From assembly GCA_963845755.1 (NCBI GenBank), contig CAWJTV010000034.1:736517-800516 (forward strand): a stretch of 64,000 bases of DNA. Reading direction: 5' to 3'. The stretch is from an uncultured Planctomycetota bacterium (GTDB lineage: Bacteria; Planctomycetota; Planctomycetia; Isosphaerales; Isosphaeraceae). Under the pieces are notes generated by a model. The model ran no database searches. It had not been told where the DNA came from and saw nothing but the letters and a program-made list of their open reading frames with translations. This document shows positions 1 to 64,000 of the stretch, one piece after another. Both the position numbers and the translations under genes were made by a program. How positions within the stretch are numbered: position 1 is the stretch's first letter; every line of letters starts with the position of its first letter.

Positions 1-123
1 TTCGAATCGATTCTTTTACAGTCCCTCAGGTGTTAACTTCCCCGGTATCTGGCGCAGTCTCTTCGACGATAAATGACACGGTCCGAGAATCTACGACCGA
101 CAAAGGACACACAAACCGATTCC

Positions 124-151
124 ACACAACATAACTTCGATAATCGGACGT
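124..151 (-). other. dif-like (Xer-type) site candidate
   Basis: Minus strand ACGTCCGATTA-TCGAAG-TTATGTTGTGT, 11-6-11 layout; right arm resembles the XerD arm TTATGTTAAAT. Confidence 0.4.
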
Positions 152-505
152 TCCACGCGGCCACTTCCCGCCCCGTGAAACATCAGCACCGCTTGCATGC
201 GTGCGCGGCCGCCTTCGCCCTCCGCCGGTCGGAGCACCCACGGCGGATGCGGCCCCCGGAAAATAATTCGGCGCGGCCTGCGGATTTTTCCGCCGCGCCA
301 GCGATCTACTTGGTGAGCGGGGGACACGACGGCAGTCGCCGACGTCCGGCGGGCCGATGTCCCCGCGAAGGAAGCGTTCCATCCTGAAAGGCGGTTTCGC
401 CCCGGTTCGGGGCGAAAACCTCATCGGCGGATGGGCTACCGGAATAGAATCGCTTGCGTTCTCGACTTGACCGGAACCCCGGAGTCACGACGCGAGGGAG
501 ACGCC

Positions 506-805
506 ATGGACACCGACCACTGTCCGAAGTGTGACGCAACGACGGTCGTAGCCGGGCACATGAATCTCGTGTCTGGCGGTGGCATCTTTACACCAAAGGG
601 CATGCGATTCTTCGATCTTCGCGGGGGGTTATCGTGGAATATGCCCCCCTGTGGGGACTTCCGAGCGTGCCTTACGTGTGGCCTCGTTTGGAGCAACCTG
701 AAGCCGGAAAAACTCCGCGAGTACATCGACAACCACGGCACCGCCGAGACCAAGCTCAAGCTGTCGCCCTTCCGGAAAGCCCCTCCGGAACAAGACCTGG
801 TCTGA
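506..805 (+). CDS. Small zinc-ribbon-like hypothetical protein (passenger gene)
   Basis: GGGAG RBS before ATG 506; CPKC and CLTC motifs; 99 aa. Confidence 0.75.
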   Translation: MDTDHCPKCDATTVVAGHMNLVSGGGIFTPKGMRFFDLRGGLSWNMPPCGDFRACLTCGLVWSNLKPEKLREYIDNHGTAETKLKLSPFRKAPPEQDLV

Positions 806-1008
806 TCAGATGGTTCGTCCCTGGCGACGTCCGCGACCCGGTCGGACGGTACCTACGTCCGGACCCACGTCGAGGGGTCATCACCATGACCCCCCATTCT
901 TGGTGACGTCTCCGACTGGCCCGGTGTGCTTCCCATCCATGATACTGCCATACATGGTGCCAAATAGCTGCGAAGAAACCGCGCCATTTACCGGGGAACT
1001 TAACACCC

Positions 1009-2027
1009 TCAGGGCACCGGAATGTGGTCGAGGATCCGCTGGAGGAGATCGTCCGGCGTGAGGCCCTCGGCGTCGGCCTCGTAGCTGACGAGGATGCGGT
1101 GGCGCATGATGTCGCGGGCGAGACTCTTGACGTCGTGGGGCGTTACGAAGTCACGGCCGGCCAGGAGGGCGTGGCCGCGCGAGGCGCGGACCAGCGCGAT
1201 GGTCGCGCGCGGGCTGGCGCCCAGCTCCAGCAACGGCGCCAGGGGCAAGCCGTAGGCGGCGGGTTCGCGGGTCGCGCAGGACCAGGTCGAACGATGTATT
1301 CCTTGATCGCCGGCGCGATCCGGATCGAGGCGGCCAGGCTGCGGAACGCCGTCACGTCCTGGGGACCATAGAGGGGCGGTTCCTCCAGGCCCATCGAGTC
1401 GGGATCGCCGTGGAGACTCTCGGAGACGCTCGGGAGCTCGAGCATCGCCAACTCCGCATCGCGGGCCGGATAGCCGACGACCAGTTTCATCAGGAACCGA
1501 TCGAGCTGCGCCTCGGGGAGCGGGTAAGTCCCTTCGTGCTCGATCGGGTTCTGGGTCGCCAGCACCCAGAAGGTCGAGGGCAAAGTGATCGTCTCGTCGC
1601 CGACGGTGATCTGGCCTTCCTGCATGGCTTCCAGCAGGGCACTCTGCACCTTGGCCGGCGCACGGTTGATCTCATCGGCCAAAAGGACGCTCGTGACGAT
1701 CGGGCCGGGGCGGACGTCGAACGTCCCGGTCGCCGGACGGTAGATCTGGGTCCCTGTGAGGTCCGCGGGGAGGAGATCGGGCGTGAACTGGATCCGGCGG
1801 AACGCGAGGTCGAGCGCCCGGGCCAGGGCCCGCACGGCGCGGGTCTTGGCGAGGCCGGGCACGCCCTCGATCAGGACGTGACCACCGGCAAGCAAGGCGA
1901 TGACCAGCCGTTCGAGTAGCGTGCGCTGCCCGACGACCAAGCCTTCAATCCGATCGATGAGGCGGAGCAACCCCTCCTGCGCCGCGTCGATCGCGGCGGG
2001 AGGACGGGCAGGATCGTCGATGGACAT
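1009..2027 (-). CDS. moxR: MoxR-family AAA+ ATPase (frameshift ~1290)
   Basis: GHVLIEGVPGLAKT, RIQFTPDLLPAD, LADEINRAPAKVQSALLEAM, ATQNPIE; C-terminal GASPRA...RHRI in second frame (1009-1248). Confidence 0.92.
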
Positions 2028-2205
2028 CAAACCTGAAGATCCCCCTCGTCCTCACGTCGCGATCGATCCGCCACGAGATCTTCCGGTCCCTCTCCAGGAG
2101 TGCAAGGTCGCATTCCTGCGGGCCGCCGCAGGGTTGTCAAAATCGATCGGGTTCAGGTCGAAACTCATCGAGCCAGGCTGGAATCGAATGAAGAGTGTGG
2201 GGCCT

Positions 2206-3056
2206 TTACCCGTTCTTTTCCGCACGACGGCGTTCCATCAACCGTCTCAGGATATCTCCCGCGGCGTCGCTGGTGTCCTTGAAGGACGGCTTTGCGGGAC
2301 CGGCCTTGGCCTGTTGCTGCTGAGCCTTCTTGGCCGCATAGAAGGGGTTGGACTCGTCGATGAATTCCTCGGGAGCCTGCTCGCCGTCTTCGTCTTCGTC
2401 TTCGTCTCCGTCTGCGTCTTCCTCCTCCTCGCTGTCGTCCGCGTTGAGGAGATCGTCGGCGGTTTCCACCTCGTCGTCGTCGGTTTCCTCCTCTTGCACG
2501 GCCTGACGCTCGTACTCGTCATCGCTGGCGGATGGAGGGGGGGTGGCGCCTTCGGGGTCGAGCTACCGCCATCCTTGAAGGCCGTGATCGTGATCGTATC
2601 GCCTCCGTACACGGCCGTCGGCTGATCGGCCGAAACCCCGGCGCCTTCGCCGAACAACCACGAATCGATCTCGTCGCCCGAGACGTCGTCGGGTGAAGCC
2701 TTGGCCTGCGCCGCGGGTGCCGCGGGCTTCGCGGCCGCGACCTTGGCCGCGGGTGCCGGGATATCCGAGATCCCGACCGCGAACGTCAAGGGCCCCACCT
2801 GCACCAGGTCCTGATCCTTGAGGCGACACTCATCGGTCAGGGCCTTTCCATTGACCAGGGTGCCGTTGCGGCTCCCCAGGTCGCGAACCAGCACGGTATC
2901 CGCGCTGATGGTGAACTCCGCATGCTCGCGACTGACCTGCTCGCTATTCGGCCGGAGGTGACAGGTCTCGCCCCGGCCGATCTTGAAGCTCGGTCCGACC
3001 AGGGGAATCACTTTCCCCTCAGGTTTGCCTCGAACGACCACCAGTTGTACTTTCAT
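2206..3056 (-). CDS. FHA-domain protein with acidic C-terminal region (frameshift ~2540)
   Basis: IGR, VSREHA, DLGSRNGTLVNG FHA motifs; acidic tail in ORF 2206-2499. Confidence 0.88.
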
Positions 3057-3520
3057 GAAAAACCGTCCCGACCCCCGGGGTCTTCAACGACTAAGATCCG
3101 CATCCACACGAACCAGGTCTCGAACCTCCCACCCGGTTATCCGGATTCGATTCCACCGACCGCATCATCTCGGCCGGACAACCCGTTTGCATTCCAAGGT
3201 CCGCCGTCATCCTCACAATCGCCCGGCTCACCGTGGAAGCCGGATATCATGAAGACATCAGGGACCCCTGGCGCAGAATGACACCTCCTCCCGTTCCTCG
3301 ATTGTGTCATGGCGGACTGCAGCGAACCGAGCTGACGTGGGACGATCAGAGCCGAGCGAGCAAGGCCTGCTCTCTCCAACGAACACCTTCATTGTAGCCT
3401 ATTGTTTCGGAGATCCAAGATCCTAACTCAAGCTCCAGTCGATTCGATAGTCATCTCAGGTCGACATCGGACTTTTTTTCGACCCAAGGTTCGCCCCGGC
3501 ACTACGGATTCCGGGACCGG

Positions 3521-4277
3521 CTAGCGCGCCCCGGTCCAACTCGCCGTGCGATATATGGCCCACTCCAGTTCAGACGCCCGCGTCCGAATCTCGGTCGAGA
3601 CGGCGACTGTCTCCGATCCCAGACCCAGTGCAATGGGTATCGACTCCCTCAATCGCCCGGCCCACTCGTCGCACGATCGAGGCACCTCCGCCAGATCGTG
3701 GCAACCGCGGAGCTCCGTCGCCGGCGGCGAACCGGCCAGAAGGATCGAACCCTGTTGCAGGATCGCCCCACGTCGGCGGCGCTGTGCGCCTACCAACCAG
3801 TTTAAACCCCTGATAGACGAGATCCTCTGGATCAAGATCGGCGAAACAGAGAAGGGGTCGCACGCCGCCCTCCGTCGGCTCCGGGTCCACCTCGGCCCGC
3901 CGATCGACGAGTACACCCAACTCGCCCAGCACCCTCGCGATCGCTCCATGGACAGCCCGATACACCGCTGTATGGGGACGTGTCGATGGATGGGTGGCCG
4001 GTAGGATGAGGGCATAGGTCAGTTCGTGATGATGCCAGATCGCCCCACCCCCTGTCAATCGCCTGACGATCGGGACCGATCGCCAGCGCGGATCGCTCCG
4101 GACCAAGGCCAGTTGCTGGAAGTAGCCGAGACTGAGCGTGGGAACCGTCCAGGTGTAAGTGCGCAGATAGGCCGCTCCGCCATGCGCCGCGACCGCATCA
4201 AGCAGCGCCTCGTCCAGTGCCATGTTCGCCGGGCCATCGGCGGCCTCGTGGGGAAAGACTCGACAAAGAGGACTCAT
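3521..4277 (-). CDS. Lipoate-protein ligase A / octanoyltransferase family (frameshift ~3790)
   Basis: NMALDEALL, TLSLGYFQ, VRRLTGGGAIWH, then KLVG/GAQRRRRGAILQQGS across the frameshift. Confidence 0.88.
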
Positions 4278-4493
4278 GGAGATTTCCGTGGCCGGTCAGC
4301 CGATGCGCCATCCGGATCCGTCGGCGGCCGTCTCGCCGATCGGGCGCCGGGCGATCGCCACCTGACATGTCCCGAGCCGAGCGCGGCAAGGGAGGCTCGC
4401 AACTTCCGGAGACAACCGCGATAATCCGTCATTTCAATGGACACGCCAGGGCTGGACAAGACCCCGATCCTTCGAATTCCCGTGGAGCACGTG

Positions 4494-5821
4494 ATGACGA
4501 CGTCCGAGAATTTGTTCGCGGACAGCGCGCCGAAGAAGGGCCCGCGGTCCAGGAGGAGCCCGAGAGCCGGCCCGGTGGCATTCCTCTTTATGTCTGGGTC
4601 ATCGCCGCAGTCCTGGTCGCGATCCCGGTGGGAATGGTCTGGGGCGAAGGCGCAAACCGCCTGAAACTGCTCTCCGACCTGATCCTCCGAGCCCTGACGG
4701 CCCTGGCGGCTCCGCTGGTCGTGCTCGCCATCTTGAGCGCGATCGTCACCAATGAGATCAAGGGGCGGCTGGGAGCCCTCATGATGGGTTTTTACCTCAT
4801 CAATACGCTCATCGCCATGATCATCGGCTTGAGTTTGACGAACCTGATCCGACCGGGAATCGGCGCTTCGCTGAGCGGTCCGGGTCCCGCGGGCCCACCT
4901 CCGGTGCAGAAATCGATCCCCGACCTGATCCTGGACCTCATCCCGCGCAGCATCGGCGAGCCGTTCACGCAGAATCACCTCGCCCAGCTCGTCTTGCTGA
5001 CGCTGGCACTGGGGATCGGACTTGTAAAGATTCGTGAAGGCCAAAAGGCGCGAGGCGAGAGGTCGTTCCAGGTGGTCGTCGACCTCCTCACGATCGGATT
5101 CGAGCTGTTAATGAAGGTCTTGCTCTGGGTGGTCGCTCTGGTGCCGCTGGCGGTCTTCGGCGTCGTGGCCTCGAGCGTCGGTCATCAGGAAGGAATGAAG
5201 GTATTCGCCGCGCTGATCCGTCTGATCGCGGTAGTCGCGATGGGTCTGACGATCCAGGTGTCCTGGTACTTGCTCCAGATGGCGGTGTTTGCGCGGATGT
5301 CGCCCGTACGGTTCCTCCGCGGCGCACTGGACGTCATGGCCAACACATTCAGCACAGCCAGCACGGCCGCGACGATCCCGATTACCCTCCGATCGCTCGA
5401 GCGGCTCGGGATCTCGCGGCGGTCGAGCCAGTTGACCGCCTGCATCGGTACGAACTTCAACAACGACGGGACCGCCCTTTACCAGGCGACGGCCGTGCTC
5501 TTCATCGCCCAGGCGCTCGGGTTCGATCTGAGCCTGATGGACCAGATCTTGATCGTGCTGACGACCTTGATCGCCAGTGTCGGGGCCGGCGGCATCCCCT
5601 CCGGCAGCTTCGTCACGATGCCGCTGATCTTCGCGGCGGTCCGGATGCCCGTCGACAAGATCCCAATCCTGCTGACGGTCGATTGGCTGCTCGACCGGCT
5701 CCGGACCACGTCGAACGTGCTGGGAGACATGACCGTAGCCGTCCTGCTCGACCGGGTCGCGCCGCCGGAACGCGACACTCCTGGAGTTGTCGCGGAGGTT
5801 GCGAGCGAGGACAATCAATAG
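4494..5821 (+). CDS. Dicarboxylate/amino acid:cation symporter (DAACS); start approximate, probable 5' frameshift
   Basis: Multiple TM segments; FSTASTAATIP, NFNNDGTALY, DWLLDRLRTTSNVLGD. Confidence 0.9.
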
Positions 5822-5980
5822 ATGAGGCGAAAAGAAAGGATCTCGGAGCCGTTCTCGTGTGACGCAAAGATGACGAATCCGGGCGTTTCCGCTAGACTGG
5901 CAGGAGTACCGGCGGTGGCGCTGAATTGCGGATGGCTGGGCCATGGGGTGAGTGGAATCCGGACAGAAGGGCGAGTGACG

Positions 5981-6205
5981 ATGGTAACCATCACGTTTCC
6001 CGATCGCGCGACCGAAAAGCGGGCGCTCGCTTTCCTTCTCGGGCGATTCTCCGGGCGGATCCTCAGATCCGGCGAGCATCTGGTGCCCGAAGCGGCCCTG
6101 GAAGCGCTCGCCGACCAGGATATCCCATTCGCCGTGCGAGGAAAGGCGACGTATGAGCAGCAGTTGGCGGCGTTTCGAGGTGCTGCTGCCCCTCCGATTC
6201 AATGA
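5981..6205 (+). CDS. Small hypothetical protein, first of overlapping pair
   Basis: 74-aa ORF MVTITFPD...; overlaps next ORF by 53 nt. Confidence 0.7.
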   Translation: MVTITFPDRATEKRALAFLLGRFSGRILRSGEHLVPEAALEALADQDIPFAVRGKATYEQQLAAFRGAAAPPIQ

Positions 6206-6473
6206 TGGGCGTGATGTACCTCCTGATTGGCTCGCCGAGGCCGTCCTTGGGGTCGTCAACCACTTCGGCGCCGCCAGCTATGAAACGCAGAAGCTCGAAG
6301 GCCATTGGCGACATGCGGGCGTTCTCTATCGAGATGATCTCGTGCGAATCGTCATCGACGCACCCGACCTGACTAAGAATCGGCAGTGGATGAAGCGGTT
6401 CAAAAAACGGTGGAAGGACCGGCTTGACCAGCTCGAACTCTGGGTGGTGAGCTATAGGATCGACTTCGAGTGA
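6153..6473 (+). CDS. Small hypothetical protein, second of overlapping pair
   Basis: 106 aa, RRFEVLLPLRFNDG...LDQLELWVVSY; alternating alpha/beta pattern. Confidence 0.75.
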   Translation: MSSSWRRFEVLLPLRFNDGRDVPPDWLAEAVLGVVNHFGAASYETQKLEGHWRHAGVLYRDDLVRIVIDAPDLTKNRQWMKRFKKRWKDRLDQLELWVVSYRIDFE

Positions 6474-6533
6474 GATCTGGCTGATTTTCTGGCACTGCTG
6501 GTCGCCGCGCACCTCTCCGACCGGCGCTGAGGT

Positions 6534-7508
6534 TCAGATCTGATAGTTGATCCGCCTGGCATAATCGGCATCCGAGAGGCCGTCATTGCTCTCGCGATAC
6601 CGGAGCCGGGGATCTTCGATGGTCACGGTCGTATAGGGTGCGATACTGCGAGTGATCCATGCCGAGGAGCCGATCACGGAGTGGTGGCCGATGACGGTCT
6701 TCCCGCCCAGGATCGTCGCGTTGGCATAGATGACCACTTCATCCTCGATGGTCGGATGTCGCTTGGCATCGCGTAGGATCTGGCCGGTCTCGTCGCGGGG
6801 GAAGCTGAGGGCGCCCAGCGTCACGCCCTGATAGAGCTTCACGCCGTCGCCGATCTCGGTCGTCTGACCGACGACGACGCCCGTGCCATGGTCGATGAAG
6901 AACCGCCGGCCAATCGTGGCACCCGGATGGATGTCGATGCCGGTCTTTCCCTTGGCGTACTCGGTCATCATCCTCGGGATCAGCGGCACGCCCAGGCGGA
7001 GTAGCTCGTGGGCCATCCGGTAGACCGTGACCGCAGCGACGCCCGGGTAACAGAAGACGATCTCCACCAGGCTCTTGGCGGCGGGGTCGCCGTCATAGGC
7101 GGCCTGTACATCCTCCGCGAGCGTGTGCCGCAGCTCGGGGATCGTGTCGAGGAAACGGACCACGATCTCGTGCGCCCGGGACTCATAGTCGGTTTCGAGA
7201 TCGGGCGCGTTGCACTCGTGCCGGAACGCGCGGGCGATCTGCTGGCTCAGACGAGCGTGCAGGCTATCGATGAGATCGCCCACATGGTAGGCGACGTTCC
7301 CCAGATGCAGGTTCTGCCGGCGGCCGTAGCCGGGATACAGGATCTCCCTCAAGTCCGCCAGGATGTCGACGACTTCGCGATAGCTAGGCAAGGGGGAGTG
7401 GCCGAGGTGATGAATCGCGCCGCACTCTTCGTAAGTCTCGACGATCCGCCGCGTGATCTCCGGGAGCGTTTGTTTCAATTCATGCTGTTCAGGAAGCAGC
7501 GCATCCAT
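6534..7508 (-). CDS. cysE: Serine O-acetyltransferase
   Basis: [34 protein letters not shown]. Confidence 0.95.
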
Positions 7509-7510
7509 AG

Positions 7511-7809
7511 AGTCGTCCTCCGTAGGATCCCGGCGCCGTGCGCGCCTCTGGGGATTCCGAATTCCGGATTCGCGATTCCGGATTCCCGGATCATTCCCCT
7601 TCGGGAATCCGGAATCGCGAATCGGGAATCCCGATTGGGTTGCGGCCGAAGGCCGCGTTAGAGTCGTCCTCCGTAGGATCCCGACGCCGTGCGCGCCTCT
7701 GGGGATTCCGAATTCCGGATTCGCGATTCCGGATTCCCGGATCCTTCCCCTTCGGGAATCCGGAATCGCGAATCAGGAATCCCGATTGGGTTGCGGCCGA
7801 AGGCCGCGT
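7511..7809 (+). mobile_element. Two head-to-tail 148-bp copies of a miniature element (7511-7658, 7662-7809) bounded by TAG
   Basis: AGTCGTCCTCCGTAGGATCC...GGTTGCGGCCGAAGGCCGCGT twice; TAG at 7508-10, 7659-61, 7810-12; internal inverted 7-bp GGAATCN units. Confidence 0.85.
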
Positions 7810-7858
7810 TAGGAATTCCTCCCTTATTTCTTCATTGGACTATGCAACCGGTCTGGTT

Positions 7859-8635
7859 TCAAGGGGACGACGTGTCCTGGAGCATCCGCCAGCGTTCGAC
7901 GAACCGTCGGTAGTCCTCGGGCGTGTCGATGCCAATGCTGGGCTCGTCAACGAGGCCGACGGCGATCGGGTAGCCGGCATCGAGGACACGGAGCTGCTCG
8001 AGCTTCTCGGAGGATTCCAGCGGGGAAGGGGGGAGGGTGGCGAGCGCCAGGAGGAATTCGCGGCGATAGGCATAGAGTCCCAGGTGGAGAAAAGCGACTG
8101 GTGTCGCGGCCGACGCGGGGTCGGGCAGGCCGTCGCGGTGACAGGGGATCGGGCTGCGGGAGAAGTAGAGGGCGCGTCCGCGTCGGGAGCAGACGACCTT
8201 GACGCACGACGGATCGCGGTAGGTCGACTCGGCTCGGATCGGAGTTGCCAGCGTCGCCATGGGGGCGTCGGGGTCGGCTTCGAGCAAGGCAACCACCTGG
8301 TCGAGCGCAGCACCGGAGACCTCGGGCTCGTCGCCTTGCAGATTGACGATGATGCGCGTCCCTTCGAGGTTCGCGGCCACTTCGGCCACGCGGTCGGTGC
8401 CGGTTGCATGATCGGCGCGGGTCATCGCGACCTCGCCGCCGAAGGCAGTGACCGCCTCGGCGATGCGGCGGTCGTCGGTGGCGACGATGATACGTCCCAG
8501 CGATCGTGCCTGTTGCGCGGCCTCGACGACGTGCTGGATCAACGGCCGCCCGGTGGCGGATAAAAGGGGTTTGCCGGGGAGTCGGGTCGAAGCGAAACGA
8601 GCCGGAATGACACCGACGATTTCCGTGTTTCCCAA
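7859..8635 (-). CDS. kdsB: 3-deoxy-manno-octulosonate cytidylyltransferase
   Basis: IPARFASTRLPGKPL, TGTDR, NLQGDEP, EKLEQLRVL. Confidence 0.95.
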   Translation of the reverse strand: MGNTEIVGVIPARFASTRLPGKPLLSATGRPLIQHVVEAAQQARSLGRIIVATDDRRIAEAVTAFGGEVAMTRADHATGTDRVAEVAANLEGTRIIVNLQGDEPEVSGAALDQVVALLEADPDAPMATLATPIRAESTYRDPSCVKVVCSRRGRALYFSRSPIPCHRDGLPDPASAATPVAFLHLGLYAYRREFLLALATLPPSPLESSEKLEQLRVLDAGYPIAVGLVDEPSIGIDTPEDYRRFVERWRMLQDTSSP

Positions 8636-9281
8636 GAATATCTCCCGTGAAACGGTCCGATACTAGGGGCACTGATCGAGACTCAGCCTCGACCAGCCCG
8701 CGGACACGGCGCCTTTACTCTAGGTCGTCTCAAGATGGGACACAAGACCGAGTCGAGGCCCGCGGTTCCGGCTCGATCGGCCGGCGGCGCCCTGGTGGCG
8801 TTCGCCCGCCTTCGGGAGACCGGTGCGATCGGAGCCGCATCGGTAAGGGCAGGGCCTTCGGGCCTGTCGCCCCATGGATCGGCCGGAATGATTCCGACCG
8901 GTCTGCCACAGGAGGTCCAGTCCGAATCGTCGTCCTCGGGACTCGAGACGCGGACGGTCGTCGTCCGCAGGGAGCCCCGCCCGGATTTCGATTCTCTGCG
9001 CCCGGGCCGTGGGTCCGCAGGCGTGGGGGGAGTTTACGCAAGAATGTGATCAATCTTGGGATGCGACCGTAAGCCATCAGGTGGTCCGTCTCTACCAACC
9101 TTTGCTTGCGCCTCTGAATGGTCCGCCCCGATCGACGATCGTGGCGGGTCTCCGTGTCCGGATCCGGGGCCGAACTGAGTCAGCCGCAACCCCGGGCACG
9201 CCAAGGACGGAGAGCGTTCACAACCGATTCGCGAGGCGGCCTGAGCCAATGGTTTGGCGGCCGTCCAGGGAGACACGATTC

Positions 9282-10820
9282 ATGGGATGGACCGTACACC
9301 AAAGCCGCCGGCGCTGCCGCCTTCGTCATCGGCCTCGCATCGAATCTCTCGATGATCGGTGTCTCCTCTCGGCGGGCCTGGGAACCCACCCCATGGGGGT
9401 TGTCGCGGAAATCCGCCACCAACACGCCGGCCTGGTCCGGTCGGGACACGACGCGGCATCGCATGGAAGGGGGGCCCATCTCGTGGTCCGTTATCATGCC
9501 AACGTCGCGAAGGAGCGCGAGCGGCCGGCCGGTACGCTCATCACCGGTTCGGCCACGGCCTACGACCCAATCATCGGCGCCTCGCAGGTCCGATCCCAGT
9601 ACAATGTCGACGGGACCGGCATGACCGTCGCGGTCATCGACACCGGCGTCGATTACAACAACTCGGCCCTGGGCGGCTCCTTCGGCCCCGGATCCAAGGT
9701 GATCGCTGGCTACGATTTCGCCGACAACTCCGCCAATCCCATGGCCACGAGCTCGCAGCACGGGACCGCCGTCGCGGGTCTTATCGGCTCCGACAATCCC
9801 GGCGATCTGGGCGTCGCGCCGGGGGTGGACATCGTCGCGCTCCGCGTCACGGACAGCACCAACACCGCGAGCCTGACCTCCGTCGCCAACGCCCTGCAAT
9901 GGGTGATCAATAATCACGCGCAGTACAACATCACCGCGGTCAACATGTCGCTATCCGACGGGAACAATTACGCGCAGAACTGGTTCGCCACGGGCGGCGG
10001 CGAGGCGACGGTGGTCACCAACCTGATCGGTCAGCTCACCGCGATGAACATCCCCGTGGTCGCGGCGACGGGGAACAACTTCAACGGTGAACAAGGAGAG
10101 GGTTTCGCGGCAATCGTGGCCAACACGATCAGCGTGACGGCGACGGACCTGTCCGGCCAACTCCTCCAGAACGCACAGCGTCTCGGGTCGTCGATCGGCG
10201 GCGCCTCGTCCACCACGGTCGCCGCGCCGGGCGAGGGGCTCACGGCCCCGTCGGGCGACTCCGGCTCCTCCACGGTTGAAGGAACGAGTTTTGCCACGCC
10301 GCTGGTCACCGGGTCTGTGGTCCTGCTCCAGCAGATCTACGAGTCCCGTTTCGGATCGCTCCCCAGCGTCTCGCAGCTCAAGTCGTGGATCCAGCAGGGT
10401 TCCGACCCGATCAATGATCCGGTCACCGGCATCACGATCGGACAGCTCGATATTCCCAAGGCGGCGGCCCTGATCCCGCAGGCGACGAGGGCGCCCGCTC
10501 CGGCACCGGCCCCCGCCACGCCGGCACCGGTCACCTCGACCTATGGGTTCTCGACCTCGACGGCCAGTAGCCCGGTCTCTCCCTCGACCGTGTCCACCGC
10601 GACGGCCACCACGCCGGCGACGACTGTCACCGCACCACCGGTGGTGACCGTGGCGACGACGCACCCGACGACAGCGAGCAGCCAGGTGCTCGGCAATAAC
10701 AGTGGCAGCACGGTGGGATCGAACAGCACCGTGAATCAGCCCCTGGTCGCCGACTCGGTCCTCGAGACGTTGTTGAAGTCCATGAGCGTCTGGGCCGCCT
10801 CGTCCGCATCGCGGACTTGA
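9282..10820 (+). CDS. Secreted S8 (subtilisin-like) serine peptidase with Ser/Thr/Pro-rich tail
   Basis: Planctomycete-type RPRIESLDDRCLLS motif; catalytic DTG, HGT, GTSFATP. Confidence 0.9.
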   Translation: MGWTVHQSRRRCRLRHRPRIESLDDRCLLSAGLGTHPMGVVAEIRHQHAGLVRSGHDAASHGRGAHLVVRYHANVAKERERPAGTLITGSATAYDPIIGASQVRSQYNVDGTGMTVAVIDTGVDYNNSALGGSFGPGSKVIAGYDFADNSANPMATSSQHGTAVAGLIGSDNPGDLGVAPGVDIVALRVTDSTNTASLTSVANALQWVINNHAQYNITAVNMSLSDGNNYAQNWFATGGGEATVVTNLIGQLTAMNIPVVAATGNNFNGEQGEGFAAIVANTISVTATDLSGQLLQNAQRLGSSIGGASSTTVAAPGEGLTAPSGDSGSSTVEGTSFATPLVTGSVVLLQQIYESRFGSLPSVSQLKSWIQQGSDPINDPVTGITIGQLDIPKAAALIPQATRAPAPAPAPATPAPVTSTYGFSTSTASSPVSPSTVSTATATTPATTVTAPPVVTVATTHPTTASSQVLGNNSGSTVGSNSTVNQPLVADSVLETLLKSMSVWAASSASRT

Positions 10821-11101
10821 TCGCGACTGTCCATCCCGGGAGTCGCTTGTCGGACCAGGCCGCAGGGGGTGACGAGACCGGCCGCGAGGGCGAACCGCCT
10901 TCGCGGCCGGTTCCGTTTCGAATCCCGATCGTGAAGAACTCGACTCGTCCGGATCGCCGGGCCGGGCCCGGTCGTCGGCCGATGCTCGCCTCGGTTGGAC
11001 CGTCGCCGTAGAATACGGGAGTGGTCGCCGGATCCTCTCGGAGCGGCCGACTTGGCCGTCGGGCTCACCGCGATCGACGTTTGCACCAGGAGGAGACAGC
11101 C

Positions 11102-11835
11102 TTGGCCTCGACTTTGAAAACCGCGCTCGTTACCGGGGCGGGAAGCGGCATCGGGCGGAGCATCACGGCCACCTTGGCCGACATGGGCCTGCGCGTCGCC
11201 CTTCTCGGCCGCAATCGTGAGAAGCTCGAGCGCGCCCGGGCCGAGCTGGCCAGCGGTCGCGATTCGGCGTTCGTCGCCGCCTGCGATATCAGCGACCGGT
11301 TTGCCGTCACGGCGGCCGTCGATCAGATATTGGCCGCGTTCGAGGGGATCGACGTACTCGTGTGCAACGCGGGGACCAACGTGAAGAACCGGAGCCTCGA
11401 ATCCCTCGACCCGGCCGACTGGGACCGAATGATCGCTATCAACCTCACAGGGGCCTTCAACCTCGTTCATGCGATCCTGCCGTCGATGCGGCAGAAGCAG
11501 AACGGGCTGGTCATTCAGATCTGCTCGGTGTCCGGTTTGCGCGCGAGCACCCTAGGGGCGCCGGCTACTCGGCGTCGAAGTTCGGCCAGTCCGCTCTCGG
11601 CATTTGTCTGGGTCGCGAGGAGGGCACCCGCGGCATCCGGTCCTCCGTCATCTATCCCGGCGAGGTGAACACGCCGATCCTCGATGCGCGGCCGGTTCCC
11701 GTGGGACCCGACCGACGCGCGGCGATTCTCCAGCCGGAAGATGTCGCCGCGGCCGTCCGGTTCCTCGTCAACCTCCACCCGCGCGCCCACGTGCCCGAAC
11801 TCGTCATCAAGCCGACGGTCGATGACTTCTGCTGA
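11102..11835 (+). CDS. SDR-family oxidoreductase (frameshift ~11555)
   Basis: TGAGSGIG, CNAG, YSASKFG in second frame; AGGAG RBS before TTG. Confidence 0.9.
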
Positions 11836-11925
11836 TTTCCCGGGTGGCAAGCAAGGCCGGGGCGGCCTGATCCGCCCGTCTACCGACATCCTTCTCGCCA
11901 CTTCGCCGCTCGCGGAGCCGCGCGC

Positions 11926-13931
11926 TTACGAAGAGGCCGCGGCTTTGCGGTGCACCTCGTCATGATTCATCTGGCCGGCCTCGACCTCGCCGGTCGCGTA
12001 TTCGTTGAACTCGGTGTAGACCAGGTGACGATAGAGCTTGCTCTCGTTCTGAAGGTGAACCGGCGCCCCCGTCTCTTCGACGCGGCCGTGTTGCAGGACA
12101 AGGACATGGTCGCTCGCCCGCAGGCTCGAGAGGCGGTGCGGGATCAATATCAGCGTCCGGCCGTTCGATAGGCGCGCCAACGTGTCGTCGATGAAGTGCC
12201 TGGCGTCCTGATCGATCGGAGAGTTCGGTTCTTCCACGACCAGGATCGAGGGGTCGTGCAGGTAGGCGCGGGCCAGGGCGATCCGGAACTGCTCGTCGGG
12301 TTTGAGGTAGTGGCCGAGCTGGCCAATAATCGTATCGTAGCCGTGCGGGAGATCCTGGATGAAGTGGTGGGCGTGCGTGATCTTGGCGGCCTCGATCACG
12401 CGCGGCAGGGTGTTCATCGGATCGCCCAGGCCGATGTTGACCAGTACGCTGTCGGTGAACACCAGGTCGGCCTGGAGCACGGTGGCGACTTGGGCGCGGA
12501 CCGAGTCGAGTGTCGCCTCGCGGATATCGCGGCCGTCGATCAGCACTCGGCCCGACTTGGGGTCGATCAATCGGGGAATGAGGCAGGCAATCGCCAGCTT
12601 CGAGTCGTCGTCAAATCCCACCAGCGCCGTCCGCACGCCCGCGGGGATCTCCACCGAGACGTCGTCGAGCAGGATCCGACCCGATCGGCTCTCCAGGGAG
12701 ACATTCTCCAGCGTGATCTGCTCCTTGAGCGAGTTGAGGAAATGTGCGCCGACGGTCTGGTGCAACTCGGGCTTGCGTTCGAGGAACTCCAGGATGCCGG
12801 TCGCCGACCGGTTGGCCTGCCGGAGGGCCTTCTGGAGCCTCAGCCATTCCGTGATCGGGTAGGCCATCCCCGTGAGCGACACGAACAAAATCACCATGGT
12901 CGCGATCGAGAATTGCTTGGTCACGACGACGTTATAGCCGAGCAGCCCGAGGGCCAGGGCCAGGGCCGCCCCGAAGAGCAGGAGGGTGCTCGGATTGAGC
13001 TGGGCGCCGGTCGCCATCCGCCGAGCGTCGGCAAGCCGGAATCGGTTCAGGTGCTCCTCGAATCGCTGACGATCGTATTCCTCGATGTTGTAGATCCGGA
13101 CCGTTCGGAGCAATCCCAGGTCCTCGTGGAGCAGGCACAACTGGACCGACGCATCCCGCATGGCCGCGTCCGACGACAGGCGGGCATCGCGGCTCCATGA
13201 CCCGGGCGGTCATCCAGACCAGCCCGCCCAGCGACGCTAGGAACACCGTCAACGTCGGCGAGACGAGGAGGGACAGAAGCAGCAGGCCGGCCGCCAGGAC
13301 GTGGACGCGGGGCGTGAATTCCAGGTCGGCAAACAGGCCGTCGCGGATGTCATTCACCTCGCGCGTCCAGAGGTTGATCACCGGCCCCACGCCCTCGGTC
13401 GGCAACGACGATTGGCCCAGCCGGTACATCTGGCGATGGAGCTGGAGCCGGAGGGTCGTCGCCACCTCGGTCGCCGCGCGCACCGTCACCTGACGCCGCC
13501 ACTGGGAGAGGATCGCGATCAAGATCAAGCAGATCAATCCCAACGCGAGCAACGAGCCGAGCGCCGAGGTTGTTCCGCAGGGTCGGCAGCAACGCGGTGA
13601 AGGCCATCATGGCCCTCGCCTCGACGCGATGGATCGGGTTCCTACCGGCGTAGTTGTCCGCGATCATCGGGAAAACGCCCGTGTCATCGTAGAGCAGGAA
13701 GTTATGCTCCTGCCCGACGTAGTGCGACGTCACCCATGTCGGCAACTCATTGACGCGATCCTTGGGGAACCGTGCCTCGCCCCGCGACGACATCAGCGCG
13801 ACGAACAGGGCCAGGATCCCCAGCAAAGCCACGATCAAGAGTGAATGAATGACCCCGAGTGTCCGCGCAGTGACTTGATCGCGCCGAGAACTCAGGAGGT
13901 TTCGCGCGCGACGATATGCAAGGGCCTGCAT
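11926..13931 (-). CDS. ABC exporter-type TMD-NBD fusion with degenerate NBD (frameshifts ~13190, ~13560)
   Basis: TM helices in ORFs 13350-14285 and 12932-13552; NBD with AHHFIQDLPHGYDT, RIALARAYL, HRLS. Confidence 0.85.
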
Positions 13932-14116
13932 GCGTGAGATCCCCCGACTTGGGGCCAAGCGCTCGATACGGGGTTGCCCGACCCGCCGGCTCCGATGCGC
14001 GTGTCCGCACCCACCGCGACCGCCCCTCGCCTCGGTCGTCCAGAGCCACTCCCCAGTCCTCGGGAGTGGCTCCCGACCGAAGCCGACGCAACCGCGCACC
14101 GGCGAGGGCGGTCGCG

Positions 14117-14938
14117 TCAGGCCAGGTCGCGGTCCTCGAACAAGAGGAACGCCAACAACAACGCTGCTACACTGTACAACACGCAATACCCGAATGTCGG
14201 CAGGACGTACCCAAGCCACGGGATCACGGCCCCTGTGGAGATCGATGGGCCCGCGTTGAAGAATTCCAGGGCTGGCAGCGCCCACGCAAAGAATTTGGCC
14301 ATGAATCCGACCAGCTCATTCACCTGCTTCGCCTCGGCCGCTTCCACCAGTACCGGGCTCAGGTGCCCGAGGAAGAAGATCAGGATGCAAACCACCAGGT
14401 TGGCCAGCATGGGTAGTCGTGTGGAGATCGCCACGCTGATGGCCGTCAGGACGGTCACTTCCATGAAGCCCAGCGCCAATCCCGGCATAACCTGCATCAC
14501 CTGCGCCCACTGCTTCGACGATTCCGCGATCCCTCCGGCCGATTCGCGCAGATCGTACTCGTACTTGTACCACACGCCCGCGGCAAACAACCCACCCAGG
14601 ATCGCGTAGAGTGCCAGCACGCCCAGCTCGATCCCCAGGAATTTCCCGATGATGAATTGCCGACGGTTGATCGGCTTCGATAACAACGTGATCGCCGTCT
14701 TCCCCTCGATCTCTTCGGCAACTGTAGAGCTCGCCGTCAAGAGGGCCAGCAGCATGCAGAAGAACGAGATCGTGGTCAATCCCGTGTCTTTGTACATCTT
14801 GATGTCTTCACCAAACGTGAAGTACGAGATGAAGATCGTCACGATCAGCAAGGCACCGGCGAAGACCGCCATGACGAAGAACGCCGGCTGTCGGATGGCT
14901 TCCTTCGCGGTTGCAAGAGCAATGGTGATTGATTTCAT
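14117..14938 (-). CDS. ABC-2-type permease subunit
   Basis: EIEGKTAITLLSKPINRRQFIIGKFLG; six TM segments; ends FEDRDLA. Confidence 0.88.
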   Translation of the reverse strand: MKSITIALATAKEAIRQPAFFVMAVFAGALLIVTIFISYFTFGEDIKMYKDTGLTTISFFCMLLALLTASSTVAEEIEGKTAITLLSKPINRRQFIIGKFLGIELGVLALYAILGGLFAAGVWYKYEYDLRESAGGIAESSKQWAQVMQVMPGLALGFMEVTVLTAISVAISTRLPMLANLVVCILIFFLGHLSPVLVEAAEAKQVNELVGFMAKFFAWALPALEFFNAGPSISTGAVIPWLGYVLPTFGYCVLYSVAALLLAFLLFEDRDLA

Positions 14939-15030
14939 GATTCCCTTGGGATTGAGTCATCCAGGATGAATGAGAAAGAATCGAACGATCGCGGAGTCCG
15001 AGTCGCCGGGATTCGGGACTCTCTGGTCCG

Positions 15031-15309
15031 CTAATGACGAATCGTGAAGCCGGAAATCGGAGATGCACCCAGTGGTTCGTACGCGGTGTCTACGGTTTCG
15101 ATGTATGAGTTCATCTCTTCGAGGATGGCCGACAAGAAGTGATCCACCTCCTGGCCGTGGCCCTCAACCACAAGTTCAACGCGGCCGTCGGGCAGGTTGC
15201 GAACGAAGCCCGCAACGTCGAAACCGCGGGCCAGGGACTGGCAGGTGTATCGGAAGCCCACCCCCTGGACACGGCCCGAAAAAACGACGCGGCGACGCTC
15301 TCGATGCAT
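15031..15309 (-). CDS. acyP: Acylphosphatase
   Basis: GRVQGVGFR, GFVRNLPDGRVE. Confidence 0.93.
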   Translation of the reverse strand: MHRERRRVVFSGRVQGVGFRYTCQSLARGFDVAGFVRNLPDGRVELVVEGHGQEVDHFLSAILEEMNSYIETVDTAYEPLGASPISGFTIRH

Positions 15310-15388
15310 GCAATTCCGCCTGGCTGAGGCCAGGCCCGACGGATCCCAGGATGACTCATGGGCAAGTCCGACACGCCCGAAGAAAGAA

Positions 15389-15424
15389 GGGGACCGGCTC
15401 CGAGTCGTCGAGGTGCCTGTCCCC
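15389..15424. repeat. REP-like palindrome (family also at 60255-60290; partial at ~18617 and ~20478)
   Basis: GGGGACCGGCTCCGAG..TCGAGGTGCCTGTCCCC nearly identical to 60255-60290. Confidence 0.7.
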
Positions 15425-15679
15425 CTATTCGTTCGGGCGTTGTAGCGCCGGCCCATCCATCCTAGCGGCTCCCGCCCAGAGGAAGCAAGTCGTCATGGGC
15501 AAGTGCGTCTCGGCAGGTGAGGTAGGCCCGGACTCAATGGAAGCATCGGAGCTCCCGTCCAGGCTTCGTCAGCGACGGCGAACCCCGGTCTGGAGCAAGC
15601 TGGGAGTGGCTAGCCCGCGGGTGTAACTCGAAATCAGGGTGGAATATCGATCAAGCATCCCATGGTCGCGAGAGCAGCA

Positions 15680-15731
15680 GGCGGAGCGGTGCAGGGCTTT
15701 CGGAATGCCCAAGTCCCTGCACCGCTCCGCC
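15680..15731 (-). terminator. Strong hairpin just 3' of 15745-17130 gene (no U-tract)
   Basis: 17-bp perfect arms GGCGGAGCGGTGCAGGG / CCCTGCACCGCTCCGCC. Confidence 0.5.
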
Positions 15732-15744
15732 AGGCTTATGCGGC

Positions 15745-17130
15745 TCAAAGGCCATTGAGTTCGACGTGTTCGACGAGAGAGGCCGTGGCCGCCTGGAGGG
15801 GCAAGAGCGCCGATCGGGCCGGCCCAACACCCACGCCCTGGAATGGGACGGACGGTGCCCCCGACGAGTTCCCGGCGCGGACGACCACGTTGGACACCGT
15901 GAACGGCAAGCGGTTCTCCAGTCGGAGCGTCGTGCTGCCCACGGCCCGTCGCGCCGGCTTCACCGTGACGAAGGCCCCGGCCAGAGCGCGATCGATGGCC
16001 CGAGAGAGCGTGGCGCCATCCACCACGGATATCGACGAATTCTCGCGGAAGGACACTTTCCCGAACGGGGACCAGGCGTTGGGCGCGGCACAGGTAGTGA
16101 CCACGATCCGGCCGCGGGTCTCACCCGTCCGGGCCTCGGTCAAGAAGACCTTCAGCGCCAGCGAAGGGGCCGTCGCCGCCGGAAGCCCGTCGGCCTCGAT
16201 GACCTTGAGAGGGAGTCCCATCACGCGCAGACCGTCGAGCTGACCCTGGAGCCGTCGGGCGTCGCGGCTGAGGGTCCCTTCGCCTTGGACCTGGATGAAG
16301 AGACGCGACTCGCTGAGTGCCGAAGACTCGACCAGCTCGCTCGCGCTCGAGTCGTCGAGCGCCTCGACGAATCGCGCGGCCAGCGCGATCTCGTGGCCGT
16401 TCATAACCTTGCCGCCGGCCTGCTCCATCATGACCTCGAACGGCAGGTCGTTACAGAGCCGCCACATGACGGCCTGGGCGACCCCCTGACTGGTGCCAAG
16501 GGTGGCCAGGCTCCGCAGTGCCTTGCGGATGCGAGGGTCAGCCGTATAGGTGTCAACGTCCATGAGGGTCAGTTTGTCGCGACCACTCGGGGCTGCGAGC
16601 CCGTAATTCAGGCAGACGCCGGGGATAGAAACCTCGATCGTCTCGCCGGCGGGGACGGCCACCGCGTGGCTGACCGGGTCCACGGTCGGCGCGACGGAGT
16701 GCAGCCCGGCAATCGCCTCACCCTGGAACTCGCCAAAGGCGCCTTCCCGGTTGGTCACCGAACCGAGGCCGATGCTCTGAAGGCCGCCGCCACGGCCGCC
16801 GGCGCCCCCGCCACCGGGCTGGGCGACCTTGCTGGACGCCACAAGGCCCGGCGGAATGATCACGCTCAACCGACGGCTCGAGTTGTTCTTGATCGTCATG
16901 CGGACCTGATCCTGGCCGTGACCGCGGGTCACGACCGCCAGCTCGCCGGACTTGCTGGCCTGGAGGAGGTCAACCGTTGCGGTCACGACTTCGACCGGCG
17001 GCGCGGACGGCTCCGTGGTCACCGGAGCCGGTGTCTGGGCCGTCGCAATTGACCCGCCCAGGAACAGCATTCCACTGAGAAGGCCCGCGGCCGCCAGGGC
17101 CCGGACCAGACAAAGGTGTTGACACTGCAT
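15745..17130 (-). CDS. Secreted hypothetical protein
   Basis: Long ORF, signal peptide ending ATA-Q, GVCLNYG motif. Confidence 0.8.
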   Translation of the reverse strand: MQCQHLCLVRALAAAGLLSGMLFLGGSIATAQTPAPVTTEPSAPPVEVVTATVDLLQASKSGELAVVTRGHGQDQVRMTIKNNSSRRLSVIIPPGLVASSKVAQPGGGGAGGRGGGLQSIGLGSVTNREGAFGEFQGEAIAGLHSVAPTVDPVSHAVAVPAGETIEVSIPGVCLNYGLAAPSGRDKLTLMDVDTYTADPRIRKALRSLATLGTSQGVAQAVMWRLCNDLPFEVMMEQAGGKVMNGHEIALAARFVEALDDSSASELVESSALSESRLFIQVQGEGTLSRDARRLQGQLDGLRVMGLPLKVIEADGLPAATAPSLALKVFLTEARTGETRGRIVVTTCAAPNAWSPFGKVSFRENSSISVVDGATLSRAIDRALAGAFVTVKPARRAVGSTTLRLENRLPFTVSNVVVRAGNSSGAPSVPFQGVGVGPARSALLPLQAATASLVEHVELNGL

Positions 17131-17614
17131 CGCGCTTGTCCCTTTCTGGACGGGGCCGACGCCGGAGGGCCGAACCATCCTGCCGTTCCCTCCCAGGCCC
17201 GAGTCACCGACAAAACTGTGGGAGATCATCCGATCCCTTCCCCACGCACCACCGTGACATCTTCCCATTCTGTGCAGACGTTGCCGCGCTCTTCAATATT
17301 CGAACGCATCACGTCCTAGTATTCGGCCGACAGCCGTCCAATCATTCGGTCGAATTGGCGAAATGCCCAAAACGCGCGATTTCGCCGCTCGGCGGCATTC
17401 CGGATCGTCATCTCCCGGATTCTCATCGCATTCGGGACAGTCAACAGGTCGCGCCGTCCGCGGGCGCCGAACCCAATCTCGTGTCCGGGACACGCGACCC
17501 GCCGATCGAAAGGATCGCCTTGTCACCCGAATTCGCGGCCGACCATAATCCAACGTGGCGGTATCGTGGCGGCTCGTCGATGACTCTGTGTGCGAAGCAA
17601 GGGAGGATCCATCG

Positions 17615-18429
17615 ATGCAGTCCCAGGCGAATCGCGTGTTGATCACCGGGGGCAGCCGTGGGTTGGGACGAGCAGCGGGCGAGTGGCTCGCCGCGCAGGG
17701 ATCCGCGGTCGGACTCATCGCCAGGACACAGATCGACCTGAGCGCCGCGGTCGCGGCGATCGAAGGGGCAGGGGGATTCGCATGCTCTCAGGTCTGTGAT
17801 GTCCGGGACCGCGCAAGGCTCGAGGCATCGACGACCCGAATTGCCGGTGTACTGGGCGGACTCGACGCCCTCGTATGCGCAGTCGGCCGGCTGCGCGGGA
17901 TCGGGCCGACCGCCATTGTCGACGCGGATCTCTGGTGGGATGACGTCGAGACCGCGGTACGCGGCGTCCATCATGCCATCCGTGCGGCACTCCCCTGGCT
18001 CCGCAAATCCGCGAAGGGATCGATTACGGTCCTGGTCGGTCCTGGCCACCAGGGGCGCTTCCGTTTGCGACGGGCTACGGGTGTGCTCAGGCCGCGCTGG
18101 TCCGCCTCGTCGAATCGCTCGGCCAGGAGTTGGCTGCGGAAAACATCGTCATTTACGCCGTGACTCCCGGACTGGTTCCGACGGGGGTCGTCCGCGGTCT
18201 CATCGATAGTCGCGAGGGGCGGCGATGGCTGCCCCGCTTCAATGAAGCGTTCGCCGAAGGCAAGGAAGTCGACCCATCGATTGCCGCCGAGATGGTGGCA
18301 TGGCTGATCGAGAGGCGTCCGACCGAGTTGAATGGCCGAGTCGTCGCCGCCCCCGCAACCCCGGCCATCCTGGAGACCCGGCTGGAACGCATTCAGTCCG
18401 AGAATCTGGGCGTCCTTCGGCTGCGATAA
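17615..18429 (+). CDS. SDR-family oxidoreductase, atypical (frameshift ~18055)
   Basis: ITGGSRGLG; GGAGG RBS; YGCAQ at the YxxxK position; PGLVPT. Confidence 0.85.
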
Positions 18430-18742
18430 CGCTGTGGAAGGGCTCGGTCCGATCCGGACGCACGGATTCGATTCGCGGCGAACCGTCCGACCGACACCCT
18501 GCCAGGCCATTGACCAGAGTCCGTTAAGAAAATTAAACTCCCTATTAGAGGCAGCCGAATGCGTTTCGGGATCGAGAGGGCCGGGGCTTAAGCCGAGCCT
18601 TGGTTCCCCGGACGAGAGGGGACTGGCTCCACGACTTCGCCCTCCTTGTCAGGGCTCCTGAACAAGCGATCTCACGGGGCGGGGGCCTCGCGGGGAGAAC
18701 GAGTTCGCTCGAGTAACGCGATCGAGCATTGTGAGGACCTAC

Positions 18743-19237
18743 ATGAGTTTCGCCGAGGACGATGCTGGCGGCGACGTCGAGCTGGAAACGATGCATGGCC
18801 GGAGCTGGCCCTCGATCACGCAATTCTCGGTCTTCCTCGAGAACCGCGTAGGTCAATTGCTCGAGGTCTACCGCTCGTTTCAGGGGTCGAAGGTTCGGAT
18901 CGTCGGCCTGACCATTTCTGATTCGGCCGATTGTTCGATCCTCCGGCTGCTCCTGAGTCATTCCGAGCAGGGCCGAGAGATCCTCGCCCTGAATAAGCAC
19001 GCGTTCGCCGAGAACGAGCTGCTGGTGGTCGAGCTGCCCACCGGCCCGCATTCGCTCTCCGACATGTGCGTGGCGCTGCTCCAGGCCGAGATCAACATCC
19101 ACTATGCCTACCCGTTGCTCGTGCATCCGCGGAATCGCGGGGCCGTGGCGCTCCACGTCGATAATATCGAGCAGGCGAACATGACCTTGCACAGCATGGG
19201 CTTCGATCTCCTCTGCGAGGCGGATCTGGCTGTTTAG
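18743..19237 (+). CDS. Tandem ACT-domain protein
   Basis: QFSVFLENRVGQL, EINIHYAYPL. Confidence 0.85.
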   Translation: MSFAEDDAGGDVELETMHGRSWPSITQFSVFLENRVGQLLEVYRSFQGSKVRIVGLTISDSADCSILRLLLSHSEQGREILALNKHAFAENELLVVELPTGPHSLSDMCVALLQAEINIHYAYPLLVHPRNRGAVALHVDNIEQANMTLHSMGFDLLCEADLAV

Positions 19238-19292
19238 GATTCGGTCTCCGCCGTCGGGCCGGGGCCGAGCCATGTAAGGCGAGCGCAACCTG

Positions 19293-20399
19293 ATGAGCAA
19301 CGGTCTTTCGGGGAAGCTGGCATGGACTGAGGCCGATCCGCTGGACCCACACCTGGCGACCGCGACCGAGGAACTCGCCAGCGAAGATGGCCGATCAGCC
19401 GATCAAGCGGAATGGCCGGAACCACTCTGGGGAACGATCGAGCGCCTCGGGGCGTCCCGGTGGACGCTTCCCCGCGAATGCGGTGGCGAAGCCTGTAGTC
19501 GTCCGCTGCTGGTCCAGCGTTACGCGCGGCTGGCCGGTGGCAGCCTCACCGCGGTCTTCATCCTTTCCCAGCACGATGCGGCACTGCGCCGATTGCTGGC
19601 CGCGCCGGCGAACCCGACAGCCGACCGTTGGCTGAATGCCGTCGGCCGGAAGCGTGCCGTCGCGACGGTCGGCATCTCGCACCTGACGACCTCGCGGCGA
19701 CTGGGTGCGCAGGCAATCCACGTCTTCGAGGTTGCGCCCGGCCGTTATCGTTTGAACGGGACGATGCCCTGGGTGACGGCGGCCTCGCGTGCCAACCTCA
19801 TCGTCACGGGCGCGGCACTCGACGACGGCCGGCAAATGCTGATCGCGCTGCCGGCCGATCGGCCGGGCGTGACGATTTGCCCGCCCTTCGCACTGGCGGC
19901 GCTCCAGGCGTCGTGCACGTCGCAGGTCGATCTTCGAGACGTGGAGGTGGATGATTCCGACCTCCTGGCCGGGCCCGCGGCCGAGGTCCTGTCGCACGCC
20001 GGTGCGGTAGGAACCGGAGGGCTGGAGACGTCCGCCCTCGCACTCGGCCAGGCCCGCGCGGCGTTATCGGCCCTGGTCGCCCTGGCGCCGGACCGGAGCG
20101 AACTCCTCGAACCGTTGGATGTTCTCTGCGAGACGTCGCGCGCGCTCTGGGTCCAGCTCATGGCCCATGCGCGAGGCGAGCCCGACGCCTCCACTGCCAG
20201 CCAGATCCGAACCCAGGCCAACGCCCTGGTCCTCCGCTCGACGCAGGCCTATCTGACCGCGCGAAAAGGGACGGGATTCCTCCGGAGCGAGCCGGCCCAG
20301 CGGTGGGCACGGCAGGCCCTCTTCTTCCTCGTCTGGTCGTGCCCGGCGCCGATCGCCGAGGCCGCCATCCGCGACCTCGCAGGCCTCTGCCCGGCGTAA
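19293..20399 (+). CDS. Acyl-CoA dehydrogenase family protein
   Basis: LNGTMPWVT, KGTGFL...AQRWARQALFFLVWSCP. Confidence 0.85.
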   Translation: MSNGLSGKLAWTEADPLDPHLATATEELASEDGRSADQAEWPEPLWGTIERLGASRWTLPRECGGEACSRPLLVQRYARLAGGSLTAVFILSQHDAALRRLLAAPANPTADRWLNAVGRKRAVATVGISHLTTSRRLGAQAIHVFEVAPGRYRLNGTMPWVTAASRANLIVTGAALDDGRQMLIALPADRPGVTICPPFALAALQASCTSQVDLRDVEVDDSDLLAGPAAEVLSHAGAVGTGGLETSALALGQARAALSALVALAPDRSELLEPLDVLCETSRALWVQLMAHARGEPDASTASQIRTQANALVLRSTQAYLTARKGTGFLRSEPAQRWARQALFFLVWSCPAPIAEAAIRDLAGLCPA

Positions 20400-20670
20400 C
20401 CCGCACATTTCGTTCTCAACCAAGCGACGATGGGCAAGTCGGCTCATCGATTGCACGAGATACGCTCCAGGAGAAACGGGACCGGCTCGGTGGAGGCGTC
20501 GCGGAACCCGCGGCGATCGCTTGAGCCGAAGTGAGAGTGCTTAACGTTTGGGTTGCACACACCCTGAGGCGATTCGAATTCACCCCCCCTTCAGAACCGG
20601 CTTGGCCGGTTGCGCCGAACTCGGGAACCCGTGGCACCGGTCCGACAGAGCTTCATTCAATGCGCGGGGA

Positions 20671-22275
20671 TCACGGGACCTCCGCTGGTTTCCGTCCTTT
20701 CCCACCGGCGGCACTCCGTTTCCCGGGAGCGGGAAAGCAGAGCTGGTTACCGTTGTCGGGGAGGGTCGGGACCGGAGTTTGGACAATCCGGTCGAGGTCC
20801 GGGAGCCCCTCACGGGCGAAGATGATGCAATAGGAGTCCTGATAGAGAGATATCCAACCCGTCATACGGCTCAACGGGACAACGACCGGCCATCTCTTGG
20901 GTATCAGGATGAGATCCGTGGGCGACCCCGTTTTCAGCAAGGCATCCCAGGCACCGCTTCCTCGTGCGAGGTCGAGCGACTGCCGATAGCTCTGGTCCGA
21001 GTAAACCGTCTCGCGTCTGCCGTCGATCGAGACCTTGACCTCGGGCCCCAGGTGCCAGATGACATACTCACCCCAGTCGAAAGGGACCACCATGTTCCCA
21101 TGAAACCGGCTCTGATTCAGGAATGCGACCGCCCGCGCCGGGTAAGGGAAGTAGATTGGCTCGATGCGAATGCAGCCGAAACGCGGGAGCGAAATGCCGA
21201 TGAGCAACACCGACATGAACAGACTCAGCGCCGTGGCTGGAGTCGATTCCTCAACGGATGGTGATCCAAGCGGCCGCCATTGATTCCAGGCGTCCGCGAT
21301 GTGCACTCCGCCCAGAACCACCAGCGAGAGAGCGAACAACGGGTAATGACGATGGGCGATGAGAGGAAGGATCGCCGTGAGGACAAGAATGAGGACTGCC
21401 GCCGGTTTCCTTGGGCGTCGACTCCGGATCAGACTGATCGCGCCGATCAGCACGAGTCCGAGATAGAGGATTCCCGGCACGCTCGAGAATCGCACGGGCG
21501 TCCACTCGATGATCTCGGGCCGGGGTACCGTGCCAGTTCGGAGCAGGAATTGCACGAGCTCCACGCCATAGGGGTTGAATAACAGTGCAAGCCCGCAGAT
21601 CGAGCCGAGAAGTCCCAGTTGGCCCAGATCGACCAGGTATCCGAGCGGAGTGTGGTGATGGTCTCGGAGGACCGCGAGGCGGCGCACCAGCAGCCAGCCC
21701 AGGACGATGCCTACGCCCGCGAGGACCCCGCCGTGCAGGTTCACCCAGGCCGCGAAGATGATCGGCAAGACCCATAGGGTGGACTCATACCCTGCCTCCG
21801 CGCGCTCGAGCAGGAGCAACACCACGAAATAGAGACCGTAAGTGAATATCTGAGGCCGGATCGTGCCCAGGCCCATCTGATACGGGAAACCGATGAGCAC
21901 CAGCAGCATCAGCGAGCGCCCGGGCCCGAGGCCACAACGACCCAGATGGACATAGCTCAGCCCGGCGATCAGCAGGCTGACGAGCACCTTGGCTGCGATC
22001 AGCCCTGGCGGCCCCCATCGGTTGTAGACCATGGCAAAGATGACTTCGGACAGCCACTCGTGATTGATCCAGGACTGTCCTGCAGTCCGATAGGAGTATC
22101 TATCGGTCTGAATGGGCTGACCTGTGCTCGAGATGTCCTGGCCGAATCGGATGTGGCCCCAGATGTCGGGATCGGCCACAGTCTCAGCAAACCAGAACAC
22201 ACTCAGACTGCTGAGCAAGGCGATCGGACCGATTGCTCGCCAGGGAGGAAATCTCGACAGCGTCATTCTTGGCAT
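20671..22275 (-). CDS. Polytopic membrane protein, GT-C glycosyltransferase-like
   Basis: DPDIWGHIRFG, WINHEWLSEV, WVNLHGG, IDGRRETVY; many TM segments. Confidence 0.75.
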   Translation of the reverse strand: MPRMTLSRFPPWRAIGPIALLSSLSVFWFAETVADPDIWGHIRFGQDISSTGQPIQTDRYSYRTAGQSWINHEWLSEVIFAMVYNRWGPPGLIAAKVLVSLLIAGLSYVHLGRCGLGPGRSLMLLVLIGFPYQMGLGTIRPQIFTYGLYFVVLLLLERAEAGYESTLWVLPIIFAAWVNLHGGVLAGVGIVLGWLLVRRLAVLRDHHHTPLGYLVDLGQLGLLGSICGLALLFNPYGVELVQFLLRTGTVPRPEIIEWTPVRFSSVPGILYLGLVLIGAISLIRSRRPRKPAAVLILVLTAILPLIAHRHYPLFALSLVVLGGVHIADAWNQWRPLGSPSVEESTPATALSLFMSVLLIGISLPRFGCIRIEPIYFPYPARAVAFLNQSRFHGNMVVPFDWGEYVIWHLGPEVKVSIDGRRETVYSDQSYRQSLDLARGSGAWDALLKTGSPTDLILIPKRWPVVVPLSRMTGWISLYQDSYCIIFAREGLPDLDRIVQTPVPTLPDNGNQLCFPAPGKRSAAGGKGRKPAEVP

Positions 22276-22477
22276 TTCCCTCGGGCTCGGACCGATTTCC
22301 GTGGGTTAATGGGGGTCTCTAAGAGAGTTCGGAAGCAGCAAGCTACGCAACGACTGACCGACTTCTAACCGCGCGGCTGCTGGCGGTTCCCGCGAACCGT
22401 CAGTGCAGCGACCTGGTGGCGGAAAAGACACCCGGCGGGGTTCGCGATGCGCCGTCGGTTCGCAGCTTCCCAACGCT

Positions 22478-23865
22478 CTAAGGCTTCGGTCTCACCGCGT
22501 CGGATACTCGGCCGACCGCAGCGACGATCGACTCTTCGACCGCTTCCGACCACGGCGAGGGCTGGCCGTAATAGATCATGGCCGTGGCGCCCTCGTAGCC
22601 GCCTTCCTTTAGGACACGCTTCGAAGGGATGTAGGCCATCACGTCGTTGCAATAGGCCGAGACCCAGGTGTGCGATGAGCCGAGGTTACGCTTCAGCCGT
22701 AGGGAATAGTCGACGACGACCTCGCCGCCCAGGAAGATCCAGGTCAGCCCGTCAAGGCGCCAGGCCTGGACCGGATAGGGATAGTCCGGTTCGAGATGGC
22801 CAAGACGTTCGATCCGTTTCTGGAGATGCTTGGCCCGGCTGGCGATGTAGAAGTTGTCGGACTGAGTGTCGCGCTCGAGCTGCTCGCGCGTCGGGAGGTT
22901 GGCGAAGGCGAGCGGGATCTCCTCGTAGGCCGATTCCATCGACCCGTCGATCGTCTGCATGGGCGTGGCCAGGACGCTCGCCACGCTGGTACCGAGCTGC
23001 TTCCCGTAGGTCTCGGCCAGGTCGAGCGCCGCCGGGGGATCGGATTCTGATCGCCGCCGCAGCCCGCGACGAACAGAGCCGTCGCGCCCGGAAATCGCGT
23101 TTCGAGATCAACCTGGGCAAAGCCTGCGTAATCGCCGGAGAACTTGTAGAAGTCGAGCACGGTGCAATGGCAGGCGTAACCGAAAACCACCGCCATGAGC
23201 GAACCATCCGGCCGTGCGACGCGCAGCACCGGGACATCGTGATCGTCGGGACCTTGCAGAGCGAGTCGCTGCCTCAGCTTGGGAACGTCCGCTTCGCGAT
23301 TGGCGCGGCGATTGACGGCGAATTCGCAGCGCCCGTTGCCCCAGGACATGCGCGCATCCTGGAGCCGGTCGAGTGCCTCACCGGCGACGTTCACCACGGT
23401 GGTCTCGAGCGTCTTCGCGTATTCGGCGATCCGATTCCTCTCGGCATCGTCGATCTTGTACATCGTCAGCAAGTTGGTACCGACAACAGGACCACAGTGG
23501 GTGTGCGAACAGGCGATCACGATGCGGTCGCGGTCCAGCTTGTGACGCATTTGAAGCGTATCGCGAATGCGGTCGGAGAGTTCTCGATCGATGCCGCAGA
23601 CGTCAAGCGTGATCAGCACGGCGCGCCGGCCGACTGGCTCCTCGAGGGCCAGGGCCTTGGCCCAGAGGTCATGCACCGCACCCTCCGAGGCGTGAGTCCG
23701 TGCAGCGTAGCCCGCCATCCACATCGGCGACTTGGGCGTGATCGCGACCCGCGCCGTGCCCGCTCGCCAGCCAGCCCGCGCCTCGGATGGACCGAGCGCG
23801 AGGGCTCCGAGGGCCGTCATAATCAAACAGAACTCGAGAGTAGACCCGGATCGTCGCTTCCTCAT
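22478..23865 (-). CDS. Neutral/alkaline ceramidase N-terminal-domain family hydrolase (frameshift ~23030)
   Basis: ITP...MAGY, SHTHCGP, GYACHCT, GCGGDQNP, GGEVVVDY. Confidence 0.85.
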
Positions 23866-24182
23866 GGCCGTAATCCTCGCAAAGCCCACCCATCGCTCAC
23901 AATCGACTGCGCTACCGGAGGTGCCCAGACCGCGACGGCTACCCCTCCGCCTTCGCCGTTGCCCGGCGTCTCCTCCGATTCATCGAGGGATTCGTCGAGG
24001 CTCTCGAACTCGACAACATCGTCCTCAACCTTACTCCCCAGTTGAGTGTGTACCTCCGCGAAGAAACGCTTGGGGAGCCGGATATTGAGCTGCGCCGCAA
24101 TCGATGTTGCCCAGCATGCATGGAACGATTCCCAGGATCGATGAAGGGAGAGCGGCGGTTGAAAGTGGTCGCGCAGTGGCAT
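23862..24182 (-). pseudogene. Truncated DUF4058-family gene (N-terminal part only)
   Basis: MPLRDHFQPPL...WESFHACWA...GGGVAVAVWAPP is the typical N-terminus; similarity ends at the next gene. Confidence 0.65.
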
Positions 24183-24248
24183 GCCTCATCTCGGTGGATT
24201 GTCGGTTTACAGTCCGGGAGCGCACCAGCTTGCTGAGAAGATCCTCGC

Positions 24249-25552
24249 CTATCCTCCCGAGAGATTCATTAGCGTCTGGGCGTAGGCCATGAGGAGGGCG
24301 ATGCAGACGAAGCCCACGAATCCGCCGAGGATGAGCATCAGCAACGGCTGCACGAGCTGACCCAGGTTCTTGACCATGGTCTCAACCTGTTCCTCGTAGT
24401 CGTCGGCCAGATGCGTGAGGCTTTCGGGCAGCTTTCCGGTTTCCTCGCCGGACGAGACGATGGCGATGACGTCGGGATAGAACTGCCGGCTTCGGGATAG
24501 GGTCGCGCTGAGGTCCTTTCCCGCCAGGACCTCAGCGCGACACGAGCGGACGGCCTGGCGGATCGGGCTCATCATCAGCACGTCGGCGGTCAGGTCGATG
24601 GATCGGCCGTAGTCGAGGCCGGCATCGAGCAGCACGGAGAGGGTCCGGGCGAATCGCGTGGTGTCCACTTTGCGGCAGAGCGAGCCGAATACCGGCATCA
24701 TCAGCACCAGGCGATCGATAAGGTCCTTGCCGGCGGGCTTCCGGTAGAATTGGAGGAGAGCGAAACCCGATCCGACTAGGACCGCCGGGATGAGCCACCA
24801 GCCGAGCGTTGCCATGAATCGGCTGAAGGTGATCAGCGCGACCGTGATTCCGGGCAACTCTTTCTTGCCGGGGAGATCTTGAATGAGCGCCAGGATCTTC
24901 GGCAGTACGAAGACGGTGATCACGCCGATCGAGCCCGCGGCCACGATCAAGACGATGATGGGATAGATCATGGCTGAGCGCGCCTGGCGGATCAGTCGCT
25001 GCCGGGCCTCGTAATGCCGTCCCAGCATCTTCAAGGTCTCCGGCGCGCCCCGCGCGCCTCGGCGACCTTGATCATGCTGACGAACATCGGGTCGAACGTC
25101 CGTGGCTCCGCGGCCACCGCGTCTTCCAGGGTCAACCCCTGACGGATCGCGACCTGGAGGCGGCCGATCACGGGTCCGAGAGCCGTCCTGGCAAACTGCT
25201 TCTCCAGGCTGGAGAGCGACCGCGAGAAATCGATACCGGAGTGGAGATACGTCCCGAACTGGCGGCAGAACTGCGCGAGCTGACCCGAGCTGACGCGGCC
25301 GAAGAGGATCCGCTCGGTCCAGGTCGGCCCGGCGGCAGGGATTTCCGTTTTCTTCTCCGAGCGATCGCGGTTGACTCCCGACCTCGTCGCGCGCGGCTTC
25401 GTCGAGCCGCCGGAGCCGACCGGACTCGGCCGGAACGTCGAGGGGTCCATCGCCGACCCATTCGGACCGGAATCCGGCAGCGGTGGAGGAGTGGACCCCG
25501 GCTTCTTGCGACGCGGGGGGCGCAGACCGGAGTCCTCGAAGTCTCGACTCAT
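24249..25552 (-). CDS. Type II secretion/type IV pilus platform protein GspF/PilC (frameshift ~25045)
   Basis: LAQFCRQFGT, SAMIYP, RFARTLSVLLDAG, GEETGKL. Confidence 0.9.
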
Positions 25553-25760
25553 CGCCGGGTTCCTCAAGACTTGTGCAAAAAAACCCCTCGGGAGGCCGTC
25601 GAGTGGAACGTCCTTCGGCCCGATGGCTCATACCCTTATCGTCCCGAGTGGCGCACCCGCGGTCAAGCCGGCTGAATTGACAGTTGTCGTTGGAGGAGAC
25701 TCGCGATCCGGTTATGGCGGCTTATATCGCCGGGCTGACCGCAGCGGCATCGGTTCCTGG

Positions 25761-27087
25761 CTATCTTCGTTCCCGGGCGAATTTCCCCTGGAGCCGGTAG
25801 ATATTGAGCAGGGCCCTGTCCATCATTTGCTCGCCCGCTCCGAGTTCGGCCAGCGAAACGCCCGGATCGGCGCCGTAACCCCCCTCCGAGGCCGCTTCGA
25901 TCGTCGGGAAATACATCGAATGGCCGTTGCAATAGCCGAAGAACAGGGTGTGCTTGACGTACGAGCGTGCCTTGAGCCGATTGGCATGGTTACAGAAGAA
26001 CTCGCCCGAGCCTCCCACCAGGGCGATCTCACCGTTCAGGAGCACCGTGTTCAGCTCGGCGGCGAGGGATTCGCCGTAGAGCTTGGCGTAGGCGTGCGTG
26101 ATCTCGGGAAAGAAGCTTCGTTCGAAAACGCCGGCGACCCTGGGGTCCTTGAGGTCGAACGCGCGTCTTGAAGTGGAACGTATCGACCATGCCCTTGATC
26201 GACGGGTGCGGTGGGGTCTCGGTCTTGATCGCACGTGCCAACGTAATCACGCGGTCGGCGAGGATCTGACCGAAGTTCTTCGGTTCCCAGGGGCCAGACG
26301 ACGGGTTGGGACTCATGTCGCCCGCCGCCCCCTGCATGAAGATGCACTTGGTGGAGAGCTCGGTCTCGACCTTGTTCTTGAGGAAACCCGGGTAATCGGC
26401 CGAGTACTTGAGGATCTTGCCCTCGGTCATGACCGGGTGCGCGGCGAAGTTGACCAGGATGGCGATCGGCTTCCCCGCCAGGTCGTCAAAGCGAAGGACC
26501 GCCAGCATCGGATCGGTGGCCTTCGGCTGCCGTTTCGTATGCCGGTTGCGGTTCAACGTGACCGACTCGGTTGCAACCCCGAGCCGGGCCGGTTTCAAGG
26601 CCCGGTCGGCTTCGAGGATGACCTCGACGAGCAGATGGGGCAGATTCTGGGAATAGGCCACCGCGGCGTCGAACTTCCCCTTTCCCAGTCCGGGCTCGTC
26701 GAGCAGCTCGATGACGGGTCCGTGGTGCGAGTGGCTTCCGGAGATCAGGACATGGCGGATGCCGGCCCTCTCCGCGATTTCCCGGCGGATGATCGTCATC
26801 ATGGCTTCGGTGGGACCGCGGCCCAGGTCCGTTCCGACGATCGCGAGCTTGTCGTCGCCCGCCGCGATGACGACCGCCTTGGCCATCAGAGGGTCAAGCG
26901 TGCCCTCGCTGGGCGCATGGTGCCGCGCCCCGTATCCCCACATCGGGATTCCGATAGGAGGCGTGATGTCCTTGTCGGCCGCCCCGGCGCGAATCTTAGG
27001 GCCATCGGCCGCCGCCGCGACGACAGCCTGGAGTCCCAACAGCGCCACTGTCAGCGCGCACATCCATCTCAAACTTCTCGAAAGCAT
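25761..27087 (-). CDS. Second ceramidase-like hydrolase (frameshift ~26160)
   Basis: DITPPIGIPMWGY, SHSHHGP, NFAAHP, QGAAGDMSP, GYCNG; signal peptide. Confidence 0.85.
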
Positions 27088-27490
27088 GCTATTCCCCTTC
27101 GCTGGCGTTGACGAACCCGTCGCGGTTTGGCCGCAGTCGGTCGGATTGGCCCTCGGATTCTCCCGAGGATAATCGGGCTTCTCGGTGATCTCTACCGGGT
27201 TCTGGATGCGACCGAACGACTTCAGCCGCTGTTTCCGCTTTTCCCCGCCATTCGGGTTTTCGGGAAGTGAGACCAGGGCCGTTCCCCGAAAGTAGAGCCG
27301 GAATGGGGGAAGTCCGCACTCCAGGACGACACCCTGAACTCTCGCAGATCCGCCAACTTCGAGGTACAATTCGCCTCCGGGGCGCGCCCGAGCTCCCACG
27401 ATTTGTGGCGAAGGTCAACGGGCGACAAACATGAAAGTGTCTGGCCGACGCCCCTGGCGATGCGTGTTCTTCGGTTTCGGAGGTCGGACC

Positions 27491-29302
27491 ATGGCGGACG
27501 CTCCCGATCGCCGCAAAAGAATCGGAAAAGTTGGGGTTGTTTTGACCGCTCTCGCGGTCATTGTGGCGGCCATTGGCATTTACATTTTCCTATCACCGGG
27601 GCAGTATCGAGCGAGAAGGGTCATCGTCCGGTTTGCCCGGGCCCTCGGAAATCTTGTTGGCCAGAGGGATCGAGCCCGGAAACCGATCGAGGTCATCGTC
27701 CGGCAGATCGAACATGGCGATGATTCTCAAAGAATGTCGGCAATCCACGAACTCTCCGGTGACTTGACGGATCCGGCTGACTTCGCGCAGGTGTTTCCTA
27801 ATCTCATTCGGGCCATGAAGGACGAATCGGAGATGGTTCGGGAAGCGGCGGCTTTCGTCGTCGGTAACTCGATTTTTCGCCTGAGTCGTCTGGACTGGCC
27901 CGCCACGGATGAACGGGACCCGACGATCGTGGCGCTCTGCCCCAAGGCCGAGGAGGCGCTTGCGGTCCTGCTCGAGGAGTCTTCGCCAATACGCGGGTAT
28001 GACCTACGATTGATGCCCGCGTTGACCGACGCGTCGGGCATCCCGACAGCGGGCAAAAGCCTGATCATTGTGGCGGACGTGGATCATGTGCTGCAATTGC
28101 GCATCTTCAATGGAGATGGCAAGGCGGTCGTGGATATCGATGAGAAAGGGCTGCCGCCTTTCTCAGACCGCGCCCTTCCTATCGAAAAACTCAGGAAGCG
28201 ACTCGAGAACTTGTGGCCTCCCCACGAGCGGACCAAGAGCGAGAACGACGAGGTCATCACCGCTGTCACCGCAGTCGTCGATCGCACCTCGGATCTCCGC
28301 GCCTGGAGCGGCGAAATCCCTGGCAAAGGTGGCCGAGATCGGGGGGCTCGACGCTCCGCCACCTCGACTGGTCGCGTGCCTGGACGATGAAGATGAGCAT
28401 GTCCGAATGGCTGCAGCAGAGGCCCTGATCTATTATCGCAAGGGTCCCGAGTTGCTTGTTCCCGTGGTGCTGCGACGCATTCCGACCGAAAGTCCGGTTG
28501 TTCGCGATGCATTCAGGGAAGTGTTTTGGTTCGTTCGCCTCGAACCCTTGGTCTTACCAACCTTGATCGAAGGATTGTCGAGCAAGAACATTGATGTGCG
28601 TCTCAATTGCACGGCAGCGATTAACCACATGGGGCGCGACGCCAGGCCGGCCCTGCCCCCCATCCTCGCGTTGATTCGCAAGGAACTCGAAACGCCTCAA
28701 CCTGCCGATGCGAACGATTGCGCATTCCAGCCGGCGTATCATCGCGATGGCGGCCGGGGCGATCGGAGAGCTCACGCCGGATACGGATCACCCACCTGGG
28801 GCCGTCGAGACTTCTCTGTGAGGTCTTGAAGCGTGCGAGTGAAACGGAACAGGGATCGGACCCCAACCGCCCTGTCTCGCCAGCCTCGAAGGCGAAAGCT
28901 TCTTTCGCGTTGAAGGCTGGGAGTGAAGTAATGCAGGCTGAGGCCGCCTGGTCTCTGGGAATCCTCGGCCGATCCGCGGCATCCGCCGTGCCACTCCTCA
29001 TCTCGACGTTCGAGGCCGCCCCGGAGTCTTCCGATGTCGTCCGTGAAGTCATCGCCGAGGCTCTTGCCGAGATCAGCCGAGGGACGCTCGACGAGGACCG
29101 CGTCCTTGCAAGCCTGGCGAAAGCATGGAAAACCGCGCCCAAGAAGCAGAAAACCGTGTTCGCTCGGGCGCTCCGAAGTCTCGGCCCGAAGTCAGAACAG
29201 CTTGTCCCGGATCTCAAACAATGGCCTTCCGACGGAACGCGTTCAGCGATTCGACGCGTTCGATATCCGAGATCCCGACGTGGAATACCTGTGCGTGAAT
29301 AG
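27491..29302 (+). CDS. Membrane-anchored HEAT-repeat protein with in-frame inserted module (frameshifts ~28305, ~28730)
   Basis: N-terminal TM; repeats DESEMVREAAA, DEDEHVRMAAAEAL, AEAAWSLG. Confidence 0.8.
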
Positions 29303-29416
29303 CGTGACTCACGCCTCTCTACGATAGACCGGAGATGGTCGGACCGAGCCGCAATCCCGAGAATTCTGCTCATTTGATCATTAAAATTGGCACTCACCCT
29401 GTTCCTTGGAGACGTG

Positions 29417-30406
29417 ATGTCCATGCGACTCGCCCGAACGATCCTCGCGCTCACGCTCGGCCTGTTCCTGCTCGTATCGAACGGACCTCGTACCGCTGAG
29501 GCGGGCGACGGCCCAGCGGAGAGCAAGCGGTATTTGATCATCCACGCGGATGACGCCGGTATGTGCCATTCCGTGAACCGGGCGACGGTCGAGGCGCTGG
29601 AGAAAGGAATCGTCTCGTCGTGCAGCATCATGATCCCCTGTCCGTGGGTCAAGGAATTCGCGGAATACGCCCGGGCGCATCCGGACAAGGACTATGGGGT
29701 TCATCTCACGCTCAACTCGGAGTGGCAGGTCTACCGATGGGGACCCGTAGCCGGTCGGGACAGAGTCCCGAGCCTCCTGGATCAGGACGGCTACCTCTAT
29801 CGCGACGTGCAATCGGTGGCCAAGCACGCCAAGGTTGAGGAGGTCGAGATCGAGCTCACGGCCCAGATCGATCGCGCCAGGGCACTCGGAATTCCCCTCA
29901 GCCATCTCGACACACACATGGGGGCCGTGGTGAGCCGGCCCGACCTGGTCGAGGTCTATGTCCGGCTCGGCCTGAAGTATAACCTCCCCGTGCTCTTCCT
30001 CCGCAAGATCGAAGGCCCGATCGTTGAGGCGTATCCCTCCTTACGCGAGAGAGGGAAGGCTTTGCTGGCAGCACTGGACGAGAAGCGATTACCGGTGCTC
30101 GACAACCTGGTCCAGTTTTACGGGGGCAATACGCACGAGCAGAGGGTTCAGGACTACCTGAAGGCGCTGCGGGCCCTGCCGCCGGGTGTCAGCCAGCTCA
30201 TCATCCATTGTGGTGTCCTCGACGATGAGTTACGCGCGGTCACCGGTAGCGCCGCCAACCGCGATGGCGACCGCCAGATCTTTACGTCTATGATGATGGC
30301 CGCCGAAATCCAGAAGCTGGGGATCGAGGTCATCTCCTGGAAACAGTTCCGTGCGATGAACGAAGCCGCCGCGCGTGCCAGGCGGGAAAAAGGGATCGGG
30401 AAGTGA
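29417..30406 (+). CDS. ChbG/YdjC-family carbohydrate deacetylase
   Basis: [22 protein letters not shown]; signal peptide. Confidence 0.9.
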
Positions 30407-30432
30407 TCGCTTGAATCTGGAACGCCTCGACC

Positions 30433-31889
30433 TCAGGCCGGCTGCCATTTGAGGACCGGCGTCTTGGCGGCCTTGACCTCATCGGGACGGCTGATCGGGG
30501 TGGTGTGTGGCGCATCGTGGAGCGAATGCGGATCTTCCTGGGCGATTGCGCGGAGGACCGCGGCGAAGGCTTCGAGGGTCTCTCGGCTCTCGGTCTCGGT
30601 CGGCTCGATCATCATCGCCTCGGGGACGATGAGTGGGAAATACACGGTCGGAGCGTGGAAGTTGTAGTCGATCAGCCGCTTGGCGATATCCATGGCCCGG
30701 ATCCGCGCTCCTTGGCGATCGGCCTCGCCGACGCGACGAACTCGTGCATACACGGCCCGGAATAGTGGACCGGATAGGTGCCCTTGACCAGCGACATCAA
30801 GTAGTTTGCGTTCAACACCGCGTGCTCGGCGACCTGCTTCAGTCCCTCGGGTCCCTGGCTGCGGATATAGCAATACGCGCGGAAGAGGACTCCCGTGTTG
30901 CCGAAGAACGTTCGAACCCGCCCGATCGATCTGGGTCGTTCGTGGTCGAGGTGATAGAGACCGGCTTCGCTCCGCGCGACGATCGGCGCGGGCAGGTACG
31001 GCGCCAGGGGCTCCCGGACGGCAATCGGACCGGCTCCCGGACCTCCGCCGCCATGCGGGCCGGAGAAGGTCTTGTGGGGGTTGTAGTGCATCAGGTCGAC
31101 ACCCATGTCACCGGGCCGCACGATGCCGAGGATTGCGTTCATGTTGGCCCCATCGAGGTAGAGCAGGGCCCCCCGATCGTGGAGCAGCCGGGCGATCGTG
31201 CCGATCTGGGGATCGAACAGTCCGACCGTGTTGGGATTGGTGATCATGAATACGGCCGTCTGGTCGTTCAGCTTGGCCCGAAGATCGTCCAGCGCGACCA
31301 GTCCGTTGCTATCGCTCTTGATCGTCACGGCCTCGAATCCTGCGATGTGAGCCGAGGCGGGATTGGTCCCGTGGGCACTGTCGGGGATGAGGACCTGGGT
31401 CCGCGTTTCCCCACGATCGCGGAAGTAGGCCGCCGCGACCATCAGGGCGGTCAACTCACCGTGGGCTCCGGCCGCCGGCTGCAAGCTGACGGCATGCAAT
31501 CCGGCGATCTCGGCCAGGATCTCCTGAAGGTCGAAGAGGATACCGAGCAGTCCTTGCAGCGTTCCTTCATCCTGATAGGGGTGCTGTGCACCGAGTCCCG
31601 GCAGCGCCGCCAGACGCTCGTTCCGCTTCGGGTTGTACTTCATCGTACACGAGCCGAGCGGATAGAAATTGCCGTCGATCGACATGTTGAGCGTCGAGAG
31701 ATTCGTGTAGTGCCGGACCACGTCCAGCTCGCCCAGCTCGGGCAGGGGGGGCGGAGCCGGCGATCGATGCGCGTCGGGAATCAACGACGAGAGTGGTCGG
31801 TCCGGCACGTCGCTATCCGGCAAGATCGCCGTTGTGCGACCGGATCGGCTGGTTTCGAAGAGAAGCGGTTGTTGATCGAGTTTATACAT
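30433..31889 (-). CDS. gcvPB: Glycine dehydrogenase subunit 2 (frameshift ~30705)
   Basis: [37 protein letters not shown]. Confidence 0.95.
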
Positions 31890-31908
31890 GGTCTTCCAAG
31901 TGATCCGT

Positions 31909-32465
31909 TCAAGCAAAGAACTCGGCGACGCGACAGCGGAATCCGGGGATCACGTCGCCGCCATCGATCTCCTGGTTTTCATCCAGCGTGACCGGCTCGG
32001 CATCAGGCCGATAGACTGTGACCGTCCGGCGCTCGGGATCGACCGTCCAGACCAGTAAACTGCCGGCTTTGAGCCACATCTGAGCCTTTTCTGCGACCTC
32101 ATCTTCATCGTCGCTGGGTGAGATCACCTCGACCGCCAGGTCGGGTGCAAACGGAAGGTGTTTCTCGGGCTTGGTGATCGTGGCCAACCGCTCTGTGCGG
32201 ACGAAGCCCACATCCGGACCCCGAACGGTATCGGGATCGCGCTCGACGAGGAAACCCGTCTCGGCAGCCGTAGAGTCTCGCCCATTTGCTGGGCCTCGAC
32301 GTAATTGCCGACAAGTCGACCGATTTTCAGCGAGATCTTCCCGTGTCGCCATCCTGGTAGCGGCATCGTGACAATCTCTCCGCGGATCAGTTCCTGCCGG
32401 AACCCCGTCTCCTCGGGCCAGGCCAGGAACTCATCCGCCGTGATCAAGCGCGTCTGTGTCGACAT
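31909..32465 (-). CDS. Uma2-family PD-(D/E)XK endonuclease (frameshift ~32275)
   Basis: ELIRGEIVTM, GPDVGFV, APDLAVEVISPSD. Confidence 0.9.
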
Positions 32466-32494
32466 GGTCGAATCTCCGCGGGGCCTGTCTGTCC

Positions 32495-33853
32495 TCAGCG
32501 TTCGACTCTCCTCATCGCCTCATTATACGCATCCGCCAGACCATCGATCTCGTCCTTCGTGCGTTTCTCGGTGACAGCGATGAGGATGCAATCGGCCAGG
32601 TCGGGATACCAGCGACCGAGGTCGATCCCGCCGTGATAGCCGAGCCGGCCGACCTCGTCGAGCACGCGCTTCGGGTCCTTCTGGCAACGGACGACGAACT
32701 CCTTGAAGAAAGGACCAGAGAAGGCGAGGGAGAGACCGGGGACCGCGGCGAGCCGCTCGGCGGCATAGTGCGCTTTGCGTGCGGAGAGCTCGGCCGCCTG
32801 CCGCAGGCCGCTCGGCCCCATGACCGCCAGGTAGATGCTGGCCCTCAGCGCGAGCAGCCCCTGGTTGGTACAGATGTTCGACGTCGCCTTTTCGCGGCGG
32901 ATGTGCTGCTCGCGGGTCTGGAGCGTCAGCACCCAGCACCGTTTCCCGTTCCGGTCGGTCGTCTGGCCGACGATCCGGCCCGGCATCTTCCGCACAAAAG
33001 CCTCCCGGCAGGCCATGATCCCCAGGTAAGGACCACCGAAAGCCAGGGGGTTGCCGAGAGACTGTCCCTCCGCGACCACGATATCGGCCCCATAGTCCCC
33101 AGGCCGGTTCAGGAGTCCCAGGCTGATCGGATCGACGATCACGATCGCGAGCGCGCCTCGGGTCTGGGCCGCGGCGAGGATCGATCGAATGTCCTCGAGC
33201 TGGCCGAAGACGTTGGGGTATTGCACGACCACGGCCGCGGTCTGGTCGGTTACGGCTTGAGCGAACGCATCGGCGACGGCCTGTCCGCCCGGTGTGGGAA
33301 CGGTGACGAGCTTCGGCTCCATCTGCGCCAGGTAGGTTGCGAGCACCTGTCGGTATTCGGGGTGGACCGACTCGGCGACGACCACCTGGCCGAACCGACG
33401 CGTGACGGTCAGCGCCATCAACATCGCCTCGGCCGTGGCCGACCCGCCGTCGTAGAGGCTGGCATTCGAGACGTCCAGGCCCGTGAGCTGGGTGACCAAC
33501 GTCTGGTATTCGAAAGTCGCCTGGAGCGTCCCCTGGCTGGCTTCGGGCTGGTACGGTGTGTACGACGTGTAGAATTCGCCCCGGGATGCCAGGTTGTCGA
33601 CCACCGCCGGGATGAAGTGGTCGTAACACCCGCCCCCGAGGAAGCATACCCGCTGGTCGGCTCCCTGGTTCCGCGATAGTCGACTTTGCACCTGGCTGGT
33701 GAGCTCCAGCTCGGTCAAGGCCGGGGGAACCTGAAGCGGCCGATTCAGGCGCAGGTCCGCGGGGATTTGCTCGAAGAGCTGTTCCAGCGAGTCGAGTCCG
33801 ATCGCGCCCAACATCGCGCGGATGTCGTCGGGCGTGTTCGCAATGTACGCCAT
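32495..33853 (-). CDS. gcvPA: Glycine dehydrogenase subunit 1
   Basis: YTPYQPEASQG, REQHIRREKATSNICTNQ. Confidence 0.96.
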   Translation of the reverse strand: MAYIANTPDDIRAMLGAIGLDSLEQLFEQIPADLRLNRPLQVPPALTELELTSQVQSRLSRNQGADQRVCFLGGGCYDHFIPAVVDNLASRGEFYTSYTPYQPEASQGTLQATFEYQTLVTQLTGLDVSNASLYDGGSATAEAMLMALTVTRRFGQVVVAESVHPEYRQVLATYLAQMEPKLVTVPTPGGQAVADAFAQAVTDQTAAVVVQYPNVFGQLEDIRSILAAAQTRGALAIVIVDPISLGLLNRPGDYGADIVVAEGQSLGNPLAFGGPYLGIMACREAFVRKMPGRIVGQTTDRNGKRCWVLTLQTREQHIRREKATSNICTNQGLLALRASIYLAVMGPSGLRQAAELSARKAHYAAERLAAVPGLSLAFSGPFFKEFVVRCQKDPKRVLDEVGRLGYHGGIDLGRWYPDLADCILIAVTEKRTKDEIDGLADAYNEAMRRVER

Positions 33854-33872
33854 GTGGTGTCTGTTCCGGAAA

Positions 33873-33930
33873 GTAGGTCAGGCTTCCCAGCCTGACAGGA
33901 CCGGACGTCAGGCTGGGAAGCCTGACCTAC
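33873..33930. repeat. GTAG-type REP doublet (REPIN-like)
   Basis: Perfect 24-bp inverted repeat GTAGGTCAGGCTTCCCAGCCTGAC with 10-nt spacer. Confidence 0.85.
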
Positions 33931-33957
33931 GCGGGTATCTGCCCGCAAGCCGCCTTT

Positions 33958-34344
33958 TCAGTGGTCTTCTTCAGCCACCTGCTTCTCGTACGCCTCGAGA
34001 TCCATCAGTTTCACGATGGCGGACGGGTCCTCGACGCGGATCTTGATCAGCCAACCCTTGCCGAAGGGATCGTCGCCGAGCAGTTGGACGTTCTTGACCA
34101 CGTCCTCGTTCACCTCGAGGACTTCACCGGCAACCGGTGCGTAGAGGTCGCCGACGGACTTGACGCTGTCCACCGCGCCGAATTGCTGGCCGGCGGCCAG
34201 ATGAGTTCCGATGGGGGGAAGATCGATCGCAGTCAGATCAGTTAACTGGTCCACGGCGAACTTGGAGATCCCCACCGTTGCGACTTCACCTTGAAGGTGG
34301 GCCCACTCGTGGGTCGGCGTGAATCGTAAATCCTTGGGGTCCAT
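33958..34344 (-). CDS. gcvH: Glycine cleavage H protein
   Basis: THEW, lipoyl lysine in VDSVKS, PFGKGWL. Confidence 0.95.
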   Translation of the reverse strand: MDPKDLRFTPTHEWAHLQGEVATVGISKFAVDQLTDLTAIDLPPIGTHLAAGQQFGAVDSVKSVGDLYAPVAGEVLEVNEDVVKNVQLLGDDPFGKGWLIKIRVEDPSAIVKLMDLEAYEKQVAEEDH

Positions 34345-34403
34345 GGAATGCGTTCCTGAGAGGAATCCGCCAAAAGGGTCAAGAACAGACAAGACTCGTA
34401 CAA

Positions 34404-35522
34404 TCAAGAGGAGGCCGTCGGGTGCTTTCGCTTGTAGAAGGGCAGATTGACCACGCGCGCGGGCTCGCGATGACCTCGGATGTCCACCACCAGCGCGGTT
34501 TCATTCGTGGCGATCCGCGGATCGACCAGGGCCATCGCCACGCTCGCCTGCAACGTCGGCGAGAACGTGCCCGAGGTCACTCGGCCGGCCTCGCGGTCGC
34601 CGGCGAGCACGCTCGCATCTTGCCGGGCGATCCGGCGGCCTTCCAGGATGAGGCCGATCCGCGTGAGCACGTGGGCGGCCTTCCTGGTGATCAGGGCTTC
34701 ACGCCCGACGAAATCCCCCTTGTCCAGCTTGACGGCCCACCCCACTCCCGCCGTGAACGGATCGATCATCTCGGAAAGCTCGTGACCATATAGCGGCATC
34801 CCGGCCTCGAGCCGCAACGTGTCGCGGGCGCCCAATCCGCACGGCAAGATCCCGTGCGGCTTTCCCGATTCCAGCAGCGCGTTCCACAGGTCCACGGCGG
34901 ACCCGGCCGAGACGATAACCTCGAAACCGTCTTCGCCCGTGTAGCCGGTTCGGCTGATCACGGCCCCGCCGCATCCCCGGACCTGCCCCATGGTGAGGTG
35001 ATAATACCCGACCTGTTCCAGTGGCTGGTCGAACAGGGGCTGGAGTGTCTCGAGCGCCTTTGGACCTTGCACCGCGATCATCGCCGTATCCAAAGTCCGA
35101 TCGCGCATGGTCCCCGCGGAGTCATCGCGATGATGCTCCAACTGCTCAACCACCTTCGTCCGGTTCGAGGCATTGCAGACCATCAGGAAGGCAAATGGCT
35201 GCCGATAGACCAGAATGTCGTCGATCACACCCGCGTGGTTGTTGGTCATCAGGCTATACTGGATCTGACCCTCCGCCAGCCGAGCGACCTGGTTGGTCGT
35301 GACTCGCTCCAGCCATTCCAGGACACCCGGGCCGTCGAACGTCAATCGCCCCATGTGGCTGATGTCGAACAGCCCGACCCGTTGCCGGACCGCCACATGC
35401 TCATCAACAATCGTTGTATACTGGACCGGCATCGACCACCCACCGAACTCCACCAGGCGAGCGCCGTGCGATTGATGCCATGGGTGCAAGGGAGTCTGGA
35501 GAGACGATGCTGTCGATGACAC
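34404..35522 (-). CDS. gcvT: Glycine cleavage aminomethyltransferase
   Basis: FDISHMG, SRTGYTGEDGFE, GLGARDTLRLEAG. Confidence 0.96.
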   Translation of the reverse strand: MSSTASSLQTPLHPWHQSHGARLVEFGGWSMPVQYTTIVDEHVAVRQRVGLFDISHMGRLTFDGPGVLEWLERVTTNQVARLAEGQIQYSLMTNNHAGVIDDILVYRQPFAFLMVCNASNRTKVVEQLEHHRDDSAGTMRDRTLDTAMIAVQGPKALETLQPLFDQPLEQVGYYHLTMGQVRGCGGAVISRTGYTGEDGFEVIVSAGSAVDLWNALLESGKPHGILPCGLGARDTLRLEAGMPLYGHELSEMIDPFTAGVGWAVKLDKGDFVGREALITRKAAHVLTRIGLILEGRRIARQDASVLAGDREAGRVTSGTFSPTLQASVAMALVDPRIATNETALVVDIRGHREPARVVNLPFYKRKHPTASS

Positions 35523-35676
35523 GAGAGCCTCGCGGTGCGGTCCTCATCGGGATGGCGACAACTGGCGAGGGGCCAGACGTGGGTTGATTCTAAAGGGATG
35601 CGGCCGAATTGGAAAGTCCGGCCTCGGGGCGGGATTCGCGGACGGCGGTACGAAGGTTTGAGGAACACGAGAGACC

Positions 35677-37490
35677 ATGGTGGAGCAAGATGAGGGCAGG
35701 TCGAATGACTCCGTTGGACTGAGACAGGTGTACAACCAGCGGTTCGACCACCGAAGCCGGGCACTGGACCGGTGGACGCGGTGGGACCGTCGAGTCGCCG
35801 ATGCCCGGCTCGTAACTTTTGTCGCAATGCTGATCGCCGCTTATCTGGTCTATCGTGGCGTGGAGGGCGCCGGGTGGTGGCTGATTCTCGGCGTGGGAGT
35901 GTTCCTCGCGCTGGTCGTCTCGCATGAGCCGATCAATCGGGCGGGCAACCGCGCGCGTCGTGCCGTTGAGTTCTACGCGAAGGGTCTGGCCCGGCTGGAT
36001 GGCCGGTGGGCCGGGACGGGCGTGGCGGGATTGGATTACCTCGATGTCGATCACCCGTACGCGGCCGACCTGGACCTTTTCGGCCGGGGTTCGATATTCG
36101 AGCGGCTCTGCACGGCTCGGACCCGGGCCGGCGAGGGAGTGCTCGCATCCTGGCTCCTCTCACCGGCGGCGCCGGCGGCGATCCACGAACGCCACGCGGC
36201 GATCGATGAGCTGCGTCCCCGCCTCGACCTGCGCGAGGATCTCGAATTGCTGGGAGCCGAAGTCCGCGCGGGCCTCGACCCGGCGGCACTCACGACCTGG
36301 TGTGCCGTCCCGCGCGCCTTTCATGGCCCCGTCCTGCCTATCATCGCGGCGGTCCTGGCGGTCCTGGCGACGTCTGCGTTCATCGGTTGGTTATTCTTCG
36401 AGGTTCCCGCTCTCCCCTTGCTGATCATCCTCACCATCGAGGGGAACTTCGCGCTGGTCCTGTCCCGGCGAGTCCGCAATGTCCTCGCCGACGTCGATCG
36501 GCGGACGCACGACCTGGTCCTCCTCTCGGAGCTCCTCTCTCGCCTGGAGCGCGAACCGTTCGAGACCCCGCTGTTGCAACGGCTCCGCGCGGCGCTGGAG
36601 ACCGAGGGTCTGCCGGCGTCGGTCCGGATCCGACGCCTCGCCCGGCTACTGAACCTCCTGGATAATCGGCGGAATCAGCTCTTCATGCCCCTGGCGGCGC
36701 TCTGGCTGTGGACGACGCAGCTCGCCATGCGGATCGACGCCTGGCGCGGGACCGTCGGGCCGGAGGTTGCCCACTGGATCGACGCCATCGGCAATTTCGA
36801 GGCCCTTTCCGCGCTCGGGGCCTACGCGGCGGAGAACCCGGCAGATCCCTTCCCGGAGCTGGACGGGACCACCGGTTATGAAGCCGAGGCCCTGGGCCAT
36901 CCCTTGATTCCGGAACACGATTGTATCCGCAACGACTTCTCCCTGGGCGATCCCGCTCGCGTCCTGATCGTGAGCGGGTCGAATATGTCGGGCAAGAGCA
37001 CTCTGCTCCGGACCGTCGGTGTCAATGCGGTGCTGGCGTTCGCCGGGGCGCCGGTCCGCGCCCGGCGGCTCCGCCTCTCGTTGCTGGCCGTCGGCGCCAC
37101 GCTCCGGATCCAGGATTCGCTCCAGGCCGGCCGCTCCCGGTTCTATGCCGAGATCACCCGCGTCCGGCAGTTGGTCGACCGAGCCGGGGGCCCGCTCCCC
37201 CTCCTGTTCCTCTTCGATGAGCTGTTTCACGGCACCAATTCGCACGACCGCTGCGTCGGCGCCGAATCGGTCGTCACGGGTTTGATCGACCGGGGTGCAA
37301 TCGGCCTACTCACGACCCACGACCTGACCCTGGCCCAGATCGCCGACCGCCTGCGCCTCGGGTCGCCAATGTCCATTTCGAAGATCAGCTCGTCAACGGC
37401 AAGATGTTGTTCGACTACCGGATGCGCCCCGGCGTCGTCCAGCACAGCAATGCCCTGGCCTTGATGCGCGCGATCGGGTTGGAAGTCTGA
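35677..37490 (+). CDS. Membrane-anchored MutS-related ATPase (domain V; frameshift ~37355)
   Basis: TM pairs; SGSNMSGKST, SRFYAEI, DELFHGTNS, TTHD. Confidence 0.9.
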
Positions 37491-37991
37491 GCGCTCAGAA
37501 GGTTGGACCGTTGGAAGTCGTCGAACTAACCCGACTTCCGCAGGAAGGAATTAAGAGATAGCCAATTTCGGGGGCGTTCGCGCTCGAAAAAACCTTGTTT
37601 TCTGCGTTGTGTCCCCTGTTTTTGGTCATTGTAGTGACGAAATCCCAGCGTATCCATCTGGATTGGCCAGGATCTTGCGGTAGCATGGTGAGGATGGACC
37701 TACGACCAACCCAGCCCGGACATAGTGACTGAAAAACATCGCAGACCCTAGAAAACGAGGGGTTCTACGAGGTAGGGTGCGGAAGTTGGGCTAAAGCGGT
37801 TCGCTGTTGTGTTGCGCACGCTCGGAACCCTCCCCGATGAACCCCCCCGTACCCCCTTTCGTAAGGGGGGAAAGGAAACGGCCCGCTCCGTAGGTCTTTT
37901 TTCGAGACTTCTCGCCCAATACCACCAGGACCGGGGCCGGCCGAAGCGGATCGTGGCCCCGAAGGGGTCAAACATACCAGCCCGGGGCAAC

Positions 37992-38980
37992 CAACTTATT
38001 CCATTTGGAACGTAAGTCCTTGTCGATTCACGATCCGCACAGCATTGATCAGCAGTTTGGCCCAGACCCAACGCCACACCCGCCACGACCGGCGCACCCA
38101 GGCCGGCAGCGGACCCAGGCCGCCACCGAAGGAGGTCGCCTGGCCGAAGGATCGCTCGATCGCGCCGCGCATCGCGTAGAGGCTCTTCCCGAAATCTCCC
38201 TGCAACAGCTCGATGCAGCGGAGGCGGTACGGGCTTTGGCGGCGGTGTCCCAGTCCGGCCTTGGGGTCCTCGCGCGGGGCTACCAACTGGTAGCCCGCGG
38301 CGCCCGCCGCGTCGAAGACCGGGTTGGCGTCGTACTCGCCATCGCCCAGCACGTAGCCACCGCCGCCGCAGTCGGCCAATTCCGGCAGCAACTGCTCGGC
38401 GGCCTTGGTCTCGGCGACATTCAGCGGTGTGATCGAACACACCTCGGGCATCGGACGGTTGCTCCAGACGGCGTGCAATTTGTAGCCCTTGGCGATCTTG
38501 CCGGCGCCGTGGCCATTGCGGGCATCCGGATCGTGACTGGCACCACCAACCGGCAAGGGCTTACCGTCGAGGATCTGTACCAACCGCGGGGGGACTACAT
38601 CGCGGAGCCGCGTCGCCAAAGTCCGCATGAGGACGCCCACGGCCAAGCTCCGGAGTCGTCGGCTCAGAGTCGAGGGCGCGGGTAAACGACCCGGCTGGAG
38701 CGTCGTGGTCTTCCAGTGCCGAGGATCACAAGCCCAGCAGGCCGGTCGATCGTGAAGGGCGGCCCACAGGTGGACCAGGACCAAGATGTGGGGCTGGTAG
38801 GAGACGTTGACCTGGCGGATCGAGCCACCCACCGCCATGACGAGGTGATACAGTTGCGGCCAGAGTTCCAGTTCCATAGTTGCCCTCCTCTGAGGATTGT
38901 CTCTACTTCCATACATAGATACGATCCTGGGAGGGAAATTGTTCTGACATAAAGACTTACGACATAAATGGAATAAGTTG
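37992..38980 (-). mobile_element. Complete insertion sequence (989 bp), DDE_Tnp_1 type
   Basis: TIR CAACTTATTCCATTT at both ends; AAC duplicated at 37989-91 and 38981-83. Confidence 0.9.
37996..38916 (-). CDS. DDE transposase (IS4/IS5-like superfamily); may start at MELELW
   Basis: LDGK, GYKLH, LGDGEYD, YAMRGAIERSF (YREK-like); stop codon lies inside the TIR. Confidence 0.9.
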   Translation of the reverse strand: MYGSRDNPQRRATMELELWPQLYHLVMAVGGSIRQVNVSYQPHILVLVHLWAALHDRPACWACDPRHWKTTTLQPGRLPAPSTLSRRLRSLAVGVLMRTLATRLRDVVPPRLVQILDGKPLPVGGASHDPDARNGHGAGKIAKGYKLHAVWSNRPMPEVCSITPLNVAETKAAEQLLPELADCGGGGYVLGDGEYDANPVFDAAGAAGYQLVAPREDPKAGLGHRRQSPYRLRCIELLQGDFGKSLYAMRGAIERSFGQATSFGGGLGPLPAWVRRSWRVWRWVWAKLLINAVRIVNRQGLTFQME

Positions 38981-39347
38981 AACGCCCCGGGACGGTGGCG
39001 ACGACCACCCCGAGGGCAGCCCTGTAAGGGCGAAACCGACTAGGTCGGAGCCTTCGCCTGTGCCGCCCTTTCAGGGCTTGTTCATGGGGTTTTTCGGTTC
39101 CCGGGGCGTTGCCCCGGGCTGATTTGTTTGGCCCCTTCGGGGCAAATCGTGGTGGTGTCCAGCGAGGAGTCTCCTTTTTTCCCCCCTTACGAAGGGGGGA
39201 TACAGGGGGGTTCTGTCGCCTCGACCCTGGGGTGTGCGCAACGCCAGCGTTACGCGCTCTAGCGGGGAGATTCTCCATGCCGATCACATGGAGCAAGCTT
39301 TCCATCGCCAAGAGTATCTTGAGGCTCAAGCCGAGTCGTTGAATCTC

Positions 39348-40706
39348 TTACCCATCCAGCTTCGGTAATCGCCCCGTGCTATCGCCATGCCGATCGATTG
39401 TAACGCCCAGTCCGGCGAGCATCGAGAGGTACAGATTGTTGAGCGGCTGGGGCTCGTATCGGATGTGCCGGCCGGGCTTGATCGTGCCGCCTCCCTTCCC
39501 GGCGAGGAGGATCGGCAGGTCGTCGTGATTGTGGCGGTCGCCGTCGCCGATGCCGCTGCCGTAGACGATCATGACGTGATCCAGCAGCGTACCTTCGCCT
39601 TCTCGCATCGACTTGAGCTTCCCGAGCAAGTAGGCGAACTGCTCGATGTGGAAACGGTTGATCGTCTTGATCTTCTCGTGCTTCTTGGGATCATTCCCGT
39701 GGTGGGAGAGATCATGGTGCCCGTCGGGGACGTTGAGGAAGTGATAGGCACGGTTGCTCGCCTCGTTGGCGAACATGAACGTGCAGATCCGCGTCGCATC
39801 GGCCTGGAACGCGAGCGCCATCAGGTCGAGCATCAGCCGGATGTGCTCGCGAAGGTCGTTGGGTGTCCCTCCGGGCGGCGTCCATGCGGAGCGGGGCTGG
39901 CAATCGCCGGCCACGTCAGCCTGGCCGATCCGGCGCTCGATCTCGCGAATCGAATCGAGATACTCATCGATCTTGCGCCGGTCGCCCGTCCCCAGTTGAC
40001 CGTGGAGCTGCCGGGCGTCATCGAGGACGTGATCGAGGATGCTCTTCTCATAACGCTCCTTCCTGAGCCGTTCGACGGGCGTATCCTGTCGGCCGCGCGT
40101 GCCGAACAAGCGGTCGAAGACCAGCCGGGGATTGATCTCCTTGGCCATCGGCAGCGTGGACGACTTCCACGAGATGTTCGAGGAAGTAGGCGCAGCTATA
40201 ACCCGAGTCGCAGCTCCCCGCCTGGGCCGAGGGATCGATTCCCAGCTCCAGGGACGGGAGACGCGTTGCACCGGCCGATCTGGCCGGCGGCGACCTGATC
40301 GATCGAGACTCCCGCGCGGATATTGGCCCCGTCGGTCTTGAACGGGTGGGTGCCGGTCAGGAAACAGGCGAGCGAACGGGCGTGGTCCCCGCCCTCGTCC
40401 CCCAGGGGAGCGGCGTTATTCTGCGACAGCCCGGAGAGCACGAGCAAGTCGTCCCGGTATGGCTCCGAGCGCCCGGAGAATCGGCGTGAAGGTGAAGCCG
40501 TCTCCGGTCTTTGCCGGCGTCCAGTCGGGCGTATGGACGCCGTTGGGGACATACAAGAACGCGGCCCGTCTGGGGATCGGCAGACGGGCTTCCGGCCCCC
40601 GGGCTCGGGCCGTGATCGGGGCCATCGCCTCCAGCCAGGGTAGGGCGATCGCGGCGCCCATCCCCCGCAAGACCGTTCGCCTCGACAGTCGTCCTGTCCG
40701 CACCAT
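39348..40706 (-). CDS. DUF1552-domain protein (frameshifts ~40460, ~40260)
   Basis: LSRRTVLRGMGAAIALPWLEAM, FLYVPNG, AFQADATR, HHDLSHHG. Confidence 0.88.
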
Positions 40707-40736
40707 CGCTGCGTCTCCTCCGATTGCGCCGTCCGT

Positions 40737-42703
40737 TCAAGATCCACGCTTCAGGAACGGGTCGCTCATCACGACTCCGACCACCAGGGCCGAGAACCGG
40801 TAGTCCTTCGACTCGAGCTCTTTGACAATCCGATCGACGGCACAACGATCGGACGGTTCCACGCCTCGGCCCAGCGAGTAGGTCAGCATCTTCTCGGCCA
40901 GGCAGCGGGCAAACGTGCGCGGGCGGCCCTTGAGCCGCGCCTTCAGCTCCCCGGGCCCGCGGAAGGATTCGCCGGAAGGAAGCGTCCCCGAAGCATCGAC
41001 GGGCTGTCCGGCTTCCCGCTCTCGCCACGCGCCGACGCCATCGTAGTTCTCCAACCCAAACCCCAGCGGGTCGAGGCGATTGTGGCAGACGGCACAACTC
41101 GTCTGCGCGGTGCTGCTCCATCCGCTGGCGGAGCGACCGACTCGAGTCGGCCACATGCTCTTCCTTCAGCGTCGAGACATCGGGCGGCGGCGGCGGCGGC
41201 GGTGTCCCGAGGATCTGCTCGAGGACCCAGCGTCCGCGCTTCACCGGCGAGGTCCGATTCGGATTCGAGGTCACGGTCAGGATGCTGGCCTGGGTCAGCA
41301 GTCCGCCCCGGTGCTGGCCATCCAGGCGGACCCGGCGGAACGCCTCGCCCGTGATCCCCGCCAAACCGTAATGCTGCGCCAACCGCTCGTTGACATACGT
41401 GAAATCCGCGTCGAGGAAGTCGAGGATGCTCCGATCGCGCCGCATGACCTCATCGAAGAACAGCTCGGTCTCCCGGAGCATGGCCTCGCGGAGCGGCTCA
41501 TCGAAGCCGGGGAACCGATCGCGATCGGGATGCACCACCCTCAGGTTCCGGATCTGCAACCATTGCCCGGCGAAGTTTTCGACCATCGCTCGGGCTCTCG
41601 GGTCCAGCAGCATGCGGCGGACCTGGCCCGAGAGGACCTCCGGCGCACGAAGCTTCCCCTCGCCCGCCAGTCGAAACAACTCCTCGTCTGGCATGGTGCT
41701 CCAGAGAAAATACGAGAGGCGCGACGCCAGCTCGAATTCGCCGATCGGCTCCGTCCGGTCGCCGGAGGGCGGCAGGCTGACCGGTCGCGCGCGGCCGAGC
41801 GTCAAGCTCGACCCGGAAGAGAAAGTGCGGCGAGACCAGTACGGCCTGCACGGCGAGCTGGATCCTGCGCTCGAAGCTGTCCCCATTCGCGAGCGCCAGG
41901 TTGACGAGCCTCAGCAGCCGGGCGATCTCCCCGGGTGCGACCGGCCGACGATAGGCCCGCATCGCAAACCGTTCCAGAATGGCCCGGGCCACGTCCGGAT
42001 ATTCGCCCGGAGATGACGGCTCGCGAAACAGGATCCTCCGATGGGAGTCCGGCAATGGGTCAGTCGGCCTTCGATCCGACGGACGGACGATGGCCCGCTC
42101 GCTGATCGTCCCGGCCGCGGCCAGGTACTTCTCCATCAATATCGGAGGCAAGCTCAAAACGTCGCCGATGTTGTCGAAGCCGTACCCCACATCATCGAAG
42201 GGGAAATCCTCGGCCGGCCGGTAGTCCAATCCCACCAGGTCACGGATGGTATTGTTATACTCGGCGCGATTCGAGCGCCGGATCGTCACGCGGCCCGGAT
42301 TGCCCGGGCGACCGCAGTTGTCCCGTTCCAGAACGGCCTTGATCCAGGCCGTCAGCCGTGACGACTCCTCGTCCGTCGGCTGGGGCCGGTCCTCCGGCGG
42401 CATGATCCCACCTTCGACATATTCGCGGACCCGCTCCCAGACTCGCCGCCGCGACCAAATCTCAGCGTCGCCCGGGAGTGTCAACAGGTCGAGACCCCCC
42501 TTGGGACGCGTAGGACCATGACAGCCCCTACAGTGTTTGGCCAGGTAGGATTCGACCTGGGAACGGCCGGAATCCGGTTCCGCCGAGCGCGGCTGCGGCC
42601 CATCCACCGCAGCAGTCGGCTCGCCCGCGAAACTCGGCCATGTGCCGCAACTCGCGCACGACAGCAACCATGCGATTACCGGGATCCATCCGTTGCGCTG
42701 CAT
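40737..42703 (-). CDS. DUF1592/DUF1588/DUF1585-domain planctomycete cytochrome c protein (several frameshifts)
   Basis: CRGCH and CAVCH; EYNNTIRDL, ELASRLSYFLWS.MPD, TSPVKRG. Confidence 0.88.
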
Positions 42704-42886
42704 CCTTGCCTCGCTTTTACGTGGAGGTCTCCGATCGGAGGGCGCTGATTTTAATGAGTATCCCATTCGGCATCGACCCCAGATCAAGCACCTCGGCCGG
42801 GTTGACCAGCCTGAGAAGAAGCAACCACCCCAATCGGGACGGCAACTTCGACGCCGTGACGATCTTTCTTCAAGAGAGTTGAGGCC

Positions 42887-43669
42887 TCAGAAATCGAAGC
42901 TGCCTCGGGCCAGCTCCTCTTCCCATTCATCCATGAGTGGCCAGTCGATAGCACAGGTTCCGAAATCCGACATGTGGGAATAAGACTGGAGTCGCGAGAT
43001 GGTCTTATCGAGCAAGATATTGTCCTTGCGGAAGATCGGTCCATGAGACGGCAGCAGGTACTCGACGTCGGACCCGCGAATTCGCTCCAGGCTGGCGATG
43101 AAGTCGGGGAGATTGGAGCCATGGTGGGCGTCGATCACCCCGACGCAGCCGTCTCGAAAGATGTTGTCCCCGGAAAAGAGCAGATTGCCCATGCGGAGGG
43201 CGAGCTGGCCGGCGGTATGGCCGGGCGTACTCCAGACCTCCAAGGTCTTGTCACCAACCAGGATGTGATCCCCCTCATTGACAAGTCGATCGACCTTGCA
43301 CTTGGGAATCGGAATATGGATGCCCTGGGCGTCGATCCGCGCGTAGGTCAAGACCTCATCACCCTCCTCGATCGCGGCAACGCTCGTGGGATGGGCAGCG
43401 ACGGCGCACTTCAACACCTCGCGTGCTCGCATCAGCCCCTGGATGTGGTCAACGTCGGCATGAGTGGCAATAATCAACTTGCACGCGGACAGGCTGAAAT
43501 TCATCTGCCGGATCAATTCCAGCACGTCCGGCAGCTCGGCGAGGAATCCGACATCGATCAGGGCGAACTCGGAACCGCCATCGATCAGGTAGATGTTCAC
43601 CCCCAAGCGTCGCCGTGACTGGTAGTTCATCTCCAGAACGCCGGGAAACACGTAACGCCGCTGGATCAT
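42887..43669 (-). CDS. MBL-fold metallo-hydrolase
   Basis: THADVDH, TPGHT, FSGD, LPSHG. Confidence 0.9.
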   Translation of the reverse strand: MIQRRYVFPGVLEMNYQSRRRLGVNIYLIDGGSEFALIDVGFLAELPDVLELIRQMNFSLSACKLIIATHADVDHIQGLMRAREVLKCAVAAHPTSVAAIEEGDEVLTYARIDAQGIHIPIPKCKVDRLVNEGDHILVGDKTLEVWSTPGHTAGQLALRMGNLLFSGDNIFRDGCVGVIDAHHGSNLPDFIASLERIRGSDVEYLLPSHGPIFRKDNILLDKTISRLQSYSHMSDFGTCAIDWPLMDEWEEELARGSFDF

Positions 43670-43946
43670 TGCGGAGGTCGGCTCCTTCAAGATGGGCTGT
43701 CCCGATCGGTTCTGGCCCGTTGGCCGATACCTAATTCTACGAAAAAAACGAGCCCTGCATCAACGAACTTGGAAACAAAACCGCTCCCCGAGGGAACAAA
43801 TCGTCTCCCGGACTCGTCCAAAACTCTCGGAAAGCCTCGAGTCACCCAATCCGCCGTCCGCCGAGACCTCCCCTCACGATTCGGTTGTGCTGACCGGATT
43901 TCCCTCGTTGGCACGGGATTCTCGCAACGCCGGGTTATCCGGCGAC

Positions 43947-43975
43947 TTGACAGGTGGACGGGAGCGAGTTACCCT
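43947..43975 (+). promoter_or_regulatory. Candidate sigma70 promoter for the 44.4-50.1 kb operon
   Basis: TTGACA-N17-TACCCT in a divergent intergenic region. Confidence 0.4.
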
Positions 43976-44387
43976 GGATTGCTTTTTGATGGAAGTGTAG
44001 AGATTATCGTAAGATGAGTTGACTGCTGTTCCCGTTTCCAAGCGGTTACTTGACCCCAGCGGTCCATCGCCACGCGGCGGCGCTTCAGCCACGGGCGAGC
44101 GTCTTTCCTGGGGTCTTGCTTCGCGCCAACGAGTTGCCTGACACTTCGGCTCGCATTCCATCCTCGTGAATCACTCGGCCATGCATGACCCCATAATATC
44201 CCGAGAGTTCGGACTGTCCCCTCCCGATCGGGTCTCGGGTCGCGGGTTCTGCGGGCAGGGTGCACCCTGACAGCGTTATCAACGATCGAGGTCGCCGGAA
44301 GGTAGGGGGGGACGGGTGCAGCCGGATGATTGCGGGGCGAGGGGATTCGTCCTGGTTCTTCGCAAGGATCGATCATCGCGCATTTTC

Positions 44388-46052
44388 ATGAGGTTCGCCG
44401 ACATGCTCAACGTGCTTCCGTCGAGGCGATGGGGATCCTCAGGGATCTGGACCGGGGCGATCGCATGCCTCAGCGGCGTCCTGCTCCTGCTCTCGCCCCT
44501 GCCCGTCCTGGGCCAGGAACCGTCGCGGAAATCGAGTTCCTCCGGTGCCGAGAAGTCCAAATCGGCCGATGCAAAGGATGCGGAGAAGGATGACGACCAG
44601 GCTCCCGCCCCGGCACCTGACGTCGTCGCCGACCCGTCTCAGACCCGAAAGGTCATGCCGATCGAGGTCTTCAAGGACCCGGCGATCGAGGAGCTCCACC
44701 TCCTCGATCTGAAGAAGTTCAGACCGATCGCCGCCCCGGCACTCGCGGATAACGATATCCTCAAGGTCAAGGACATGGCGCGGAATATCAATGTGGCGGT
44801 GGACCCCACGCTCATCGATCGCGTGGTCCGCCACCTGGCGGCAAGGTTGACCGATCCGAAGGGCATCCAGGCCTTGATCGAGCCGCCCCCCGACATCGCG
44901 ATACCCGAGGACGCGCCCAAGAACGCGAGGAAGAAGGCAGAGAGGGAGATCTCCGCCAAGATGCAGGCCAACGCCGAGGCCGCCAAGGCGATCCCGTCAG
45001 CAACCGCCAACCTCCTCGAGCCGCTCTTCACGGCGCGGAGCACCGGGAATCTGCCGTTCTTGAAAGTGTACCAGCGTTCCCTGAATCAGAACCTGCCGAG
45101 CCTCCTTAGCAATCACTTGATCTCGCGCGTTCAGGCGATGATCGTCCTGGGCGAATCCGGCAGCGTCAACTCCATCAACCCCATCTTCGTCAAAGAGATC
45201 AACAACCCGAAGCAGACGCTGTGGGTGAAACTCTGGGCCCTGGAGGGGATCACCAAGGTTAAGGATCACGGGGAGCGGATGACGACCGATGAGGAGAGTC
45301 GGACTGCGAAAGCCATCTCGGACTTCCTGGGCTCGGAAAAGAACGGCGATCTGCCCTGGCTATTGCAGCTCCGTGGCCTGGAAGCCCTCGCCGCTCTCCG
45401 GCAAGGGTTCCTGCCCACTCAGCCCTCGAAGGTCCACATGGCCACGACGGCCATGAAGTTCCTGGCGGATCCGGAGGCCAAGCTCGAGGTCCGCGCCGAG
45501 GCCGCCCGGGCGCTCGGCATGATGCAGATCGGCAGCTCGGTCCAGAAGTTCAATTTCCTCCTGGTGGCCCACGCGGCGGGACAGGTGGCGGTCGAAATCG
45601 CCACTCAGATCAATGGCCTCTACTTCGAAGGCTCCGGCACGGGGAAGGACGCGAAAGCACCTCACGAAGAGAATCGCACCAAGTCGTTGTATCTCGCGGC
45701 GCTCTTGATGGGCCCCGTCTATCAGTGTTTCGATGGCGTCTCCTCCCAGCGGGATTCGGGCCTGCTCCGAATGGACCAGTCAGCCACACGGGCCGACATC
45801 CAGAAGATCTTCGGCATGATCAAGGAGATTTCCCAGAGCGTGGTGGACCTGATGGGTTCGCCTCCCAAGCAGTACAAGGACCGGAAGAAAAAACTCTCGT
45901 CCCAGACCTCGGAGCTCCGGGCGTTCCTGGAGGAACATCGGCCGGCCAATCGCCGCCTGGTCCCGGGTGGAGATCCGCTCCCGGGCGATGAAGCCGGGAC
46001 TGCGCTTCCCAGACCGGCCCAACACCTGGCGGACTCCCGTCGTGGACGCTAG
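44388..46052 (+). CDS. Exported alpha-helical (HEAT-like) hypothetical protein; start uncertain
   Basis: Long ORF, signal-peptide-like segment, EVRAEAARALG. Confidence 0.8.
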   Translation: MRFADMLNVLPSRRWGSSGIWTGAIACLSGVLLLLSPLPVLGQEPSRKSSSSGAEKSKSADAKDAEKDDDQAPAPAPDVVADPSQTRKVMPIEVFKDPAIEELHLLDLKKFRPIAAPALADNDILKVKDMARNINVAVDPTLIDRVVRHLAARLTDPKGIQALIEPPPDIAIPEDAPKNARKKAEREISAKMQANAEAAKAIPSATANLLEPLFTARSTGNLPFLKVYQRSLNQNLPSLLSNHLISRVQAMIVLGESGSVNSINPIFVKEINNPKQTLWVKLWALEGITKVKDHGERMTTDEESRTAKAISDFLGSEKNGDLPWLLQLRGLEALAALRQGFLPTQPSKVHMATTAMKFLADPEAKLEVRAEAARALGMMQIGSSVQKFNFLLVAHAAGQVAVEIATQINGLYFEGSGTGKDAKAPHEENRTKSLYLAALLMGPVYQCFDGVSSQRDSGLLRMDQSATRADIQKIFGMIKEISQSVVDLMGSPPKQYKDRKKKLSSQTSELRAFLEEHRPANRRLVPGGDPLPGDEAGTALPRPAQHLADSRRGR

Positions 46053-46717
46053 CCCGGCCCAGTCTGGCCCGAACGAGGTCGTCCTCTCGGTTCCGGAGAT
46101 CCGGGATTACCGGGCCATCAACGGCGAGGTGGTTCGCCTCCTCGACCAAGGTTGCCGCGCGATCCGCCTGACCGGTGCCGGAGGTCAGCGTCTCCTCGCC
46201 TCGGGACTCATCGGATCGTGGGCCGCCTCGATCGAAGTGGTCGGCGACGCAGGGCCGGAACTGGGCGCGGAAGTGGATGCCCCAAACCTGACGTTGATCT
46301 GTCGCGGTTCCGTCGGTGACGGAGGAGCGAGCGGGCTCATCGCGGGCCGTGTCCTGATCCTGGGCAGGGCGGGTGACGCGTTCGGCTATGGTCAACGCGG
46401 TGGTCTCGCCATGGTGGTCGGAACCGTCGGCGGCACGTTACGGACTCCGCCGGCGCGGGGGCGACCTCATCCTGATCGGCTGGGCGGGTCCGCTTTGCGG
46501 TGAGGGCCAGTCGGGCGGACGCCTGCTCACGCTCGGCGACCTGGGCCCGCATGCCGGGCGTGACCATCGTGGCGGACGCTTCATCCGTATCGATCCGACG
46601 GACCCGCTGGCCGATCCCGACGATCGCGCCGCGCTCGCGTCGGCGTACGAGGTCTTCCAGCCATGGCTGGGCCGGTCCGTTGAGGTATCGGCTCCCCGGA
46701 CGCGTCCGGATCATTGA
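46042..46717 (+). CDS. Stand-alone GXGXG (GltB C-terminal/FwdC-like) beta-helix protein (frameshift ~46435)
   Basis: GAGGQR, VVGDAGPELGA, GRAGDAFGYGQRGG repeats. Confidence 0.8.
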
Positions 46718-46732
46718 GCGGGGAACACATCC

Positions 46733-47203
46733 ATGATCACCATCCGCCCGGCAGCCGCGGTCCGATCGCTCGCGATTGCGGGCCTGTGCCTCTGGACCGC
46801 GGGCTGCTCGGAAGAGCTCGGCCCCGAGCCGATTCGGTTGACCATCGTCAAGGGTGTGGTTCGCGAGGGGACGCGTCCGGTGTCGCGGGGCTGGATCGAG
46901 TTCTATCCCGTGAATGGGACGGTCGGCAATCTCCGATCGGCTCGCCTGCATGCCGATGGTTCGTTCGAGGCCAGAGGTGTGGCCCTGGGCGAGAACCTCA
47001 TCCGACTGGAAAACGCCGCCATCGACTCGCCCGGCGCGGCCCAACTCTTCCGGTTGTATGGCTCGCCGATCCGCCGGATCATCGGGGATCAGCCGGGGGC
47101 GGTACCCCTGGACATCGATCTGGTCGAGGAGGCGATCCGCTATCAGCGGACTCACGGACGCGAGGCCCGGCCCGAACCATCCCCGCGGGGAGAGCCGCGA
47201 TGA
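46733..47203 (+). CDS. Lipoprotein (carboxypeptidase-regulatory-like fold)
   Basis: Lipobox TAGC; VKGVV...GWIEFYP. Confidence 0.75.
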   Translation: MITIRPAAAVRSLAIAGLCLWTAGCSEELGPEPIRLTIVKGVVREGTRPVSRGWIEFYPVNGTVGNLRSARLHADGSFEARGVALGENLIRLENAAIDSPGAAQLFRLYGSPIRRIIGDQPGAVPLDIDLVEEAIRYQRTHGREARPEPSPRGEPR

Positions 47204-48261
47204 GTCCTCCCGTCGGGACAACAGTACCCGCTTCTCCGCCCGGCGAAGCTCCGGTGCATTCGCGCGTTCATCTCCTGTATCGCGACGGCGCCGGCGACTT
47301 GCATCTGGACTTGCCGCTCTCTCAGATCGAGGCGGCGTTGGGAGATCCGACCGGCCTACTCTGGGTGGACTTCGAGGCCGTGGAAGACCCCGGGATCGCC
47401 GAGGTCCAGCACTGGCTCTGCGATGTCTTCCATTTCCATCCTCTGGCCGTCGAGGATGCGCTCCAGGAGACCCACCTCCCCAAGGTGGACGACTGGGGCG
47501 CTTACTTGTATCTGGTGTTTGATGTCCTCCGGATCAACCCGGACTCGGGGAACCTCGAGTTCCAGGAGCTGGATGTCTTCCTCGGCTCGAATTTCCTGGT
47601 CACTTACCACACGGCACCCCTGGAGATCCTCGACCGGAAACGGGCGAGCGTCCAGCGCGACCCGCGCGAACAGATGCGTCACGGTGCCGACCACCTCCTT
47701 TTCCGTCTCCTGGAACTGGCCGTCGATCAGTCGCTCGAAGTGATCGAACACCTCGACGAGCGCGTTGACCAGATCCAGAATAAGGTGATCGAGAATCCTC
47801 GTCCCGAAATCGTCCGCACGATCTTCCGGATCAAGCGATCGGCCATCCGGCTCCACAAGAGCCTGGGACCCCAGCGCGAGGTCCTCAACCGCCTGGCACG
47901 GGACTCCTATCCACCCGTCCGGGCCGAGAATCGCGTTTATTTCCGGGACCTGTACGATCACGTCGTCCGGATTCACGATATCTCCGAGAGCCTCCGCGAC
48001 CTGATCGCCGGTACGCTCGAGACCTATTTATCGGTCATCTCGAACCGGACCAACGAGATCATGAAAGTATTGACGATGGTCTCGGTGATGTTTCTGCCGA
48101 TGTCATTCCTGGCCGGCTTCTTCGGGATGAATTTCTTCGGCGAGTCGCTGGCGCTCAAGACCCCGATGGCCCGGGGCTTGCTCTTCCTGTTGACGTGCAC
48201 GATCATGGCAATATCCCCCTGCGCCATGTGGGTTTATGCGCGACGCCGGAAATGGTTTTGA
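47200..48261 (+). CDS. corA: Magnesium/cobalt transporter
   Basis: HPLAVED, NEIMKVLT, GFFGMNF. Confidence 0.93.
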   Translation: MSPPVGTTVPASPPGEAPVHSRVHLLYRDGAGDLHLDLPLSQIEAALGDPTGLLWVDFEAVEDPGIAEVQHWLCDVFHFHPLAVEDALQETHLPKVDDWGAYLYLVFDVLRINPDSGNLEFQELDVFLGSNFLVTYHTAPLEILDRKRASVQRDPREQMRHGADHLLFRLLELAVDQSLEVIEHLDERVDQIQNKVIENPRPEIVRTIFRIKRSAIRLHKSLGPQREVLNRLARDSYPPVRAENRVYFRDLYDHVVRIHDISESLRDLIAGTLETYLSVISNRTNEIMKVLTMVSVMFLPMSFLAGFFGMNFFGESLALKTPMARGLLFLLTCTIMAISPCAMWVYARRRKWF

Positions 48262-48306
48262 CGGCGTCGGAACCGATGTCGCGGCCGGACTGAGGGCTTG
48301 CCGACG

Positions 48307-50106
48307 ATGAAACCCCGATGGCGGGTGAAACCTCACGATCCCGTGCGGATCCTCGACCTGAGCCGAGGCTCGGGTCTCTCGCCGCTAGTGGCCCAGATCC
48401 TGCTGAATCGCGGGATCGACGACCCGTCGCGAGCCCGGTCGTTCCTCGAAGCCCGCATGTCCAGCCTGCACGACCCCGAGCTCCTGCCCGGTGCCGTGGA
48501 GGCGGCCGGCCGGATCGTCCGTGCGATCCAGGAAGGCCGCAAGATCGTCATCTACGGCGATTACGACGTGGACGGCGTGTGCGGCACCAGTATCCTCTGG
48601 TCCTGCCTCAGACTGGCCGGCTGTCGCAACATCTCCTACTACATCCCTCACCGGGTCGAGGAAGGCTACGGGGTCAACGCCGAGGCGCTCCGTCGTCTAA
48701 CCGTCGAGGGCCAGGCCGAGCTGATCATCACGGTCGATTGCGGAATCTCGGCCGTTCGCGAAGCGGCTCTGGCGCGGGAGCTGGGCGTCGAGTTGATAAT
48801 CACGGATCACCACACGATCGGCCCGAGCCTGCCGGATGCGGAGGTCGTCGTCCATCCGCGCCGGCCCGGAAGCGCGTATCCCAGTGGCGACCTCTGCGGG
48901 GCCGGCGTGGCGTTCAAGCTGGCGTGGCAGGTCTGCAAGGGGTTCGGGGATGGGAAGAAAGCCTCTCCGCACCTCCGAGATTACCTGGTTCGGGCCATGG
49001 GACTCGTGGCCCTGGCCACCATCGCCGACGTGGTCCCCCTCTCGGATGAGAACCGCGTCCTGGTTCGGCATGGGCTTGCCGGCATCGCCGGCGACCCCAG
49101 CGTCGGCTTGCGCGCGCTGCTGGAAGTCAGCGGGTGTCTCGACAAGAAGCGGCTCTCGTCGGGTACCGTCGGTTTCGTCATCGGCCCGCGGATCAATGCG
49201 GCCGGACGACTCGAGCGCGCCATGAGGGCCGTCGAGATGCTGACGACCGAGGACGCGAGCCTGGCAGGGGAGATCGCCCGGGAGCTCGACCAGTGCAACT
49301 CTCGCCGTCAGGAGGTCGAGCGGAAGATCTATGACGAAGCCCGGGCTATGATCGAGGGCTGGGGAGGCGTCAGCGATCGCCGCGCGATCGTGCTGGCCGC
49401 CAGGGGATGGCACCCCGGTGTCATCGGCATCGTCGCCAGCCGGCTGGTCGAGAACTATCACCGGCCAACCGTCGTACTGGCCATCGGGGAAACCGTCGCT
49501 CAAGGCTCGGCCCGCTCGATCCCCGGCTTCGACCTGTACGAGGCGATCAAGGATTGCTCGGAATCCCTCCTGACGTTTGGCGGTCATGCTGCCGCCGCGG
49601 GTCTGAAGGTCAAGGAGGATCTCGTCTCGACCTTCGCCGGTTTGTTCGAAGAACGTTGCCGGCGCACGATCTCGGCCGAGCAACTCGAGCGCGTCTTGAC
49701 GATCGACGCCGAGGTGCCCCTCGGCGTCCTGAGCGTTCGTGTCGTCGAAGAGATGGACAAGCTCGAGCCATTCGGAGTGGGCAATCCGAAACCTCTGCTC
49801 CTCTCCAGCCCGCTCCAGGTCATCGGCCAGCCCCGCATCGTCGGCGAGCACAAGAACCATCTCCAGCTCCGATTCAAACAGGGCGACGTCATCCTGAAAG
49901 CGATCGGCTGGAACCTGGCCGAACGGGGCCAGGCCCTGAGCGCGGGCTCGATCTGTTCCGTCGTGTTTCATCCGTCGATCAACGAGTGGAATAATCGCCG
50001 CGAGGTGCAGCTCGAGATCCGGGACTTCGCCCTGGAAACACCGGAAAACCCGATCGATCGCCGGCTGGAGCCGGCGGCGAGCGGCATGTCCTCGGGAAGC
50101 ATGTAG
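48307..50106 (+). CDS. recJ: ssDNA-specific exonuclease
   Basis: YGDYDVDG, TVDCG, TDHH, PRINAAGRL, GGHAAAAG. Confidence 0.96.
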   Translation: MKPRWRVKPHDPVRILDLSRGSGLSPLVAQILLNRGIDDPSRARSFLEARMSSLHDPELLPGAVEAAGRIVRAIQEGRKIVIYGDYDVDGVCGTSILWSCLRLAGCRNISYYIPHRVEEGYGVNAEALRRLTVEGQAELIITVDCGISAVREAALARELGVELIITDHHTIGPSLPDAEVVVHPRRPGSAYPSGDLCGAGVAFKLAWQVCKGFGDGKKASPHLRDYLVRAMGLVALATIADVVPLSDENRVLVRHGLAGIAGDPSVGLRALLEVSGCLDKKRLSSGTVGFVIGPRINAAGRLERAMRAVEMLTTEDASLAGEIARELDQCNSRRQEVERKIYDEARAMIEGWGGVSDRRAIVLAARGWHPGVIGIVASRLVENYHRPTVVLAIGETVAQGSARSIPGFDLYEAIKDCSESLLTFGGHAAAAGLKVKEDLVSTFAGLFEERCRRTISAEQLERVLTIDAEVPLGVLSVRVVEEMDKLEPFGVGNPKPLLLSSPLQVIGQPRIVGEHKNHLQLRFKQGDVILKAIGWNLAERGQALSAGSICSVVFHPSINEWNNRREVQLEIRDFALETPENPIDRRLEPAASGMSSGSM

Positions 50107-50139
50107 GCGCGCCGGGCTCGGGTCTCTTGACCACTACAA

Positions 50140-50424
50140 TGAACATTCTCGAAGACTGGCAAGGCCCTGTGAACCAGGGACATCGCCCTCGACTCCTTCG
50201 ACGGCACCCATGGGGCCCTTCCTCGTGCGGATGGAGTAACCATTGACGCCAACGGGAATCTCTCTGGCACGCCCTTCACCAGGGGGGATGATGACGCTGG
50301 CGCGGAGTGGGATATCGCGGTTACCGTCCCCGAGCCGTTGTCGCTCGGCCTGAGCGGGATCGGCCTGGCCGTCGTCGCCGTCCTGGGGAAACGTCATCGG
50401 CTCCGCAGTATTGGTCGTTCATAG
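50140..50424 (+). pseudogene. 3' remnant of a PEP-CTERM surface protein
   Basis: ...SFDGTHGA(fs)...GVTIDANGNLSGT...VPEPLSLGLSGIGLAVVAVLGKRHR*; no full-length gene. Confidence 0.65.
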
Positions 50425-50456
50425 GGGCCATCCGGGATCCCATTTCGAAACACCTG

Positions 50457-50856
50457 ACGCGGCCGTTTGACCGCAAGCAAAGCGAGGTTCCGGATTCCGG
50501 ATTCCCAATTCCGGATTCCGGATGAAGAAGGATTCGGGAATCTGGAGTCTGGAATCCGGAATTGGGAATCTCGAATCGGGAATCTCGAATCGGGAATCTC
50601 GAATCGGGAATCTCGAATCGGGAATCTCGAATCGGGAATCTCGAATCGGGAATCTCGAATCGGGAATCTCGAATCGGGAATCTCGAATCGGGAATCTCGA
50701 ATCGGGAATCTCGAATCGGGAATCTCGAATCGGGAATCTCGAATCGGGAATCTCGAATCGGGAATCTCGAATCGGGAATCCGAATCGGGATCTGAATAAT
50801 CCGGAATCAAGGATCCCCCAGATGCGCAGGGCTCAAGGATCCTACCGAGGAAGACT
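50457..50856 (-). mobile_element. Diverged inverted copy of the 7511-type element with expanded interior
   Basis: rc ends AGTCTTCCTCGGTAGGATCC and GCTTGCGGTCAAACGGCCGCGT match the family ends. Confidence 0.7.
50564..50773 (+). repeat. Tandem repeat, 15 perfect copies of GGGAATCTCGAATC
   Basis: Direct count; degenerate units on both flanks. Confidence 0.95.
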
Positions 50857-51076
50857 CGAGGCTTTTTCCGGGACTGCGCCCGGAACAAGTGGCCCCTGCT
50901 GGCAGTCCGGCCATCCGGATCGAGAACCGAGCACCTCCTACAAAAGACCGAGCCAGCGAGCCCCATATGGGCCTGGCTGGTGCCTACGCTGACCTCGCGT
51001 CTCCGGTGGGTGACGGCGATCGGGCCGGCCCAGGAGCGACTGCTCAGACCGGTGCCGGGCGGTCCTGTCTGCGGCG

Positions 51077-51625
51077 TTAGGGGCGGCGCCAGAGGACGGT
51101 CAAACCGTGGTTGGTCGGACGGTGCTCCAGTAGGCACCACGTCGGGTCGTGACGAACGAACGCGGCGATGGCCGGCCAGAGCCCCTCGCCACCGTCCTCT
51201 CCTTCCTCGCCGTAGGTTTCCGTGTCATGAAGGATCAGATAACGCCGCACTCTCGCTCCGGCAACCGCGAGCTCGGCCTCGAGTTGTTGGAATGTGTGGA
51301 GGGTGTCGATGAAAAGCAGGTCTGTCGGCTCCGGGTCGGCGTGGCGCGTATCTTCCTCGCGGAATGAGAAGTCCACTCCTTGCAGTTGCGCCAGTCGTTC
51401 GAGCTCGGCGACCTCCGGAAGGCGGCACCAGTCATAAGCGACCAGGCGTTCGGGGACGGCCCGGAGCAGCGCCAGCGTGGAGACTCCCCGGCGCGTGCCG
51501 AACTCGGTCACGTGCGAGCAGCAACCGGCGTATCGGTAGAGGGTGGGCAGATGCTGGTGGATATCGCTGACCATCGTACACGCCTTCCGGTACGCGGTCG
51601 CCAGTTCCGGATGGATTCGGGTCAT
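51077..51625 (-). CDS. Class I SAM-dependent methyltransferase (Methyltransf_24-like)
   Basis: VTEFGTRRGVST, LLFIDTLHT, ILHDT. Confidence 0.85.
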   Translation of the reverse strand: MTRIHPELATAYRKACTMVSDIHQHLPTLYRYAGCCSHVTEFGTRRGVSTLALLRAVPERLVAYDWCRLPEVAELERLAQLQGVDFSFREEDTRHADPEPTDLLFIDTLHTFQQLEAELAVAGARVRRYLILHDTETYGEEGEDGGEGLWPAIAAFVRHDPTWCLLEHRPTNHGLTVLWRRP

Positions 51626-51686
51626 GTCCGTCCCCTACGGGCCTCGGCGCGCGGTTCGAGAGTGCCGGACTCGTCACGAATTCCTC

Positions 51687-53809
51687 TTACGCCGGCCCGT
51701 CCTTGCAAAGGTAGAAGACGTGCTCCCGGCCGAACGGCGAGTCGGTCGGCACGTTCTCTTCCAGCCGGAATGGCACACCGCGGAACTCGCGGACGAGGTC
51801 CCCGCGGCAAAAGCGGATCTCGGGGAGCGAAGTGCCCGCGGCGGGCCCCTCCACGCGGTGGTGCTCCTCGGTGGCTCGGACGAACGGTGTGGATACGACC
51901 AGGACCATGCGGCGGCGGAAAGACGCCAGGGCGTTGCGCAGGACGCCCCGCCAGTGCAAGTTGTGCTCCAGCACGTGCCGCAGAAAGAGGCCGTCGGTCG
52001 TCGAGGTGTAGCCGACCAGGTCGGCGGTCTGGTCGCAGGCGGCGGACGGGTCGCGATCGATGCCCCTGTAGAAGCCCGTCGGGATGAATCGCTTGAAGTA
52101 GGCCGTGCCGCAGCCCCAGTCCTCAACCCGGCCGACATCGGCCAGGTAGGCCGCCCCGCGCTTGTAAGTCGTGTCGCAGCCAGCCCGTCGCGGACGGGCC
52201 GGTCGGTCGTGCCCGTCCCCCGGCTCACCTGCGCCGCCCGCCCAGGCGCGGCATCGTGACACTTCCGTGGCCACGAGGGCCGCGTAATCCTGCCGCCAGT
52301 GCGGGCGCAGCGTGAACGCTCCGGCCGCGGCCGCGGCCGCCCCGACGGAATCATACAGACCCTGCATGTCCTCGCGGCCCGAGAGATGACAGGGGCTCAC
52401 ATCCCATCGATAGACGTAGTACCATTCCGGCACCGGTAGCGGCTCCTCCTCGACCCGGCAGCAAACGCGTGGATGGCCGGTCAGTCGCTGGTCCATCTCC
52501 TTGTCCTGCGAGCCGGTCACGATCGGGTAGCCGTCCACGGTTTCCCAGGCGCGCCGACGGAACAGCGACAGGTTGTGCCCCACCCCCATCGCGTGGTCGC
52601 TGCGCAGGCCGTGACGATCCAGGTACCAGTAGCGAGCCGGGTTGTAGTAGTCGCGCTCGCCGAGTCGCTCACGCGACAGCTCCAGCCGGTGGGGCAGGCT
52701 GATATCGTCGTCTTCCCAGGGGGCCAGGAGGCTGCCGGCGGCCAGGGACACCAGCGCGTTGTACTTCTCGCCCAGCGTGCGGAAACGCTGCGGGTGGTTG
52801 ACGACCCTCACGCGTGGGTGGTCGAACACCACTTGCTGGTCAGGGTGGTCGTTGAGGATCAGCAGCTCGCTATGAACGTCCGTCTGGCGCAGGAAAGACT
52901 CGACGGTTTCCTCGAGCAAGTGCTGCCAGGGGGAGCCGCAGCGGCCGAATGTGGGGCACAGGCAACTGATCAGCGGCGGCGCCGCGCGAACCGTCGTCGG
53001 TAGCACGGCGTCGGCGACGCGCAGGGCCTGGACGACTTCGGCCTCGCTGGCGCCGGCGCGGAAGTGCTCCAGCACCGGAGTCTCGTCCAGGCCGACCTCG
53101 CGGTGGCCGATCAGGTAGTTCGTCATCCGGTCGCGCAGGCGCATCGGGTAGGGCACGCCCGCGGGCCGGCCGAAACGGTGAATCCAGCGCAACCACGGCA
53201 AGCAGAGGCAGCGCCGGCCGAGGTTGCGGAACTTCTGGTGGATGTAACCTTCCTCGCCGCCGAAGCCGCGGAACGCGGGGTGAAAACCGGGCCACGCCGC
53301 CTTGCGGCACGAGAAAAGGCCCAGGCCCTGCATCGGGATCTCGAAGCCCTCATCGTCGCGCCCTGCCGCGCCCGCGGGTCCACCGCCCAGGTCCCCCACA
53401 TCTGGTCCTTCCAGACCGGCTCGAGATGGGACGCGACCCGCTCGAGGTCGTCGTCCACCAGCGGGCCCTGGAGCAGGTCCAGGCAGTCGGGGTGCTCGCG
53501 ATAGAACCGCTTGAGCCGCCGGAGCACTCCCTCGTCCAGCAGCACGTGACTATCGATGCAAAGCACGCTTTCGCCTTGGGCCTCGCGAAAGACCAGGTCG
53601 CGGGGTGCCGACGTGCCCACGGGCTGCGACGCCAGGATGTAGCGCCCCTTCACCGACCTCTCCACAAAGGCCCGCGTTGACTCACAGCCGAAATTGTCCA
53701 CGACCACAACCTCGACTCCGTCCATGTCCTGGTAGAGCCGCAGCGCCTGGAGCGTGAAGTAGACGCCGTCGAAGTCGCGATAGGTCGCCATTCCGACCGT
53801 GAGTTCCAT
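51687..53809 (-). CDS. Multidomain GT2-like + GT2-like + methyltransferase-like protein (frameshift ~53370)
   Basis: LTVGMATY..VVVDN..CIDSH..FGGEEG; ISCLCPTFGR..WEDDD; EDWGCG..LRHVLEH. Confidence 0.8.
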
Positions 53810-53864
53810 GACCGCACCCTCGGGCGCACCTCATTTCGATACGAGCGGCTGCGACAGGATGAGT

Positions 53865-54260
53865 CTAGAATTTCGGCGTGGTCGTCAGCGGATGAGTGGG
53901 AGTCCCCGTCGATCCCCCGGACGCGACCCGGAAATAGCGAAGGGAAAAATGGGTGGTGGCGCCGGCATCGTCGGTCACCGACAGATTCACGGTGTTGATG
54001 CCTCCCGTCGTTTCCCCGGGGTCGCCGCCGAGATGGAACTGGAGCGAGAGCGGATTCTGGCCCGAGATGCCCGCGAAGTCCCGAGCGGAGCCGTTGATGA
54101 GCAGTTTCTGATCGGTGATCCGCGTCGCCGGGGTGAAGGGGTACACCTCGACGGTCACCGGCATCGGAGTGCCGTCGAAAAAGGAATCAATCAGGTCGTC
54201 GGGGCCAGGATCGAAGTATCTCGCCACCGACGGACCGACCAGGCGCATCAGCGCCGACAT
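53865..54260 (-). CDS. Small beta-rich protein with Thr/Pro-rich C-terminal tail
   Basis: GGAGGG RBS; LSVTDDAGAT (Ig/PKD-like); ends STGTPTHPLTTTPKF. Confidence 0.75.
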   Translation of the reverse strand: MSALMRLVGPSVARYFDPGPDDLIDSFFDGTPMPVTVEVYPFTPATRITDQKLLINGSARDFAGISGQNPLSLQFHLGGDPGETTGGINTVNLSVTDDAGATTHFSLRYFRVASGGSTGTPTHPLTTTPKF

Positions 54261-54492
54261 GGCTCAGCCCTCCCCGGAACCTCCGCCGCGGCGGAGCGCC
54301 CCGGCGATCCCGGGGCAGCATCGGACCCGTTCCCGTTCGTTCCGGGAACGCCCCGGGCGGGAAACCAGACTTTTCGGAATCCAAGTGTACGGCCCCGCGC
54401 CCGACAATGCAACCGTCCATCGGGGATCCCTTGCGCGGTTGCGCGGCCGGACGCGGGGCGGCGAGGGCGCGACTGCGTCCCATCGTTAAGGT

Positions 54493-57400
54493 TCAGGGCA
54501 TGGTCTGAACCGGCCGGAAGCCCACGTCGCCGCCCCGATCCCACGGTGCCAGGTAATTGCCTTCCGAGGATTGGATGGTCAGCGGCCCGTGCCCGAAGGC
54601 GCCACCCCGAAAGATCCGTGAGGTCGCGTCGTTGACGATACCGGCCGACGCGTCCGGCCCGCCCTCAGCCACGCGGCCTTGCCGGTCCTGGCACCATTCC
54701 CAGGCGTTGCCGTGCATATCGAAGAGACCCAGGTCGTTGGGCCGCAGCGTCCCGACCGGGTGCAGCCGGCTCCACGCGTTGCTGAGACACCAGGCGTACT
54801 TCGGTAACAGGTCTTCGGCCTCGCCGAGCGACCAGCGCGTCACGCTGCCGGCGCGGCAGGCGTACTCCCACTCGTTCGTCGTCGGCAGCCGGTACCCGGA
54901 CCGGGTCCGGAAATCGGCAACCACCTTCATCCCCTGAGCATACTGACCCTTCTCGTTGGGCACGTAACACCACTGCTCCTTCGGGATGCCCTCCTGCTCG
55001 CTCAGCCAGTTGCAGTAGGCCGCCGCGTCGTACCACGTCACCTCATGGGCCGGGCAGTCGTCGGTCCGGGCGAAGGAATCGGGAGTGACCGGGACCTTGC
55101 GGAAGCGGCGGAATTCGGCGATGGTCACTTCGCGGCGCCGAGATGGCGAGGGCGTGATCGATCCGGAGCTGGGTTCGCCCCTCCCCCGATCCTCGCTGAA
55201 TCCGACCCGGCGGGACGAGGACCATCGTCTGGCCCTGGCCATTGACGAACCAGCGTCGAGGACCGCCCGACCTCGCGCCGGCCGCGGCGCGGTCGATCTC
55301 CGCCAGGCGCCCCTGTTGCCCCCAATGGCGCAGCAACCAGTTGACCGCCCCATGGACTCCCGGGTCAGGGTCGTTCTGGTAAAGCGCGACGAGCCCCGTG
55401 GCCAGTCTCTCCCGTTCCGAGGGCGGCAGGCGGTCTTCGTCGAACTCCCCGAGCGCCAGCAGGGCGGCCCGACGGACCGAGACATCACCGTCCCCCATGA
55501 GCAGGGCTTTCACCCCCGCGGCCGCGGCCCCGCCCCGTCCCAGGCGGTCGATCAGGTAGCTACGCAGCGTCGGATCGGGAGCGTGCTGTAGCAAAGGAAT
55601 GGCGCGTTGCCAACGCCCGAGGGAAGCGAGGGCCGCCGCCGCGTTGGCCCGCCGCCGCTGCCGGGTCTGGCGGACATCCAGGTCGGCCGCCGGTTCGCCC
55701 TCCCCGGCCGCTTCCTTCTCCAGGGAAACGAAGGCGTCCGGCAGACCCTCGGCGTAGTCGCCGAAGACACCGGTCATCGTGCGGCGGCCGGCCGCATCGA
55801 GCCCGTCCTCCACGAGGAGGGCGGCCAGGGGAGACAGCAGGTGTCGGCGCACCGGCCGCAACGCACCCGCCCAGCGCGCCAGTGACAGGCCGTCCTCCGC
55901 CATCAGCCGTGCCGCGACGTCACGATTGACGTCCTGCCACCGCGCATCGTCCGGGGCGTACTCCGCCAGCGCGCAGGCCGCGCGCAGGCGCTCGCCCGGC
56001 AGATTCTTGCGATTCCCCAGAACTTCCCAGAACCGCGCGCTGACTTCCGCCTCGTGCGGCTGCAAGGCCCGGCGAATGACCAGCACCTCCTGCGGGCCGG
56101 CGGTCAACAGCCTCTCGCGGAGGTAGCCAACCTGTTCCCGCGACACCGGCAGCAGGCCCAGACTGGCGTGCAATTGTCGCCGCGGATCATGGCGGGCTTT
56201 GGCGTCCTCGTAGGCCCCGCGCAAGGGACCGTCGAGCCAGCGTCGGTATGGGCCCATTTCGCCCACGATTTCCGGCACGTCCTCGGTCGCGGCCTCGAGC
56301 AGGCGATTCTGCAAGCCCTGGGCGCGTTGTCGGCCGTAACCCTCTCGGGCGATCACGAGCAGCAGTGCCAGGCCGGCCGATAGCAGCAATCCTCTCGTCG
56401 CGTGGTGGCGGGCGGCCCGTCGCATCATCGTCCGCTGCGGCGTCGTCCAGTCCCGAGGTCGCGTGAGCAGGCGGAGGGCCAGCCATTCCCACCACGGAGG
56501 TAGGAAGCGGTTCTCCGGCTGGCCGCTCCACAGGGCGGTTTGCTCGGCCAGGCGCAGCTCGGCCCGCCCGCGCCGGGTCTCCCGCAGCTTCCGCGTGAGC
56601 CAGTCCCGCAACGACGGCACCAGGTAGTCGTGCGTGAGCTGGTAGTAGCTCGGCACGCGCGTTCGACTCGGTCCCGGACGGGCCCGATGCCGAAGGCCCC
56701 GGCTGGCCGTTCGGCGGCGCCCCTCCGCCTCGTTCACCATCCCCGCGAGATCGGTCGGTGTGATCAGGCGCAGCTCGGCGTCCAGGATGTGGAGCAGGTC
56801 CTCGAACGCCCGCGGTCGGTCCGCGTAGCCCGAGAGCCGCAACAGCTCGTCCTCGGAACGCATATGCCCCTTGATGTCGGTCCCGGAGTTGGGCAGCAGC
56901 GCTTTCAGGATCGCCCGCGCCGCCTCCTGGTGGTAGCGGTGCTCGGGAGGCGCGTCGGCGGCGCTGAAAGTTTCTTCCAGGAAGGTGGCGCCCACTCCGA
57001 GCGTGCCTCCCACCCCGCGCAGTGATGCCGGCGTCCAGGCTCGGTCCTTCATCATCTGGGCGAACAGGGCCAGCCGGACGCAGATCACTTTCCCTTCCTG
57101 GGACAGGCCCGAGACCGCTTGCTCCACGAAATGCCGCTGCTCGCGGCCCAGGTTCCCGGGGACATCGGGCAGTGCGCCGAAGGCCCGCCCGAAGGCGGCG
57201 AGCACCTTCTCGGCGTGGCGCACCGGGAACAGGTCCACGGCCGCGGAGTTGCGCCCCTCGACCAGCGGGACCTCCAGCTCCCCCATGAATCGCGTCGCCG
57301 CCATCCAGAAATCGTCCCGGACCAGGACCAGGCACTGGACCCGTCCCCCGTCGCACTGCCGCAGCGCCTCGACCAGCTCGCCCTCGGGCGACTCTCGCCG

Positions 57401-58929
57401 CGCGTGCAGCCACTGCTCGAACTGATCCAGCACGATGAGCAACTTCTTCCCCGCCGGCAGGGCCTGGCCGCGACGCAGACTGGCCAGGGTCGCCGGCAGA
57501 CCCTCGGTCGGCGACAGGTCAGGGCAGTGCTTCGCCAGCAACGCTCTCAGCCGGGCCTCCGTCCGGTCGGCCGTAGCCTCGACGTAGACGGCCAGGACAT
57601 GATCGGCCAGCAGGGGAACAAGACCCGCCTTGACCAGCGACGACTTGCCACAGCCGGACGGCCCGTAGATCAGCCCCACGGGAAACGTCTCCCCGGGGTC
57701 GGTCTGCTCGACGCCGGTCTTCCAGAATCGGATGCTCTCGGGCAAGCCTTCCCGATCCCGCGGGCCGGGCAAGAGGCTCAGGAAGAAGTCCGCGTCGGCG
57801 GCGTCGAAGGACCGCAAACCCCGCGGGACGACCGTCGCGGCTACACCCTGCGAGGGGAAGCTGTTCGTGCTCGCCGGTGGATTCCGGTGGCTCGCCGAGA
57901 CCGGTGTTGTGCTGGGCAGGACCTTCATCCACGCCGCCGGCGAGCCCGAGCCCTCGGCGCCGGAGGCGAGGACATGTTCCAGGTCGTCGGCCAGGTCATG
58001 GGCCGTACTGTACCGTTCCGAGGCCCGGCGGGCGAGGGCCTTGAGGCAAATGCGGCTCCAGCTCGCGGGAGATGGCGGCGTCCAGATGACGCGGAGGGCG
58101 GGGTTCGGCCTCCGCGACCAGCCGTAGGGTCTCCTCCAGGGAAGTGGCGCGGAAGGGCCGCTTCCGGGTCAGCAGTTCGTACAGGACCACGCCCAGGCTG
58201 AAGACGTCGGAACGCCCGTCGACCCGGTGCCCCTCCCCGCGAGCTTGTTCGGGACTCATGTAAGACGGCGTCCCCGCATAGCTCGGAGCGGTGTCGAAGC
58301 TCGTCTCGCGCAGGGCCAGACCGAAGTCGGCCACATAAGGCCGGCCGGCGGGATCGAGAAGGATGTTGCCGGGCTTGATGTCGCGGTGGACGACGCCCCG
58401 CTGATGGGCGTGGTGCAAGGCCTCGGCGACGGTCGTGACCAGCCGCGCCGCCTCGGAGAAGGACGGCCATTGCAGCTTGACCTGTTGGGCCAGCGTCCGG
58501 CCTTCGATGAACTTCGAAACGATGAAGCATGGGAAGTCGGGACCGCTCCCGACGTCGTAGACCGGCACGATGTTCGGGTGGTCGAGGTGCCGCCGCGGCG
58601 CGGGCTTCGGCCAGGTAGAATTGGGCGGCCTCGGGGACGGGGACCAGCTTGGGGTGCGGCACCTTGACCGCAACCTGGCGCTCCAACTGCTCGTCGTCGA
58701 CGAGGTAGACCCTGCCGAATCCTCCCTCGCCGAGCAGGGAACGAACGCGGTACCGGCCGATATGCGACGGGCCCCCGTCCCTCCCTTCTACGGCGGAAAC
58801 AGGCTCGCCGGATCCGGCTGTGACGGTCGGTCCGACGAGGCATCCCCGGATCCGAGCGACATCGCCAGCAGGTACACCTTCGCACTCTCCGACCGCCATG
58901 GTCCGGTCAAGTTCCCCTGAGCTATCCAT
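54493..58929 (-). CDS. Ser/Thr kinase - STAND-type P-loop ATPase - HEAT - FGE-sulfatase (SUMF1) multidomain protein (several frameshifts)
   Basis: LGEGGFG, VAVK, HRDIKPGN, DFG; GPSGCGKSS and IVLDQFEQ; RLPT..EWEYACRAG, PNDLGLFDMHGNAWEW, GFRP. Confidence 0.9.
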
Positions 58930-59134
58930 GAGCGCCTCGAGCCGACATCTTCGGGGCAACCTCATCCCGCCTGGATGATAACAGACCGATGGTCAGGCCG
59001 CCAAGGTTCCTGAGCGACGTCGTGCGGGGCAGGTGGCCGTTTCCCAGGTCATGAGAAGGCGCATCAAAGGCGACCCCGATGGCCCGGGAAGCGAGCCAGA
59101 AAAAGTCCGGAAATGTTCCCATGCGAAATCTGCC

Positions 59135-59192
59135 GCTTGACGCCCAGCTTCAGCGGCCCGCGCCGCGGGTCCGCTGCAACCGCAGGTCAGGC
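59135..59192 (-). repeat. attC-like site 1 (R'' GCCTGAC, R' GTCAAGC)
   Basis: 58-bp imperfect palindrome with family core. Confidence 0.8.
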
Positions 59193-59368
59193 ATCTTTCT
59201 CGCCTGTGCCCTTTGAACTGATACGCTCGCGCGGTTGGTAGGCTCGACCCCACTCCCAGGCCAGGAAGCGCCACCCCCACCCGAGACAACGTCCCTCGGA
59301 TGGACTGCCCGGAGTTCGGTATGTGATCGCCAGTCCCCCCAAAACAACCCAAGACTCCGCATTGAGCA

Positions 59369-59426
59369 GTCTAACACAGAGGTTTAGGGTCCCGCGCAGC
59401 AGGTCCGCTACAATGCATCGCTATTC
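59369..59426 (-). repeat. attC-like site 2 (R'' GAATAGC, R' GTTAGAC)
   Basis: 58 bp, diverged; upstream ORF stop lies in R''. Confidence 0.7.
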
Positions 59427-59711
59427 GACGGTGCCATGGTGTGGGAAAATGCTGAACTTCTTACACGTCCTGCACCAGCGTCCTCTCCCGAGAGTCGCCC
59501 AGACGATGAGGTAAGCACCCGCCGGGACGAGGATGATCGCTGGCCCCCAGAAGAACGGGACAAAGCCAGCGACCGGAAGGGAGGCGATCATCCCGAGGCC
59601 AACGAGAAAGAGCCGGAGCCGGCTCTTCTGAAGCATTTCGCCGCCACACGTTCTGCATCCTGGTTCGGGCATGACACTGAAGCTACCTAATCCGCACCCG
59701 GGTTCGGGCAT
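59421..59711 (-). CDS. Cassette: small membrane protein, CxxC-2TM-CxxC, duplicated N-terminus
   Basis: CRTC...two TM...CRTC; MPEPGC twice (true start may be 59672). Confidence 0.75.
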   Translation of the reverse strand: MPEPGCGLGSFSVMPEPGCRTCGGEMLQKSRLRLFLVGLGMIASLPVAGFVPFFWGPAIILVPAGAYLIVWATLGRGRWCRTCKKFSIFPHHGTVE

Positions 59712-59723
59712 GACGCTGAAGCC

Positions 59724-59783
59724 GCCTGACGACCAGGTTCGGCGGCCCGGGCGGAGCGGGTCCGCTGCATCGCTTCGTCAGAC
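59724..59783 (-). repeat. attC-like site 3 (R'' GTCTGAC, R' GTCAGGC)
   Basis: 60-bp imperfect palindrome. Confidence 0.8.
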
Positions 59784-59784
59784 A

Positions 59785-60207
59785 TCATTGTGACTTCGGG
59801 AAGACCGCCGGCACAGTATCATCCCCTCGAATCGGCCGACTGACCTGAGTCCACCCGCCCTCGTCCTCTAACTGATAGTTCAGGATGCATCGATCTTTCT
59901 GGAAGTTAAGCGTGAAATGAGGTCCCTTCACATAGCGATGCGGGGTGTAGGAGTTGTGGTCAGTCCGCCAACCGTCGGGATGCGACCGAAGCCATGCGTC
60001 GAGGATACGGTCCTCCTCTGATCCCGTGGCGATGGCACGTTCGGAAACCGGCCGCCCATCTTCGTAGACCAGGATGTGTGTCGCTGGTCCCAGCTTGGCG
60101 ACCGCCACGGTTTGACGTGGGATCGAGCAACCGACGACCATCGACAGTAGAATCGCCCCGACGGCATCGGCGAGCGCTGGCAGTGGGGGCTTCCTCGTAC
60201 GATCCAT
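59785..60207 (-). CDS. Cassette: putative lipoprotein
   Basis: Lipobox VVGC; stop immediately before site 3. Confidence 0.75.
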   Translation of the reverse strand: MDRTRKPPLPALADAVGAILLSMVVGCSIPRQTVAVAKLGPATHILVYEDGRPVSERAIATGSEEDRILDAWLRSHPDGWRTDHNSYTPHRYVKGPHFTLNFQKDRCILNYQLEDEGGWTQVSRPIRGDDTVPAVFPKSQ

Positions 60208-60232
60208 CTTTTGACCCCCCGAATGCCTTGGC

Positions 60233-60361
60233 GTCTAACACGCTGTTTCAAAACGGGGACTGGCTCCGAGACTTCGAGGTGCCTGTCCTCCTTTTGAAAC
60301 CACCATAAAGGCTCAGGTTCAACCGCCCGCGCAGCGGGTCCGCTGCAAGCTTTCGTCAGGT
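60233..60361 (-). repeat. attC-like site 4 (R'' ACCTGAC) with 67-bp palindromic insertion at R'
   Basis: Core at 60319-60347; insert 60239-60305 flanked by TAA repeats, arms TTTCAAAA/TTTTGAAA. Confidence 0.75.
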
Positions 60362-60371
60362 TGCACGGGTA

Positions 60372-60881
60372 TCACCCGTAGATGACAACCGCGAGGCCGC
60401 GGCTCGAGTCCGCACCGCGGCGGACAACGTCCAGCCAGAAATCTCCATACTTGGCGAACTCTTCATGGGTCTCGAAGCGATGCTGCCGGCCCATCGAGAA
60501 GACTGCTCGACACTCCTCAAGATCGATGCAACGGGCCATCTCGCCGAACCTCCTGGTCGTCTCCGGTCCCCACGCGATGTCGAGGCCGAAAGGCCGCTTC
60601 ATTCCCCCGATCTCAACGATCTGGTATCGTTCGTCCTCTCGATAACTCCAGAATAAGTGGGCGAAGAGGTTGTTGCAGGCAGTCGCCGCGTCACTTGTCC
60701 ACTTCCTTCGCATCGCGACGAGCCCATCCATAAAGTCATACTGCGCGGAGAGAAGACCCGAACAGTCTCTCGGTTCCCAATCCAGCGGTTCGACGGCACG
60801 GTAGGTATCGTTCGTCTCAGAAAGTCTACACGTGAAAGCGGGCCAGTCACCGATAAGGTAGACTTCGCAATCGACTCCCAT
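60372..60881 (-). CDS. Cassette: hypothetical protein
   Basis: GGAGG RBS, ATG 60881, 169 aa between sites 5 and 4. Confidence 0.75.
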   Translation of the reverse strand: MGVDCEVYLIGDWPAFTCRLSETNDTYRAVEPLDWEPRDCSGLLSAQYDFMDGLVAMRRKWTSDAATACNNLFAHLFWSYREDERYQIVEIGGMKRPFGLDIAWGPETTRRFGEMARCIDLEECRAVFSMGRQHRFETHEEFAKYGDFWLDVVRRGADSSRGLAVVIYG

Positions 60882-60894
60882 GGCGCCTCCGACA

Positions 60895-60954
60895 ACCGAT
60901 AGCCTGAATTCAGCGGCCCGCCGAAGGCGGGTCCGCGGCATCGCCTCGTGAGAC
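60895..60954 (-). repeat. attC-like site 5 (R'' GTCTCAC, R' eroded TATCGGT)
   Basis: 60 bp with family core. Confidence 0.7.
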
Positions 60955-61143
60955 GGGCCGTCCCGTCTCGCGCAGGGTAGAGGCACCCGCCAGCAAAAGC
61001 AACAGGCCAGCGAGGACGATGCCGGCGACCGAGTACCACCCGAAGCCGAAGGCATGGGGGCCGGACACCAGGCCATCGGCGACGACCAAGGCGCCGGCCA
61101 GGAGGAATAACGACCCGGCGATGGTTTTGGCTCGCAGTCTCAC
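60910..61143 (-). CDS. Cassette: small 2-TM protein reading through site 5
   Basis: GTG start; two hydrophobic helices; GTCTCAC would be an in-frame TAA if canonical GTCTAAC. Confidence 0.6.
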   Translation of the reverse strand: MRLRAKTIAGSLFLLAGALVVADGLVSGPHAFGFGWYSVAGIVLAGLLLLLAGASTLRETGRPVSRGDAADPPSAGR

Positions 61144-61178
61144 GAGATCACCCAATGGCCATTCGATACGGGAAGCCC

Positions 61179-61277
61179 GTCTATCGATAAGCTCCGCGGC
61201 ACGGCCCGCTGAGCACCGCCTGGATGTTACCAGAACGCGACGCGTCGAGCCGAGTCCGCTGAAGCGCGAGATCATGC
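61179..61277 (-). repeat. attC-like site 6, long form (R'' GCATGAT, R' GATAGAC)
   Basis: 99 bp; TTCAGCGGACTCGGC...GCCGTGCCGCGGAGC. Confidence 0.6.
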
Positions 61278-61629
61278 CTCGGGCCTCGGCATGGTGCGTC
61301 GGGACTCGCGACTGACGCGACAACGGAACGCCCGCGAATCTCAGCCAGCCAGCGACATCGAAACTCGGCCTGCCGGGAGCGAAGCCATCCGTTCCGCAAT
61401 TGTAAGGCCCGGCATCGTCCTCAACGATGATCGTCCCCTGCTCGTCGGGCACCATCACGAGCCTCGCCACGAACTTGGAGAAAGCCTCCTCCGAGAAGAG
61501 TTCGGTGCGAAGATTGGCGATCACAGCAGGCCGAACGCGGACCCGGTCGGGCCACCGCACATGTCGGAGATAGAAGCCGTCGATTGCCGCCCGAAGCCGG
61601 ACCCAGTTCTTGTCATGGCCGTTGGGCAT
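61272..61629 (-). CDS. Cassette: hypothetical protein; 3' end apparently frameshifted into next cassette
   Basis: GGAGAGG RBS, MPNGHDKNWVRL...; TGA in R'' is out of frame. Confidence 0.6.
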
Positions 61630-61645
61630 GCCCTGCCTCTCCGAC

Positions 61646-61828
61646 GGCTAACGTCCCCGATCAGCGGGTCCGCTGGATCGAATCGTTAGAGTCGTCCTTC
61701 GTAGGATCCCTCCGCCCTGCCGCACTCCGGGGATTCCGAATTCCGGATTCCCGGATCATTCCCCTTCGGGAATCGGGAATCTCGAATCGGGAATCCCGAT
61801 TGGGTTGCGGCCGAAGGCCGCGTTAGGC
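61646..61828 (-). repeat. attC-like site 7 (R'' GCCTAAC, R' GTTAGCC), centrally deleted and split by a miniature element
   Basis: Reconstructed empty site is 46 bp. Confidence 0.7.
61690..61823 (+). mobile_element. 134-bp copy of the 7511-type miniature element
   Basis: Same ends; TAG at 61687-89 and 61824-26. Confidence 0.85.
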
Positions 61829-62308
61829 GTTACTGACCACCCAAAGGTAAACCAACCGGGCGAAGCCGAACACAAAGAAGAAGCCCCCGGCTCCGAAAAG
61901 GGACACAGACGCCGCAAGCCATCGCCCAGCCGTGCTGTATATCTGATTCCGCGTATCGGAAGCTGACTTCACCTCGGCTCCGTTGTCGGGGACCCTCGCC
62001 AGCCGAATCGCCTTGATGTGATAATGCAAGCCGTCCGCAGAATGATATCGGTGGGACAGGGCACAAGCAGTCGCCATGATGAACAGTAGCGAGGAAATGC
62101 CCAGACATAATCCGGCCCAAGCATCGCGCATCTGTACAGGAGCATCCTTGCTTGCGGCAAGGTTTACGAGGAAGAACGCCAGACCGGCGATGCCCAGCAA
62201 GGACAATCGAATGATCTCAGCGGAATAGCTCTGATACTGGGTCAACAATTCTACGTCGGCACGATACTGATCTTCCGGGACAGGAGTCGTGCCAAGATCG
62301 GTCTTCAC
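61823..62308 (-). CDS. Cassette: 3-TM membrane protein
   Basis: GGAGG RBS, GTG start; stop TAA inside R'' GCCTAAC. Confidence 0.78.
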   Translation of the reverse strand: MKTDLGTTPVPEDQYRADVELLTQYQSYSAEIIRLSLLGIAGLAFFLVNLAASKDAPVQMRDAWAGLCLGISSLLFIMATACALSHRYHSADGLHYHIKAIRLARVPDNGAEVKSASDTRNQIYSTAGRWLAASVSLFGAGGFFFVFGFARLVYLWVVSNA

Positions 62309-62337
62309 GCGCGAACCTCCCGACTCCGAACGGAGCC

Positions 62338-62442
62338 GCCTGACACAAAGCAAAGCTCAGCGGCCCGGCCCGCCGAGGATGAGCGTCGACTCCGCCAGAG
62401 GCCGCCGCGGCGGGCCGGGTCCGCTGAAGCGGCGGGTTAGTC
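62338..62442 (-). repeat. attC-like site 8, long form (R'' GACTAAC, R' GTCAGGC)
   Basis: 105 bp, long stem CAGCGGACCCGGCCCGCCG/CGGCGGGCCGGGCCGCTG. Confidence 0.82.
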
Positions 62443-62451
62443 TCGCCGTAG

Positions 62452-63081
62452 CTACGGAAGGAGGTCTCGACTGTTGTCGAAAACGCAGCCGTCTCCCCCC
62501 GCCCACCTCACGTCCTGGAAACGATCCGTATCCCAGAATACGATCGGTCGAGTCCCCGTGGGAACGGTCCACTCCGCTTGCTCGTCTTCGGTCATCAAGA
62601 ACTCGTGGGCGAGATAGTCCCGCAAGTCCGTACCATAGACGATGATATCGGTCTGGTGAACCGAGAACACCGGGTTGCCCGCCAGATGAGGTTCGGCGGG
62701 CATCATCCGGTGCATGTACAACGGGATGAGCCGCGGAGCCGCGGCGACCAACTGCTCGGCAACCCGCTTCGCCTCGACCGTCGATCGCGGGCGTGGTCCC
62801 CATTCCTCCAACCAAAATCCGTTGTGTTCGACATCAAAGACGACACCGCTACGAGGCAGATCAAACCAGTCCCGCAGGGCTGCTTCGTCTCCGGAACGCC
62901 AGTCGGGAAACCGCTCGCCCCGTGGCAGGGCGGTCTGGAGGAACGTCCGCAGGTCGGGCGGGAACCGGAACGCGAACCGTGACTCGGCAGCGGCGACTTC
63001 GGCGTCCGATAGCCCGTCATCGAAGACGATGCCGCGCGACCGCAGATGGGCAATCATGTCGTCCCAAACGTCCGCATCCAC
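62452..63081 (-). CDS. Cassette: SMI1/KNR4-like protein
   Basis: GLSDAEVAAAESRFAFRFPPDLRTFL, APRLIPL, NPVFSVHQTDIIVYG. Confidence 0.8.
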   Translation of the reverse strand: MDADVWDDMIAHLRSRGIVFDDGLSDAEVAAAESRFAFRFPPDLRTFLQTALPRGERFPDWRSGDEAALRDWFDLPRSGVVFDVEHNGFWLEEWGPRPRSTVEAKRVAEQLVAAAPRLIPLYMHRMMPAEPHLAGNPVFSVHQTDIIVYGTDLRDYLAHEFLMTEDEQAEWTVPTGTRPIVFWDTDRFQDVRWAGGDGCVFDNSRDLLP

Positions 63082-63097
63082 GACTACGACCTCCGCC

Positions 63098-63155
63098 GCC
63101 TAAAGCCAAGGTTCAGCGGCCCGCGCAGCGGGTCCGCTGGCACCGCCGGTTACGC
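63098..63155 (-). repeat. attC-like site 9 (R'' GCGTAAC, R' TTTAGGC)
   Basis: 58-bp imperfect palindrome. Confidence 0.8.
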
Positions 63156-63409
63156 GGCGGTTCGGACATCTTTTCGGCCTCCAACTCTTGGAGGGCTTCC
63201 GGGGCGAAGTCCGCCCCATTGGGCCAAACGACCGTACCGCAAATCGAGCCCAATGTCACGCACGCGAAATACGCTGGGTCTCGGAGTGGCTCGAAGATCG
63301 GGCCATCGAGCCGTGGACGCACATCGACCTGCCTGGTCGTTCCATCATTGAAAGTCAACCGCAACGAATGTGGCCCACAGACCCGCGCCTCACGGATGCG
63401 AAGGATCAT
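63113..63409 (-). CDS. Cassette: DUF2442-family protein (putative antitoxin)
   Basis: LRLTFNDG, GPIFEPLRDP, GTVVWPNGADFAPEAL. Confidence 0.85.
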   Translation of the reverse strand: MILRIREARVCGPHSLRLTFNDGTTRQVDVRPRLDGPIFEPLRDPAYFACVTLGSICGTVVWPNGADFAPEALQELEAEKMSEPPRNRRCQRTRCAGR

Positions 63410-63424
63410 ATCCCACTCCTCGAC

Positions 63425-63650
63425 TCACTCCAGCCCCTCGATCGTTGGCAGAGGCTGGCTGGCACGCGCCAGTTCCCAGGAATGCTCCAATTCGTCGCGA
63501 TGGGCTGCGGCCCACTCTGAGACGAGTGTCCGTGCACGCCGCGGCATATGGCCCTCGAGTACCTCGGCCGTCTCGATCGACACCGTGGCCTCGTACTCGC
63601 CGTCCGTCGATGGCGTGGAGGTGTCGATTGCGTAGAGGGTGACCAAGCCT
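63425..63650 (-). pseudogene. Cassette: 5'-truncated DUF4160-family gene (putative toxin)
   Basis: EVLEGHMPRRARTLVSEWAAAHRDEL...W...LPTIEGLE present; N-terminal HxPPH region absent. Confidence 0.7.
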
Positions 63651-63656
63651 TGATCT

Positions 63657-63717
63657 GCCTGAAGCGAGGGTTCAGCGGCCCGCCGAGAGGCGGGTCCGCT
63701 GCAACCAATTGATGGGC
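63657..63717 (-). repeat. attC-like site 10 (R'' GCCCATC, R' TTCAGGC)
   Basis: 61-bp imperfect palindrome. Confidence 0.78.
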
Positions 63718-63723
63718 TCCAGC

Positions 63724-63987
63724 CTATGCCGACCAGACCTCGGTGCCAGGTGGCACATCGGATTTGGGTAAGGCCACCACGATCGCGTAAGCACCGTGCT
63801 CGCTGACGTTGAAGAAGTCGATGCCATCGATCGCCGTCCGAACTTCCGACCCATCGGGGCGGCGCAGGCACAAGCCGTCGCCGATATGGAACCGCTCATC
63901 GCCCTCAGGCACGATTCCCGGCACGAGGATGGTGCCACGCTGACGGATCGTGAAGACATCCTCGACAGTAAAGAGTTAACGGACCAT
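63724..63987 (-). pseudogene. Cassette: small EF-Tu domain II-like beta-barrel protein with stop at codon 4
   Basis: GGAGG RBS, ATG GTC CGT TAA then LFTVEDVFTIRQRGTILVPG... Confidence 0.65.
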
Positions 63988-64000
63988 CGAGAGAGCCTCC

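Follow-up and report, generated by a model that had tools for sequence, protein, structure and literature searches.

Why have nearly all of the ten attC sites at positions 59135–63717 of the window (the whole 64,000-nt stretch of DNA from an uncultured Planctomycetota bacterium that was analyzed) lost their AAC/GTT crossover triplets? The sites lie on the minus strand in a tandem row of integron cassettes (Table 1) and show the hallmarks of attC, i.e. an imperfect R''/L''/L'/R' palindrome, an asymmetric spacer and extrahelical bases. The cassettes carry single top-strand open reading frames, some of them frameshifted, with an attC site after each. The R''-spacer-L''...L'-spacer-R' layout, the asymmetric central spacer with two extrahelical bases, and the AAC/GTT triplets in young sites of this genome are those of the described attC site (Frumerie et al. 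2010, PMC2811028; Nivina et al. 2020, PMC7439510), but the window sites have the kinds of lesion that reduce recombination by IntI1. The ten R''/R' triplet pairs listed in the first-pass annotation are all re-read identically. As stated there, only site 7 keeps AAC/GTT, and it is split by a MITE and has a central deletion. The conserved paired AAC/GTT triplet, the criterion for a functional attC, is present in one of the ten sites, and the R box is predicted to be paired in three. Site 4, previously called empty, is followed by a 140-aa open reading frame.

The array resembles a CALIN or the distal tail of a sedentary chromosomal integron (Cury et al. 2016, PMC4889954) in its ten same-strand attC sites, its single-gene cassettes, the lack of a nearby intI in the assembled DNA of the window and the presence of an integrase elsewhere in the genome. 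It differs in that nine of the ten cores are degenerate and the array head is cut off. No intI is found on the assembled side of the array; its proximal end coincides with the contig end, and among the matches listed this end has no overlap with the start of contig C47 or the end of contig C39 that would join it to another array. Because the head is cut off, a CALIN and a distal tail look the same here. In a genome of the same genus (G001) the flanking kinase is kept (84%) with no attC of this type within ~38 kb, and thus this locus offers no ancestral copy of the array for a per-site comparison.

Table 1. Features of the cassette array, with positions in the window and R''/R' triplets of the attC sites.
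Feature	Positions	Strand	Remarks
attC site 1, most distal	59135..59192	-	GAC/GTC; R box predicted to pair, p 0.62
attC site 2	59369..59426	-	AGC/GTT; L stem broken; upstream ORF stops at TAG in R''
Cassette ORF, 96 aa	59421..59711	-	no Pfam or NCBIfam family
attC site 3	59724..59783	-	GAC/GTC; R box predicted to pair, p 0.97
Cassette ORF, 140 aa	59785..60207	-	no family
Palindromic REP/MITE-like repeat, 67 nt	60239..60305	.	inserted at duplicated TAA inside site 4 R'
attC site 4	60303..60361	-	GAC/TTT; L stem broken
Cassette ORF, 169 aa	60372..60881	-	no family; 79% identical homolog in genome G029
attC site 5	60895..60954	-	CAC/TAT
attC site 6, long type	61179..61277	-	GAT/GAT; L stem broken
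attC site 7	61646..61691	-	AAC/GTT; R'' rebuilt by MITE end; terminal loop deleted
MITE, 137 nt	61690..61826	.	inserted in site 7 R''; original R'' at 61822-61828
Cassette ORF, up to 176 aa	61823..62353	-	TAA stop inside site 7 R'' (original)
attC site 8, long type	62338..62442	-	AAC/GTC; 5-nt spacer duplication displaces R'
Cassette ORF, 209 aa	62452..63081	-	weak SMI1/KNR4 match, below cut-off
attC site 9	63098..63155	-	AAC/TTT
DUF4160 + DUF2442 toxin-antitoxin-like cassette	63113..63650	-	DhiT/DhiA-like, below NCBIfam cut-offs
attC site 10	63657..63717	-	ATC/TTC; paralogous site in contig C18 is AAC/GTT
Last cassette ORF	63724..63988	-	95% identical to C18 cassette; early in-frame stop; contig ends just upstream

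The damage is concentrated in the cores, as had been proposed: 18/60 core positions of the ten window sites are changed from consensus vs. 20/218 L-stem positions (Fisher p=1.6e-4). With A/T positions alone the counts are 13/40 and 4/50 (p=0.006), and when site 5 R' is dropped and site 4 R' is read as restored, the core count is 15/57 (p=0.0014). The inner stems, described earlier as persisting, do so in seven of ten sites, but in sites 2, 4 and 6 the bottom-strand L-stem pairing probability is 0.01–0.03. Likewise, the lesions are in part the substitutions that they were taken for, but insertions, duplications and deletions are also seen at sites 4, 7, 8 and possibly 5. Site 4 has the 67-nt repeat, of which the genome has 61 related copies, and the triplets of this site are readable only with a 7-nt spacer register. 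Site 7 has the 137-nt MITE (185 related copies) and the central deletion, despite which its fold is still predicted (L 0.74, R 0.98), and site 8 has the spacer duplication. R' of site 5 was possibly lost through a slippage deletion between TTAGGC-like repeats.

Errors in the consensus at a poorly covered contig end could also give changed cores; the array does extend to the contig end, and neighboring genes show frameshifts. This is highly improbable, however. Short-read contigs show no differing letter at 4/18 changed bases (R' of sites 3 and 6, and either end of site 4) and agree with the assembly across all of site 4. These contigs have a depth of 2–3 and come from one study, possibly of the same sample; the public runs contain 5%–12% of the words, and the contigs were used only for single-base checks, uncovered parts being uninformative. 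Furthermore, ~80 identical motifs elsewhere in the assembly are canonical, and the pattern of core damage is found in many other assemblies.

In sites 1 and 3, GAC is paired with GTC, and a divergent integrase accepting this combination had been suggested. One intact IntI is found in the genome, encoded at C3:161245-162186, and it is canonical (R145, K170, H276, R279, H302, Y311); K170, the triplet-reading lysine, aligns with K160 of VchIntIA. No second integrase above cut-off accompanies it (the genome is 88% complete). The attI junction of the intact intI and its first seven sites have GTT. AAC/GTT is present in 39/40 proximal and 29/43 distal sites of the five intI-headed arrays of the genome, vs. 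1/10 in the window. In a GAC/GTC system, a cassette with GAC at its end should have (G)TC at its start, but none of the four cassettes ending in GAC starts with GTC. The recurrence in sites 1 and 3 is at chance level (2/10 seen vs. 1.6 expected, given 4 GAC and 4 T3>C), and the covariation test that had been called for is negative (2/304 sites vs. 1.2 expected). The enlarged set also rejects covariation, with GAC together with GTC in 5/389 sites vs. ~2.4 expected, and a pair-level permutation of A1'-T3 compensation yields 4 observed vs. 4.2 expected. With wild-type attI1 as partner, one of two substrates with a fully paired GTC attC does recombine as well as wild type (PMC2811028, Table 4), but GTC on both partners lowers IntI1 recombination 150-fold to >10,000-fold (PMC2811028). 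With the kept lysine, the AAC/GTT sites beside the intact intI and its attI junction, and the starts of the GAC cassettes, a divergent integrase is refuted, by the very test put forward with that suggestion, and retains next to no probability. The array reveals no new recombinase specificity.

It had also been suggested that the stems persist for a role at the RNA level, e.g. as a translation barrier or in mRNA stability, and leave the cores free to decay. attC hairpins are able to block ribosome progression (review PMC8876359), and top-strand L-stem pairing is predicted at >0.5 in 7/10 window sites. Such a role is very unlikely and finds no support here, because three window stems no longer fold and stem changes are uncompensated: 18 older arrays have 95 stem pairs with a change, of which 1 is compensated, 18 still form G-U on the top strand and 30 still form G-T on the bottom strand. 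The stem changes fit a neutral model (A/T 52 vs. 53.4, G/C 60 vs. 58.6). Terminator-like sites are at chance (4 vs. 3.9), as is the promoter and terminator scan as a whole, and an Rfam search gives a single chance match (E-value = 0.45).

The farther a site ranks from intI, the more core lesions it has (Spearman 0.38, p=4e-4), which is the result of the proposed check of core conservation against distance from the integrase. Orphan arrays of related genomes generally decay core-first: over 333 sites in other genomes, the core:stem ratio is 2.75 with an intact intI, 2.16 with a broken one and 2.15 where none is found (intact vs. none found, p=0.20). At most one canonical site remains in 7/35 arrays, i.e. 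these are as "locked" as the window array, and three of the seven come from genomes in which no intact intI was found. The distal halves of the arrays that this genome itself has, in contrast, show no core bias (15/258 vs. 61/944), and a sign test on 18 older arrays is not significant (12/18, p=0.24). No description of core-first decay of attC sites was found in the literature searched, which covered main articles and few subscription journals.

The row of cassettes is an integron array of the ordinary kind, in decay. We give a probability of about 0.6 to the reading that it is an old tail or CALIN of planctomycete-type attC sites, which were born AAC/GTT and decayed after cycling ended, cores first, through drift away from TpA. 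The attC sites would be released from purifying selection as soon as their cassettes ceased to cycle through attI. A genome drifting from TpA would then wear TAAC/GTTA before the rest of the site, mainly because this is the sole A+T-rich, TpA-containing part of a G+C-rich sequence. TAAC would become TGAC or TCAC on either strand, and GAC at R'' and GTC at R' would arise independently. Small repeats that target TAA/TTAG may insert into the same motif and damage the cores further. The outcome would be a largely frozen array with genes also beginning to decay; the window copy of the cassette common to this array and the intI-headed C18 array carries a nonsense change.

The canonical ancestry of the sites, the rise of damage with age, its occurrence in other genomes and the like decay of a non-integron repeat are observed; we infer the substitution process itself and, from IntI1 data, the loss of recombination. 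The main driver looks neutral because the genome avoids TpA (rho 0.46) and GTTAG in a non-integron repeat decays alike. In 181 copies of this MITE, T3 of GTTAG is lost in 22% vs. 3.7% for hairpin G/C, and left and right ends change mostly independently. At four-fold sites the ratio of A to G is 0.041 in the T_A context, compared with 0.12 for C_G and 0.45 for G_C. When calibrated on the MITE, orphan cores show 267 observed vs. 236.5 expected lesions (101 vs. 95.8 in the subset with no intI found). Substitutions have a spectrum that is symmetric between the strands (A1'>G 26, T3>C 26).

Several counts stand against a purely neutral process. The window has 18 changed core positions vs. 3.8, 4.9, 6.7 or 8.8 expected from neutral models (p 3e-5 to 0.06), and the MITE-calibrated excess is about two-fold (p 0.06–0.09). 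In the pooled set, G1/C3' lesions number 72 vs. 36 and T2/A2' lesions 61 vs. 23 by the MITE expectation (two- to three-fold). Private substitutions in 60 repeat families show a context effect of just 1.3-fold, with 8 TAA events.

It is possible, though doubtful, that survivorship acts on top of neutral decay. An intact IntI in trans would excise whatever cassettes lie between two working sites, and a cell that lost a toxin-antitoxin cassette would die; the survivors would be lineages whose cores are damaged, chiefly at the scissile G1, and G1/C3' lesions would be selected to lock orphan arrays in genomes with an active integrase, especially around such cassettes. The residual two-fold excess in the window is consistent with this. 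G1>T is present in both attC sites flanking the DUF4160/DUF2442 cassette, and in 3/9 in-register window sites vs. 13/333 orphan sites (p=0.006, post hoc). G1 changes lower IntI1 recombination 1,000- to 10,000-fold (PMC2811028). By the four-fold model the excess is larger in intact-intI genomes (106 vs. 68.6, p=8e-4), and G1/C3' lesions number 34/206 there vs. 27/250 (p=0.10). However, this excess comes mostly from one genome, G147 (60/103 sites), and also from 17 R' boxes with at least 3/5 bases changed, some misparsed; single-base lesions are alike across intI groups. The R'-side excess in intact-intI genomes, tried as a separate signal, was reduced on inspection to whole-box losses and misparses. 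The window array, moreover, was chosen for being extreme. Core lesions are not under-dispersed across sites (unhit 46 vs. 47.4; window 1 vs. 1.03), the core bias persists without an intact intI, and the non-integron repeat largely reproduces it. The array is not strictly locked, since sites 1, 3 and 7 keep predicted R-box pairing. Thus, of the "locked array tail" proposed at first, an old and mostly non-recombinogenic array is what stands. "Cassette loss killing" is known from Vibrio (Richard et al. 2024, PMC13108822), and the window array likewise has a toxin-antitoxin-like cassette, but in the passages of that article considered here low excision is tied to array orientation, not to mutated cores. 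If selection of this kind does operate, cassettes would be domesticated stepwise with hairpins intact, leaving a position-specific signature readable from genomes; a real scissile-base excess would make domestication measurable in comparative data.

Under neutral decay, old attC sites in G+C-rich, TpA-avoiding genomes would lose AAC/GTT first, and therefore recurrent GAC/GTC would be a signature of decay, not of a new specificity. Counts of old arrays may come out too low with detectors that give weight to the triplet. On the bottom strand, the first extrahelical base of most attC sites of the type seen here is C, not the G of the described attC site (PMC2811028; PMC7439510).

The window is the final 64 kb of contig C34, in an assembly of 14.3 Mb (49 contigs, 88% complete). 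Cassette open reading frames and attC top strands are on the minus strand, and thus site 1 is the distal end. An attC site was identified in every inter-cassette gap inside the window. The R''/R' triplets of all ten sites read as the first-pass annotation listed them, and the core (R''/R', canonically AAC/GTT) is more mutated than the stem (the L boxes), with 18 of 60 core and 20 of 218 stem positions changed (p = 1.6e-4); for 4 of these 18 core bases, short-read contigs carry the same letter as the assembly. Persistence of the stems, also claimed there, holds for the other sites but not for sites 2, 4 and 6, whose stems are predicted no longer to fold. The damage is not confined to substitutions, as sites 4, 7, 8 and perhaps 5 have insertions, a duplication or deletions, and site 4, previously taken to be empty, is followed by an open reading frame. 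Where the stop codon of an open frame lies in R'' (sites 1, 2 and 7), it still reads TGA, TAG or TAA, which weakly suggests selection on some of the genes.

Coordinates of features in the window and in other contigs of the source genome
Feature	Contig	Position	Remark
attC array, sites 1–10	window	59135–63717	minus strand
Head of array	window	cut off at 64000	truncated by contig end
MITE in R'' of site 7	window	61690–61826	
MITE in attC core	C39	458296	
37-nt direct repeat	window	59652–59727	start of 96-aa cassette; start region duplicated
Ser/Thr kinase and STAND NTPase gene	window	54493–58965	apparent frameshifts spread it over several frames; no array beside the orthologous DNA of a same-genus genome
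Tandem 14-nt unit	window	50500–50800	like MITE internal repeat; SNRESRIGNLESGI repeats in spurious open reading frames
attC site	C18	about 88585–88645	GAC/GAT cores; stem centrally deleted to a perfect palindrome, extrahelical base mirrored
DUF4160/DUF2442 paralog	C36	242737–243212	78% identical; without recognisable attC

Loci carrying this attC type are mostly labelled Planctomycetota or Isosphaeraceae. The source genome has five more such arrays, headed by an intact intI in C3 and by intI fragments in C18, C39, C41 and C47; several cassettes are shared between arrays. Their 83 sites were catalogued by an L-box-only scan, with profile matches added afterwards. The catalogue omitted at least one site, the centrally deleted one in C18, so that stem damage outside the window is somewhat under-counted; the palindromic form of this C18 sequence suggests a template-switch correction of an attC. 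In the C3, C41 and C47 arrays several R' boxes continue straight into one common sequence, the start of which resembles a group II intron 5′ end.

The proximal sites were checked, and AAC/GTT is retained in 39 of 40 sites in proximal halves, 29 of 43 in distal halves and 1 of 10 in the window. Once a cassette is inserted, the TTRRRY half of R' is part of the one that follows, and each R'' must therefore be compared with the start of its own cassette. Paired in this way, none of four GAC cassettes has a GTC start (3 of 9 in 18 older arrays elsewhere). A single integron integrase in the genome passes the family cut-off (485 bits). Aligned to VchIntIA over 312 residues, it keeps the lysine equivalent to K160, described as the triplet-reading residue (PMC2811028), and GTT is present at the attI junction and the first seven sites of its array. 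The same paper reports that IntI1 recombines 150-fold to >10,000-fold less when both partners carry GTC. The proposed divergent integrase accepting GAC/GTC is thereby refuted. The last window cassette also makes a new specificity unlikely, as its 95% identical paralog bears AAC/GTT; the window copy has a nonsense change as well. The array is an ordinary element of canonical origin that is decaying, and the observation of damaged cores is real; an artefact is an unlikely explanation.

An RNA role for the stems is likewise improbable. Among 95 stem pairs with a change, 1 is compensated; changes that keep a wobble pair show no preference for the transcribed strand (18 vs 30). A review (PMC8876359) describes attC hairpins as able to slow ribosomes and as not being terminators; the stem-pair changes give no sign of selection for such slowing.

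Comparison loci in other genomes were seeded by L-stem patterns only. In an initial survey (304 sites, 12 non-planctomycete loci removed), changes in core and stem number 6/330 and 25/1320 next to an intact intI, 22/294 and 38/1176 next to a broken one, and 119/1200 and 202/4800 where the locus has none. A second survey covered 389 sites in loci with assignable genome-level intI status (reversed controls, 0 matches). Its 333 orphan sites, i.e. those without adjoining intI, have core:stem ratios of 2.75 (intact intI elsewhere in the genome), 2.16 (broken) and 2.15 (none found), with p = 0.20 for intact against none, all pushed upward by perfect-stem seeding and the score threshold, in genomes that are related and incomplete. 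Among arrays with at least four sites, 7 of 35 keep at most one canonical site, and core damage reaches 25% or more in seven. By these sequence comparisons, the window stands at the far end of a widespread pattern. Among the papers listed by literature searches, supplements aside, none is on core-first attC decay.

The main cause is probably neutral erosion of the TpA-containing core (probability roughly 0.62). The commonest core changes in the initial survey are A1'>G and T3>C, with 26 occurrences of either; both are one event, TAAC to TGAC, read from one strand or the other. TpA is avoided in the genome (rho 0.46), and A/G at four-fold sites is 0.041 in T_A, 0.12 in C_G and 0.45 in G_C. A context model fitted to stems alone (genome equilibria, assumed transition bias of 3) closely fits stem A/T and G/C counts and predicts 63 of the 86 core hits in the 18 older arrays; the prediction falls to 46 when the model is non-coding and to 35 when it is uniform. 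An integrase-independent control, the MITE inserted in site 7, agrees. This MITE is 137–150 nt long, with about 185 copies, some in tandem, and a hairpin with GTTAG at its end (the labels MITE and REP-like, the latter for the repeat in site 4, are given by copy number and structure). Among 181 of 193 copies, with 12 dropped as out of register, terminal GTTAG is changed at T3 in 22%, A4 in 13%, G1 in 4% and T2 in 3%, vs 3.7% for hairpin G/C; a change at the left end is mostly independent of one at the right (5 at both ends, 13 and 17 at one end alone). Scaled on this control, orphan cores have 267 changes observed vs 236.5 expected. Against context-driven erosion, private changes in 60 repeat families show a context effect of just 1.3-fold, and the distal halves of the genome's own arrays display no core bias.

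Core hits in the window number 18, where 6.7 (p = 0.006) or 8.8 (p = 0.06) are expected; the p values are unadjusted for an array chosen as an outlier. Without R' of site 5 there are 16 vs 6.4 or 8.3. G1>T, at the scissile base of R', occurs in 3 of 9 in-register window sites vs 13 of 333 elsewhere, and two of these sites flank a DUF4160/DUF2442 toxin-antitoxin-like cassette. Selection against excision, added on top of neutral erosion, is a possible but less probable reading of this excess. It is plausible because G1 mismatches are reported as the most damaging to IntI1 recombination (PMC2811028) and toxin-antitoxin cassettes in Vibrio are reported to select for low excision (PMC13108822). However, core hits are spread across sites no more evenly than chance, the R boxes of sites 1, 3 and 7 are predicted still to pair, and the excess in intact-intI genomes is fragile, with 60 of the 103 orphan sites in that class coming from one genome. 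In the C36 paralog of the DUF4160/DUF2442 cassette, the gene ends in TGAC where R'' would stand.

Follow-up and report, generated by a model that had tools for sequence, protein, structure and literature searches.

A ten-site attC array in an Isosphaeraceae genome: probably the old, mostly immobile distal part of one of seven integron arrays, with a lone integrase likely acting in trans

What are the ten related hairpin repeats at the end of the 64-kb window (the whole stretch of DNA analysed here, 64,000 nucleotides from the 88% complete genome of a soil-type planctomycete), and how could such a series have arisen, given that the assembled sequence has no integrase beside it? The repeats, imperfect palindromes that are mutually related and lie on a single strand in 59135-63717, are attC sites. 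Position 64000 is a contig end that falls on a cassette's ribosome-binding site, and the orientation of the array puts attI beyond it; because the contig ends there, no intI or attI sequence is available for this array. We consider it quite probable that this genome has seven arrays, of which one reaches into the window with its oldest and by now mostly immobile part, the ten attC sites, and that a lone IntI likely serves several platforms in trans. The machinery is a known one, as integrons and this type of attC are already recorded in the phylum, and the modest novelty lies in satellite platforms that carry attI and Pc without an integrase.

The sequence-only reading described ten palindromes that alternate with minus-strand genes, and by anatomy and clustering these are real attC sites and cassettes (Table 1). 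Its majority length (58-61 bp, in seven sites) and two long forms stand (98 and 105 bp as measured here), but a 46-bp form had been overlooked; nine of the ten sites thus span 58-105 bp, inside the 57-141 bp with an unpaired central spacer that characterize attC. The arm motif GGGTCCGCTGVA was matched 11 times in the window with at most one mismatch, nine times within the ten sites, against a mean of 2.0 matches to GGGTCCGCTGVA in shuffled sequence, where 0/100 shuffles reached 11. L' and L'' are paired, and the two extrahelical bases are both as claimed: they face AAC from the bottom strand at a distance of 6 bp from each other, and the spacing is canonical. In the genome-wide attC set they are C/G in 91/92 sites (C in 78/92) and T in 88/92, respectively; the first extrahelical base of attC is usually G (PMC5027507). 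Covariation in the L box from T:A to A:T left 66/84 sites paired vs 40.8 when permuted. The inverse cores, R'' RYYYAAC and R' GTTRRRY, are recognisable in the window but decayed.

Folding alone is weak evidence, as four of the ten sites reached z <= -2, and a search of Rfam returned two matches, both sub-threshold. Among 84 sites, the bottom strand had no folding advantage (-17.1 vs -17.0 kcal/mol, p 0.36). Together with a GC skew of +0.04 on the top strand, this distinguishes these attC from a set from mobile integrons, where the bottom strand is more stable and purine-rich (PMC5027507), a tendency of such sites rather than a strict criterion. The 5' bases of the cassettes matched their own R'' with a score of 2.38 vs 2.04 +/- 0.06 by chance (0/10,000 permutations), with 32 perfect matches vs 16 by chance (60/78 adjacent pairs). 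All three window cassettes for which such pairing had been proposed could be found, yet none is free of mismatches in the core (one in each case), and one of the three emerged only after removal of a 141-bp repeat.

Table 1. Features in the last part of the window, from 54493 to 63987 (positions in the 64,000-nucleotide stretch).
Feature	Position	Strand	Remarks
Flanking kinase/nSTAND1/FGE gene, no cassette	54493..58965	-	G046 orthologue without adjoining array
attC 1, distal end	59135..59192	-	58 bp; core altered to paired GAC/GTC
attC 2	59369..59426	-	58 bp; damage in stem and R''; folding z 0.11
Cassette gene	59421..59711	-	96 aa, no family
attC 3	59724..59783	-	60 bp; core is paired GAC/GTC
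Cassette gene	59785..60207	-	140 aa, no family
attC 4	60233..60361 (palindrome 60304-60361)	-	Original R' 60233-60239 separated from stem by inserted repeat
Palindromic MITE/REP-like repeat	60240..60303	.	Within attC 4; 43 near-full genome copies
Cassette gene	60372..60881	-	169 aa, no named family
attC 5	60895..60954	-	60 bp; ambiguous: R' degenerate or spacer lost
Two cassette genes, one open frame	60910..61629	-	Reads through attC 6 into attC 5
attC 6	61179..61276	-	Long form, 98 bp; degenerate
attC 7	61646..61691	-	46-bp form without stem tip
141-bp dispersed repeat, TTAG ends	61687..61827	.	Inserted in R'' of attC 7; 142 near-full copies
Cassette gene	61823..62353	-	176 aa, hydrophobic, no named family
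attC 8	62338..62442	-	Long form, 105 bp; folding z -3.25
SMI1/KNR4 (SUKH)-like cassette gene	62452..63081	-	209 aa; PF09346 E 8e-4, below cut-off
attC 9	63098..63155	-	58 bp; R' crossover base altered
DUF2442 antitoxin-type gene	63113..63409	-	E 1e-10
DUF4160 toxin-type gene	63425..63640	-	5' part missing
attC 10	63657..63717	-	61 bp; 3 core changes
Last cassette gene	63724..63987	-	Early stop; C18 array copy 95% identical

The gaps between these same-orientation sites are filled by single minus-strand genes with stops in or beside R'' (59421, 59785, 60372, 61823, 62452 and 63724) or inside the site (60910 and 63113). Of 60 cassettes outside the window, 45 have their longest ORF on the top strand, and in 38 this ORF stops close to R''. 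The expected cargo, an SMI1/KNR4-like gene and a toxin-antitoxin-like pair, was seen, the latter as DUF4160/DUF2442 genes; homologues of the former in Planctomycetes carry the name SMI1/KNR4. PADLOC matched 0/10 window proteins, the Atlas neighbours of two window cassettes were unnamed and gave weak leads only, and a search for cassette promoters in the window yielded none that convinced (2 found vs 1.0 expected).

Genome-wide, 94 of the 100 matches to the repeat are located in seven single-orientation arrays and six are singletons, and five of the seven clusters end at intI/attI. The only full IntI belongs to the C3 array, on a different contig from the window array, where it is accompanied by attI and a Pc-like promoter. 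The candidate promoter of the five platforms has the form TTGCAA-17-CATAAT. It scored 485 bits against TIGR02249 (cut-off 265) and aligned full-length with VchIntIA (2A3V, residues 15-326, E 5e-103), including the IntI-specific insertion. Its best relative is from an Isosphaeraceae MAG (82%) and the next three are from Planctomycetota, in agreement with the proposed planctomycete affinity. The remaining platforms (C39, C41, C18 and C47) carry attI and Pc with a broken intI, and in all five the common sequence begins at the TAAC crossover. In the four satellites, attI (0/20) and the Pc hexamers (0/12) are unchanged vs 35-61/230 changes in the intI remnants. C41, C18 and C47 share the same intI end codon, yet their first cassettes differ; that of C41 has three further copies with 99.1-99.4% identity to it, and the C41 platform differs from the sister platforms at 23-25/353 positions. 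Cassettes that are 95-100% identical, among them the last one of the window, occur in different arrays with different neighbours, and the homology of that last cassette with its C18 copy stops at R'. Together with the own-R'' pairing, this indicates that cassettes move as units. A multi-platform layout is also found in relatives.

The window array is the most decayed in the genome, with core changes at 14/57 positions vs 18/504 in the other six arrays (p 3e-7), and its eight short sites score 23-43 bits as attC vs mostly 40-64 bits elsewhere. Within the window, the cores are altered more often than the stems (14/57 vs 10/144, p 0.001; at A/T positions alone, 12/38 vs 3/40, p 0.009), and the same excess occurs in G046, the one same-genus genome compared, which is 87% complete and in which no intact intI was found (21/216 vs 20/648), although such ratios are inflated because the sites were located via their stems. 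Given its presence in G046 without an intact intI, this bias needs no present integrase. Further signs of decay in the window array are MITEs in two sites, a nonsense codon and a truncated toxin gene, and the decay extends right up to the contig end. By the rules established for IntI1 (PMC2811028), site 1 is predicted to recombine at a nearly normal rate and sites 2, 9 and 10 at strongly lowered rates. In the other arrays, too, changes concentrate in the distal halves (15/246 vs 1/234 in the proximal halves). A distinct functional subfamily with GAC/GTC cores was considered and rejected, since no cassette compensates the changes and relatives rarely have cores of this type. Homogeneity of the sites had been read as the mark of a sedentary array, an expectation contradicted by this decay and by the absence of the array beside the G046 kinase orthologue, where no attC match occurs in the 40 kb examined.

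The contig end itself could not be bridged. It has no exact overlap with any other contig end, and contig-end BLAST and G046 synteny supported no join, including to C39, C47 or C18. Four public DNA runs, all of one study, contain a small share of this genome, and no RNA run is listed; the contigs from these reads (2-3x depth) do not pass 64000, and none of them has a joint that skips a cassette of the window array. A joint in the C3 array that skips exactly one 459-bp cassette was rejected as evidence: on its left side it consists of a multicopy intron, which also lies at other near-identical attC sites.

Could the window array simply belong to a complete integron of the ordinary kind that the assembly has truncated, with its own intact intI and attI beyond 64000, where the sequence-only reading had expected them? 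The position and orientation of the contig end fit this, the genome is 88% complete and may therefore lack a further intact intI, some relatives have several full intI (three of full length in G071), and draft assemblies are known to overcount CALINs (PMC9024848). We nevertheless regard this as rather improbable, as an intact intI is present in just one of the five platforms found, the C39 and C47 arrays, whose open distal ends match the window end in orientation, both have a broken intI, and the decay reaches the contig end. That the repeats are a REP/BIME-like intergenic or terminator family unrelated to integrons is scarcely credible: GC-rich hairpins after gene ends, true dispersed repeats nearby and the six singletons would suit it, but this reading is already refuted by the distribution in single-orientation clusters and the linkage to intI, and the own-R'' pairing and the likeness of the arms to a published attC model also speak against it. 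The two outcomes named beforehand as refuting an integron array, dispersal in both orientations and a conserved gene order, are not what is seen: the repeat is clustered in a single orientation, and cassette order differs both between arrays and between species.

Somewhat less improbable, although still unlikely in our view, is that the broken platforms are just decaying copies, or remnants of repeated horizontal acquisition, with their shared content due to block duplication or gene conversion and not to an integrase acting in trans. C18 and C47 have a 2.2-kb block in common (97.7%), some shared stretches cover two or three cassettes, the platform copies of different genomes interleave (in a short, weakly supported tree), and CALINs have been treated as degraded integrons (PMC9024848). 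Against this, the shared blocks begin at the attI crossover or stop at R boxes, attI and the Pc hexamers are unchanged while the neighbouring DNA has drifted by 15-27%, and the first cassettes differ despite one common truncation. As for the window array alone, positive selection might have favoured core mutations that kept useful cargo from excision; the four-fold enrichment of core over stem changes, at A/T positions too, and several intact genes with many homologues are compatible with this. The cargo is decaying, however (the early stop of the last cassette, a fused frame and the loss of part of the DUF4160 gene), G046 lacks the array, and the pattern is also what survivorship and detection bias would produce, so that we consider selection of this kind a poor prospect, a shade below the cut integron.

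Turning back to cassette capture in trans, this likely took place at the satellites with broken intI, judging from the three platforms that carry different first cassettes behind one intI truncation. From established integron biology, IntI would bind the folded bottom strand and cut at AAC, and circular cassettes would be excised by attC x attC recombination and inserted at attI; insertion at attI would therefore place new cassettes next to Pc and push old ones outward. The platform copies may then have lost intI, kept attI and Pc, and gone on capturing cassettes, while those of the window would persist mainly through their mutated recombination cores, by survivorship, and not through usefulness. 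In a wider form, held here with slightly less than even confidence, an attI/Pc platform would be copied to several loci, shed its integrase and be kept by selection as a capture-and-expression slot, with one IntI in trans shuffling a common pool of cassettes over at least five loci and old arrays, that of the window among them, freezing as their cores mutate.

The sites had been assigned to an attC family of their own, an assignment that fails because their arms match the published Planctomycetes attC model (188 sites, 103 positions), the consensus of which starts with GCCUAAC, continues with GUU[G]CAgCGGA, where the bracketed G is unpaired, and ends in GCUGAaC...GUUAGGC (Ghaly et al., 2021; PMC8352920). 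Compared by eye, arms, top-strand extrahelical G and R boxes are the same; the model is of about 100 nt with a variable centre, whereas most sites here measure 58-61 nt, their GC stem being short and fixed, and a minority reach about 100 nt. Like Vibrio cholerae IntIA/VCR and the Xanthomonas ilvD integron, the arrays are chromosomal, with up to 27 similar short-form attC, mostly unknown cargo and cassettes of toxin-antitoxin type, and the IntI, although divergent, shares the VchIntIA insertion region. Frequent inactivation of intI is common to Xanthomonas and this genome, but in Xanthomonas there is a single intI locus and arrays are stable where intI has been lost, whereas platforms with a broken intI here appear to be still gaining cassettes. 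Sedentary chromosomal integrons also occupy one fixed locus, unlike the five platforms and seven arrays found here, which are mostly non-syntenic with G046; the C41 locus is the sole array locus in common, and the window array has no such fixed locus in this one same-genus genome.

As assembled, the window array is a CALIN, an attC cluster without a nearby integrase, and the idea that an integrase encoded at another place in the genome may act on CALINs has already been put forward (Cury et al., 2016; PMC4889954). In that work, intI pseudogenes were located near only 15 of 279 CALINs, and an unknown attI could not be searched for; most integrase-less arrays here differ in that they keep a recognisable attI and a Pc-like site, while of intI only the 5' end is left. 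Insertions at attG (Loot et al., bioRxiv 2022.09.11.507474) may explain the six singletons and a four-site C39 cluster without attI, but the large arrays begin at a conserved attI rather than at sites dispersed over the genome.

How attC clusters without an integrase arise, and what they do, is a question still debated as open in the literature (PMC4889954; bioRxiv 2022.09.11.507474). This genome makes service in trans directly testable, as it offers a defined attI, a candidate Pc, a single IntI and four satellites whose cassette gains can be dated. If an integron distributed over several loci is the true reading, many CALINs would be functional satellites with an unrecognised, taxon-specific attI, and a cell with one integrase could have the first cassettes of several arrays expressed simultaneously.

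The repeat of the window is an attC site. All ten palindromes of the array (59135 to 63717; sites 1 to 10 from the distal end toward 64000) were confirmed at their coordinates on the same strand, and neighbors are separated either by a single short gene on the minus strand or by a toxin-antitoxin pair. Seven are 58-61 bp long, two are long forms (98 and 105 bp) and one measures 46 bp. The arm motif matched 11 times in the window against 2.0 expected, a number reached by 0/100 shuffles, and GC content was 62% in the array versus 70% in the flank. Folding taken alone is weak evidence for these sites (z <= -2 in 4/10). Read on the bottom strand, the repeat is organized as R'(7)-6-L'(7)-stem-L''(8)-5-R''(7), a layout identical to that in the available part of PMC5027507. 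The first extrahelical base, however, is mostly C (C 78, G 13, A 1 among 92 catalogued sites), whereas G is usual in that account; the second is T in 88/92. The L-box pair covaries (A:T 40, T:A 26; 66/84 paired versus 40.8 permuted, a significance overstated by the relatedness of the sites). Pairing of the 5' cassette bases with their own R'', proposed by the sequence-only reading as a signature of circular integration, holds in the six other arrays (60 of 78 adjacent pairs, the 18 pairs >1.3 kb apart being dropped): 2.38 of 3 positions match versus 2.04 +/- 0.06 when shuffled (0/10,000), with 32 perfect matches to own R'' against 16 for the integrated hybrid. One tendency expected of attC is missing from the sites of this genome, which show neither a bottom-strand energy advantage (p 0.36) nor a negative GC skew.

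A profile search of the genome, seeded with 86 of its own sites and counting matches of >=21 bits, returned 100 matches, 94 of them in seven single-orientation clusters and 6 as singletons. This distribution rules out a REP, and the proposed integron-type array stands. The idea of an attC family of its own does not: in a by-eye comparison of consensus, the published Planctomycetes attC model (PMC8352920) shows the same unpaired G and the same boxes, both R and L. The exact core pattern is present in 34/121 family genomes, this one counted (control matches 0), and IntI scored above cut-off in 35/121. The best relative of the IntI found here comes from an Isosphaeraceae MAG (82%).

Five platforms, each with attI, a Pc-like promoter and intI or its remnant, head arrays in this genome. 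Their common sequence starts at the TAAC crossover, which thereby defines attI, and past it a sigma-70-like site, TTGCAA-17-CATAAT, faces the cassettes (1 found versus 0.2 expected). Compared with C3, all four broken-intI platforms show 0/20 changes in attI and 0/12 in both promoter hexamers; their intI remnants carry 35, 39, 39 and 61 differences per 230 positions. Because the truncated copies, three in number, belong to a single lineage, the unchanged attI and hexamers count as two independent observations. Directly behind the truncated intI lies a multicopy gene without Pfam or NCBIfam match, and three other genomes have it in the corresponding position relative to an array or intI (stretches L184, L147 and L025); it may help platforms spread.

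Coordinates of integron-associated features (C, contigs of the source genome; L020, L019 and L021, stretches of compared DNA)
Feature	Location	Remarks
Full intI	C3:161245-162186	485 bits; aligned throughout to VchIntIA; divergent from 8-site array
Broken intI	C39	frameshifted; array end geometry as at C3
Broken intI	C41, C18, C47	cut after ~77 codons, start codon lost; geometry as at C3
Multicopy gene	L020:6575-7684 (C47); C41; C18	behind broken intI
Group II intron at attC	C3:160277; C41:24834, 30349; C47:9056, 12898, 20386	L019, L021
IS110-family starts	C5:77370; C18:82050; C39:448598, 461038; C47:2019, 4798	
141-bp repeat	window 61687-61827	TTAG both ends, terminal hairpin; 142 near-full copies, often tandem
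Palindromic repeat	window 60240-60303	within attC 4; 43 near-full copies
Two 37-bp direct repeats	window 59652-59727	just upstream of cassette gene; overlap attC 3
Kinase/nSTAND1/FGE gene	window 54493-58965	flanks array; split over several frames
Copy of last window cassette	C18:88642-88985	95% identity; homology stops at R'
DUF4160/DUF2442 homologue	C36:242737-243212	78% identical to window pair; no attC match nearby

The same cassettes (95-100% identity) occur in different arrays and positions. The C41, C18 and C47 platforms share one truncation and differ at 6-25/353 bases, and their first cassettes are not alike. Since that of C41 matches three further copies at 99.1-99.4% identity, it was likely captured after the platform had lost its integrase, which would imply integrase action in trans; the assembly is 88% complete.

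In 6/7 matches to its 5' end, the group II intron (RVT_1, RVT_N, GIIM; Rfam Intron_gpII) begins five bases past the attC crossover, on the top strand in cassette orientation, the seventh being nested at the end of another intron copy. IIC-attC introns are described, in the available part of PMC3001079, as inserting in the bottom strand, and this may therefore be a different attC-targeting intron. The IS110-family element starts immediately after R'' in 6/6 matches to its end.

Platform sequence was found in at least 14/121 family genomes (six candidates scored per genome, making counts lower bounds). In the congeneric genome G046, at least four attI-like sites were found but no intI scored above cut-off. 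A further family genome, G033, has at least six such sites; intI follows only one of them and is divided into three pieces, perhaps through read errors. Cassettes common to G046 and the source genome are 83-94% identical and differ in order, synteny being limited to the C41 locus, and no attC was found in the 40 kb beside the G046 orthologue of the window kinase gene, whose split form in the window reflects a pseudogene or read errors. Four short G046 matches without stem tip (stretches L144 and L145) resemble window site 7; the tipless attC is a recurrent deletion form.

The window array is decayed. Its core triplets are changed at 14/57 positions (the ambiguous R' of site 5 left out) versus 18/504 in other arrays (p 3e-7) and versus 10/144 stem positions in its eight short sites (p 0.001, or 0.009 for A/T positions alone), a bias favored by the finding of sites via their stems. 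Repeats are inserted inside two attC sites. An early stop interrupts the last gene but not the C18 copy of it, the 5' part of the DUF4160 gene is missing, and one pair of cassettes has become fused. The 141-bp repeat is inserted at an attC in C39 too. For IntI1, unpaired cores or an altered first base are reported to lower recombination several-hundred- to ten-thousand-fold (PMC2811028, available part); these rules predict almost no activity for most sites of the window, and sites 1 and 3, with paired GTC, may function with a normal partner. Sites 1, 3 and 6 show complementary changes in both core arms, with bases from different cassettes, by chance or through hairpin-templated correction. In the five platform arrays deviations increase with distance from attI (rho 0.39; core changes 15/246 distal versus 1/234 proximal), a gradient we read as age plus survivorship. 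The same core-change bias in G046 counts against a role of the present integrase in the decay pattern.

Contig C34 terminates at 64000, and neither contig overlaps, synteny nor public contigs joined it to C39 or C47, whose arrays have open distal ends in an orientation suited to such a join. The window array may be the far end of either, part of an unassembled platform, or a true CALIN.

The array itself is a known type of system: published work already covers planctomycete integrons, genomes with more than one integron, CALINs and the service-in-trans idea (PMC4889954; PMC8618304; PMC9024848; bioRxiv 2025.06.18.660453; bioRxiv 2022.09.11.507474). A chromosome carrying several conserved attI/Pc platforms that retain stub intI was not described in the titles and abstract openings searched, most subscription journals lying outside that scope, and an earlier description may exist. 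The modest novelty would be the satellite platform organization around the window array.
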